Shown: positions 1-64,000 of the stretch, piece by piece
Layout: every line of letters begins with the position of its first letter
Position numbering within the stretch: position 1 is the first letter of the stretch
Assembly (NCBI GenBank): GCA_000182565.2
Contig: KQ257462.1
DNA length: 64,000 nucleotides
Direction: 5' to 3' (one strand)
DNA from: Spizellomyces punctatus DAOM BR117
Taxonomy: Eukaryota
Position numbers and translations under genes: made by a program
The notes under the pieces: model-generated
The model's database searches: none
Told to the model about the DNA's origin: nothing
The model's input: the letters and a program-made list of their open reading frames with translations, nothing else

Positions 1-2088
1 GTGTTCTGCAGGGAACACAAAAACACGACCTGGTCTCTGGGTCAAAGGAATTATTTTGATTAGGTGATTTCTTACCCAATTCCTTTTTTTCTTGGTTTTT
101 TAATTATTTTATTTCGGTTTTGGTATTTCCGATATGGACTTCCGACGGTATTTTTGCAGAGCATCGCACACAGCGATATGGAGGGGGCAGGATAAGGGTG
201 TGTTTGTGTGATTCAGTATGAGCTATATCCAAGGCAATGGATACGTGGAAGTGTTCTGAATGCGTTCTTTGAAAGACTCGATATAGTATTATCATGACCC
301 CTTCCTTCAGAACCAATATCCGTATAAACCTTAGGTTTTAAACGGTCTAGAGTCCAGGATAAGAGTCCAGGGTGGAATTAGGCGGAGGGAGGGGGACGCA
401 ACACTGGGCACATCCTTGCGGACGAATGCACTCACGGGCAGAGACAAGCAGGAGCAGCTGGACAGCGCTGCAGGCTACCGAATCTTGTTCATTTCTCCGT
501 CAATCTTCAAATATCTCGAAACATATAAACACAATGCAATTCGGAACGCACTAGTTCTCATACACATGGATGTCCTCTTCAGTCTCACTCGCTGTTGCTC
601 ACAAATGTTTTAAAAACACAAATGTATTGGGGGACACCGACCACACTACACTGTTGCACACTCTTGCACACGCAAACACATTCGAAAAGCATTTGGGAAT
701 ATCGCTTGCTCTTTTTTTTTGTCGCTCTGACACTTGCACTCTTTCCTTACCCGCTTCTCGTTATTTTACAGCCAGAATTCAAGTTTGTTGGTGCTGGAGG
801 CAGTGCAGCGCTTGTCGCTCCTTTTCCGTCCCATGATTCTCGACATTCCTACTCACATATGGATAACTATGTTCATTATGACCCGTCGGTATGGCATCAT
901 CAGTATCCATTACTCGTCAGTGGGCATTTTGTGAAAAGCATAACTCACCAGTCGATGGACGACCGCCCTGACTGCTCTTTGGGCTTCGGATTCACAGGAC
1001 CAGCGTCAATGTACCTGCACATTCATATCGTGCTGCAGAATGAGCTTTGCGTACAATTGTTTGCTCTAATGGATGGCGTCCTTACATGCTCCTCGGACTC
1101 GTGTCGTTCATGCTGTCTCGAAAGGCTGCTGGGTACAGGTCTGCGTTTTTGTCGGCTGGTAGAGATTTGCTCATCATTTTATTTTGTTTTATGATATTTG
1201 AACAAAAAGTTTTGAGATACAGGCAATAATGGCCCTTTGCGACTGACTGGATAGCGTTTCTGGGTTATGGCTTGCGTTTACCTTTCGCTGCAGATGTCAC
1301 ATGCTTTTAACCATTATGACGTCCGGATCAGGGCTGACCCGACGCACACAGCAGGGTCGTTGCTGAGGGTTACCCAGTTGCCCACAATCAGGAATTCAGG
1401 GTCAACAAGACCAAGGTATGCTATTCAATGGAGAGGCGCACACGTTGGCATCAAGAAAATCGGGCTTTGGGGTTACCCGTCATGTTACAGCGATAGTTGG
1501 TCCTCATCCACTTTCATATATAACATGGTATTTGGTGATAGCAGATTAGAGTCCGCTCAGACAATACTATGTATGCTCGAGAGCCACGCAAAGGGATATT
1601 CATCACTTGACCTTCATGATGGCTATTCGGCAAACTCGGTTATCTCCAGTGGCTGGTATCTCTGCCAGGGATTCATTATTTCAAGGCCCTTACATCTACT
1701 AGTCGCATTGCAATATGCCCTACCACATTGCATACACAAACAGCGTCGGCTCAGCAATATTACAATAATGATATTTAAAATTTCGATTATCCTACAAGAT
1801 GCCTGCCTTTGCATTGGCAGTTATCATTCCGTTTGCACTATTCAATTTGCGTACGTCGACAGCCGTACACGAAGATGCAAGCTTGTATTAGGTTGTTCCC
1901 CTTGACCACCCGCAGCAGGAGGCGTGATTATCGTCTGATTCTTGCCTGGTGACCTTTTCACCACTACGTGCTTTCCGCCGTTGCCGGGTCAAGACCCCAA
2001 AATCTCTTCCCTGAGGACTGAGGGTTGATCAGCTTCAAGTCGAAAATAGTATATTGTGTCAAAGCGCTGTGGTTGGGGTTGCCCACGA

Positions 2089-2747
2089 CTACGCAAGGTC
2101 GTCACTCCCATCCGTTAATCTCTGCAGCTCGACCGCATCCCCCCCATTCGAAGTGCTCTGCCTCTTTTTCGTTCCCGCCAGCGTGATCGGCTCCATCTCC
2201 CTCTGCATGCACAAATACTCGCCCCCTAACGACAAAACAACCAGTGTACACAAGAAACAAAACCACCAGAAAAAGGATTTGGGGAGCGATCGGCTGTACA
2301 GAGTCGTTATGACAATGTGCAGAATGTGGAGCGTACAGCTAAAGTCGAGGCAGAGTTTGGCCCGCTGAACAATTATCAAGAGGTAGTAGCTCCTATCCCA
2401 ACAAACCAAACACTCGTAAGTTTAAAAGGTGGCCGTGCAGATTCTGCCCATCAACATACCCCAACCCCGCATTCATCAAATTCGCTAGAAATAAACTCCA
2501 CCCCAACACAGTATCTGTCCGCAGCTCGTCGTGCATCAAAACATGATTCAACGTCACGGGCGATCCCGTCAACAATTCGAGCACAAAGACAATCAGCGAT
2601 GCAGAGAGGTAATATGTTGACTGTAGTGCCACTAATATCGAATGTTTAATGTTTCCTTACAACTGCAACGGTACGCTGGAACGTACCTATCTGCGCGGAA
2701 ATAAGGATAGGATCAAACGTTGAGGTACGGAACGAGGCACTGGACAT
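2089..2747 (-). CDS. SYS1: Golgi integral membrane protein Sys1 (at least 3 exons)
   Basis: Spliced translation MSSASFRTSTFDPILISAQI|VALQSTYYL...LRTDTVLGW...RAKLCLDFSCTLHILHIVITTLYSRSLPKSFFWW...GEYLCMQREMEPI matches the Sys1 family pattern. The 3' end could extend via another intron. Confidence 0.85.
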
Positions 2748-3790
2748 GTTGTCACTTGAAAGTGACGAAAGTTAGCAGAAACTCTTTCACACCGGTTGTC
2801 ATGCACGATCCCCCCTTCCCCCCAGCTCAAAAAACCACAGTAGAAAAAAGACTCACACATGCTCCAAACAAAACCCCGGCCAACCTCGCAAAAGAAGCAC
2901 AGTCGACGTTCGCTGCCATCCATTGTGCGCAGCAACGCCGGTCGCAGTTTGTCACGTGTTGCTTGGTCATCAAGTCCCGCACGCAAGTTCAGTTGGGTTT
3001 TTGGCTTTCCTTAAAACCCACCAGTCGCCCCCGCCGACAGCAAACTCGCAATGCTCCGTGGATAGCAAAGACAATATGTTACGCAGACTACTATGCTTTA
3101 AGCGTTAGGATGGGTGGCATCCATTGAGGCTCGTTTCAACACGTTAGGCACTATCCACATTTGAATCATGCATGCCTGTTCAGCCACTACGCACTCTTTA
3201 CTTTACTCCGGACACATCCACGGGATTGACTGTGCATCATCTACCTACATGGCACTTCGTCGCTTTCGGCGAATGTCACAATACACTTCACAGGTGAATC
3301 AGCGTGAAAGGGGACAGTTGGGTAGTGTAATCCTTTATTCTGGACTTAACGTTGGATCATCGAATACGGCCCTGTGTCTGGTAGGCGTTCCGTAAGCGAT
3401 TTGACGTGCTGGTATCGGTTCTCGTATCGGTTGTCGTACGACCTTCTCATCGTGTAGCAAGTTGTTGTCGAGTTTTGTTCACCCCAAATATCAAAGAGTA
3501 AATGTCATCTCGTGTACTGGTACTGGTTGGAAAGATTGCAAGTTTAATTTAATGGATATCTCACAGAGATAACTTTACTAGCTCCAAGAGTGTTCATAAC
3601 GTCCGAATAGCCATAACAAATCTCAATGTAACATTAATAAAATAAACAATAACATATCCCAATTGCATTCCCAACTCAACTACCAAGGCCGTGACCAAAT
3701 GACCATAGCTCTCCTTCATAGGTGGCCTGCACACCCACCCTAAAATAAAAAACGTCACACTTGCATCACCACCTCTTCAACTGCCAAAGC

Positions 3791-3800
3791 ATATAAATAT
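3791..3800 (+). promoter_or_regulatory. TATA box of the small 95-aa gene
   Basis: ATATAAATAT followed by a CT-rich tract, about 50 bp upstream of the ATG at 3847 (context ACCATG). Confidence 0.5.
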
Positions 3801-3846
3801 ATCCCCCACTCATCTCTTCCTCCTGTCCATACAAAATAACGCAACC

Positions 3847-4199
3847 ATGAACCAAGACACAACAACCCGCATGAACGAGCTCGGCAAAGCTCACTCCACG
3901 CGCTCTCCCGCACGCGACACGACCACTGGTGCAACAGCATACGAGAGCAACTGGGTATCAGACGAATCCTTTACAAGTCAAACCATCGTTAATGGAAAAC
4001 AGGATCAGAGTGGGTGGCATTCTCATTCGGAGGGTGTCGCCGATCCAGTAAGTTGGCCGCGCTTTGGTTAGCAACCTTAAGTGATGGATTTTTAAGCGAG
4101 CACACTTGACAGGACGGAACACCCCAAACAACAACCTCGTACACGGAAGAATTGGGAAAAGATGGATGGCATGAACAACAGAGGAGGATTCAAGAATAG
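3847..4199 (+). CDS. Small hydrophilic hypothetical protein, 95 aa, 2 exons (intron 4048-4112)
   Basis: Phase-0 intron GTAAGT...TTGACAG joins ...EGVADP|DGTPQTTTSYTEELGKDGWHEQQRRIQE*; upstream TATA box. Confidence 0.65.
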
Positions 4200-4271
4200 A
4201 TTCAATCATTATTAAATCGAGCCGTTTATCCCATTGTATAAAAAAAAATCATCACCATTCACATATATTTA

Positions 4272-6147
4272 TTAGACTTTAAGAATTTGTTGCAGAATCT
4301 TCCGTTGTCCATCGTTTCCTAAAAAAAAAGCTGATGAGCGTTAAGATAACACACTTGCACTACACAGAGATCTCACCTTTGTCCAACATCCTTATCACAT
4401 CCTCAACCCATTCTTCACACTCCCGCGCAACAATCCCCTCCAACAAACGTACAACCCGTCCAAAGTACAAATCACATTCCCTAGTCTACTTTAGAAAATC
4501 TTGCCATCTAAAAGACAGTAAGCAACACACTTACCTGTACCGCCCAAACACTGCCTCCACGAGCAAACACCACGGAACGCTTTGTAGTTCCTGCAAATCA
4601 TCTACAGCCGCCCAGCGGACGAGAGTCCCGAGGATATCCAGAATATATAATACGGTGGTCGTTTCCTTTCGGCTGTACTATAGTTAGGTCATTGTCGAAT
4701 GCATTGGCCATTATTGACGTACCCTGAACGGATAATCTCATCCACAACACGACCCAATTCCCCGACATGTTGCAAAACTATTGGCAAGATATCGGGACAC
4801 AGTGGTGGACACCCTTCCCTCTTCACACTTTATTCTGTCAACCCATCATCCAAAATCCGTACACTGCATTCATACTTACCTATTCATGACCAATCCACAC
4901 AAAACCCTCACACACTCTGGCCGCCGTTCCATCACCCGTTCCAACAAAAACCGGGCGTTAAACCCCGTGAAAAGCATATAGCCAAATGGATTTCCAGCAG
5001 CCTCATCAACGACTCTCAGCAGTAGATCCGCAATTCCATCCAATGTCTGGTCATCTGCAGCTGTATGAGCATCATTCCTTTCTGGTAGGTGTGAAAAAAC
5101 GTACCGGTGTCAAACATTTCACTCAATTGAGTTATATAGGTCCGGCACGCTTGTAGTCGGTTTGCATCCGTTTCAAATACAATAGAGAGAAAGCAGTCTG
5201 CAATGTTTGCATCGTGTGCATGGCTAGTAACTGTTCAATACGCTTAATACGCGGAAAATATACGATAGAACGTTACGTACCGGACCAGGATGGACATTGG
5301 GCTGGGCGTACCATGCAAAGTCCAATCCCCAACAGTCCGATCGTGCCGCAAAAGGTACAAAAAGAGCTTCCTGGGGGCACGTTAATATCGTTCATCGGCA
5401 AAGTTGTCTTGGACGATAACCAACCTGAAATACCTAAAAGCAAAGCTTGTAACCAACAACAGCCATTCAGGAAACGGATATCAAACTCACATGAATTCCT
5501 CATCCCCTTCAAATTCAGCCCACATGACTCGTACTAAAACGGTCCGCACAAGTCAAATTATTAACATGCCGGAAAAGACAGTACGAAGAAACGAAAAAAA
5601 TCCCAGATGCGATACATACATATTCGCACCACCAACCACCCACTCAAAACATTTACATCAACCTTACAAAGCACATCCACAGCCCGTTTATCCGTCATGC
5701 TCCTCCGCACAAGACGCTCTAGCGTACCTAGTACTAATATCAATACATTGGACGAACAACGTATCTGTATACGCTACCTTTTGTATTTAGCCACCCGACA
5801 ACACGCTCATCAACGATCGGATCAGCCAACTCCAAATACCGGTCCAATAACCCTTCGTCATCTACTCTTTTATCGGTAATGTACGCATCTAATATTAGAG
5901 GGGTCGGGACCGGGGGCGGTGGTACGCGCGGCTGCGGAAAGGGTTACCACAGTGTACACGAGATGGACTGAGGCACGTACGTTTGGGTAGGGTATGCGTG
6001 TTGGTGGCTTAACCAGTGTTAGCTTGGAATTGAAGAGATAGAGAAAGGGCTACTTACTGGTGACGATATTTGTGAGACTTGCAACATCTTGCAGATGGAA
6101 AGCGAGATCTGGGACAGGCGACGGAAGGACGTCCAAGTCCGATTCAT
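4272..6147 (-). CDS. Multi-exon helical-repeat protein, possibly a divergent SIT4/PP6-associated (SAPS-like) protein
   Basis: About 12 short exons with canonical splice sites can be joined in frame: ...PLILDAYITDKRVDDEGLLDRYLELADPIVDERVVGWLNTK...LVRHAHDANIADCFLSIVF...LDGIADLLLRVVDE...VPWCLLVEAVFGRY...KILQQILKV*. Start at 6147 or 6087. The family call is weak. Confidence 0.6.
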
Positions 6148-6264
6148 GACTGTGCCGCACACTTGCTGCGCCATGATTGTTTTTTGTGTAAGCAATTGCA
6201 GCATTGCTTTTTGGGCTTTGCACTTCGAAACTGTGTTTATTTTTGACAAGCGTTGGTTCGAGAC

Positions 6265-9200
6265 ATGCCAGCACAAAAAGCCAAAGCAAAAAAGACGCCC
6301 CCGGTTTCCAAAAAATCAAAACGCTCCATCCTCTTACAGGAAATCCTCTCACTCGGCGGGGAGGAATCGGATCTCGCTGTTATCGCCGATGCACTGTCCG
6401 GGTCTGAAGCGGAAGATAATGGTGTGCAAACGAGACGAAAGGAGCGAAAGGAAGGAAAAGAGGAAGAGGATGAGGGAGCATTGTTGAAAGAGTTGATGGG
6501 CTTTATGAATGGTGTTGGGATTGATCCGAAGAAGAGTGTTGTTGAGGAAGTTGACGACGAGGAGGGTGAAGGTGAGGATGGCGGTGAGGATGTAGATCAA
6601 AGTGAGGGACCCCAAGGAGGAGAACAAGAGGAGGAGGATGAGGACGCAGAAGAGGGAGACGAAGATGCGGAAGACGATCATGAGGATGACGAAGGAGCAG
6701 AGGAAGAAGGAAACGACCAGCTCAAGTACGGAAAAGAAGATGCAAATGAGGTCCGATCCATGGTGTCCCAATTGCTACAAGGCCAAACGGTTGACGATAA
6801 ACTAAGCAAAAAAATGGCAAGTCTCACATTTCCCTCACCTTTATGGTACAGGATCTCATTCCGCACGTACATAGATCTTTGAACCGACAAGCCGCTGGTA
6901 CGACCATCCACTCCCCCCCATCACCGGCAAACCCAACACCTCAGAATCCACCCTCCAAACCACGTACACTCGCGCCAAAACCCTCTGGACACAAGAAAGC
7001 GCCGAATATACATCCCTCAAATCCCGATCAGCCGACAAGGACTTTATTTCCACTGTGTTGAAGTCGGGTACTGTTACAGACAAAGTCTCGGCTTTAACGC
7101 TTTTGGTACAAGAGTCCCCGTTACATACCCTCCATCTCTTGCGTGACCAGCTTGTGAATGGGATGGCGAGGAAGAAGGCACGGAGGGAGGCGGTACTTGC
7201 TATGGATAGCGTCAAGGATTTGATGGTCGGTACATTACTGCCTGATAGAAAGCTGCGGTACTTCAGAGACCAGCCCTTGGATTCTCCACATGTCAAACCT
7301 GTGCATTTGGTGGCATGGTACTTTGAGGATGGGTTGAAGAAGACCTATTTTGAGTTTATTCAGCTTATTGAGGTATGTTGTGTATTCCACTTTTTAGCGT
7401 TTGTCATGACCTATATAAAGACATGATTGTATTTCAGGAATTGGCCAGGGACCCCCTCCTCCACATTAAAAACAAAATGATCCAATACATCTACGACCTC
7501 CTCTCCTCCAAACCCGAACAAGAGCAAAATCTCCTCTCCCTCCTCGTCAACAAAGTAGGCGACCAGGACCGGAAACTTGCTTCCAAATCCGCGCACCTCC
7601 TCTCGCAACTCTTGGCCACACACCCTGCCATGAAACTCGTCGTCATTAAAGAAGTCGAGCGACTCTTGTTTCGTCCCAATGTCACGGATCGAGCACGGTA
7701 TTATGCTGTCACATTCTTGAATCAGATTGTGTTGAGTCACCGGGAGGCGGATGTAGCGGCTGCCAATCGTCTTGTGGATGTGTATTTTTCAGTTTTTGAT
7801 GGGCTCGGCAAGCGGATGGAGGCTGCAAAGATGGAGACGGACATTAAGAGCAAGAATGGCAAGAATGGCAAGAAGAAAGGGAAAAAGGGAAACAAGAATG
7901 CTGGAAAAGGGGCGAAAAAAGCAGAGGTGGTTCCTCAAGATCCCGAGAGTATGACTCTGGCTGATGGTATCGACGCCAAAATGATGGCAGCCTTGTTGAC
8001 TGGAGTCAACCGGGCCTTTCCATTTGCAAAGATTGAAGACGATGTGTAAGTAGTTTTTTATGACTCTTTGTTCTGTATACACGGGTCCTCACTCTCTACC
8101 AGGTTTGACAAACACATGAAAACGCTCTTCACCGTCTCCCACATTGGGACGTTCAACACCTCCATCCAGGCGCTGACACTCATCTTCCAAGTCCAATCTT
8201 CCCGCCAATCCCTCTCTGACCGCTTCTATCGAACCCTCTACGCCTCCCTCCTCGATCCCCGCCTTTACACCGCCTCCAAACAAGCCATGTACCTCAACCT
8301 CCTCTACCGGGCCCTAAAGGCCGACACGTCTCTTAATAGAGTCAAATCCTTTATTAAGCGCCTTGTACAAGTCTGCGCATACGTTCAGGTGCCATTTGTC
8401 TGTGCGGGATTGTTTTTGGTAGGCGAGGTGGCCAAAGTGCGTCCTGGAATTTGGGGGATGGTAAATCAGGCTGAAGAGGATGGTGATGTGGAAGTGTTTG
8501 TCGATGTGGATGAGGACGGTGAGGTATTCAAACCAGATGTAAAAAAAGTGACGCAAGGATATGACGGCAGAAAGAGGGATCCGCTATATTGTAATGCGGA
8601 AAAGACATGTTTGTGGGAATTGGTAAGCCTTTGCTGATGCGATACCTTTTTTTCCGAAAATGCCAACCCGTATTCCTAGACTGTCTTTTCTACCCACTTT
8701 CACCCAACTGTCTCACTCTACGCCAAAACGCTCCTCTCCGGCACACCGATCGCCCCTCCCCCTAATGCAACAAACTACGATCCCCTCCAAAACCACGCTC
8801 TCAGCCGTTTCCTCGACCGCTTTATTTTCAAGAACCCTAAAAAGGTTTCGACGGCCTACAAGGGCACATCCCTTATGCAACCTAGAGTCGCAGGCTTGAG
8901 TCTCTCTGGTCGCGAAGAGGAAGGCCACGAGCGGATTCTGAGTGCGGCCCGGAAAAGAGGCGTCGTCCTCGAGAATGAGGAAATTGGGAATAAACTCCCC
9001 TTGGATGACACACCCGTTAATATCGTTGCGCAAAAGTGGCTCGAGAATCCCGAATCTGTTCCAGTTGATGAGGTAACTTCAATCATGTTGTCTGCAACGT
9101 GCTCTGACTAACACGTCTCCAGGTCTTTTATTATCAATACTTTAAAGAAAAGGCTAGGGATACCAATAAGATCAAGAAAAAGAAGCAGGCAGTGGAAGAA

Positions 9201-9878
9201 TTGGATGCTGCCGATGATGAGGACGAGGAAGAGATGGATGAAGACCTGGTTTGGGAGGCTATGCAAAAGAGTGCCGGATTTGATCCTGCTGGAGAGGATG
9301 AGGATGGTGATGAGGACTTGTTAGGTGATGAGGATGATGAGTTGAGTTTGGAAGATATAGACAGTGATGAGGATAATGTCGAAGGGGAGAATGATGAGGA
9401 CGATCATGATTTGGACGACGTATACAAAGCCATGGATGGCATCGACGCGGCTTCAGGTTCCTTGTCTGACAATGCCTCTGGCGACGACGACGATGATGAA
9501 ATGGCCAAATGGGCCCAAGACTCAAACGAAGACACCAACATTCCCTCTGGCGACGATGAGTACGATGACGATGATGACGATGCCTCGTTTGCAAACATGA
9601 TAACAGCGGAAGAAGCGTCCGACTCTGAATCTAAGAAACCCAAAAAGCCCACACACCTCTCCACCAAAGCCCGCGCACTCGGATACAAGGGCACGTATTT
9701 CGACACAAAATCTGCGTTTGCCTTTGCGGATGCTGATGAGTTTTTGGAATTGATTGAGCGAGAGGATGGGTTGGATACTGGTGACGGTGCAGCTGCTCCT
9801 GTGAGTAAACGTAAGGGTGAAAAGAGGAAGCGAGAGAGTGCATCCATGGGTCAGGGGAAGAAAAAGAGGGTTAGATAG
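6265..9878 (+). CDS. MAK21: Ribosome biogenesis protein Mak21/Noc1 (CEBPZ, CBF domain), multi-exon
   Basis: SGTVTDKVSALTLLVQESP, KPEQEQNLLSLLVNKVGD, LLTGVNRAFPF, YDGRKRDPLYCNA, HFHPTV motifs; acidic N- and C-termini. Confidence 0.95.
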
Positions 9879-10068
9879 GTGTATGCCTGTTTTGTATCAT
9901 ACATGTTGAGTGCATAGCTCGTAGCTCATATTTAAATAGACAATTCAAGCATGAGTTGTTTAGGTGCGCTAATCATTGATATGTGTACGGGCAATATTTG
10001 CACGGCACGGCAGCCCTCTACAGCCAATGGTTAGACATGTATTTCACCCAACGTCTAGCACGCATCTT

Positions 10069-11175
10069 CTATGAACCTTCCCCCGTCCCTCGCACCGACG
10101 AGCGACGCCCCTTTTTCACTGCCGACCCAGCATCCGACACCACAATCGTCGGTGCTGACGCATCGGATATCATGCGCAACTTTCTAAATAACTCTTTCGC
10201 AGGTCCCAAATTCCAGACTGAGCCCTCCGGGGTATGCACAAACGGAAACGTGTGGTGCCTCTCTCGATTAAATCGGGTCGACAAGAGACTAGATTGATGT
10301 TGCGGGACACTTGTTCTATGCGCGTAGGTGGTTATTTCCTTTCGTCCTATACCGCCGTGTAGAGGTGTCGAGGGCGTCCAAGGGCGATAGGTCTGTACCG
10401 GAGGATTGATCGGATCAGGAGCACTCCATGGAATTTGCTCAGAGTAACAAGAACTCGTCTCCTCGGGATGCATCAAGGAAGCCGACACGAAGTGCTGGTC
10501 CAAGAGAATCGTACGTGGATGTGATGAAACCACTGGTTCCTCTTTTTCCTCATCGTCCATGGAGTGAATGTATCCTTGTTGATACAGGTACCTCGTTATG
10601 GGCGACGGAGGATAGGACGCAGCCGTGCTCTTAAATCCACCCCGTCTTTGTACAATGCCCTTCATTTCCTCTTTCCACATCTGGACGCCTAGATCAACTG
10701 TAGGCGGGATGGACATGACGGGACTGTCCTCGTCATCGGACGATACCCATCCCAAAGACTTTTTGCAGGCGGCTGTAATGAGGTTCAGCATATGGTCCTT
10801 GTTGGGTTGTGGGGACGTTGCGGGTCGCGTGGGGCGACGACGGGTACGTGGACGTCGTAGGTCTCCTTTACGTTCCTCTTGAAGCTTTTGGTGAACATCT
10901 ACTTTGGGTCTCGCCTTTTTTATTGTCATCATTTTAACCTCAAGCTCACATCCGCCTGCTACTTCCCCCTCTCCATCGCCCGGTTCTGCCGCAACAGGAA
11001 CGTACTCAGCCTTGGATAGCCGCCTGGGAGGACCCGGCAAATGCCCCGAAAATGACCGCGTACGAATCGGAGACCTTTGTCGTGATGGCTTGTTGTCTTC
11101 GGCCTCGGACGCTGTCGACCGTGGGGAGGCGACTTGGGATTTGTTAATGATGGAATGGGGAGAGGTTTTGGGCAT
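10069..11175 (-). CDS. Intronless hypothetical protein, 368 aa, largely disordered (S/P/R-rich)
   Basis: Long ATG-initiated ORF; no recognised domain. Confidence 0.65.
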   Translation of the reverse strand: MPKTSPHSIINKSQVASPRSTASEAEDNKPSRQRSPIRTRSFSGHLPGPPRRLSKAEYVPVAAEPGDGEGEVAGGCELEVKMMTIKKARPKVDVHQKLQEERKGDLRRPRTRRRPTRPATSPQPNKDHMLNLITAACKKSLGWVSSDDEDSPVMSIPPTVDLGVQMWKEEMKGIVQRRGGFKSTAASYPPSPITRYLYQQGYIHSMDDEEKEEPVVSSHPRTILLDQHFVSASLMHPEETSSCYSEQIPWSAPDPINPPVQTYRPWTPSTPLHGGIGRKEITTYAHRTSVPQHQSSLLSTRFNRERHHTFPFVHTPEGSVWNLGPAKELFRKLRMISDASAPTIVVSDAGSAVKKGRRSSVRGTGEGS

Positions 11176-11977
11176 TTCTGCATGTGCGTGTATAGAAAGT
11201 AATAAACTTGGTTTCTAAAGCAATAACCTGGCTATCCATAACCCAGTCAATCAACACCAAGAGGCAAACAGCACGAAAAAACCAAAGAACCACGCCATCC
11301 AACCCCACAACAGTGCAACAAAACAAAACTACCGACAAAACACCCTCCACACGCCAAACCCAACGTATTGACTTATCCTCATGACACCCTCGTGTCTGGC
11401 GTGTGCCTCGTTTTCATTAGATTAGTTGAAACTACCCTCTCGTCAACATCCCCCAACCCGCACAAGAAGATTGAGGCACAAACCCTCATCTTTCGATCGG
11501 AGAGATTACGTAACGGTCAAGCTGATGATTTTCATTTTTGTTACGGGAGCATTGCCTACGGTTCGCTGCGACGGCTTTTCGATTCTTACGCTGGGTTGAT
11601 GGTTTTGTTAGATGTGCTGCTCCTTTGTTCTTGGCAGGGTTGCTGGGGTGTTTATGTCATATATTGGGCGCCCATGCCGGTTGAACTCCATGGACGATCA
11701 ACACAAGGATGGGTGGAATGGCAGTGTATGGAGATAATGCCCACAGGATCTTTTGGTTAGATTTCTGAAAAACAAGAAAACGACTTTGGTCAGTACGTTC
11801 TTCTTTTGTTGGCAAGTGCAGGTTCAAAAGATCTATCATGACATGCGCGCGACGCGTCCTTCCAAAGCGCAGCAGCAGCAACACACCAGTCCTTCTTGTG
11901 CCGTAAACCAGTGTTGAAAACAACAACGGCCCCAGTTCAGAATTTCCAACCCGCTCCCGTCCAGAACTTGCTGTGCA

Positions 11978-14900
11978 ATGAGCGCAACTGGCCGATCCGC
12001 TCCATCCGCCGCACCCCAACCAAAACCACGTACGGACGAGACAACCGAAAGCATCATTTTAGGATGGGAAGACGACACAGATGATATAACCAACCCACAC
12101 TCCCCTCGCCCCAAAAAACCAAAAATCCGCAATCTTCCCTCCCAACCTTTATCCTTTACTGAACCAACAATGTCCTTCTCAGCCAGCACAACAAGCGCAT
12201 ATCGCACACAAGACCACGTTGCGGAATTACAGCGACACGTGGAAGTCTTGAAGATTGAGAAGAGGGAGGTGGAGCTTGAGAGCGATGCCCGTGTGCGAGG
12301 TCTCGAAGGACAGTTGAGGGAGTTGAGAGGCGTCGTGCAGGATTTGGAACGTCAGGTTCATGTAAGGCAGATACTTGATATCCCCAGTCATTCATCAGAG
12401 TTCAATAATGAACGTGGATGGTAGGTTCTTACGGACGAGTTGGAGGTCAAAAATCTATTGCTTCGCAATGCCGAAATTCCCATAGCCCAATCTACTGAGC
12501 AAGCGTCAGATCGGTAAATACTCGTCGAATATGTAATGGATTGACCATGACATGCTCACTTAATCCCCCGAAAAAGACCTCAGATTAGTATCTCAGTCCT
12601 CACAGAGAACGCACGTTTGCGTGCAGAGTGCAGTGCACTAAAAAAAGCCTTGGAAAAGAGTGCAAAACCACAATCGGTATCGTTTACTAATGAGCAGAGC
12701 TCAGGGCAAAGTATGTGTGAGTGTAGTACGACACTTGGACTGGGAAACTGATGCTGGAATCTAGTAGCGGAAGAGGTGAACCGCCTCTTGAGCAAGGCTC
12801 CACAAAGGTCGGCCCGTGTCCCATGTACGTAAGTTGTTTTCTCCTGCCCGCCGGAACTGGACAGTCTCTTATTACTTCAGCAGCTCCTGTCCGTCAACAT
12901 GTGCGTCGAGTTGATCAGACTTGTCAAACGGACACGATAAACCTCCACAAGTGCTCCCACCAGTCACAAGCCGCTCTCGTAGATAAACTGACCGCCGAAC
13001 TGAATGCCGAAAAGGTTGATTCTCATTCCGACAGTCTTATCCTCTATCCGCATTAAAATGCTCTGCAGTCTCAATCTAGAAAGAACGCAAAGGAATTGGA
13101 TGATATGAAATTCCTTCTGAAGGATTCACAGCAAGAACTCAAAAATCTCCAACAAAAGTATCACATCCTCTCTGTTCGAGCTGAATCCGCATTGACAGCA
13201 GAGCAAAACCTGCGTAATGCATTATCGGAGCATAAAGACATGCTAAACAAATACGAGGACCAGATTGTGGAAGGTGATTCGCAGGTGGTATGTCACCCAT
13301 AACTTTAGGCAATATATCCATCATCAACATTGTGGACTGCTCACAACGACCCATGAGCAGAAACACTACAAGACGGAACTGGATCGTCTCAGCGCTGAGT
13401 ACAAACGGTACAAAGCTGCACAAAAGTTGGTGAACGAATCGAACGATAAAAACATTGAACACTTGAAAGAGCTCCTGAAAAAGGTGTGGTCGGACCGTAT
13501 CATCGCGGCATCGCTGTCAGCTGCGGTGGGAATTGACAGTTTCCTTGTCTCTCTTAGGCGCTTGAAAGGCCCACCTCATCTACTGAGAATAAGGTAATCC
13601 CCGACCGCGTCCTAATCAATACTCAAAGCTCAAAAGCCTCATTTTATCCACCCCTCAAGGATGTACTACTGTCGCCATCCATCGCTGCAGAACTCAAAAT
13701 GTACCGAGATGGCTACGAAGGCGAGATTGCACTGCTCCAGACCCAATTACGGACCTTGACTCTGTGAGTATCCTAATGTCCCTTAATACCACGAAATCAA
13801 ATATTTATAATGCGTAGCGAAAAGGACGAAATCGAGAAGCGATTGCAAATTTCACAGCAGGAGGTAGAACGTTTACGCCAGGAGGCGATGCGAGCAAGAA
13901 AATTGGATCAAGATGCTCTGGCATTGTAGGTTCCACATCATTGGATATAGAACGTTCCATGTGGTAATTTCCCCTCTACCTTAGAAACTTAAAAGTTGAA
14001 GAAACACTACGAAAGTTTGCCAAAGTCAAGCTCGAGCTCGTCAAGGAACGCAGCTTTTCTCACGCGTTGCAACATCAGATTGAAGACCTGGTATGCTGTC
14101 AGCTACGTATACCGTCGAGCTTTGGTCGTGGCATGGGCTCATTGGACAATGCCTCTTTTTCAGACAACTGCACAAGAGACCAACACGAGGATCCGAAAAA
14201 AGAAGGAGCATCTGATTTCGAACATGAGAGCCGAAATCACGCGGAAGGTATGTAGAGTAGGACATGTGTGGGAAAGCAGTGATTTATTCACTGTTGCACA
14301 TCAACAAGGATAGAATGCTCTTATCAAAGAATCACAAACGGAGCTGCACAAGCTCACGACCTCCTTCAAGGAACTGGAGCAAAAGCACAAGGCTCTTGGG
14401 TAAGGTGCTCCCATATTGGCCTTTTCGTTACCGAATGGTGTGGATTTACCAAATGATCAAATAGTTCATCACAAACGAGCAAAGATGCGATGATTTCAAA
14501 CTTGAAAGCCAAGAACGACACTCTTGCGCATCAAATTGAAGCGATGAGCAAAGAACGCGAACATGTGGCGGATAGTAAAATGAAAGAGGTGGAGCGCAAG
14601 TGGAAAATGGAATTGAAGCGAAAGGGGGAGATGGCTGATTCCTGGAAATCCCGATGGGAACAAGTATCAAAGGTTTTTTGTCGTATTCAACCGTCGTCCC
14701 CATGCTTCCCCATCCGACACCTCCTTACCAGTGTGATTTTTAGGAACTCGAAACGTTGCGCAAACACACGCAGACCTTCATCTCACCTAAACAGCACACA
14801 AGCACCATTGAGTCCCTGCATCTTGCGACAAAACGCCTACAAACAGCAGAAGAACGCGCCCAGCAATGGCAACACAAGCATGAGCAGCTTCAGCGTGCTT

Positions 14901-15337
14901 TGGAACGCATCGTCGAGAATCTCGTGCATCAGAAAACTCTAGGAGGCGGGAGTTTGTATGAATTGCCACCAGTGGGTGACACAGATTCTACTATGGACCC
15001 AGCTGTTTTGGAGAAAGCAAAAGAAATATCAAAACGAGTATGTAAAAATCTGCGTATCATACTGCTTGTCTACAGTCGTTGATCAATCATTCCTTCACAG
15101 ATTCTTAACGTAGATTACGACAATATCATGGCACCATCTACAACGATGAGTCAAGACTCTGGAATTGATATACTGTCCGTATTTGACTCCAATGACCTAC
15201 GAATGTCGTATGTACAGAGAATGAAAGAATTGTAAGTCCTAGTATTCGTTCACGGACCCATCGATTGGACATTTGAGTTTAATCTGAAAGCACTTTTTCT
15301 GCCAATCATGGATCAGATTTTTGAGGCCGCAATTTGA
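11978..15337 (+). CDS. Multi-exon coiled-coil protein (possibly centrosomal/basal body)
   Basis: Many short exons encode heptad-rich E/K/Q/L segments (VAELQRHVEVLKIEKREVELE, LKDSQQELKNLQQKY, LQTAEERAQQWQHKHEQLQRALE). Exon boundaries are approximate. Confidence 0.7.
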
Positions 15338-15651
15338 AGAAGAGTTGGTGGGACTCGTATCTGAGGTCGTCGCTGGGTCTTAGATTATTTTATACTATAT
15401 ACATGTATATGAAAGGTTCATTCAAATATCTTGCTCCATACGTGTGTCTTTTGTTAAAGAAAATGATGGCTGGCTGCGCTGCGCTGCTGCGCACGGACTG
15501 TTTTGCTTACGTAGCGTGGAGCCGCGTACTCATCCAGACGCGGGTTAACACAATCTTTTGACTTTGACAGGCTCAAATTGACACCTTTTGCTTTTTGAGC
15601 AAACTTGGACAACATCACAGCCTTATAGCAAATTTGGGATATATCGCAATC

Positions 15652-17352
15652 ATGCCTCCAGCACGGCTACGGAAGGCTACCACCATGGAGGTAGACGGTG
15701 AGCACACCTCGTCACACTTGCGGCTGCGCCTTTAGTCAACAAGTTGAGCTTAACAAGGTCACCATGTGTGTTTATGCAGATCTTAGTACCGCAATGGCAA
15801 TATGCTCTATTGAACCAGGGCATCTCGCGGGAATGGCTACTGCAGCCGGTAAGTCGCTAGAAAACGGCTTCCAACACCTGTCACTCGTTGAAACATTCAA
15901 ACTCATGTGTCGCACTGATTATTTAGAGCCGATTGACTTTGAATCTGATTCGGACGATGACTCGTATGTTCCTGACAGTAGAGACTCTGAAGAGGATTCT
16001 TCTCTTGAGGAAGATGAAGGTGACGAAGAGTACCGTGATGGCGATGATTATGACGATCTCATGGAGGATGATTGCAGTATGTAATGCTGGGCTGATGCTG
16101 ACTGCGGACAAGCAGTGCTGACAGTTGGTTCTTAGAACTTCTCCTCCAGGAATCACAAAACATGAATACCGCAAGTTATCACATCGACGACGATGACGAC
16201 GATGACAATGGTACCACGTTTCGTTTGCAGGTGTACGCCTTCTCTGTTTCTTATCATTAACATAATACAGTTTCAGAATACTGTCCCAGCGACACTGAGG
16301 AAGAAATTCGTCCTTGTCCTAAACCTTGGAAGATCCGAGCACACAACGCGGTTGCCCAGCTGAGCCAGCTTTACAATCTCCCGCCCACCACCCCACTTAC
16401 TCACTGGATCGCGCGCATGAGAAAGTACAATAGGCATGAACACAGATGGATGGATAAAGGCCCAGTAGTGCTTTACATTCCCCCTGGACGCCCTGATTGG
16501 CTGTGCGCGAACTATCTCTACGGGATGAAAAGTATTGCACTGAATATGAAGAGTATGTCTCGTCGTTTCTGTGCATGTACCTTAGTGCACCAGATTGTAA
16601 CACTATTTTATTAACTTTTTTCGCTAGTTCCGGAGCATTGGGCGCGCTATCAGTCTTTCAGCGGCAAGTACGCACTCTTTTCAACTTGCGGCCACAATGG
16701 GATTTTCCGATCCACGTGGAAATATCACCTTGTTCCCATTACTTCCCTCATTCCCAACCAGCTCCTGGAACGCTTTGCCGACGCCGAACCTGATAGACAC
16801 ATGGTTATGCACTATGTTCACAAAGTTGTTCCTGTCCAACAACGTACACCAACAACTGTATTACTCCGGTTTGTCGATGTTTCTGGTAGTAAAAGCGGCG
16901 AAGATGTATGCGCCGATTTTCAAAGGAGGATGCATGAGAATGTGGAATGGGTTCGAAGAATGGCTTTTGAAGAGAGGTACAACAGCTTTACTCTGCCGCA
17001 AAATGTATGGGGAGTGGAAAGGGTGTCCATTTACGGAGCGTGTGCAGAGTTTGTTGAAAAGGTAGGTATGAGCTTTAATGACAAAGCAGTCCTTATCGCT
17101 CTGATGTGTTAATGATGTGTTGACTTTGTGACAAAACAGCTCGCACTCACCGGTCTTAAATGGAACCCGGTAGAGGCACTCGAGCAAACAACTTGCACAT
17201 TCTGTAGTGCCACCCTTGCATTTGATAATCCTTCCATAGACCCCGTCATCGCCCATAAACAACACAAAGATGCCATGCGATGCCGATGTCCTTTTGTATA
17301 TGCTCCCGGCGAGATCCCTGCACCCACCCTCCCTGTGTACACTCTAAGATGA
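15652..17352 (+). CDS. Multi-exon protein with acidic N-terminus and C-terminal BIR/C3HC-like zinc-binding domain
   Basis: EERYNSF...W...|LALTGLKW...CTFC-x16-H...CPFV across intron 17062-17139. Upstream exons join in frame (…ALNMK|IPEHWARYQSF…). Confidence 0.7.
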
Positions 17353-17577
17353 ATTGGTAATGCTATGGCTGGTGATTATCATGTGGATAGATGGGATATT
17401 GTGGATATCTTGTTATTTTGTGGATATGCTCTTTCTTACGGGCAAGGGCACAGCGACAACACCGTTGTTCTCGCTTTGCGGCCAACAGGGCCAGGTATTA
17501 TAATACAGCTCTTATGTACACACACTACTTTACAGTTTTACAACATGCCATTTTTGGGTATACCATCCCGAAGACTC

Positions 17578-19224
17578 TTAGGGCATCATTGACCCACCAA
17601 ATAAAAATTCGTCGTCATTCTCCCCCTCGACGGAATTCTGATGTATTCCCAATCCGAGCACTTCATGTACCTCATGCCCACGGACAATTTCCGGGCCTCC
17701 CCTCGGGAGAAAATAGCTCATTTCCTGCTCTTCTACTATGAATTCTTGTTCACCACGCGGAGAAGAGTCGGTTGGAAAGAGATGGGAAATCAACGATGAG
17801 TAGTTTATCGCTTTGGACCAATTCCTGGTCTGTTGAAGTGTGTGCCACCTGTCTCCGTAGTTGGGCATCGCTATACGGTTGTCTACCACAGAGGTAATCT
17901 GAGTAGAGCGAATATTACTTTGAGCTCCTTGATCCGCATGCTGAGGTACAGAGGTTGCGGGAGTGTCCGTCACAGGGTTCCATAGCAGAGACTCTTCCGC
18001 TGCGGCTTTCAAAGCGGCTAGTTGAGCTGGACCGATCATGTCAAGGAGATCATCCTCGCTCATCGAATCATCCTCTGAATCTTCCAACCCTTCATAGTCG
18101 CTGCTCAACCAATCAATATCCAGGGCATCTTCATCCGATTCAACTTGCTCTTCTTCCTGATCGCTTTCTTCTGCCATCTCCCCTATTGAACCATATAGCC
18201 ACCTAGATACCCATGTTACCCAACCAGTGCTAGTGGAGTTGGTCGGAGGCGCGCTCCTCGCCCTCCCATGGTGCCTTTTGGCTAAATCCGCCTTCTGCCG
18301 GGCCGCACGTTCACGACGACGACGATTCCATAGTAAGAGTTCAACCTCAAAGAGATCTAGTTGAGTGCTACCTCTTGCACGGTACAAAGGATGGTCGATT
18401 GGCGGGGGCATGGATGGCAGCGGGGCGGGTGGTGCGGCGTCACTCTTTTTGGGGGTATGACTGATTGTGGACTCCCATCCCGGCCCCAGAAGACGGGAGT
18501 AGATGACATTGATATCCACGCCTCGGTTAGGAGTCCTGGTACTCTTTGATTGCCTTCTACGAGCTCTGGGTGTCCCACATTTTGAATTATTTCCATTGCT
18601 TCGCAAGGACTGCCTTCGCGCTACACTGTTTGCTCCGCCAATCGCTTCTTCTAACATCAATCGCCTCTTCCTTTTGGCTTCTGATGTAGGTCCAAAGAGA
18701 ACGTCTGTAGTAGATCCCAAGCCGCTCAAGGTTGCCTGTGATCCACCGATATCAGTTGCACTACTGCCCCGTCTGCCAATCGAGGCGGCTGATGACCGAC
18801 GCCGTATAAGATCTACGATCCGCTCATTACGCAATAATGCAACTTTTACATCATAGGCATCGTCAGTTGTCCCATTTTTGCGTATGACTATCGGCTCCAC
18901 AGTACTAAAGCGTCTCATAGCAGTCGTTTGGGTCGGTGCCTCATTCACTTCCTGTCGTTGCGTCTTTAAATGCATCTTTTTAAGCAATTTTTTAATCATT
19001 GCAGGCTTTGCTTTTCCGGTCAGATTGTTCTGTGGTTTGGTCAAAGCAGTCAAATCAACGACGGTGTTGTCTTGCCCATTTTGACGCTTATTGGCTCCTC
19101 CACGGTGCGTGAACCACCTTGGCTTTTGCCCTTGTGATGGCAGTGCATTTGAAAGGGAAGACGTATGAAGGTAATTGTCTGGGATGTGAGATTGGAGCAT
19201 GGGCTGTTGTTGGTAGTTTGGCAT
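17578..19224 (-). CDS. Intronless hypothetical protein, about 550 aa, basic/disordered with an acidic tract
   Basis: Long ORF (17578-19248); first ATG gives MPNYQQQ; no recognised domain. Confidence 0.7.
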   Translation of the reverse strand: MPNYQQQPMLQSHIPDNYLHTSSLSNALPSQGQKPRWFTHRGGANKRQNGQDNTVVDLTALTKPQNNLTGKAKPAMIKKLLKKMHLKTQRQEVNEAPTQTTAMRRFSTVEPIVIRKNGTTDDAYDVKVALLRNERIVDLIRRRSSAASIGRRGSSATDIGGSQATLSGLGSTTDVLFGPTSEAKRKRRLMLEEAIGGANSVARRQSLRSNGNNSKCGTPRARRRQSKSTRTPNRGVDINVIYSRLLGPGWESTISHTPKKSDAAPPAPLPSMPPPIDHPLYRARGSTQLDLFEVELLLWNRRRRERAARQKADLAKRHHGRARSAPPTNSTSTGWVTWVSRWLYGSIGEMAEESDQEEEQVESDEDALDIDWLSSDYEGLEDSEDDSMSEDDLLDMIGPAQLAALKAAAEESLLWNPVTDTPATSVPQHADQGAQSNIRSTQITSVVDNRIAMPNYGDRWHTLQQTRNWSKAINYSSLISHLFPTDSSPRGEQEFIVEEQEMSYFLPRGGPEIVRGHEVHEVLGLGIHQNSVEGENDDEFLFGGSMMP

Positions 19225-20181
19225 GGTTCTCTTGGCACTTGGACACACTGGAGAGCTTGCTCTAGAAACGCTGGGGTCGGAAGGTTTACGTAAGCAACCA
19301 GCCTCGATTACGTTTCAAAAGGCACCAAACTGTCCTGTGTGTTTTTCTTTTTTTCAGGCCTGCCTGCTGTCAGTGTGGGGAATGTCCAACTCCCGGCCAA
19401 TGGCCACACCATGCTGAGCCTTGGGGTGCATCATATCCACAAAAAGATTAGAAAAAAAAGGGATGGTTTTTATACTTGATGATGATGATTATTGCTTTCA
19501 ACCGACATGAATGCATGCAAAACATTGATTATCTGCATAATCCATGGCGAGCAAATACTCTCGATAGCATGTCAGATGAGTCCCAACAGCCAGCAAAGCA
19601 GGAAACAAGAAAGAATGCAAAACGCAAGTTGACACTTGTTCAAACGATGACACGTGCATGTGTGATGTGTGTGTGATATGCCCAAAAGGTGTTCCATTTC
19701 ACACCTTTTTTTGACTTCCGCAGCCCAGTTTCAAACTCGGAAATTGCGCATTAAAAAGAAATTCTGCCAGTGCGCAGTAAACACTCGCCCAAAAAACAAC
19801 TGCTGAATGGAATTTACCAACACACAAGCGTAGGGCATGTCAATTATTTACGGAAATATTTGATTAAAAAAGACGTTTTTGTATCGTTTTGGCTTGGGAG
19901 ACCCTCAACCCAGCAATGTGGGCACAGTCGTGCGAAACGTGTGGTGGCCCTTGATGAGTTGGGATGATGACTTTCTAGTTTTTGTTTTGCGATAAAACCT
20001 CCGATCACGCCGAGATTCGTGAAAGCGATTTTACGGTTTGAAGAGTATAGCGGTTCAGGAGCTCCTGAACATTTTAAAGGAATTCCCTGTTGTCGTCGTT
20101 TAAGCGTCGCTACGGGAAGCAGACTCAGACAGACTCTCGAGGGCCCAGCCTTTTACGGCTCAAGGTTGACGAGGGAAAATC

Positions 20182-23100
20182 ATGTCACAAAAGCCCTCTG
20201 CTGTCCATCAACCTCGTCTCATCGTCGCCAATCTTTTACGGGCATTGGGGTTTCCCGTCCCATCTGCTGCACCACCACAACCGCCACCACCGAAACCAAA
20301 GCGACGAATATATGTCAACATACCTCTTCCTCCCGTCGAGTGCGACCACCTTGGCCGTCCGCACCAACATTGGACAGGCAACAAGGTTCGCACCTCAAAG
20401 TATACGCCCTTGACATTTGTCCCAAAGAATTTGGCAGAGCAATTTAGACGTCTGGCGAATGTGTAAGTGACAAGAAATGTCATCAGAGAGAAACGTGGCC
20501 CCCAGTTGGTCCTCTCTCTCTCGGCTTTAGCGTATTCACATATGCCAATGATATTCATCCCTTAGCTATTTCCTTATGACCGTGATTCTTCAAATATTCC
20601 CCATGTTCGGCGTTGCTTCTCCAATACTTGCCGCGATGCCCCTGATCGTCATCCTGACAGTGACTGGGATTAAGGATGGGTTCGAAGACTGGAAACGACA
20701 CAAGACTGACAATATGGTCAACAATTCAATGACATGGACATTGAAAGGAAATTGGAAGAATGTAAACAGACCTCAAGCAAAGAAATCATGGTTGAACTTT
20801 GGGCGAAGGGTGGCGCCATGTGAATGCGGGCCCGGGACGGAGGACCCGCTATGTGCAAATTGTGCAAAGAAAGCAAAACCGAAAATCATACCGACTTTCG
20901 ACTTCCAACCTTCAAACGGACGTGCCTCTTTGACGACCATTGAGCCCCCGGAAGAAATGACACAAGGATGGGCTCGAACACCTTGGAAGGACCTTCATGT
21001 CGGCGATTTTGTCCTTTTAACAAGCGACAACCGCATTCCGGCCGACATTCTGATCCTGTCCACATCCGACTCACACGGGGTGTGTTTTGTGGAGACAAAG
21101 GGTCTCGATGGGGAAACGAATCTCAAATCCCGCGAGGCCTTGAAGGAAACTCTTTTCATCAAAACGGCGGCTGACTGTCATACTGGGCAGTTTATCATTG
21201 AATCTGAGGCACCCAACATGAATTTGTACAGCTACAGCGGGGCGCTTGTCATCCCGCCTCCTTGCGCAACTCTCAAACCAGTTCACGCCCAGCGGCGGTT
21301 ATCCCATAAACCGAGTATGATCAACGCGCTGGATCTCTTTGACGGCAGCCGCTCCGTTCCCATCAACATTCAAAACATTCTCCTCCGTGGTTCAATCCTC
21401 CGGAACAGTGCATGGGTGATTGGCGTAGTACTCTCAACCGGCATAGACACGAAGGTGCTCTTAAACGCTGGCTACACACCATCAAAGCGAAGTAGAATCG
21501 AACGGCTCATGAATCCCCAGGTTGCAATGAATTTTGCAATTTTGCTTGTGATGTGTGTGATTTGTGCCGGGATGGTCACCGCAATCATGAATGGGTGGCT
21601 GAAGGATAAGCCTCCATGGGTTACAGCAGGACACGATAACGCTAGAGTATCCGGGTTCTTTACCTTTTGGGCGAGTATGATTATGCTGCAAAATGTAGTG
21701 CCCATTTCTTTGTATATCACCATTGAAGGCGTGAAGACCATCCAGGTAGGTGTCTGAGATATGCATTTTGACCAGCCTTGCTTCCAAAGAATTATGCTGA
21801 TAGCCGCATTCCAGGCATATTTCATCTACAGCGATATTGACATTTACCATGAAGAAACGGACGACCCGTGTGTCCCTAAATCCTGGAATATTGCAGATGA
21901 CCTCGGACAGATCGAATACCTGTTCTCTGACAAGACGGGTACCTTGACCCAGAACAAGATGGAATTTATGCGATGCAGTATCGCGGGTGTTCCATACGGG
22001 CAAGGTTATACGGATGTAACAGCAGATCGCGAAGGGCTGGATCCTTCAAGTCGAGCTCAAAAAATGTCTGAGATGTCTCTCGAGATGCGCAAGACCACGA
22101 GCGCCATTTACAAGAACCCTCACGTGGAACCCGACACCCCGCTTAGCTTTGTGGACCCTAACATTTGGAGCGATTATAACACTGTGGATGGCCGATCGGT
22201 TATTCGAAACTTTTTTACGCTGCTCGCCCTGTGTCATACTGTCCTGCCACCAAAGCGCACAAACAACAGCGTGATAGAATATGCGGCCCAATCTCCCGAC
22301 GAGCAAGCATTAGTCACAGGGGCCAAAAACTGCGGCTTCACTTTTTTGGACCGAAAATTGGACGAAGTAACCATTGACGTCCTCGGAGAGATCAGAAAGT
22401 ACAGGGTGTTGAATATCCTGGAATTTACCAGCTCAAGGAAAAGAATGTCGGTCATAGTGAAGGATGAGCGTGATGGAAAGATTTGGCTGCTCTGTAAAGG
22501 GGCGGACAGGTTTGTGAAATTGGATGCTTCTTCACCAGTATATCGCAGTCGGTGACTCATACGTCATTTTCACAATTCTTAGTGTAATATACGAGCGCCT
22601 CGCACCAGGCCAGAGCATAATGTGCGAACAAACGTTGGTGCACCTCGAACTCTTTGCCAATGAAGGGCTCCGTACCCTGTGTCTGGCGCAGCGCGTGATC
22701 CCGGAATCTGAATACATTTCTTGGGCTGAGCGGTACCATAAGGCTGCTTGCACGCTGGTGGATAGGGAAAGGGAGATGGAGATGGTTGGAGAAGAAATCG
22801 AAAAGGAATTGGAATTGTTGGGTGCGACTGCAATTGAAGGTACGCGCTTTACCGTCAAGGAGCAGTAACGTTCACGGAGCTTAATGTAATCCGATGTGTG
22901 AATAGATAAATTGCAGGAGCAAGTTCCTGAATGCATTGCCTTGTTGCGACAAGCCGGGATTAAAGTTTGGGTACGTAATCATACAAAGTCGTCGTTAAAC
23001 GTCAATGGCAAAGCTAACCAGTGTCCTATCGCAACAGGTCCTAACCGGGGATAAGCTCGAAACAGCCATCAACATCTCATTGGCTTCCAATCTCCTTACT

Positions 23101-25175
23101 TCAAACCAAACGCTCATTGTACTGAAAGCTCATACGCCGCAAACCATCTTCTCCCAGCTCCGGGAAACTCTTGCCGAACATTCGGCAAACACAAATGTGG
23201 CACTCATTATTGATGGTGATTCCCTTCGGCATGCACTGTCTAAACCGGAAGGACAAGATCTACTTCTTCGGTTGTGCATGATATGCCAAAGCGTTGTCTG
23301 CTGTCGAGTGAGTCCAAAGCAAAAGGCACAGGTTGTTAGGTTGGTTAAACGGGGTGTTGGAGCCATGTGCGCTAGTATTGGAGACGGCGCGAACGACGTT
23401 AGGTTTGTACCGGCTTCTACTGATTTCTGATCGCCCTACCCGGTTATTTACCTATCGCGTGAACAGCATGATTCAAGAAGCGCACGTCGGCATTGGCATT
23501 TCGGGACAGGAAGGCCTTCAAGCAGCCATGGCTGCAGACTATGTCATTGCACAGTTCAAATTTTTGTCAAAGCTGTTACTTGTGCACGGTCATTGGAGTT
23601 ATTATCGAGTTGCGGTGGGTATTTAAAGTTCACCCAACATTTTCTGGAGCTGGTGACTGAGAAGCTATTTTGCTATAGGAAACTGTAATGAATTTCTTTT
23701 ACAAGAACTTGGTATGGGTCTTTTCATTGTTCTGGTATCAATTCTTTAGCGGGTAAGAATGAATGAATTCCGTAGATGGCAGGCACCATTTTTTCTGATT
23801 AGCGAGCTGGTCTCTTCTCCACTCAGGTTCAGCGCGGAAATCCTGTTTGACTACACCTACCTGATGTTCTTCAACCTCCTTTTCACTTCACTCCCTACTC
23901 TCATTCTGGGTATGCAAACGGAGAGTCGCACATGGCCAAAGAACCAACTTTCTGATAATCCTGATATATTTTATAGGTGTATTTGACCAGGATATCTCTG
24001 CACCCTACGCACTGTCCATTCCCCAGCTTTACGAACGAGGCATTCGACAAGAATTGTTTACCACAAGACGTTTCTTGTTGACGGTCTTCGATGCACTTTA
24101 CCAATCGAGCGTCTGCTTCTTTTTTGCCTATGCCCTAACGGTAGAATCAACTTGGGACTCATCCGGATACGGTGTCGATAAACGAGCTATGGGCACAATG
24201 GTTGCCATGTCTGCGATTATTACGGTCAACCTGGGCGTAGGAATGAACATTCGAAATTGGACATGGCTTGTTTTTGTGGTCATATTCGGAAGCACCGCAT
24301 TGTTTGTTGTTTATGTTCCTATCTGGAGTGTACTTCCTTCCAGTACGCTCAAAGGAGTAGTGACACATGCCTATGGAAATGCTTCATTTTGGCTGGGCGT
24401 CATTCTTTCCGTAGTGGTGTGCCTGTTACCGAGGATTGTCTGGCGATTGGGAAAAAGTATGATCGATCCACCTGATTTGGATCTGATACGCGAAAGGCAA
24501 AAGTATCGGCTAGGAACACCTCCGAGACTTGTCAGAGTGCACGAACACGCGGAAAAGGAGGAAAGTGTCCAAAATGGTACAGCCAAAATCGATTTGGAAA
24601 TGACTGAAGTTCGAAGACGAGTTTCGAGTGTGCGCCATAGGCCTAGCAAGGTTCTTACAAATGCAATTCCAGAAGAACCAGAACCAGGAGAAAAGGAAGA
24701 ACACCCGCACGGGGACGAAGACGAAGCAGAACTCGTCAGTCCCTACCCCCTATCACCCATATACCCGACAGTCCCACCAACGTCTCCTACGCAGGCAGAG
24801 GCACCGGCTACACCGTCCCCCGTTCGTAGCCGCCGGCCCATCTCCGCGCCAATACCACGTATTACCACCAGCGGTCTTCCCCGAGCAAACCACGCAGACC
24901 GCTCCTTGTCAGCCTTTATCACACCGGAACCACATCATACTTCCCTCATCTTCATGGACTCGCGTACTACATCCCGAAACACTGGATACGCATTCTCGTT
25001 TGACGAAGGAGTTGTTTCACGGGATGTGGTTGGGGCGTTTTCAACAAGTGGTCTGTGTGAAATGCGGGACAAGGACGAAGAAGATGACACGGAGGATGAG
25101 GAGATACCCAAGATTTTGTCTGGCCGCAAGGCATGTGCCTCGGACGGAGAGTTATGGAAGGAAACTCGACGCTAA
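20182..25175 (+). CDS. DNF1: P4-type ATPase phospholipid flippase (Dnf1/Dnf2-like), multi-exon
   Basis: [43 protein letters not shown] (phospho-Asp), [31 protein letters not shown], and C-terminal TM segments. Confidence 0.93.
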
Positions 25176-25385
25176 GATGTATCACAAGAACAGTCTATAG
25201 TAGCTATCATATGAAATTTTGTTTGGAACTATGACACTTGTACAGTCAATTGATGATTATCTTACAATGTAGTAACATGTCTTTTGTTTACAGCCGTGCT
25301 ATGCTGCTTCGTATATTCTTTGTTCTACGCTCAGAAATTATTTAAAGATAATATTATACAATTATAAAAGATGGTGCGTGCAGCG

Positions 25386-27258
25386 CTAGAATCCAACAGC
25401 AGGTTGTCGTCGGGGTCGTGTCTTATTCCAATTTCTATAGGAAATAGGGTGAGCAATTTCGCATCAATATTATGAACATTTTTCAATCATCGCAGCCCTT
25501 ACTTGTTAGGATAGCTTGCTGATCCTAAATCCAATGAATTATTAGACTGGTATAATCAAGACATAAGGGAATGACGAAAAAAAAGACTCACCAATAGTGT
25601 CCATTCTCGGCACAAAGCTCCCATATTTAGTCGCCAACTCGCTTCCAGTATGACGACCCCCAAGCCTTCGAGGAATTGCCCAGTCCGGTGGTGGACTAAT
25701 ATTGGGCACATCAAGCGGTGGAAGGTGATTGTGCGGCTGTTGTTGAGGTTCGGATCGTCGTACTTGGCGGGGTTCAGGATTGGTTGGTAGGGGTGGAAGA
25801 CGAGGTGGATGCTGGAGCTCCTTTGGTGGCGAGTGAAGAGTGTTTGATTCTGTTGGTGGTTCCGGCGTGGTGGATTTTGGTGGTTGCGGAGTGGGAAGAT
25901 TGACCGGATGTGACAGATTGGGAACGTTTCCGGGCAATTGCGGGCGGACATGGTGACCATCCCTGGTGATAGCCTCTCTTGAATACCCTCTTCGACATCG
26001 ATAGTCTTTTACATGCCAAGATCCATTTGTGATCGGGTTGGCATCGGATCTGCCTGTTTGTTTCCCGTTTGGAAGAGGCTTCGTGGCATGTGGTGGAGTG
26101 TTGATGACTCGTCCGGTTCTGTCTTGTTGGCGGAGGGTCGAGAGTATTAGTTGCAAGGCCCTCGCCCGTGTGGATGGATAGTCACATACCCGGCTGTAAG
26201 GAACCCAGTCCATATTCTTTATACACTACAAAGTTGTTGACCTGTGGAATATCTACGAAATTGACAGGGTTCGGTCATTCAATGCGTATACCAAGACGCA
26301 ATCTGTGTCAAACAAAACTCTACTCACATTCGTAAAGTCCATAATGCTTTTTTAAGAAGGCTAGCAAGCGAGGAGAAGGGCGGTCATACGCAAGATGGCC
26401 TGGTCTTTGCATTTCAATCTGAGTAGCATCACGAACATGAGGTACACTGACAGCGACTGGATTACCAACCAATAGGTCCTACTCTACCATTAACATATAG
26501 TCAAATAGGCGCTTCCCATATCCTATGGAAAATAGACGTTAAGGAGCTAAGCTATTCCGCACAAGGAGATTAATCCGCTTGCTACTAACCTTTCCGTTGG
26601 TAGGCCTCGTGGACATAAATGTCAAGAACACATAGCGGACTAATCTGAAGATGTCGGCCAAATTCATCCTTGAGATACAAATGTCACCAATTACTTTCGC
26701 AACATTCGCAATCTCCTACAATGTTTTTCCAACATACCATCACGAATAAATTTTTTACTCCAAGCTTGATCATGCCTACGACCTTTGTGTTCGTCCGTCC
26801 AGTCATCATCGCGTGCGGCTCTCCAAATGGATCTGAAGTCCCCAGGACGCCGCTCACAGCAGAGTTGGAACCCGCGCAAACCTCTTCATGCTTCATAATA
26901 TAAATTCGATGATTGGGATTTGATTGAAGCTTGTCGGTTGTCGTCACTGGATGGCGGAGGCCTTGAGCCTGTCACGGTGGATTGTTAACTCTTACAAGTT
27001 TTTGGAGAAGCAGTTGCTCGACCAAGAGATGCTACTTTTGCGCTGGCCACTCCGAGTTCGTCAATTATTTCAATTACTCGTTCTAATCTAAAGAGTGCCA
27101 TGTGATGCTTAGAACCCGCCGACTCGTCATGGCGCTTTTGGGTGTGATGCATCGGCCATCCCCTTGACTTACATGGTCGGATTTCGGGGTAATGTCTCAG
27201 ACATGAAAACTGAGATAGGCTTTCTAAGCACAGTGGAAGCATCGAATTTAAATTCCAT
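25386..27258 (-). CDS. ATAT1: Alpha-tubulin N-acetyltransferase (ATAT1/MEC-17), multi-exon with Pro-rich tail
   Basis: Spliced: MEFKFDAS...IIDELGVASAK|AQGLRHPVTT...VGMIKLGVKNLFV|D...PLCVLDIYVHEAYQRKG|YGKRLFDYML...LAYDRPSPRLLAFLKKHYGL|YIPQVNNFVV. The last exon is uncertain. Confidence 0.92.
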
Positions 27259-27360
27259 GATGCAATCTAAAGGTTGACAGTTGGCAGCCGCCAAGTGACA
27301 ACCAGTATGTTATGGGCGGGATTTGGGCTGACGTGATCACAACAAAAACCTTCAACCTAG

Positions 27361-27434
27361 GGTGCGTGACGGGATTCGAACCCTTGATATTTGGGTTGCC
27401 ATCCCAACAACGACAGCCTGTACAAGCCACAGAC
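27361..27434 (-). pseudogene. Degenerate tRNA-like element (intact B-box/T-arm and anticodon stem, poor D-arm)
   Basis: GTCTGTG...TTGGG-ATGGCAA-CCCAA-ATATC-AAGGG-TTCGAAT-CCCGT-CACGCAC-C (74 nt); T5 run about 12 nt downstream. Confidence 0.5.
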
Positions 27435-27996
27435 AGATGAGGAAGGTGTTGCTGAAAGAAAAATATCCCCCACGCAACTGTGTTGAGATCCTCGTTCTTG
27501 ACCTTTTATTGAAGCAAATCCCCGCACGAGGAAGATTCCATTTCTTTCCGGTGGTTGGTGCAGGTGGGTATTTCGGGTTGTTTTTGTGAATCACAATCGG
27601 GCGAAAGTTTGTGGAGGGTGTATATTGCCGAGGTTGGAGAACTGCTGGAAAAGCGATGCGTTGCGCAGGAATGGAGAGCCATAACGTTGAGGAGGCTGGA
27701 AAGACACATATGCTGATGGAAATTGGAAACTGGGTCGAAGGGCCTCGCACGGGATGGAATCTGGAATTGCAGATCGTGGATGTCATTCTTGGATTCTTGA
27801 CACTCGCCACGAGGTTAGATGGAAGGCGCACATATGTGTCCCTTTAGCGATTTGGATATTGATAGGAACGTGGAACGCACGCATTCTTGACATCTGATCA
27901 TCCTGTGCATGCCTGAAAACCAATCTTGCGCCGTGGTCACTGCTATCATTGAAAGATGACTTATCCGATGGTGTCTTCAACCTAGATCTATTCACT

Positions 27997-28522
27997 ATGA
28001 ACGCAGAAAAGTTGGCAAAGCTGCAGGCGTCTGTCCGTATTGGAGGCAAGGGCACTCCCCGGCGAAAGGTGAAGAAGGTCCACAAGACCGCCGGAACTGA
28101 CGACAAGAAGCTCCAAAGCCAGTTGAAGAAGCTGTCCGTCCAGCCCATTAGCGGTATTGAAGAGGTCAACATGTTCAAGACCGATGGCACTGTCATTCAC
28201 TTTGCCGCCCCCAAAGGTTTGTAACGAATCATACAGACACGACATACATTTTTAGCGTAATGATTTTTTTTTTTTGGCAGTCCACGCCTCCATCGCTGCC
28301 AACACCTTTGTCATCTACGGTGCCGGTGAAAACAAGGAACTCACCGAGCTCGTTCCCGGTATCCTCAACCAATTGGGACCTGACTCGCTCACCAGCCTCC
28401 GGAAGTTGGCTGAGAGCTACCAAGCCGCTCACGCGCACCCCCACGGCAAAGAGGAGGAAGGAGATGATGACGTACCAGAGCTTGTTGAGACCTTTGACCA
28501 GGCTGAAGAGACCAAGGCGTAA
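27997..28522 (+). CDS. EGD1: Nascent polypeptide-associated complex beta subunit (BTF3), 2 coding exons
   Basis: [27 protein letters not shown]...[27 protein letters not shown]...[14 protein letters not shown]...[12 protein letters not shown]. Confidence 0.97.
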
Positions 28523-29773
28523 GACAGTGGAGGCGCATCAAGTATGTGTGGGCCGGCTTCGATTTCATCACCGTGTTTTTGGTTTACTGATGGTGGCGTA
28601 GTTCCTGCAGTGTTTGCAAGAGGAGTGGAATGGTTTCTGTATAGTAGGTCGCGGGGAGCTGCGAATAGCCCGCCAAACTGTGGAAGAGATTGGCCATTGT
28701 TTGTCCATCTGCTGCTATTTTATAAATTAGCTACGATGTTGGGTTAGTTTGCGGGGCCACACCTGTTGATTAGTATGGCTTTTCTTTATAAATATACACG
28801 CCAAAACAAATTGTGCATGGTACACGTTTCTTGGCATAAAACAAAGGCTCATCAAGGGCTATTGCCACTGGTGACGCCGAGAGACACGCGATCATGTGGT
28901 GGGCAGGCAGAGAAACAATTCAACAATAGCAACGCTGAAGGAGTTTACGCACCGAGTTCAACCTGTGTATTGGTCCACTGCGCCGCATTGGGCGTTCAAC
29001 TGGGATTCCAAGGATGATTGCATAAGCCGCACATTCCAAATTCGTGAGCGTTCTTCTCAAGGCTTTTTCATGTCTTGCGTTTGGCCTTTTATTCATGCAA
29101 AGTGCTTACACTTGTGCTTGCAAAAGGTGGGTAACCAAGTCCTTCTGTTGCAGAGGAGGAGACAGAAGATGCTCCATGGGTCCGTCCGTTAAAAAAAAAA
29201 TGAAATCAAGCCCCCATCGCTCCGATGCTCCGATCGTGGTCCGCGCTTTTCTTGTCCTCCTGGGGTGCAAGCCGGGGATCCGGTTTGGCGAGAATTACCA
29301 GAATCCAAGCAAACCAAATGACATAGTAGTAAACAAAAAGGGTCACCCCCTTGGGACACCAAGAAGAGATCAAAAGCGCATTTCTCTCGCTTGGTTTTTT
29401 TGTGTCTGTCGTTTTTCGCCATCATCTCCCCCATCTGCTCATGTGGACGATTCGAGGCCACTGACGAGTGGTATCGTCACTGCAAACCCTTGCGGTGTAT
29501 CCGTTTAGGCACCTACGTAGAGATCGACTAGTCTTTCTGGAGCAACCAACGTTGATTACTTCCCACCGAAACATCCCGACACCAATTGCGAACACGCGCC
29601 ACGTTTTCATTTCCGCAGCACCTTGCAATCACTCCTTGTCTAGCACCAAAGAATATCAAGAGAGGAAAGCCAGGCTTTCTTTGTGTGGAACGTTATTGTG
29701 CAAAGTCCGCGGAGTGTGTGACTTTTTTCATCTCGAAAAGTTGGCACGATTTCAAAATCTCTTGAAAGTGGCA

Positions 29774-32700
29774 ATGGGTGAAGACGATAACAAGGTGGAA
29801 ATTACGGTTGAGAACGTTGAACCTACAGCTTCATTACGGCATAGACCGTGGTGGCTGTTCCGGCGGCGACGAAATGCTGATTCTCCGACCAGCCATGGAC
29901 TCATGACGATAGCCTCAAATGGTCTCCGGGCGAATGATACAGGAACACCGTCATTGCATGAGCGCAGCGATTCAGGCACAGCTTCTTCACGAAATACAAA
30001 TCTTTCAGTGAGCCAACAGAGTAAACGGTTTTTTCGAGAGTTTCTTTTGGGAAAATGGGATGCCTTTGATGACGCTGTGGAGAAGAGATACCAGGATGTC
30101 GTTTTAGCTTCCAACAGACCCGTCATGAAGGTGAGAAGGGAAAGCGAACTTGTCCCGCGAGTTGGCCGATCAGGCTGAAATTGTATTCCTGCGTCCAACG
30201 CCTTTTTTGCAACTACTTTTTCTCACCTGTATAAATCACAGGCAATGGCCATATTGATTCTCATTCACTACGTGTTTCTTCTCTTGAATTTCTACACGAA
30301 TACTGGGTGGGTACATAGTACAATTCTGCCGCGATTCCGGTTTTACTTATTCTACATCTAAGACCAACTAGGGGAACCCTCACAGATCGGTTCACCAATA
30401 TCGCTTTATATGTTGCCATTATCCCCGTTACGATCACCATGCCAATTCTAAGCTTCAGATCGAAGCCATTCCGGCCATGGATCCAACACATTATCGTTTG
30501 CGCCAACGGGTAAGACGACTGCTTGCGGACGACTCTTGTGCACCATCGTAAGACGGTTGATCTCTGTATGGTTCTTTATAGCTGGATATGGGCGTATGTC
30601 CTCTTGGCCAAAAGTGTACTGTGTAAAGCGGGCGCAGAGCCGCCTGAGAAATGCGTTGGATCGCAGACACTGAGCTCTGGGTTAACGCTATATGCAACCG
30701 TTGGTACGTAATGCGGCAGCCCAGTTTTTGCACGTCACAGCGTTAACGCCATCGTACAATATATCTCTATGTTCTTAGGTCCGCTATTTATGCTTGCGGT
30801 TTATAGACTAAACCGAGCCATCTGTCTTGCTGGAGCTGCGGTCTTTCTGGCATTGCTCACTTGGATATTGAGCGCAAGCGTGCGGATGTTATGGCAGAGT
30901 GTCATGTACCTCGCCGGCTTCTATTTATGGTTGGTTCAAAAAAAAATGGCGCATTAACCATGCATCATCTAACGGATTTGATAGGGCGACGTTGATTTCA
31001 TATTGGAGCGAGAGAGTAGATCGAGGTAATGGCTGCTAACGGTTACCTTGGTGACTAGCACTTTCGACTAAATGAGGTTTCCATTTTTCAGATAACTTTT
31101 GTCTTCGTCAAGAGCTGAAAAGCCAAATAGAAGCCACTCGACAGGCTAAAGGTGGTGAAATTCGGGAAGCTGCAAGTAAACGACGGTTTGTTTCTTATAT
31201 TTTCCACGAAATTAGGTAAGTTACTCTCACGATTAAAAGCCTTTTTGAGATAGATTGTTAACCGTGTGTCATGCTTTCTTTTGTAGAGTACCATTCAATA
31301 CCGCGGTTCTAGGCTTTCACAATCTTGAAGATGAAGGCGCTTTTCATAACCTCGATAGCAGCCAACAATCTGTACTAGACGCGATCAAGAGCTCTTTCTC
31401 TATGATGGAGAGCGTTCTAAATGATGTGAGTATCTCCTATCATTGGTGTCCTCTCATGGTGCAGTGCATGTGACCTCGTCATGCATTTGTAGGTACTGGA
31501 CTTTCAGAAAATGGAAGAAGGCCGGTTTGAATTACAGTCTCGACCCTTTGATATCACATCAACCGTGCGATCTGCAGCATATGCTTTTGCGTCAACTGCC
31601 CAGGAAAAAAACATTAATCTACAAATCTCGCTGGACCCGAGAATAGCAACCTCCGGCGGCGGCCAACTCCTTGGTGATGGTATGTAACTTTTGACATTTC
31701 AAGAGGTATGACAATGCTCAGATTCTGTATTCTGTTTGCAGACATCAGATTCCGACAAGTTTTGAACAACTTCGTGTCAAATGCTCTCAAGGTACGCTAT
31801 GTTCTGCTGTCATGATAAATGCAGTACCTCATCGAAATTGGTAGTTTACGCCACGAGACGGTTGTGTTCAGATTGCTACCACTTTGGTTGACATGAATCG
31901 CGACAAGCACGATCTGGCAAAAGACATTGCACATACACCATCATCACTACCTCACAGTCTGACCATTCGAACATCGGTGAAAGATTCGGGCGTTGGTATT
32001 TCGCCTGAAGATCTGCCAAAGATGTTTCAGCCGTACATACAGATCAACAGTTGGAGTACACAGGGCGGAAAAGGGACGGGCTTAGGTATACCTTCAAGTG
32101 CTCATGATTCATCGGCCATTCGTACATCGACTTATTCATATGTGTGATTCAGGTCTGGCAATCTGCAAGCATATTATCCAATTGGCCGGCGGTACATGCG
32201 GTGTCGATTCATCGCTAGATCAGGGAAGCACGTTTTGGTTTGAGGTAACATGGCCGGTCGCCCAAGGTCCTACAATGGTTCGATCTTCAAGTCTTACTTC
32301 GAATCTCCGGAGGCCACCGGAGATCGACAATGAAAAACCCCGTCCGAAACCAGTGCTCCTGGCCAATTCGCTATCCACTTTAGGACATACTGTCGACTTG
32401 GGAGAGCCTCTGGCACCCGCACAATTGCCAGCCCAAGAGGCACAAACACAATCATTGCCGACATCCTCCTCCCCACTGGTGTCGTCACCGCCTTCGCGTG
32501 CTGCAACGCCACAAATGGTACAAGGACACGGCCGCTCACTTCGAGTTCTTATCGTGGACGACGACAAGATAACGCGGATGCTAATGAGCAGACTCTTGAA
32601 CCAAATGGGCCACCGATATGAGAGCGCTGTGGATGGACAGGAAGCCGTTGATATACTGTTTCGAGCGAACGGGACTGGAACGAACGGAACGGCACGCTAT

Positions 32701-33066
32701 TTGCGATTTGACGGGGACGCTCCACCCCCACCCGACGTTACGAATACCTCTGGCGCGATATTATCACTCCATGATCGCGTTGAAATCATTATCGAAAATT
32801 CCGCATCTCGTACAACTTCCCCTTCACAGCCATCAACTCCAGAACCCTTTGATGTTGTACTCATGGACAATCAAATGCCACGACTAACAGGCGCTGAAGC
32901 TGTCGCCGTGTTGAGACGAAATGGCATCCTTGTCCCCGTGGTTGGAATCACCGGGAACGCCTTGAAGGAGGATCAGGATCAGTTTGTCGCAGCTGGTGCG
33001 GACTTGGTCATTACCAAACCGCTAGCCAAAGGCAAACTCATCAGTGCTTTGCAGCTGATTCCGTAG
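29774..33066 (+). CDS. Membrane-anchored hybrid histidine kinase (about 6 TM - HisKA - HATPase_c - REC), multi-exon
   Basis: H-box FVSYIFHEIRVPFN; RIRQVLNNFVSNALKFT; DSGVGI; GTGLGLAICK; GSTFWF; REC domain VLIVDD...VLMDNQMP...TGNA...KPL with an insertion of about 60 aa. Confidence 0.92.
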
Positions 33067-33402
33067 GTGGTGTGGCGGGCTACCTTTTGGATCAGCATCT
33101 AGCCAAAAGAGGGAATCTTGAGCGTCATGGACGGGCCAAATTATTACAGTGTGGGGATTGGGGTAGAATGACAGCATGTAACATATTGGACTTGTTGTGT
33201 CACATTGTAAGAGGGAAACCCATTGGGTATCTTCTTGGTACATATGATTGGACAATTGATTTTTTCCTTAATGAAGTATTATTCATATAGAGTATTGCTT
33301 GGAAAGTTTATATACGGGTTGGGAATGCCCACTGTCCCAATGCCAAGCTTCGTTTGCGGCAACCACACATGAATTATCCTTTCTCACGAGTAATCTATTC
33401 AT

Positions 33403-36400
33403 CTATCTTTTCCGTTCGTAACCATTAACAATGGGCTCGACGACCTAATCACAATACACACATTAGTAAAAACCTACTCAATCCAGGATGCCACAGACAA
33501 CACTTACCGCGTACTCAAGCGGTTGAGGATCCAAACACCTTCTGAAAGCACAGGACTGAATTTCATCAACAAGGTTATTGAACAACCTATCAGCAGTCCA
33601 ATAAAACCCCGTTAGCATCCACGCCTCACAGCCAGAACGCACTCAATCAAAAAAAAAAAAAGAAAAAGCAAGCTGACCTTTCATCTGTACAATATCGCCA
33701 CATGTGCACTTTGAGCACCTCAATGTCAATTTGAATTTGTTGAAACCCAGTGGTGCCCAATGTCACGAGTCGGAGTTCCTCCATGTAGCACTTCAAAAAA
33801 TTTAAAAGGAGAATGAACAACTTGGCATTCAACAACTCTAAGGGGCAACCCACATACCTTGACAACGAGCTTCGAAATGGCAGTCAAAATCGCCGACTTG
33901 CTCAACTCCACCTGCCCATAATACTCAACCCGTTCCGCAAACAACTTATCAATGTGACTTAAAAGGGGATCAAATTTTGCACTGGGTTTGTTTAGCCCTG
34001 CTGCAGACTTGAACGAACTGGTGGACGATGAATTGCGCATGTAAGAGTGGGAGGTGGAACCCGTTCGGGAGTGGCCTGCTGTTGATGGTCTGCTGTTTGC
34101 TCGGGTTGCCTCGGCTACGATATCAGAGAGCTTGTGATTAGCAAAGAGCAGATTCGTAGCTAGACCTAGAGTAGACATACCGGACCGCCCCGGTCCTCGA
34201 TCTCTCCTCGCGAATGAACCATCGTCTTGATATAGTTGGTCAACGTCGTGCTCCATTGCACTCATTCTGTCCAAAACGGCAATCCACGCATCAGATGCAC
34301 CGTTAGCGGTTGTCAGTTTGAGCCAAGGTGTGGTTTGAAGATGGTTCTGTACTACTAGGGTCAAGTCCTGGGCAATTCGTTCTACATAGAGCCTTACTAG
34401 ACGCTGAGGAGACGGACCGGCGTAAATTACGGAGGTAAATTACTATCCAATGTGAGGATGAAACAGACCTGAGCCGCTGTCTTGCAAATACCAGAAATCT
34501 CTCGCGCTCGAGCCATCGTTTCGTGGGACGTCCCAGAGGCTTGAGATCGATTGCCGCCACGGTTCGCATAACCCGGCCCCGCGGCACCTGCGACCGTTCC
34601 ACCGCTAGCGGTCACAACCATCAACTGCGGCCGGCGCATTGATTGGGTGGATATCTGAGCATCGGCGGCATCGCCTTTTCGGGAGAATAAAACATCGGTA
34701 TAGGCGGACATTACGCCCTCTACGGTGCCCAAGGAAAGCTCCAATGCAGAACGGGACATCATCAGAGTTGTGAGTGGTGGAGGTACTGGATCGTTTGAGC
34801 CTTTAGGCGGATTATTAATTGCCTTTTGTGGCATGATAATCGTATTAGCTGGAACTATCCCTTTATGATATCGAAAACTTGCACTCTGACACATCAAACT
34901 TACAATCATGTCCTCGGTAAATGAGAGCCAGAACACGTCTAAACCCCGCTGTATCTGATCCAAAATATCATCCGTTCCAAAAACAGAGTGCTTCATGAAG
35001 TCGATATTGGGACTAATAAATCTCTAGGTATTCAAAAGTCGAAAATCAATAATGGAAAGTCCGGCGCTGTGAATAGGTATCGATTATTTTACCTCGAGAA
35101 TTGGCAAATACTGGTTTATCAACGTATTTTTCATCCATGCGTTCAGATCCTTGATGAATACAGCCAAATCCAGATCCTTGGACTGTTGAATATCTTTATA
35201 CCGATCTACAAGAATAGCATGATTTAGAAACTCCTCAATTAACCCATGAATGATCAGGACAGTCTGCCTACTGAAAAACTCTTTTTTGATCTTGCCAAAA
35301 ACGGCTGTAATAACTTTACTGAGCAATTCAAAAGACATGGCGTTAATCCTCCTGTCCACTTTTCCAACTCGCTTCAATGGCTCCATGTCCTGCACATCCT
35401 TATGAACACGATCCAGAACATGTATATACGAGAGTGGAGATATTTTGGTGATATCATCCTGATAAGCAAGAGGAGGACTTAGATATAAAGATATCAACCA
35501 TTGCTATGCCCATGTTCTTCATACCGGAATATGCAGAAGCCGCTCGATGACGTCGATATAATCCTTAGTGATTGATTCTACAGTGGCTACTAACGCAGAG
35601 CGAACCTCTTCCTGTTGCTACAAGGTGTACAAAGAGATTCAATTTCCAATTCAACACCTCAGTTTCACTGCCATTTTACCTCCGGCGACATCTTTGCAAA
35701 AGCGTTGGGCCTCAAGTCCCCAGTTTTGGTGTCGGGGGACGAAGCATTCTCTTTGGAAGTCAAAAAGAAGGTATAATAGCATTCTACAAAGCTTGCAAAG
35801 TCCCGAACGTAAGTATTGTCGAAATACTGTATCTTCTCCATTGCTAGTTGAACGTCGGATGGCAGAGGTTCTCCCGAAAGCTCAGATGCAGGTTTGGCAT
35901 CTGATATCTGGATATTGTTCATATGCTTCAAGCAGTTGATTTTGATTTGTTTTAGCTGGGCCGTGGCGCTATGCAATTGCAGTTGTGAGAATGAATATTC
36001 ATACGGAAAGCAAACTTTAAAATAGTAGGGCGACTTACGCACGTAGATACGCTCGTGCCAGTTCAACAGGGAACATGGCATTCAATCCTATCAATAATCC
36101 GACGCATTCAGATATCTCTGCTAATGTTGACTACAGTAATGGTATGTATTAGATACCGTAGGTCAGCAGATATAGCAGTGGATGTTCATGTACGCATACC
36201 TGATCACTGTTGAGCTTTTGTTTAATAAGTCGAGCGACCTTATCAATTATCGTGCGGCATTCCTCCTCAATTTTGGAAAACACGGACATATGCCGATATC
36301 GTTCCAGCAGATTCGAAACACGTGAGTAATATCGAACCGCCTGGGCATGTTGACCTTTGTCGACGCATTCGTGTAGGCGGTTTGGAAGTTCAATCACAAA

Positions 36401-37424
36401 GTTGAGCTGCATTGATCAGGTTTTTGTCATCAGGAGAGAATCTTTCGTAATCAGAGCTGCGACTGATCGGTCAAATGCACTGCACCTTTTTAAGTAGGTT
36501 ATCGACGCCGTTAAGTTGGTGCAGCTTTGCCCGCTGATCTTGCAACCCATTGTTTATGGTTGTTGACGAGTCACTGATTTTAGCAATGCTCTTTGAAAGC
36601 TGGTCCATTTCACTTTCCATGTTTTCAACGTTCGTTTTCATCTAATGGACCCATCCATCCAGATCAGATATCCAATCGTGGAGAGCACCACGGTCGCCGT
36701 CAAACCTTTCGTATTGTGTCTGTCGCGCTAATGAACTTGCTGTAGTTTTCGTAAACCAGGGTTTTCATATCACCGTCCAATTGCTTGATTTCTGGGCAAC
36801 CATAACAAGGAAAGCAAGGTGGTCAACCGTTGTGAACACCAGCACATATTTCTTCATGCCCGCACCTGTCCGCACCTGCAACGAGCTCATTGTCGCGCTG
36901 TATCAGATCTGGCAGCGCCATCTCGTTCATCAATTTATTGAGGTGCAGCTCGGCATTGAAGGCATGGTTGTCTATTTAAGAAAAGAGAATTTCATTTAGG
37001 CATCAGTCGAAAGAAACCACTATTTCATTGCGCTCAATCTGTCTCTCTTGAGACATAATCATTAGGCCAAGTTCATCCTCACAGCACAGCGTCCCTTTCT
37101 CGTATAACAAGACGTCAGCCCTAATCCTGCAACGCGTGGTTGACATCTGTTCCATGCCTGGCATGTTGCATTGACGCCATCCGAAGCATCCTATATCCTC
37201 CATTATAGCCACTAACCTATATCCAAGGGATCTGGTGGCTTCTCCTTTTTGATAGTGGCCTGAGGAGCACTCTCCCCTCCAATCCCATAGTACTGCTTCA
37301 GCAGATCTCGCCTTTTCCGCTGACGAGCCGCAGCACGACTCCCATCGCCAGCGTCAGGGGTAGGTCCTCTCGGGGAAGTTGGACTGTGATCTGGCTTTGG
37401 AGATGTCGCTACTGGGGACAGCAT
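33403..37424 (-). CDS. VPS51: GARP/EARP complex subunit Vps51 (Ang2), multi-exon
   Basis: [67 protein letters not shown] motifs. Confidence 0.9.
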
Positions 37425-37573
37425 CTTTTTTGCATATCAAAATGCGTGGGTGCAGGATGGGGGAAGAGCGATGGTGCCCATTGGAAGCCGTAAGCAATGA
37501 CGGTCACGTGTCTAGGCTGACTCACACACCTGCTCACCGTCGCCGCGCGATCTTGCCATCTACTGAGAGTGGG

Positions 37574-40429
37574 ATGGCCACAAATGGAAGAGTGCCTGAC
37601 CGGCAAGGAAGGGTGGGTGGTTTTCAACCGATAGCATCATCCAATCTCTCTGCCCCCGCGTCTGCCTCCTCATTTGGACTTGATGTGGATGCATTTTTAG
37701 CCCCAGATTTCGACGTGAAAGAGTGGATTAATGACGCACTGGCTGCACCAGCGGCCGCGCTCAGAGCCCGACGGCAAAGCAATGCAGAAGGTAACAGCGA
37801 GTCAGAAGTGGACTCAGAACCATTTGCGGGTTCAGAAGAAAAGGTCGAGGATACGTTGGAAGCGTCCGGATTGGGTGTGGGAGAGGTGGCAAAGGAGCGG
37901 ACGAGTATCTCGAGCAAGCCAAGTCAAGCATCCGCAGGAGATCCATCTTCTTCAATGTCGGTAGAACAGTGCGCGTCAAATTTGGTTCTCAAACTCCAGT
38001 TGCTTAGTTTGGATATTTCGACCAAGTTTGAACAGTTGAGTGAGGAGGCGGTTCGGAATATACCACGGACGTTGTATAATCTCGACTTGATCCGAAAGGA
38101 CGCACAGAGAGTAAGAGAAGCGATTGACGATGCTCGGCGAGGATTTGACCAGGCTGAACGAGGCGCAGGGGGAGCCTTCAAAGACCTGGTGAGGCTCGAT
38201 CAAGTCCGGAATCGGATGGCGTCAACAAGACTGGCCTTGAAAGAAGCCGAGAATTGGAGTACGCTTTCTGGTGAGATGGACGCAATCTTTTCAGCTAGAG
38301 ACTACACGAAAGCCTCGATTCGGCTGGAAGAAGCGCAAAGGTCTCTAGGTCTTCTTGCCGCGACCCCAGATTACGAAGAGCGACGGGATCTTTTGGCCAA
38401 CTTGCAGAACCAACTCGAGACATCACTCAGCCCACAGCTTACCGCTGCCCTGAATGATCATGATGCAGAGGCTGTGCGAAAGCTTTATAACGTTTATAAT
38501 CGCATACAACGATCGGATGAGTTTACAAAGCTGTACAACAAGTCTCGCATATCTGCATTGGTCAGGTTCTGGCAACAATATGACGAAGAGCTAACAATAC
38601 GGGTGGCAGCATCCGGAGGAGACCAAGAATTCGGACATTGGTTGAACCAATTTTACGATGAGATTTTGATGGTACTCAAGAAAGAACTATCATGGTGTGC
38701 ATACATATTTCCCAGCCCGCAAAAAGTACTACACGATTTGGTACAAGAAGTTTTCGAAGCTTTGCAGCCCACTGCTGGGAGCAGGATCAGAGGACTTGCG
38801 AGTAGACTTAAGGATTCGTGCTTGCCCAGCATTGTGAATGCATATCAAGCCACGGTCCAGTTTGGGATTAAAGTGGAGAAGCTTCTGTTCTTTTCCAACG
38901 CTACCAAGGAAGCGTCGAGCCCTACTCGAAGCGAAAACTCTAAAGAACGCTTGTCGGTGGATTCGCATCGAAGCGACGTTACTGCACCTGCGCATGATGA
39001 CCTCAGCAATTGGGGGAATATCGTCTTTGAACCCTTTGTCACCTTTCAACAAGGTTATGATAAGCACGAACGAAATTACCTCCTATTCGCATCCTCAACC
39101 ATACTTGCGCTGGACAAGAAGACGGATTATATGGAGCTAGCACGCGTTATGACTGAATCGGTGGCAAAGCTCTTTTCGTTTGCTGAAGCCGCTGTGGGAC
39201 GTTGTCGATTATTTACTACCGGTTTTGGTGCTGGTGGTTTGGTCGATGCTCTAAATGACTATTTTGCGGCTGTCTTTAGTCGATACGGCAATCTTGTGCA
39301 ACAATTGCGAGGCGATGTGGGACTGGATAAACCTGCACTGCAACGTACCAATAACGAATTGGATGATGACGACGAATACGATTTTGGGAGCGGAGAATTG
39401 GGAAGACAAGAATGGGGAAACTTTCAGGTTGGATTACGGTTATTGGGATTGTGCAGTGCGATCAATAAGCGGCTCATGAGCTTTGATCGCGTTTTACGAA
39501 ACGGTCTTGGTGGAATTGTTAGGCGAAGATTGGATGTTGGATGGGACACGCCAATGAACTTTTGGGTGGATGAGAAAGAGCATGGGGAAGAATGCTGGGC
39601 CAGCTTCAGATTACTGAGCATGTCCACTCTGAACAGTTACAAGCTCCGAAACGTCCTCAGTGCCTTTGAAGCAATTGGTGATGGAGCCAATATCCAAGCT
39701 GTGCGAGATAACTCAATCGAAGGCGAGCCTCGACTATTTGAACGGGCGCTGCTCCATCTGAATACCCTTACCACCACATTTCAACGCTTTGTTTTTGACA
39801 CCTTATTCGCGGTGGTTGAAAAGCAGCTGGCACCTTTACCCAGCATGGATATCTGGAACTCGAATGCGCCCACAACCGCAGGCCCTTTCAATCTCGACGT
39901 CCCTCAATTCAGCTTGTCACCATTATCCTACATCACGCGTATTGGCGAACACCTCCTAACCCTCCCGCAACAACTCGAACTCTATGTGGACGATGACGCT
40001 CTAAAATTCTCAATAAAAACCCTCCCTTATCTCAGTCCAAAAGACTTTGATTACAATGAAGAAGATATACCACCGGAAGAAGACGACGTGACGCATCTGT
40101 GGATCACATCGGTCTCGCGCGGCACAATGTCAACTTACATCAACTCCCTCCTACGCATCCCCCGATTAAGCCAGCACGGTACAAAACAACTCTTGACGGA
40201 TGTGGGATACGTTGCCAACGTGTTTGCAGCCATGGATATCGAGCTCTTGCCAGAATTTCGGCGAGTGCATGCGCTTTTGGATATGGACGATGCGCAGGTG
40301 AAGGCGAGATTTGTCAAAGTTAGACAGGGTAAACCGGAGGTTGAAGGAGATGGATTTATCTTTGGTGATGAGGATTTGGTTAGGAGGGTGACGGGAATTC
40401 GGGGAATTGATGTTGGCAGGTACCCTTGA
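37574..40429 (+). CDS. COG7: Conserved oligomeric Golgi complex subunit 7, intronless
   Basis: FLAPDFDVKEWINDAL, LVLKLQL, LKEAENWSTL, PQFSLSPLSYITRIGEHLLTLPQQLE, KQLLTDVGYVANV. Confidence 0.93.
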   Translation: MATNGRVPDRQGRVGGFQPIASSNLSAPASASSFGLDVDAFLAPDFDVKEWINDALAAPAAALRARRQSNAEGNSESEVDSEPFAGSEEKVEDTLEASGLGVGEVAKERTSISSKPSQASAGDPSSSMSVEQCASNLVLKLQLLSLDISTKFEQLSEEAVRNIPRTLYNLDLIRKDAQRVREAIDDARRGFDQAERGAGGAFKDLVRLDQVRNRMASTRLALKEAENWSTLSGEMDAIFSARDYTKASIRLEEAQRSLGLLAATPDYEERRDLLANLQNQLETSLSPQLTAALNDHDAEAVRKLYNVYNRIQRSDEFTKLYNKSRISALVRFWQQYDEELTIRVAASGGDQEFGHWLNQFYDEILMVLKKELSWCAYIFPSPQKVLHDLVQEVFEALQPTAGSRIRGLASRLKDSCLPSIVNAYQATVQFGIKVEKLLFFSNATKEASSPTRSENSKERLSVDSHRSDVTAPAHDDLSNWGNIVFEPFVTFQQGYDKHERNYLLFASSTILALDKKTDYMELARVMTESVAKLFSFAEAAVGRCRLFTTGFGAGGLVDALNDYFAAVFSRYGNLVQQLRGDVGLDKPALQRTNNELDDDDEYDFGSGELGRQEWGNFQVGLRLLGLCSAINKRLMSFDRVLRNGLGGIVRRRLDVGWDTPMNFWVDEKEHGEECWASFRLLSMSTLNSYKLRNVLSAFEAIGDGANIQAVRDNSIEGEPRLFERALLHLNTLTTTFQRFVFDTLFAVVEKQLAPLPSMDIWNSNAPTTAGPFNLDVPQFSLSPLSYITRIGEHLLTLPQQLELYVDDDALKFSIKTLPYLSPKDFDYNEEDIPPEEDDVTHLWITSVSRGTMSTYINSLLRIPRLSQHGTKQLLTDVGYVANVFAAMDIELLPEFRRVHALLDMDDAQVKARFVKVRQGKPEVEGDGFIFGDEDLVRRVTGIRGIDVGRYP

Positions 40430-40717
40430 GGATGTAGATCCTTTTATCCATTTCGAAGGATTTAATAATAACGATAAAGATACAAAACTGGCTGGAACAC
40501 GGATACAGTTTTGGTTGTGTCAATTGAATTGGTTGACGTGCTATAATCATGTACTCCTGAGACATGAACCGAGATGACGGCTACCTGAGCCCTTACATAA
40601 TGTGGAATCAATGTTATGCACAACTGGCCATTAGACAGCGTAGGCGATCCCCATACTAGTAGACATTGTGTATGGAGAAAAAAAAAAGTTGTTAACACGC
40701 TTGTACTGTGACCAGTT

Positions 40718-40777
40718 GGCAACAAAGGGCAAACATGATCTGGGGGGTCGGCAACAAAGGGCAAACATGATTTGGGG
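40718..40777 (+). repeat. Tandem direct repeat, period 32 bp, about 2 copies
   Basis: GGCAACAAAGGGCAAACATGATCTGGGG... followed by GGCAACAAAGGGCAAACATGATTTGGGG. Confidence 0.85.
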
Positions 40778-41380
40778 AGCATCAAGGCATGCTCCACCGA
40801 AATGGGACGTGGGCTGCTGATTTCTTCGGAACACAGTCTTGGAGTCTGGAGAATTGCTTTCCTCCCTTGCTCATGCATAGATCAGTGGCAGGGAAGTGCA
40901 AGCGAAAAAGGGCACAGCCGCGAGAGTCATCCGTTGCGGCCTTCCACATGCTGAAAGGTTTTTTGTTTGCGCATATAACCCTTTGTGACATGTAACGCCC
41001 TCGCTCGGCACTCCAGCCTTGCTGATGACAAACCTGCTGTTCCACAACCAGGTGAAGCCCGCCCTCCAAAAAACAAGAAAAAGACAGCGATCAACCCATG
41101 TCCTGAACTTTGCTCAAGGGCACGCACGCCAAGAAAATGCAAAGGAAAAAAGGAGGGAGGAAGAAAAAACAAGAGAAATAACGTCAACGCGTCAACCATA
41201 AAAGAAACACGAGCTGCGAGGTTTGAACGCGTGAGTCCTTGAGACGAACTGCCGGGCGAATTTGTCCGAAAGTTGGGACAATTTTGGAGAAATCTTCTTT
41301 TTAGTGTAGAGGTGACAGAAAATGGCACTAGCTACTGCATCAGGGAATAAACCGGCGACAACCGGTTTGGAAAAGCTAAG

Positions 41381-41843
41381 CTACTACTAAGCAATTATAC
41401 ACGCAATACGTAACGGTTGTTCTAACCGGATAATTGCCCACCACCACACACGGTCCCTACCAGGCCTTGATCTGGAACTCTTGATGGCATTGAAGCCAGA
41501 GTCTTTGCAACATTGGGGAGACTCGCAAGCTGGAGGATCTTCAGTGACAAGGCTTGGAGACTAAAAACTGCATGTCAGCGACAGAATAATATGAAAAGAG
41601 ATGATGCCATTGGTACATACCAACCAAGCTCAACAAGTGTAGCAGCATAATAGCAGCTTTGTTGGTTCCGAGGCTGCGCTGGTTCCAGTTGCTTGTAGTC
41701 ATCAGGAGGGCGAGGTCCTCAGCACCACCACATCTGCATTCTCATGATGGACTTGAGAGTCGCGATGAGGGTTGCGCAGATGCTTTGAGAGTCAAGGATG
41801 GGTAAAGAGGAAAGAGGGAAGAGGGAGCAGGTCCCCTTTTATA
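41381..41843 (-). other. Putative TATA-driven spliced transcript without a long open ORF (pseudogene, sORF or lncRNA)
   Basis: TATAAAA at 41837-41843, CT tract, canonical intron 41561-41620 (GTATGT...GCTGAC...TTTTAG), possible second intron 41387-41460. Confidence 0.4.
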
Positions 41844-42046
41844 GACCTTTGGCATGCGCCTCACCGCGGTTTAAAAAAAAAAACGTTACATGCATGCCAC
41901 ACTGCTTTGAGCGATGGGGGGTTCTGATTATGCGATATGATTAACCGGATTGAGCCGGATAATAATGGGTCCTAGTGCCATTTTCAATCACCTCCACACT
42001 ATGTACAAGACTTGTCTTCCGCCCTTTCTTTTGTTTACGCTTTTTT

Positions 42047-42453
42047 TCAAAATGTCGCCTGAAAGCTCTCCAAGTATTTCTTCCGATTGTAATGCTCAAA
42101 CTAGGGCATTTTTCTGATCAAAAACTTGTAGATCGAGAGAAAGAAAATCGACATGGCAGAGGAAAAAAGCTCACCTTGTTATCCGCCCATGTCATGACTC
42201 CCCACGCCACCATGGCTGGAGGTCCAAAAAACAACGCTTGCCGGCTGATGCGTTTCCAAAATTTAAACAATCCCGGGTTGAGGAAACCTTTCATGGGGTT
42301 GGTGTAAAAGGGTGACAGACCGTATTCACGAAAACCGTTAATGTGTGAAAGATTGCCCCACCATCTATTTTGCATGAGGGGTTTACTGATGTGTACAATG
42401 CTGAATTCTAAATCCATCTGATACGAGACAACTCACTTGTGTTCTAGAGGCAT
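42047..42453 (-). CDS. QCR8: Cytochrome bc1 complex subunit 8 (UQCRQ), 3 exons
   Basis: MPLEHK|WWGNL...YGLSPFYTNPMKG...RISRQALFFGPP...WADNK|FEHYNRK. Confidence 0.9.
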
Positions 42454-42830
42454 TTTTTGTCAAAAGCTAAGGCAAGCGGATACTCTTGTGTGTGTGTGTG
42501 CTCGAGCAAATCGACAGGGGACTTTGACAAAAGACAAAAAAGTGTAAACACCGATCTCGGGTGTTTTACGGAGAGACAGACGGCTGGTGCGGTCAACATT
42601 AACACCCCCTTTCATTATTACCGATGAATTACGTGGGCCCCTTACACTGTCCTTGTGGTTTTCTCCTACGTAACTCGTTTTCGGTAAATTCCTGGGCGGG
42701 GCTTTTTTCGCCTTTGTGATCGCTGGTGAGTACATCCATTTGGTCAGCAAACCCAAATCCTGTTTCTAAGCGCATGTCAAGCATATGTTTGTTTTCTCGG
42801 GTATCTGGTATGATTATAACATTTTTACAT

Positions 42831-44058
42831 TTACCCAATATCTAGTCGTCCCGTGTCATCCCTCCCAACATCACACGCATGAGTCCACCCACATTCACAT
42901 CCTTTCACGCGCTTGACATTGCGAAAAGTGAGACTAACCCGTGTTCCCCGCTCAATAGCCCGTCCATGCACGATATCTGTCCGCCGTGGGCGAATAGAAT
43001 GCTCCCATTGATATCTGGCATTTCCCGACATGACCAGCAGTGACCGAGGTGGAAGATGGATATTTATGCAATGATATGAGAATGGTTTACACGGATTGCT
43101 CACAGTGGTGGACGGTGTCTCTTCTGGTCGCCGAAATTCCATGACAACTCCGCTTCCCAGACTTAGAGCAATCACCACGTCCCCAAAGATCGAATGTCGA
43201 TCGGCGTGAGGCGCAATTCCGGCGCTCGGCCAATACTCATTGACGGTCAACTGATCGGGCGTCGAATGCAAAGGAAATGTGCGGCAATACCTACTTAAAA
43301 TTTCTTGACCCCATGGTGGTATAGGGTCAATGATGGATGTGTCAAAATCCACCGTGTTGAGCGGCTACAGGACGGTTTGAAAAGAGAAAATTGAGCCCCG
43401 CCCAAAAAAAAAAAGAGCTCCGCTCAGCTGGACAAGTACTAACGTAATCAAATCGATAACCATAATGCTGAACTCGACGCTTGTTGAGGCTGACCCAACT
43501 ATTGGCATTGTCCTTGACACATGCCAACAGATTCTGCTCTTCCTCGCAATCTACAAAGTCATGCAAGAGGAACAGCCCAGGGACTGCCTCCATAACATCC
43601 TTTGGATCGGAAAGAGCAATATCCAGGGAGACACGGGTCGTAAAGGTCAGCAGGAGTGGCTTGGAGTTGGAGTGGGGAATTGGGATCGGACTATTGTTCA
43701 AAACGGTGTAAGCCTGGAAAGCTGCTGTGGGTGTGTTGTAGACCGCATAGGAATATGGTTTTCCTAGCATCATTTCGACACCCAGGAATCCTTCAAAAGC
43801 ACCAAAGGCCCTTTCAAGGTCATCCACCGACACTCCTCCCACGTCCCCTGTGCTCCCTGCATTCAAAATAACAATAAATCTCGTTGGGTCCTGTCCATTT
43901 TCCACGTCGACAACCAGCTCAGAAAGTGGCAGGTTTTCACTTTTAGCGAAAATATCCAGTTGTGTCGCGCGCTTCCGAGCAAGCTTGTGTGCCTCCCGTA
44001 GGATACGCTTCTGGTTGGATAGTGAGCCTGTGGAATGTCCTGATGCGTCGGCGGCCAT
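42831..44058 (-). CDS. ALKBH8: ALKBH8-like RRM + AlkB 2OG-Fe(II) dioxygenase + Zn motif, no methyltransferase domain
   Basis: RRM (KPYSYAVY), PGLFLLHDFV, RRVQHYGYRFDY, PDQLTVNEY..GIAPHAD, WEHSI, RVSLTFR, CECGWTHACD. The 3' end may have a short extra exon. Confidence 0.85.
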
Positions 44059-44744
44059 GAGCAAAAGGGAAAACCCTGTTGAAACTGATCTTGAAATGAT
44101 GGGCTGTCCTTGTTGCCATGGCAACTGATATCCAAATTCTGCTTGATGTTTTGCTAGCTAGTGTGAAAAGGAACACTTGCGCAAACAAACCCAGCATTAC
44201 CAAAATGATTTTTGAACGACTTTTGAAAGGAAAAAGGCATCTTTTTTTGTAATCAAATGGGCGCTTGCAAGCGTTAAAGTCCGCCAAGAGCCGAAGGGCC
44301 GAAAAATGCGGCGGAAGCGGAAGTCGTAAAGCGGTAGGGAGCAGTGACGCCCCGATGGAGGGATGTTTGCGGAGAACCTGTTTTGTCGCCCGTTTATCGT
44401 CCCCCGTCCAAAGCGTAAGTCAAAACGGCGGAGTCTGTCGGGCGAAAAAGAAGGAAAAAGACCAGGAATTGGGACAGCCCAACCACAAGAAAAAAAAAAA
44501 AGAAAACGAAACTGCCGTGAAATTTCAATTAACCTCCTAAATTCAGCCTGACCCCCCTTCCTTTCAGGGTTGGTTTTCCCCGTCGAAGCTATTGGCGCAC
44601 CGAGCAATTGGTAACCACGACCACGGCCAGATGGAACAGATATTTGGATTGCGACCCTCCCCCGCCATCTTTTCCAAGTTTCCTGTCGTCGTCCATTCGC
44701 GTTTTTTGACCTTTTGAGGGCCTTCCTGATTTTCAAAGGGATTC

Positions 44745-46842
44745 ATGTGGCCTTCCCCTCATGGGAGAGGTTATAGCTCTTCCTATGCGGACGCTGCTTG
44801 TCAGCAGCATCCACCACTACCACCTCCAGTATCCACCGTAGCTCAATCGGAACATTCGTATAGTTCTTCTCCATTAAATGCCCGTCCATCCTCTTCTTCC
44901 TCCTCTACCTCTCATCCGAATGAAATGAGCCATTATCGTCAGCAATACCCAACTGCTCCATACATGCCTTTGACGGCTGAGCAGCGCATACAGCGACCCC
45001 CAGCTGAGCACACTACTTTTACGCCGCATCGGACATCCCATTCGCTCTCATCTCACCCATCCGTTCCGTCGTCACAATATTATGGTGAACTTGCCCACTA
45101 CGACAGCAGCGATCTCAATCCGCGACCGATCACGAGTCCATTTTACATCGAACAACCGCGACAATCACAGGAACCACAACAATTGCACCCTCGATTGCCA
45201 GAGGGTGACAGGGTCGATGAACGTGTTCAAGGACGGTAAGTTTGTTATCATGTTCACAAAGCAGTGGTATTTTGGACTACATTTGTGTGTGCAATGGCTG
45301 AGGTTTGCTGGGTCAAAAGAAAACAACTAGTCAGGTTTAAGGTGGCATTTGTTCACATTACATTTTTCTTTGCTGGGGGGGGGTCAACTGCGGAGTTGGG
45401 GAAGGTCGCGCAGTGATGACACGCGTTTTACGCTCGTTGGTTGCCTTTTCGTCGTGCGTTTGTAAGATCGATGCCCTTTTTTTTTCCGGGCGTTGACTCT
45501 TGGCGTGACCAAAAGGGCAATAAAGAACGGGAGGGAAAAGATCGTAAAGAAGGGGGAGGGGGGGAGGTTGAGGGTCATAAAAAACGTAGCCCGTGGGGTT
45601 ACAATGGGATCTCTCAAGTAACGCGCGACGATATTTTAAAAACGAACTTGATGTTGCCAGACATGCTTATACTTCTTCTATCACCCTCCCACGATTTCCC
45701 TAACCCTCCATGATTTATCCGGGCACCGATAGACGATACGAACTTCGAATTCGACAGCAACCTGCTCGAGCACGCATGTCGGGATTTGGAAATTCAGGTA
45801 CAGAAAGTTAAGACTAGTTACCCACTTGGCGCGCGATTTTTGCTCGTTAGGAACACTTGGATTAATACGCTTTGCTTTATAATAACAGACCGACGACCGG
45901 TCGACCCAGTAAGTCTCGCAACTTTCAACTGTCATGTGTGTCGTTGTCGCATCCCGTTGTGCTCACCGTTGTTTCTTTTTTTTTTGTAACAGCCACCGAT
46001 ACTGCAGCTCTATGCGTATGGTCCCCGCGGTGTAGAAAACATAGAGTACGTACGAATAGAAAAAAAACTTTTTGACATTATGGATTGGAAATACTGATAT
46101 ACGCTTTTGCAAATAGCATCGACGAGGCCTGCCAGCTTGTCGTCCACGCATCGCTCTGGAGTTCAGATGGCTCAGAGGACCGCAACATTGTCGTTAGTCC
46201 ATACTACTACGTCACACGACGGGAAGGTGCAGACAACGAGGAAAGAGGCGACGCCGACGACGAACGCATCGAATTTGGGTCCCCATCCATGTCTCGTCGC
46301 TTGAGTGGATCTGGCGGCGCTCCTAGCGAAAGCATGTTGGAACGGCGAAAGAGCACTGGGAGCGTCAGCCGGGAGATGCCGCGTGAAACGGATCAGAGGC
46401 GCGACATGATCCAAACGCTGGTGGGATCTGTGGTGAGCCCTTGCGTCGCACTGGAGGATCTTGAAGAGCGAGAAGGCCTCTTTTTTGTCTTTCATGACCT
46501 ATCCATACGAACACCTGGACAGTACCGGATTCGGTTTAGTCTATTGAAGCTCTCAAGCAAGTACGTATCGACTGTGTGTGTATGTGTGCAATGGACCTTC
46601 TTTTTTTTATTCATAGGATTTCTTCTTTTTTATGTTGTTGTTTTCGCTGGATTAGGGCAACAGTAGATGGAGCCGATCCAGGAACACCCATCCTTGCAAC
46701 AGCCATGAGTGATGTGGTTTCCGTGTATCAACCAAAGCGTTTTCCCGGTCTATTGGGCACGACTGAATTATCGGAATGCTTTGCACGACAAGGCATACCC
46801 ATCCATGTACGAAGAAACCGAACAAAGAAACGAGGCGATTGA
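44745..46842 (+). CDS. Velvet-domain transcriptional regulator, multi-exon with micro-exons
   Basis: YELRIRQQPARARMSGFG|DRRPVDP|PPILQL...LVGS...FFVFHDLSIRTPGQYRIRFSL...SDVVSVYQPKRFPG..TTELSECFARQGIPIHVR. Confidence 0.92.
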
Positions 46843-47460
46843 AAGGAACCCTTTATTTTTTTTTTTCTTTTTACTTGAGTCGTAATATGTGTGAAAGGGA
46901 GTAATTTGATGAGACTGTATAGATTTTCCAACTGAATTCAGGATCATTATGCATCGACATCGTGCAATACAATGAGTATACATTGCATGATGAGAGTCTT
47001 CATGTCGCCCCGATGAATGAATTGCATACAAATGTTCTCCTTTTGTCGGTTGGCGAGTTAATCCTACTGCACGAAAGCTTTCTTGCCCATCTCCACATTC
47101 CAGAAGCAAATCAACGAAATATGTCCAAAACCCATCTCCTACCCTCCGAAACGCTCAGCCATCAACAAAAACCCAGCTCGCAGCTTCCCGTAGCGTCATG
47201 AAAGCAAGAGGAAAACAAAAGAGATGATCAGAATTCTATTGGAGGCACAGTCATAACATTGCATGGCTGTGCACAGAGATGAGATATGGCACAGTCATGG
47301 TTAGATAATCAGACACAAGTGTTCGTCTGGCCTTTGATCTTCCTTGCCCAAAATCGTTGACGATTTATTCAACACTGCGACATTGGGTGAAAGGCTTGCG
47401 ACATCTTGTCAGAAATTTGATTTTGTAGTTTTTGGCTACTCTTTTTGTTCGTTGGTTGCC

Positions 47461-50337
47461 ATGCCGGTAGCATCTTGCACCCTCTCTAGAGGGTCCTTGC
47501 AGCGGGTATGTATACCTTGACAATGATCTGCACTCTGGGAAACAGTTGACTTATATTTTTACCTTAGATCCTCCGCCGCAGTGCTCTTTCCCAATGCCGT
47601 CGTCGTTTGGCCACAACCGCTCCCGGTCTCGACCCTGTTACCCCACCCTACGAAAAGTTGCTCAAGAATTTGGAAATTGTGAAGCGCAACCTGGGTAACC
47701 GACCTTTGACTCTGGCTGAAAAGATTTTGTATTCGCATTTGTCGGAACCCGCTGGACCTGTTCCTGTGAAAGGGGAAAGTTACTTGAAGCTGTCACCTGG
47801 TGAGCAAATATGATGGTTGGGCTCGGGATGCAATATCCTCATGATTGGTTGTTGCTTTGTTCTAGATCGAGTGGCTATGCAAGGTTTGTTTGTCGAAAAT
47901 ATGTTGCATTCATGAACGTAGATACGGGAATGAACATGATATATATGTAGATGCCAGCGCTCAGATGGCCCTTCTTCAGTTTATGCTTGCGGGACGAAAA
48001 ACGACTGCTGGTACGTACACGCTAGATCCTGTTATGCGATGCAGGCTAATTTTGTCTTTGTGTTTGGTTAGTGCCGACGAGTATTCACTGCGATCATCTT
48101 ATTGAGGCCTTCCAAGGTGGAGACAAGGATGTGGATCGGTCATTAGTCACCAATAAAGAAATTTTTGATTTCCTTGATGCGGCTGCTGAAAAGTACGGCA
48201 TCAACTTTTGGAAGCCCGGAAGTGGTAAGATTAAGCCGCGAATCAAAGAGTGTAAAAAGGGGAGAAACTGACTTGTCACGATAGGTATCATCCACCAGAT
48301 CGTGCTGGAAAACTATGCCGCTCCCGGATCACTCATGTTGGGCACGGATTCGCACACTCCCAATGCTGGAGGTTTGGGGATGTTGGCCATTGGTGTGGGA
48401 GGAGCTGACGCTGTTGATGCTATGGCTGGGATTCCATGGGAGTTGAAAGCACCAAAAGTACTCGGTGTACGATTGACTGGCAAGCTGGATGGATGGGCGT
48501 CCCCGAAAGACGTGATACTGAAATTGGCCGGCTTGTTGACGGTTCAGGTGAGAATTCATAGCTTTGGGAGTGAAGCAAAGTGCGTTGGCTGATCTGGTTG
48601 TTCGGGCACCTTTAGGGAGGAACAAATCACATCATTGAATATTTCGGGCCCGGTACCGAGACTTTGAGTTGTACCGGTATGGCGACAATGTGTAATATGG
48701 GTGCCGAGGTATGCAGTGTCATATGCGCAGACGGTGAGATGATACTGATAGCGCACGACAGGTTGGCGCTACAACCTCCACGTTCCCCTACTCGGCGAGT
48801 ATGGCCCGGTACCTTCGAGCAACTCAACGTTCACATGTTGCAGATGCGGCAGATCGAGCAGCCGCAACCGGGTTCTTAAAGGCTGACAAGGGTGCCGAGT
48901 ATGACAATGTGATTGAGATTGATCTTTCAACCCTCGAACCGCATATTAATGGGCCCTTTACACCTGGTATGATTCAAAGTGTTGCCATAGATGATGATTT
49001 TCACGTGTACTGATCATATAATAGATGCTGCAACGCCCTTGTCGAAATTTAAGGACTTGGTGCAGAAGAATGGCTGGAAGGACGAGGTGAAGGTTGGGCT
49101 CATCGGATCATGCACGAACAGTTCCTACGAAGATATGTCACGTGCAGCATCTCTTGCGAAACAAGCGCTGGAGCACGGATTGAAGGCGAAATCTGGCTTC
49201 TTCATCACACCTGGTTCAGAGCAGATTCGTGCCACTGTGGAACGTGATGGTCAGACTGATGTGCTGTCGTCAGTTGGTGGGCAGGTCCTGGCCAATGCGT
49301 GTGGACCTTGTATTGGGCAGTGGAAGCGCACAGACCTGGAAAAGAACGAGGAAAATGCCATTCTTACGTCCTTTAACCGAAACTTTCGATCCCGTAACGA
49401 TGGATTTTCCAAAACCATGAACTTTCTTGCGTCACCTGAGATTGTCACTGCAATGGCCTTTGCTGGCCGGTTGAGCTTCAATCCGACCACAGATACCCTT
49501 CCCGGCAAGGACGGCAAACCATTCAAGTTTGAACCGCCACGAGGGGAGGATCTTCCTGAAACTGGATTCATTGCGGGACGCGAAAACTTTAAGCCACCAG
49601 CAAACCCAACTCCAAACCCTAATGTCGCAATTGAAGTTGACCCCAAATCCAGTCGGTTGCAGCTCTTGGACCCGTTCTCACCATGGGATGGACGCGAATT
49701 CAAAGACATGAAGGTGCTTGTCAAGGTGCAGGGCAAATGCACAACTGATCACATTAGCGCTGCTGGGCCATGGCTAAAGTACAAGGGACATCTTGAGAAC
49801 ATTGCCAACAACACTCTGATTGGTGCAACGAACGCGTTCAACGGCAAAGTGAACACGGTCTTGAATGAGCTAACAGGAGAGGAAGGAACTATCCCGGATG
49901 TTGCCCGCCATTACAAGGCAAATAATGTTCCATGGATTGTTATAGCTGATTCCAACTACGGCGAAGGATCCGCTCGGGAGCACGCCGCGCTCCAACCACG
50001 ATACCTCGGCTGCCGCGCCATCGTCTCCCGTTCCTTTGCACGTATTCACGAAACTAACCTGAAAAAACAAGGTGTACTTCCCTTGACTTTTGCCGATCCC
50101 GCCGACTGGGAGCGCATTCCGCAAGGTGCGACAATCTCAACAGAGGGCTTGGAGAATATTGCACCTGGGTCTCACGTCTCCCTAGTGGTGAGACCGCCTT
50201 CTGGAGAAGCCTTCCGGGTTCAGGTTAAGCACACGCTCAGTGACGATCAGGTGGAATGGTTCAAGGCTGGATCTGCTTTGAATAAGATTGCGGCGAGTCA
50301 GGGTGGTGATGCTGTTGAATCTAGAGCTTTCGCGTAG
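47461..50337 (+). CDS. ACO2: Mitochondrial aconitase family, Aco2/homocitrate dehydratase-like, multi-exon
   Basis: [75 protein letters not shown] (Aco2-type), [13 protein letters not shown]. Confidence 0.9.
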
Positions 50338-51711
50338 GGAGAAGTATGGTGTTGATTTTCTGGCGGTTTTGTTGATATTTTTCTTTTAGAACGAGTATGT
50401 AGTTTGGAGAAAGTCATGTTTTTTCTTTCACTGGTTGAAGGGCTGTCACTTGTCAATAGATTGCGCAAATGTGGGAGCAATTGGACAACCTATCACGTGA
50501 GAAGCTTATTTCCCTTTGGATTTCCACCCTTTGAGTTTGTCTTCTTTCTGCGTTCGGCCTCAGCTCTGTATTTTCGTTGAGAGCGCAACCTCTTTTGTTC
50601 TTGTATTGCACCAAGAAACGCACAATCCCCAGCAACATTTTTGGAATTTTGCCATTTGTTCATTTGTCAAGAAATGGGTAGGTAACCGACAACTGTCAAA
50701 CTCAACGCCAAAACCAAAACGAACTCTAAAAGCTGGCACGAAAAGCTCCTAAACCCGTAACAGATCGTATTTACGCACCTCCCCACTGGTCTACCACTGA
50801 CTTTGATCCCGGGAAGGAATCGTATCGCAAGCTATTGTACGTAAACTTTTAATTTGCATTATTCATGCCAAAGTGGGTTTATAACTAGATCTGCAAAAAC
50901 AGCCAAATAGCAGAAAAGACCCGTACATCTCTAGCATACCATAAAGCAACCCATGCGATCGAGATTGTTGGAATGAATGCTGATACTGTCCTTAATGCGT
51001 TGGTATCACTTGTCATTTAAACAAACATTAAAGAATTCTTTTCATGATTTGTCGAATCTCTTTTTCCAAAGGCGACAGCACCTTGAAAACATGTTGTCCC
51101 AAACCACTGTGAAGAATCCCCGGCAGTGGGCTCGACCTGAGAGGCCTGGCATATGGGGACAAAGGTATAGTAGCATTTCATCTTTTGTTGACGCTTTACG
51201 AGATGTTGATTGGTGTTTGGGTGCGCATTTATATATAGGCGAGACAAACTGTCTACGAAAACTCCTTGTGAGAGCGAATTAAGGAGGGAGCTGAAACTGA
51301 ATTCTGATAAACAGAACGTTGCGCTTTGATGGCGAGTTTTTTTGCTGAATGCACATGAATTGTCCGGTATAACTTGAAGCAGTAGTGGAGAAGTAAAGAG
51401 AATTGTAATGGCATTATTCTTTTTTTTGTGCATTAACCTTAATGGAATGAGGTTGCCGAATATTCCAAATGGGTTTGGGTTCTTTGGGTTTTATTATGAA
51501 CCCTACTAGTTGGCATTCTTTGCGAGATCCAAGACCAAATGTCGCCAACGGAGGCAAACACATTAAAGGGTGGTAATTCCATCTGGAAGAACACACAAAA
51601 CTCTATACGAATTCTTGTGTGCGGGAAGGGGGACGACGACGACGCAAGTGCGGAGAGTTGCCCTTTTTTCCATTGTCATCAGAGGAAAAACATGATCGGT
51701 ACAAAATCCTT

Positions 51712-51729
51712 CCCCCCCCCCCCCCCCCC
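51712..51729 (+). repeat. Poly-C homopolymer tract
   Basis: Run of about 18 C in the intergenic region upstream of SKT5. Confidence 0.8.
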
Positions 51730-52382
51730 AACCTGCCCTCCTCCCTTTTGATCCTTTTGATGATGCCCTTTCATCATCCCTCCCATTTGCCAAACATCAT
51801 CCACCTAGTTTGCTCAAACCCAAACCGCAAAGCATTGAGGGATGAAAGAGAGTGTTGCTGTGTTAAATTAAACTCCAAAAAGCTCCTTTGGACAAAAGGG
51901 ATAACAACTCACTGATGAGGGCGGCTGTGTAGAGAAAGCCAAAAGGACACGCGTGTGTTCGCAACCGGGTTTCATCGCATTTTTCAGACCCACTGCAAAA
52001 GGTGTGAAATGGGGATGCATTGAACTAATGACATTTTCACCCCTTTCGACACTTTTATTTTGAACGTTGAACTGCTTAAGCGAAAAGGAAAACTGTCGCC
52101 CAGTTTTCTGTTTCCGGTCAGGTTGACTGTTGCCGCGTCCGAATCGCTAGGCGGTTTTTGTTTCGTCTTTCGAGTTTTGTGGGGGGGAACTCTGTCAACA
52201 AAACCTGCATTGGCATTTTCGTGCAGGATAGGACCGGGATCCGATACGAAGGGTGCCTCTCCCGATCGTCCTTTTCCCTCTTTCGCTCTCTTCCCAGTGT
52301 GTGTGCGTTGGTTTGCCCATTCCTTTGTGTCATTTGACATTCCCCACAACGCCACTTGTTTTACGTCCTCAAGATTTTCCTC

Positions 52383-54932
52383 ATGACGGAAGCAAGTCCG
52401 ACGCAAGCTGATCCACCTTCAGCGGCAGATATAGACTCCTCCTTTGCCTCTCTTTCGATTACGAACGGTGAGAGAGACCCAAGTTTGGCACCTCCCGCGA
52501 ATGGATCTCTGCGTCGCAAAAGTGCGGAAGAACGGTCGAGTCTGAATGGAATTGCAAATGGCGATGGCCAGGGGAGAAGGGCGAGTGCACCGACTGCAGA
52601 AGGAAGACGGTCTTCGAATGGATCGGTCCAAGGCGCATATGCTACGTTGCATTCTCAAGAGCAGATGAATGGGTATGCTGTTCACGGTCATGACACAGTG
52701 GATGCAAGGTAGTGTCTTTTTCGTTTTGAAGGTCTTGAAAACACAAGACAGAGATTTTGGTTCCTTACTTTGAACTACTTTGGCTGTTCTAGATATATAC
52801 ACCCTCCTCCACCTAGCCCTTACCCACGACCCATGGCATTCGACTACCGCGGATATCCGCCACCGGGACCGTATGGCCATGGGCACCCTCCCGCTCCAAC
52901 GATGGGACATTACGGTCCACCAATGTATCCCACCTTTAGCCGTCCATACCCTCTACCCCAGCGCTACGGGCCTGGCGGACCTCCTCCCCCCCACCATCAA
53001 TATTACCCGCGACCAATACGTGCGCCGTTGAATCCATATGGCCGGCCTCCACTCATACCTCCAGCGAATGGGTTCGTAGTCAATGGGTATCATCCTATGC
53101 CAAATGGATATGCACCGTTCCCACCTCCTCCTCCAGAAGAGGATAATGGGAGCAGTCGAGGGAGTGTTCAAGAAGGGAGTGAAGGAAGTGGTGAACCGCG
53201 TTGGGAGGGGGAGAGGAGAGCGAGTGAAACGGAATCTGTCGGGGGAGCGAGTCGAAAATCCAGTGAAACCGGCTCAGGCATAGAAGACCCATCCGTAAAC
53301 GATGCTCCTAGAAATTCCATCAATGGAATGGCTACCCCTGGTCCCGACACATCTACTCAAAGTATCCCGCCTCCTCCACCGGGTGCTATGCCCATGATGG
53401 TAGCACCGGGAATGGGACATGGTGGAGTCATTCCCATGTTTGCTCCTGGGCCATATCCTGTCCACCAGTCATTTACACCCCCAATGCGTCCACGGTCGGA
53501 CCCAGATAATATGTCCTTCCGATCTATGACGAGTGTCAATACAACACAAACGACTCCGTCAGTGCGAAGTGCGATTTTGTCGCAAGGCGAGTCGTTGGAA
53601 GTGTACAGGCAGACTGCTAAACGAAGCAATGATCCACAAGTGCAGCTGGACTTTGCAAAACATTTGATCGCCACCGGAGAAGGTGAGTAGGGAAGCAATG
53701 ACTTGAAAGACTGGCCATCTTAACGAATCCTTCGTGTTATTTGTTCAGGTATAGACTTGGATCAGGGGGATCCAAAAAAACAAAAGAAAACCCAAGAAGC
53801 TCTGTTTCAGGAAGCATTAAAGTGGATTAAAAAGTTGGCAACCAACGGTGGGATAGGTATGTTCCCATTCTTGATTGTTGAATGGCATTTCTCTTATTCA
53901 TCAAAAATATATCATCAGGGAAATCTGCTTTTCCGGACGCACAATTCTTCCTCGCGGAATGTTATGGAAATGGGTCTCTCCATCTCCCAGTTGACCACGA
54001 TCGCGCGTTCAGTCTCTACGTCCAAGCCTCGAAACAAGCACACCCAGCCGCCACATACCGCACCGCCGTCTGCTACGAAGTTGGAGCCGGTACGAAACGC
54101 GATTCCGGCCGTGCCATGCAATTCTATCGGAAAGCGGCTGCACTGGGGGATACTGCTGCCATGTACAAGCTGGGTATGATTTTAATGAACGGGCTTTTGG
54201 GACAGGGCCGAAATCCGCGGGAAGGTGTGACTTGGTTGAAAAGGGCTGCTGCCCAGGCTGATGAGTCGACGCCGCATGCGCTGCATGAGCTGGCGCTATT
54301 GTACGAAGGGAGTGGAACGGAGAGTGCAGGGAGTGTTGTTATTCCTGTAAGTTTATAATCCTTAAGAGCATACCTCAAGGTCTGATAACTCACTCATTTA
54401 TATTAACCGACAGGACCCAGCTCACGCCCACGAACTCTACCTCCGCGCTGCCCAACTTGGCTATGCCCCCTCCCAGCACAAACTCGGTTACTGTTACGAA
54501 TACGGCCTTCTTAACCTTCCCGTCGACCCTCGCCGTAGTATTGCCTGGTACACCCGCGCCGCCGAACAGCAGGAACCTGAAGCAGAACTTTCCCTCTCGG
54601 GATGGTATCTTACAGGAGCAGAAGGTGTTCTTCGACAATCTGACACTGAAGCGTACCTCTGGGCACGTAAAGCCGCCGACAAGGGCCTGGCAAAAGCGGA
54701 ATATGCTGTAGGTTATTATTCAGAACATGGTGTGGGTGTTCGACCGGATTTGGAAGAAGCGAGACGGTGGTACCTCCGTGCGGCTGCCCAAGGACATAAA
54801 CGATCGATACAAAAAGTCAAAGAGTTGAAGGGTGTTCTGTATGGGGGTGCGGGAACTAGGGCTGGTAGTGAACGGGCGGGTGAGTGGAGAAAGAAGGGTG
54901 AGGCAAAGGATGGGGACTGTGTGGTCATGTAG
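52383..54932 (+). CDS. SKT5: SEL1-repeat chitin synthase activator (Chs4/Skt5-like)
   Basis: Pro-rich N-terminus; DPQVQLDFAKHLI, EALKWIKKLA, AQFFLAECY, FYRKAAALGDTAAMYKLG, EAELSLSGWYLTGAEGVL, AEYAVGYY. Confidence 0.9.
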
Positions 54933-55225
54933 TCTGTGTGTGTGTGTGTGTGGATGGAGCATGGTAACTTTATGTGTATAGTCTCATAGGAAGGAAATGA
55001 TGTGCAATGATAGGTCATCTCATCATTTTTTCGTTCCTGCTCTCCCCCAGTACTTTACAATCTGTGGAAGCAGGAACGTTTGACGTTTGATCTTTATGTG
55101 AATACAATCAACTGCAATACTTCATTATTATCTGTTATTGATGGCCTGGTAGAGTATTGGCGTCGCCTCATCTTACCGGCACGAAATTAAAAAAATATCC
55201 ATTCAAAATACACTATATGTCATCA

Positions 55226-56881
55226 TCATCTTAACCACCAAATCCACTTCATTGCCAAACTAACGCATCCCCCAACAAGTCCGGCTACACCGACAATGGC
55301 AAAAACTCCCCAGGAAATCCCTCTCTCAACACCGGCTTCCCACGCCCAACCCGCAAACGCCGGTCCAATCGTCTTCATTGCACTTCCCAAGCATCCTGCA
55401 ACACCATGGACAAGTCCAAAATACTCTCTCCCCACCGAATTTGTCAGCAACATGATAGAAGACAAGTAACACAATCCCTCCCCAATGCCAACCAAAATCG
55501 TCGCAACGTATATGCTCGGCCACATGTAAGTGTGTCCAAAGACTGGTGCTACAAACGCCGCGGGAACAATCAAGGTTGCTCCGAGAGCATATGAAGTCGT
55601 CGTTCCGAGTCGTTGATGAATCGGGTAATACGATGCCTTTGTAATTAGTTTCGCGATACTTAAAAGCGTAAGGGCCAAGGAAGTGGATTTGGGTGGAAGA
55701 CCAAACCCATTCCGGGATACGGGAGCCGAGGCGAGTAGGGGCAGGGCGGTATGAAAGAGAGTGTGGGTGAGCTTATAGAGTGCAAATAGGAGAATAGGTG
55801 CAAGTGTGCGTGGGGTCAGGAGGGTTTTGTATGGACCAAGAAAGCGTAGAAGACGATTAGGACGTGTTTTAATGGGTGATTCTAGTTCCTCTAATAGTTC
55901 TTCATCTGTATTCTGTCGCCGCACAGGAGCTCTCTGAGAAATTTCCATTTCCACATCCTCGGTGGATGTGTGGACGGCCTTGTACGGCCTTGGTGACTTT
56001 ATGAGCCATTTGAGGGTAACAAACACGCCCAAACAAGCCAATAGGGTCCCAAACGAGCATGCGACAAAGTATGGACGCTTCTTCAAGAATTGTACGCCAT
56101 CAAAGAGGGCGGGATCAGCTAGGAACCCTCCGACGAGAGTCCCACTTATCCCCGCCGCACTGAAAACGACGCCGTATGCGCTGTACGCCCAGGCTCTGGA
56201 TGAATCGTCATGGGTAATCTCTCCAATCATGCCTTTGGCAACGACAGAATTGGAGGAGAAGAACCCTGTTAGGCACAACGAAACAACCGCAAGCCAGTAG
56301 TCGGTACTGAGGCCCAGGAATAATGTTCCTATACCGTACCTGGAAGAATACACCAATGTAATAAGCATGCCTTTCCCGAATCACCTTACAACGGGTATAA
56401 CTCGCCACGCACCCAATAAGACCACCCAGGAGGACTGGTGGGCGGCCGACAGCATCTGACAAATGTCCCCAAACAGCGTCCATGAAAGTTGTCGGAAATG
56501 CGTAGGCGGATTGCAGCAGCCCGGCATAGTAACCCGTCCTATTACTCTGTTCTGGAGGAAGGAGGGATCTGGTCATGTAGGGATATAGCTACATAGGCAA
56601 AGTTAAGCGAAATATTGTAGATCTACATATAACACACAGTACTTTACCGGAGTCAACATGTGGTGTATGAGAATCTCGGGAAGGACTGTAACAAGGAGGA
56701 GAAGAGTTTGACGGACGGGAAGGGAGGACGGTGGACGGAGGATAGAGACTCCCGGCGACTGTTTGGCCTGCGGGTACATATCGCCGACCAGCGAGGACGA
56801 CGAGTTCTCAGGATCGAACATTGCCATTTCGTCCTCCAGGTCAGAGTCCACAGACGAACGGGAGGGACGCGGAGGTGTCAT
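55226..56881 (-). CDS. MFS transporter (ZIFL/YCR023C/DHA1-like)
   Basis: GYYAGLLQSAY, WGHLSDAVGRPPVLLGGL (motif A), GTLVGGFLADP, KTIGPAFAG; multiple TM segments. Confidence 0.88.
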
Positions 56882-57198
56882 CACTATGGTTGCTGTCGCT
56901 GTGGGGCTGGTGGTGGTGGTGGGGATGCGGGGGATCGAGCCATTGAGTTTCTGCCCAATGGGCGCTAAAAGGGAAAACAAACCAAAACTCGAGCGGCGAA
57001 ATCGTCGCGCGAAACGCGTGATTCAGCAACCGGGCAAAGTCCGTCGAAGAGTTTCTTCCAAAGCTGTTTTTATTTGATCTACATTTAGTTTGCTGCTTCG
57101 TATTTGGGAACTTGCCTCAAGCTGCAGCGAACAAAAAGGACTTTTGGCAAAAAAGTGGTTGAGGGTTTTTGGGGCAAAAAGGAGATCCACTACGAAAA

Positions 57199-60100
57199 AT
57201 GACCTCAGGTCTGCTGTCGCGTTTGTGGATTTGAACCATTGTCGCTCTAGTTTTTCATACTGACAATGCCTGTTGACAGTCGACGCTCTAGCAAGCACGT
57301 TCCAAAAAGTGCTGCAGATATCTGAAAGCGGACATGTAGAACAGCTCATGCAAGCCCTTCCAGACCTCATCCCACACGATGGTAAATCTTGACATTGTAT
57401 AAACTTGTTTGAACCCATCTTGTTGACATGAGAAACATACAGACGATACACGCGCATTCCTCGCAGAACGAGAGGACATTATCTCATTCCTCCAACGCTT
57501 GTTGGATACAGCCGCAACAAACTCCAACACAGCTGACGTGCCAAAGTACAAAAAGCTCGGTGCGGTGGTGGCGCAATTGATTGCCGAAGCGGCCAAAGTA
57601 GGTAAGAAAATAAGAATTCGATACTGAGGTACATCACTCTAGTAGTATGCTCAATGCCATGTCTTAGAGGACACGCGCGACCCAATTGCCGACGCTGGGA
57701 CCATCCCCACACTCATACAGTTGTTAAAGATTGGCAACGCGCCCATGGGAAAGGGCGTGCAAGGGGATACCCTGGACGATGACCTTGTTGTACAGTCTTT
57801 GAGAGCCTTGGCGAATCTATGCTACGACCATGGTATGTTACCGCGCGAACCGTAGCAGTGGATCAGCACGGAGTTGACAGGCGTGTGGAAGATGGAAATA
57901 GAGAACGGGTCCTGGAAGTCCAAGATGGCATTCCTGAAATTGTAGCTTGTCTCAATTCACCGAGCAAACGTGTGATGATTACAACCTGTGGAGCTTTGAC
58001 AAATATCACTATGGACAATGGTACGATAGCTGCTCTCGACGTATTTGATCGAATATTGATAACCTCCCTCACATTATTTTCGTTTCAATCAGAACCTGTT
58101 CAGATTGAAGCACTGAATGCCCATGTCCTTTCACCGCTGCTCAAAGCACTTCAAGGGAACATAGATGAGCCGTTTGAGCAAGGTGTCAAAGGCGCGGTGA
58201 GCACCGCGGTTATTCGCGTTATGAGTAATTTGTTGGAGACAGGCGAGTTTTTCTACTGCGAGTGATCAAGTTTGATTCGGACAGAATCCCTAACTCTTCT
58301 ACATAGAAACGGGTATTCAAGAACTACTGGCAGCGGACGGACTGTCCCTTCTCCTCCGATTGTTGAAGTACAAACACGACAAGGTTTTGCATCACACCAG
58401 CGCAGGGACACGATACGAGAGCGCTGTGGAGGTCTTGGACGCTTTGACGACAGTTTTGGAATCCATCGGCGAGAATGGTGCGATTCTCACAAGTTCGCAT
58501 TGTGATTGTTTGTCTAATCGCCCATTGCTCGACATTTAGACACCATTCAACGTGCGATTGTTTCTCAGGACTTGCTTGACATCCTTTTGGACTTTGTTGA
58601 TCGACGTCCGGAAGGCGTTGCAGTAGCCAAGACTGGGGAGGATCTTGCCACCTATACCGAGATACGGAAGACTGTTTCTCGAATTGTAACATTGGTTACA
58701 ATGAATGGTTGTTGAGCACTTTAGCGATGCTGACGACCAGATTGCTGATGATTCAAAACATTAATTATAGATGCAAACATGGTGGATCTACCCAAAAAGC
58801 GTGAAATTATCGACCGATTCAAACAGTGGATGACGAACGGGTTTGCACCGTTGGATACGGCAGAAGAAGACGAAATTAGAATGTCCGGAGCGCTTTGTAT
58901 TGGGAATTTGGCACGAAGCGGTATGGACGTGCTCGTGAGGTGCTGGGATTATCAGTTCATAAACTCTTTTGTCTAGATGAGACATGTGTGTCCTTGGTCC
59001 AAGAACATGATGTGGCACGGGCTCTTTTGAACCTACTTGCTTTGGAAGTGTCGAGGGTGAAGCAGTCGGGAACTGAGCTGAAAAGCACTGTCAAGGTCCT
59101 GCATGCGGTGATGGGATCTTTGAAAAACCTCTCCTTGGCTGGTAAGATGCCTATCCGCGGTCTCCGTAAGCATGCCATTGAATTGACGGTTTGGAAATTC
59201 AGCCGCCAATCGACCAATCATGGGAGCTATGGGTGTCATTCCTAAAGTCGCGGATCTATTGGAGATACCGAATATCAAACCTGTTCAATATGGCGCTACT
59301 GGGGTACTGAAGAATCTGTGTTCCGGAGATAACGGTACGTTATAACACGCGTGTGCCGGAGTTTCACTCCATTATTAACTGCTTGGAGGCAGAGGCCAAT
59401 GTATACCGTATCATTTCTGGTCAGGAACCACCAGGAGGAATCAATCTTTCGCAATGCAGCGTGCCATCAGCAGGACCGAAAACTCCGCTGGGAAAGGTAA
59501 TCACCCTGGTTTGGACGGCGACGGGGGACAATGATACCGGAATCAGGAACGAGGGGGGACGACTTTTGGTCAATCTCATTCGAGCTTGTCATCGGGGCCG
59601 CGGTGGGTACTGGATCCTTGTCGGCCCTTGGGTCAGTACTTACAACAATTTCTCATAGCACCCCACCTTCTCAAGACAATTGTGGACGCCAACGCAATCC
59701 CACCCTTGATCCAAATCATTACTGGAGCACTCTTGACCAGATCGCGTACGTCATCCGACGAAGGCACCGACGTCCCTGAAGATGAACACCATGTGCATTT
59801 TGATGCTATGCCTTTGGAGGGTCAAGTATTTCCCATGGTGCAGAATGAGGGCATTGTGGCGCTGATCCTTGTTGCGGATGGTGAGAGAAAGACGCTTACA
59901 TTAATTCTATCTGACGGTTATTGATATTCGACTTGGCTGTAGCGTACCCGGAAGCAATACCGCGCATCACACGGTACTCTGCATCCCTAATACCAACATT
60001 GATCGACATCCTCAGGAGTGGAATCCAAGGAATTGAGACAGCAAAGGATGCACAGGAATATGAGTACGCGGATGAAGCGAAAGCCAACGTTTGCGTATTG

Positions 60101-60488
60101 CTGCAATCGCTCATCAGTCGTGATGGTATGTTCATTTCGTGCATTCTCATAGACCATGCATCGTACTCAAACTTGTAAACTCTCATGCACAGATGACTTT
60201 GCGAAACGCCTTCAACAAACCGCACTTAAAGAAATTCTTACAAGCCTTCACAAATCGAGTAAAGCCCATCCTTCCGTCCCCCACCCCGCACCTCCCACCC
60301 TCCCAGCCCACCCGCGCTCCCCACCTATGGACATTGGGCGAACAGGAACAAAATCTGCCAGAAATCTGGCAAGCCAAGGCCCTACGCGCAGTGAATTGCT
60401 TGCGAGCTTTGGGAGTGGACGACAGGTTGCTGTTGACGAGGGATTAGGGTTGCGGGAGGCAGTAGGGAACTTGCTGTTGGGTCTTTGA
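57199..60488 (+). CDS. RAP1GDS1: ARM-repeat small-GTPase chaperone/GEF SmgGDS (RAP1GDS1/Bem4-like), multi-exon
   Basis: AQLIAEAAK, QSLRALANLCYD, GALTNITMDN, SGALCIGNLARSDETC, HAVMGSLKNLSL, EGGRLLVNLIR, MVQNEGIVAL. Confidence 0.82.
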
Positions 60489-61209
60489 GGATTTTTGAAT
60501 GGGCGGTTTTTTCTTTTGTTTTGCTTATTTTGTTTGTTGTGCTGCTGATTTATTTCAATGGAATTTGAATAGGATGATGATGCTGATAGCACTTTTTGTA
60601 AAGGGAGAATGATGAAGACAAGCAAATATCTGTCGCAAAGGATGCTTGTAATCACGTGATATTACAGTTTCCCAAAAATCTGCTAGGTGGTCGTTTTCCA
60701 TTTCTGCCATCGCTGTACCATCTCCATCCTTTCCTTTGAGCAAATCGGCCCATAGGCGACCCATCGTACGTTCTTTCTCAAAGGAACATGGTGGGGTGCG
60801 GTGCATCGTACCGGCGCATGTTACGCGGACTGAATTATATACCAGTGATTTATGAACAACGTAACCTCCGTTCTAATAGCCAGCCCGACCGATTCCGTGT
60901 CAGACTGGTTACAACACGGAGAATATAGAGTGTCCTTGTAGAATTGTGATTTATTCCAGGATGACTTGCTTTGGTAGTTGCCTTGGTGGTTTCTTATAAG
61001 GTCACATCTAACATGGTGGATAAAATACCCAATGGGGTTGAGGTATCTGATAATGTAAATAGGAAAAAAAAACCCGGTAAAGACAGTCTTCTATGCCACT
61101 TCGCCACTAAATAATCATTTACAAATGATGGTCCAAGACACAATGGCCAATCTGACAAACACCAAGCCAGCAAAAAAAAGACAAATGACCAGTAAAAACG
61201 AACATTTGT

Positions 61210-62616
61210 TCACTTCCATCCCACAATCCCTAGCTCTCGTAGCTGACTTTTCCTGGTTGGTCCAATCTGCTCCTCAATGGTCCCTTCAAACACATCCAAA
61301 CGGGTTGTCGCCTCTTCGACAAGGGATAATCCGCCACGAGTACGTGTAATTGTATGTGGAGCCAAATCTGTCGTAAAACATATATCAGAGAGGGATACAA
61401 AGCTTTTGGTGTCTTGGGGCTTAGGTGGTGTGGTTGTTGTTGATGACGGTAGGGGTTGTTTGGTGGGGGAGTTGGAGGTGGACGATGGTCGGGGTTTTGG
61501 CGGGGTTGGTGGGGGAGCGGATGGGGTTTCGGTTTCGGTGGGTGGTTTTGTTATGGGGCGGGTCATGCGGAGGACGGTGGTGAGGTGGTTCATCATAAAG
61601 TTCTATAGTCAAACGATGCGTAAGCGAATGGCGCTGGGATTAGAAAAAGTGGGGTGCTCTTACCTTCAAAGCCAGGGCTACCAATTTTACGCAGTCTTCA
61701 GACTCTAATCCTTCCGGTAATCCTTCGATTTGCGCTTCCAGAGCCATCGCATCACGCAAGGTATCCAGAGTTGGTAATGCGCGGTCTTCATGGCACATGG
61801 GTGGTATACTAGTGATCTCTGTTGAAAGATGCGTCGGTATGCAAAACTGGCACGAGAAAACCAAACCTTCAGTATCACGCACCTGGCGCCTGCTTTGACA
61901 AGACGCTGTATGTCGGTGGTGGTAATCGATGATGCTGAGGGGCTCGTGCCATTGCAAGGGCCACAGATCGGTTCTTTGAATACAACTAATCAACAGTGCT
62001 CGCGGCGCAGCGTATTAACACGTCCCCCAATCACTTACTGGCAGCAAATTCACAATCCTCTGTCGATTACTGGCCGCAAACGACATGACCTCTCTCCGTC
62101 GCAACTTTACCCTCCATTCAGGCAATAATTCTGTCGCTTTACGTTTCGTCCCTGCCAATGTTGACGGAGCCGAACTCTGCGTCGTCGTGGAAGATGGTTT
62201 ACAAGGGAACTGTGCGTGAGGGACTGTCGTAGTTGGTGGTGGAGCGTTTTTGTAAACGTTGTGGAGGATGGCCATGATGAGCTTGTTGTGAAGAGTGACT
62301 AAACATTTGAAATGATCCGAGCGCAATTAGCTACAATTGCCAAAGTCTGAAGCCCATAAGCCACATCACGTCCTAAAAGTTGGAAATACGCACCCTTTCT
62401 CTTTTGCAAGATAGCTCCCGCAACCGCATCAAACTCTTTCCTCGAACATTTCCCATTAATAAACTCTTTAAATTTTGACCAATACTCGGCTCCCCTTTCT
62501 CCAAGCGCGGCCGCCAGCTCCAGCTTTAGTGCCACCGTATCCTTTCGCACAGTGCGTGGCGGTGAATCGGAGGAGGAGCCCCCGTTGGAGGGCGGGGGTG
62601 TTTGGTGGGGCGCCAG
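61210..62616 (-). CDS. HFI1: SAGA subunit Hfi1/Ada1 (Tad1 domain); no in-frame AUG, putative CUG start
   Basis: RKDTVALKLELAAALG..YWSKFKEFINGKCSRKEFD|LHNKLIMAILHN...MCHEDRALP..LRDAM...GL...CVKLVALAL...VSLSDI. Confidence 0.8.
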
Positions 62617-63115
62617 AATGGAAGCGTTTGAAAGGTCAATGCAAATCCCAGTGCCAATCGAATCACAAAGCACGAGTCAAGGTATAAGTGGGCAAAAGTT
62701 GCCCAATATGGTCAAGTGTCCAGAGGTTCGTGAAAATGCAATTCCTGAGCGGTGCGTGTTTTCGGTTTGTCAAGTTGCTAGTCAAAGCGCTGATCTTGGG
62801 ATCCTGGATGGTCAAACGAGCGCAAAGCTCGGGAATTCGCCGATGTCGGGCGTTCAGATCCTGGTCCCGTGACGTATCACAGTCTCGCGGCTTAGCAAAT
62901 CCAATCGTCGTCGTTTAGAAAGCAACTGCACGGAAGAAGGAAACGATTGCAAAAGAAGTAGAACGCAGTTTCCAAATTGCAAAAAACTACTATATTAGCT
63001 AGGCCCAAAGCAAAACAACACATAGTCCATAATTAGAGTGATCCACCGATTTTACAACTACTTAAAAAATAGATACAGGAATCTGAGAAGAACCAAAATG
63101 AAAACAACCCACTGG

Positions 63116-64000
63116 TTACAGCTGCACTTCAGAGACTGAAAGACCCTTCATTGCCAAAATTTCCTCCACCTCAGCCTTTTTTCCAACTCGAACCCGGCCC
63201 GAATCGTCTACTTTCGCCTGAATTCCCGCCTCATCAAGCATTTGTTCTGACTCGGGTGCAATGCCTTGAGGGGTTAGCGATGCAACAAGATCCTGGTTTT
63301 CAGTGTTACCATCGCAAAGATTGCGAATGGCGAGAATAGCGTGCTCTTTGATATCTAAAGACAACACAAATACATAAACAAACAGATCAACATACTTGAT
63401 ATAAACAAAACACTTACATGGGTTGTTGTCATCCACTCGACATTCGTTCAAAATTACTGGGATACCTCCGATGCGTCGTATCTCGTCTTGAACTTCCTTT
63501 GCCTCGTAGCATAGATTTGCAAGAACTTTTACGGTGTCGGATTTAATCATGAAAAAGCCTTGCGGTGGTACGCTTGATGCTGGAGTTGCATCAGAGCTGG
63601 ATCGCTTAGAAAGTGTACTTCGTGGATACAATTTGGAAGCTAGGTTAAGAAGAGCTAATCGCGCAGCAGGTTACTTCAAAGTTTCACTTTGCATGAAAAT
63701 GGAGCAATCACTTACTCAAAAGCGTGTCTGCAAGTCCCGCTTTGACCAACTTCATTTTTGCATCAGGACCCAACTCGGGGGTCACTCTTGCAAAAAATTG
63801 CAAGATTAGAACTAGCCCATCCACATCCAGACCAAACACGTCTGTGGCTTGCATATTGTCTTTCACTTGTTTGGCATTACGGGATATGGAATGCACGAGC
63901 TTTTTCGTGACAGCTACAAAGAAGATAGCCGTGTCGATACCGATTTCAATAGGTGGACGATCATCGCTGCGGTTGGCTTGTGCATCCAGCATTCCGTCGA
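63116..64000 (-). CDS. ATXN10: Ataxin-10/Ctr86 homolog, 3' part (5' end outside the window)
   Basis: KSDTVKVLANLCY..VQDEIRRIGGIPVILNECRVDDNNP|IKEHAILAIRNLCDGNTENQDLVASL. Confidence 0.9.

Follow-up and report, generated by a model that had tools for sequence, protein, structure and literature searches.

The region of interest lies in a 64,000-nt window, the whole stretch of DNA analyzed here, of contig KQ257462.1 from the Spizellomyces punctatus DAOM BR117 genome (GCA_000182565.2). Its minus strand carries an HFI1/ADA1 gene whose five exons join in frame. Counted from a CTG codon, exon 1 spans positions 62394 to 62616 and ends at a GTGCGT donor, although its frame is open as far as 62676 (exon 1, 62616/62676 to 62394). 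There follow intron 1 (62299 to 62393; 95 nt, GTGCGT...TTTAG), exon 2 (62039 to 62298), exon 3 (61883 to 61973), exon 4 (61664 to 61818), and exon 5 (61210 to 61602), the last closing with a TGA stop codon at 61212 to 61210. The four introns of the gene measure 61 to 95 nt. Exon 2 contains the ATG (62275 to 62273) at which the public 291-amino-acid model of this gene begins. The upstream neighbor of the gene, likewise on the minus strand, is an ataxin-10 homolog (Pfam PF09759), with its TAA stop codon at 63118 to 63116.

We compared individual exons with the Pfam SAGA-Tad1 profile (PF12767; cutoff, 31 bits). Exon 1 alone, which encodes a Ser/Pro-rich stretch followed by a conserved R-K-D-T...LQKRK region, scored 40 bits (E = 5e-10) over profile positions 5 to 54. 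Exon 2 alone scored 32.5 bits over positions 59 to 133, and exon 4 alone, matching positions 179 to 223, scored 23.1 bits, under the cutoff. A profile built from 23 homologs matched TADA1 (7ktr_J, E = 1.1e-33), yeast HFI1/ADA1 (6t9i_H, E = 3.6e-32), and C. thermophilum HFI1 (9ynu_H, E = 2.2e-30); exon 1 by itself matched TADA1 weakly (E = 0.03). By domain content and sequence, the minus-strand gene is HFI1/ADA1, and its product is a predicted member of the SAGA complex.

Translation of the spliced exons from the ATG at 62275 was identical at 291 of 291 residues to the public S. punctatus protein SPPG_06854 (P0087, annotated as "uncharacterized protein"), which independently confirms exons 2 to 5. 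The public model starts at an internal Met in the middle of a helix and leaves exon 1 untranslated. An orthologous model from a second species, Gaertneriomyces semiglobifer (P0088), begins at the same internal Met, which hints that an ATG-less exon 1 is common to both species. We treat the latter model as a lead only, because annotation pipelines require an ATG and may copy one another. Our literature search found no paper mentioning the locus SPPG_06854.

The most conspicuous feature of the locus is the lack of ATG codons upstream of the conserved domain. On the minus strand, the ATGs near the site lie at 63030 and 63023 and then at 62456. The original prediction that no minus-strand ATG occurs between 62461 and 63020 was therefore correct, and the stretch free of ATG in any frame extends from 62457 to 63020, with 567 nt between the flanking ATGs. 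No other ATG-free gap in the window, on either strand, is as long, the next longest being 477 nt (minus strand) and 365 nt (plus strand). Given an ATG frequency of 0.0194 per nt and about 2,478 ATGs in the window, simple arithmetic leads to an expectation of 0.04 gaps of 567 nt. Translation of the frame also verified the predicted in-frame TGA at 62677 to 62679, which closes the frame 21 codons upstream of the CTG. Upstream of an invariant Arg codon in exon 1, the frame is open for 43 codons without an ATG. Frameshifting offers no help, since all three frames lack an ATG over these 567 nt. As predicted, the next in-frame AUG (62275) falls inside the domain.

The position of the invariant Arg matters to the argument, and we therefore describe the conservation of exon 1 in some detail. 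A HMMER search with the 74 residues encoded from the CTG against 1.84 billion representative proteins returned 86 matches at E ≤ 1e-3, 6 of them at E ≤ 1e-10. The closest full-length ortholog was a 434-amino-acid protein from a Phlyctochytrium species (P0005). BLASTP aligned exon 1 with this protein at 33 of 67 identical positions (E = 4e-21), and the C-terminal ends of the two proteins are nearly word for word the same. In an alignment of eight sequences, 13 residues of exon 1 were invariant, including R24, D26, and T27 of an R-x-D-T motif. The CGA codon of the invariant Arg occupies positions 62545 to 62547, upstream of the sole nearby AG (62543 to 62542). A regular expression for R-x-D-T-type motifs found the motif in 74 of the 86 homologs, all 74 of which are modeled with a Met start upstream of it. 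A non-AUG start is thus not a trait of the family. The distance from Met to motif among these 74 proteins ranged from 2 to more than 100 residues, with some homologs having only 2 to 6 residues before the motif. As judged from these homologs, the N-terminal extension is variable and dispensable and the motif is always included; exon 1, on the same comparative evidence, is conserved coding sequence. When exon 1 was used as the query in a search for homologous proteins, no relatives of near or longer length were returned, and the Phlyctochytrium query returned only itself, SPPG_06854, and the G. semiglobifer protein. Five loci from a metagenome scan were rejected as false positives, involving an unrelated open reading frame (ORF) of about 290 codons with the word EYW-KFKE in common.

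Structure prediction places exon 1 in a folded part of the protein. The AlphaFold2 model of the Phlyctochytrium ortholog, computed from a 23-sequence alignment, had a mean pLDDT of 64.7. Residues 1 to 70 were disordered, and the most confident part consisted of three helices (residues 75 to 101, 107 to 117, and 120 to 138; pLDDT, 86 to 96). The counterpart of the annotated Met, M131 of the Phlyctochytrium ortholog, lies inside the third of these helices (120 to 138). Residues 68 to 146 of the model aligned with residues 54 to 135 of 9ynv chain H (Z = 8.2, root mean square deviation of 2.6 Å over 78 residues, 27% identity), a chain described as "putative transcriptional coactivator HFI1" in an entry entitled "HAT module of ctSAGA." We found no paper on this C. 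thermophilum SAGA structure. Exon 1 would accordingly be expected, from the model, to encode the portion of Ada1 in contact with the HAT module. We considered and rejected the idea that exon 1 encodes the histone fold: the match to the yeast, human, and C. thermophilum Ada1/TADA1 core-module parts comprised model residues 258 to 344 (Z = 4.5 to 6.5), and exon 1 maps to a different, N-terminal group of helices. In terms of the model, a protein starting at 62275 begins in the middle of a helix and lacks about 60 residues of the conserved region with the best-predicted fold.

An AUG could in principle be supplied by splicing, and the original prediction held that no minus-strand AG acceptor lies between 62544 and 62680. 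This was borne out. The only minus-strand AGs within 62500 to 62700 are at 62543, 62525, and 62519, and the only one between 62746 and the domain is at 62543 to 62542; there is none in 62676 to 62548, where an upstream exon would need its acceptor. The AG-free stretch (62544 to 62745) is pyrimidine rich, with C or T at 122 of 202 bases, and the run of 203 nt from 62746 to 62543 is the second longest of its kind on the minus strand. A search of 63417 to 62500 found no consensus-like GT donor of the kinds used in HFI1 and its neighbor, no GC donor, and no usable U12 signal. The sequence offers no canonical GT-AG, GC-AG, or U12 splicing route that would bring in an AUG.

RNA data bear on the upstream ATGs. 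Poly(A) read ends of the neighboring gene map to 62969 (seven reads) and 62977 (four reads) on the minus strand, leaving about 350 nt between the end of that gene and the CTG. The ATGs at 63030 and 63023 consequently lie in the 3′ untranslated region (UTR) of the neighbor, in agreement with the earlier assignment of the nearest upstream ATGs to the 3′ UTR of an ataxin-10-like gene. The RNA run is biased toward 3′ ends: it covers the last ~330 nt of the neighboring gene and has zero sense-strand depth from 61900 to 62925. A metatranscriptome run yielded no matching reads.

With the invariant Arg codon starting at 62547, no AUG, and no canonical acceptor, a near-cognate start would be needed between 62676 and 62548. 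Seven in-frame near-cognate codons lie between the TGA and the Arg: GTG at 62673, ATT at 62658, 62646, 62640, and 62619, CTG at 62616, and GTG at 62550. The CTG (62614 to 62616; 373-codon ORF) is the only one of the seven with both A at −3 and G at +4. The optimal context claimed for it in the original prediction is therefore present in the sequence, but taken alone it is not beyond chance, as the probability that at least one of seven codons has A at −3 and G at +4 is about 0.36 by arithmetic. Composition offers a further distinction. The 22 residues after the CTG are rich in Ser, Pro, Thr, Gly, and Asn, like the N-terminal extensions of the homologs, and fall in the top 0.31% of 20,000 random stop-free 22-mers drawn from the six frames of the window. 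The 19 residues before the CTG are rich in Cys, Ile, and Leu and score like noncoding sequence (80% of the null scores as high). At the CTG, G+C content rises from 0.45 to 0.71. Codon usage log-odds did not separate these short segments, and nothing could be learned from a rough Kozak consensus built locally on the first ATGs of 19 long ORFs, since many of these ORFs are probably internal exons. Stable structure about 14 nt downstream favors near-cognate starts. A G+C hairpin of 6 bp (62579 to 62598, minus strand) starts 15 nt after the CUG; its fold was no better than expected from shuffled sequence (z = −0.88), with 34 of 200 shuffles folding equally well. By context and composition boundary, the CUG at 62616 appears to be the best candidate for the start.

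The AUGs downstream of the CUG are also informative. The first of them (62454 to 62456) is in a different frame and, like the CUG, has A at −3 and G at +4; in the spliced mRNA, its 84-codon ORF extends beyond the annotated AUG and ends at 62109. In total, three out-of-frame AUGs (62456, 62449, and 62429) precede 62275. This makes the annotated AUG, itself flanked by A at −3 and G at +4, fourth in order on the spliced mRNA and places it within the 84-codon ORF, unless transcription starts downstream of 62429.

Our preferred explanation, to which we assign a probability of roughly 0.45, is that full-length HFI1/ADA1 of about 373 residues is translated from the CUG at 62616 to 62614. In this mechanism, the 43S complex would scan a leader that has no AUG in any frame until it meets the CUG in its favorable context, where initiation would occur, presumably with initiator Met-tRNA. 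The product would have a short Ser/Pro-rich N terminus, with the conserved three helices of the N-terminal region next. Most ribosomes that scan past the CUG would be captured by the strong out-of-frame AUG at 62456 and would translate the overlapping ORF instead, so that the annotated AUG would yield little truncated protein. Irrespective of the codon, we regard a non-AUG start as probable. The original prediction of obligate near-cognate initiation is partly supported: its argument by elimination is confirmed and strengthened, but it is from sequence features that we infer both initiation at the CUG and its efficiency. The further suggestion that a weak start limits or regulates the level of Ada1 is pure conjecture.

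Among the competing explanations, one that we consider unlikely but deserving of attention is that the start codon was lost recently, or in one strain, leaving exon 1 as an untranslated or weakly translated relic while the 291-residue protein is made from 62275. That AUG is where the public model starts and is in good context, and ribosomes might reach it on transcripts that begin downstream of 62429. The G. semiglobifer model begins at the same Met; the two truncated models are probably not independent, however, as one may have seeded the other under the ATG requirement noted above. The hfi1 deletion strains of yeast and Cryptococcus described in one report (PMC10744473) indicate that these fungi can survive the loss of HFI1. 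Against start loss, exon 1 retains a 94-codon open frame and 13 of 13 invariant residues, such that any loss must have been very recent. Truncation would also carry the structural cost described above, and translation from 62275 would have to contend with the three out-of-frame AUGs on any transcript that begins upstream of 62456. Had the A of an ancestral ATG recently mutated to C, the context and composition boundary would be the same as for a selected CUG. If such an ATG was lost, the CUG would remain the most probable start today, and the feature would be a hypomorphic accident rather than a selected device. Somewhat less likely than start loss, in our estimation, is the use of another near-cognate codon, either the GUG at 62550, one of the upstream AUUs (62658, 62646, 62640, and 62619), or the GUG at 62673, perhaps several together. 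Each of them lies in frame within the interval from the TGA to the conserved Arg. The GUG at 62550 (62548 to 62550; A at −3, C at +4; 351-codon ORF) stands one codon before the invariant Arg and keeps it, and the minimal N terminus that it would confer is tolerated in the homologs with 2 to 6 residues before the motif; nevertheless, it would be reached only by ribosomes already past the better-placed CUG. A purine at −3 together with G at +4 occurs at none of these codons, and the Cys/Ile/Leu-rich residues that the upstream codons would add are unlike the extensions of the homologs. AUU, moreover, is generally a weaker start than CUG. The use of several codons has a fungal precedent in cpc-1, as described in PMC5487733.

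The two remaining alternatives preserve an ATG start. A missed ATG-bearing 5′ exon could lie in or beyond the 3′ end of the neighboring gene and be joined via the AG at 62543 or a noncanonical acceptor. The 203-nt AG-free, pyrimidine-rich run before that AG resembles the AG-exclusion zone of a 3′ splice site, and the ATG at 63023 is followed by an in-phase GTAGTT at 62990. However, the conserved Arg-Lys codons lie upstream of the AG, and the chance that the last two codons of an intron would spell these residues in frame is about 0.003 by arithmetic. The segment upstream of the AG also has homolog-like composition, the intron would be about 450 nt long versus 61 to 95 nt for the four introns of the gene, and consensus-like donors and usable U12 signals were absent from the searched region. 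Finally, the putative exon and donor would sit in the 3′ UTR of the neighbor, upstream of its poly(A) sites. A spliced ATG exon joining at 62542 to 62543, which the original prediction had named as a possible escape, is thus very unlikely. Slighter still is the chance that sequencing or assembly went wrong at the true start codon, such that an actual ATG appears as, for example, CTG or ATT. One substitution would suffice to make an ATG at 62616 or at one of the ATT or GTG codons. Contigs from two DNA runs (62521 to 63299 and 62192 to 62903) nonetheless showed zero differences from the window and read CTG, not ATG, at 62616, as had been predicted, although contigs and window may share a strain or sample, so that the contigs may not be independent of the assembly.

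Genes that depend on a near-cognate start have been characterized elsewhere. EIF4G2/DAP5, which starts at GUG, and TEAD1, which starts at AUU, are obligate non-AUG genes of animals. As in these genes, the sole functional protein of the HFI1 locus would depend on a near-cognate start behind a leader without AUGs; their starts are conserved among vertebrates and experimentally verified, whereas that of HFI1 is deduced from a single genome. Obligate non-AUG genes of animals are covered in a review (PMC5666671). In fungi, near-cognate starts, CUG included, are documented in PMC5487733, which describes N-terminal extensions of Neurospora crassa cpc-1 initiated at CUG, AUU, and ACG and a proposed CUG start for Podospora IDI-4. 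Like HFI1, these are fungal transcription-related genes in which conserved coding sequence precedes the first in-frame AUG, no in-frame AUG serves this upstream part, and near-cognate codons stand in a Kozak-like context. The cpc-1 extensions are optional additions to a functional AUG-initiated protein and act together with upstream ORFs. In HFI1, by contrast, the AUG-initiated form would lack the conserved folded region, which would make the proposed non-AUG start obligate. Fungal 6-phosphogluconate dehydrogenase has non-AUG-initiated peroxisomal isoforms (PMC7214817), another instance of a near-cognate start upstream of the annotated AUG that adds a functional N terminus. That case achieves dual targeting through an alternative isoform, whereas in HFI1 an integral part of a conserved domain would be restored. 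The HFI1/ADA1/TADA1 orthologs themselves (PF12767; 6t9i_H, 7ktr_J, and 9ynu/9ynv_H) share the domain, the invariant residues, and the three-helix and core-module regions with the S. punctatus protein, but the motif-bearing homologs are without exception modeled with an AUG, and the S. punctatus gene has none upstream of the domain. Among the papers listed by our literature searches, none linked non-AUG starts with ADA1, TADA1, or HFI1 and none combined Spizellomyces punctatus with ribosome profiling. One chromatin proteomics study mentions the species (10.1101/2021.11.30.470311).

A broader reading of CUG initiation is that the AUG-less exon 1 would be old and conserved in this chytrid order, not an accident of a single strain, and that an obligate CUG would act as a translational throttle, tying the amount of completely assembled, acetylation-competent SAGA to start codon stringency. 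The order-wide part of this reading draws on the second-genus ortholog model that starts at the same internal Met. The throttle would bear on the one SAGA subunit with N-terminal helices in the HAT module, and stringency would be set by the balance of eIF1 and eIF5, by stress, or by the transition from zoospore to sporangium. We consider this reading improbable.

The mechanism invoked here, near-cognate initiation in eukaryotes, is already known; what would be new is its seemingly obligate use for a core subunit of SAGA in an early-diverging fungus, together with the correction of a truncated public gene model. S. punctatus is transformable, according to PMC7213984, which makes the claim directly testable. 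Gene finders that accept only ATG cut such genes short, and a simple screen for a conserved domain upstream of the first AUG, combined with an in-frame stop codon and no acceptor, could reveal more cases. If CUG initiation is right, (i) the public 291-amino-acid protein misses about 80 N-terminal residues, including the conserved three-helix region that is modeled in the HAT module of a solved fungal SAGA structure; (ii) the truncated model would mislead proteomic searches and comparative work on the gain and loss of domains that rely on it; and (iii) HFI1 of S. punctatus would be among the few core single-copy coactivator subunits that depend wholly on a near-cognate start.

The public protein for this locus (P0087, SPPG_06854; 291 aa) takes as its first residue an internal methionine at window 62273-62275 on the minus strand. 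This residue falls midway along a conserved helix, and the protein lacks HFI1 exon 1 entirely. We conclude that P0087 is probably a truncated gene model. The orthologous protein model from a second genus (P0088, 341 aa; organism named by the source as Gaertneriomyces semiglobifer) starts at the very same internal methionine. This common start could reflect either an ATG-less first exon shared by both genes or a model copied from one to the other by homology.

To the minus strand of the same region belongs a pyrimidine-rich, AG-free run of 203 nt (window 62544-62745), the second longest on that strand, and the AG that closes it sits just within the conserved R-K-D-T motif of exon 1. The run resembles an AG-exclusion zone, yet it overlaps coding-like sequence. 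Composition alone can also yield such runs: the last HFI1 exon (61210-61602, minus strand) contains a low-complexity, Pro/Thr-rich stretch with an AG-free run of 183 nt, the third longest on the strand.

The transcript of the upstream ataxin-10-like gene ends at two poly(A) addition sites on the minus strand, 62969 and 62977, marked by T-run loose ends in 7 and 4 RNA reads, respectively; both lie approximately 140 to 150 nt past the stop codon. In the 3'-end-biased RNA run (X8), a minority G>C mismatch was present at window 63100 in the 3' UTR of this gene (8 of 40 reads), together with A>C at 63192 in its last exon (3 of 49 reads); these may represent strain variation or errors. Over the HFI1 leader (window 62656-62763, plus strand), a few RNA reads run antisense to the sense reads of the neighbor; they reach a depth of 0.07 to 0.3 and are too sparse to interpret.

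A conserved ORF of approximately 290 codons, common to five metagenome contigs (L001, 739-1620; L002 to L005, 2809-3690), was considered as an Ada1 relative and rejected: it is unrelated to Ada1, and the match came from an EYW-KFKE word. The C-terminal half of this ORF appears hydrophobic and membrane-like.

The spliced HFI1 mRNA also carries an out-of-frame ORF of 84 codons (window 62109-62456, minus strand), which begins at an AUG in strong context at 62456 and overlaps the annotated start. Ribosomes that scan past the candidate CUG may be captured and lost to this ORF.
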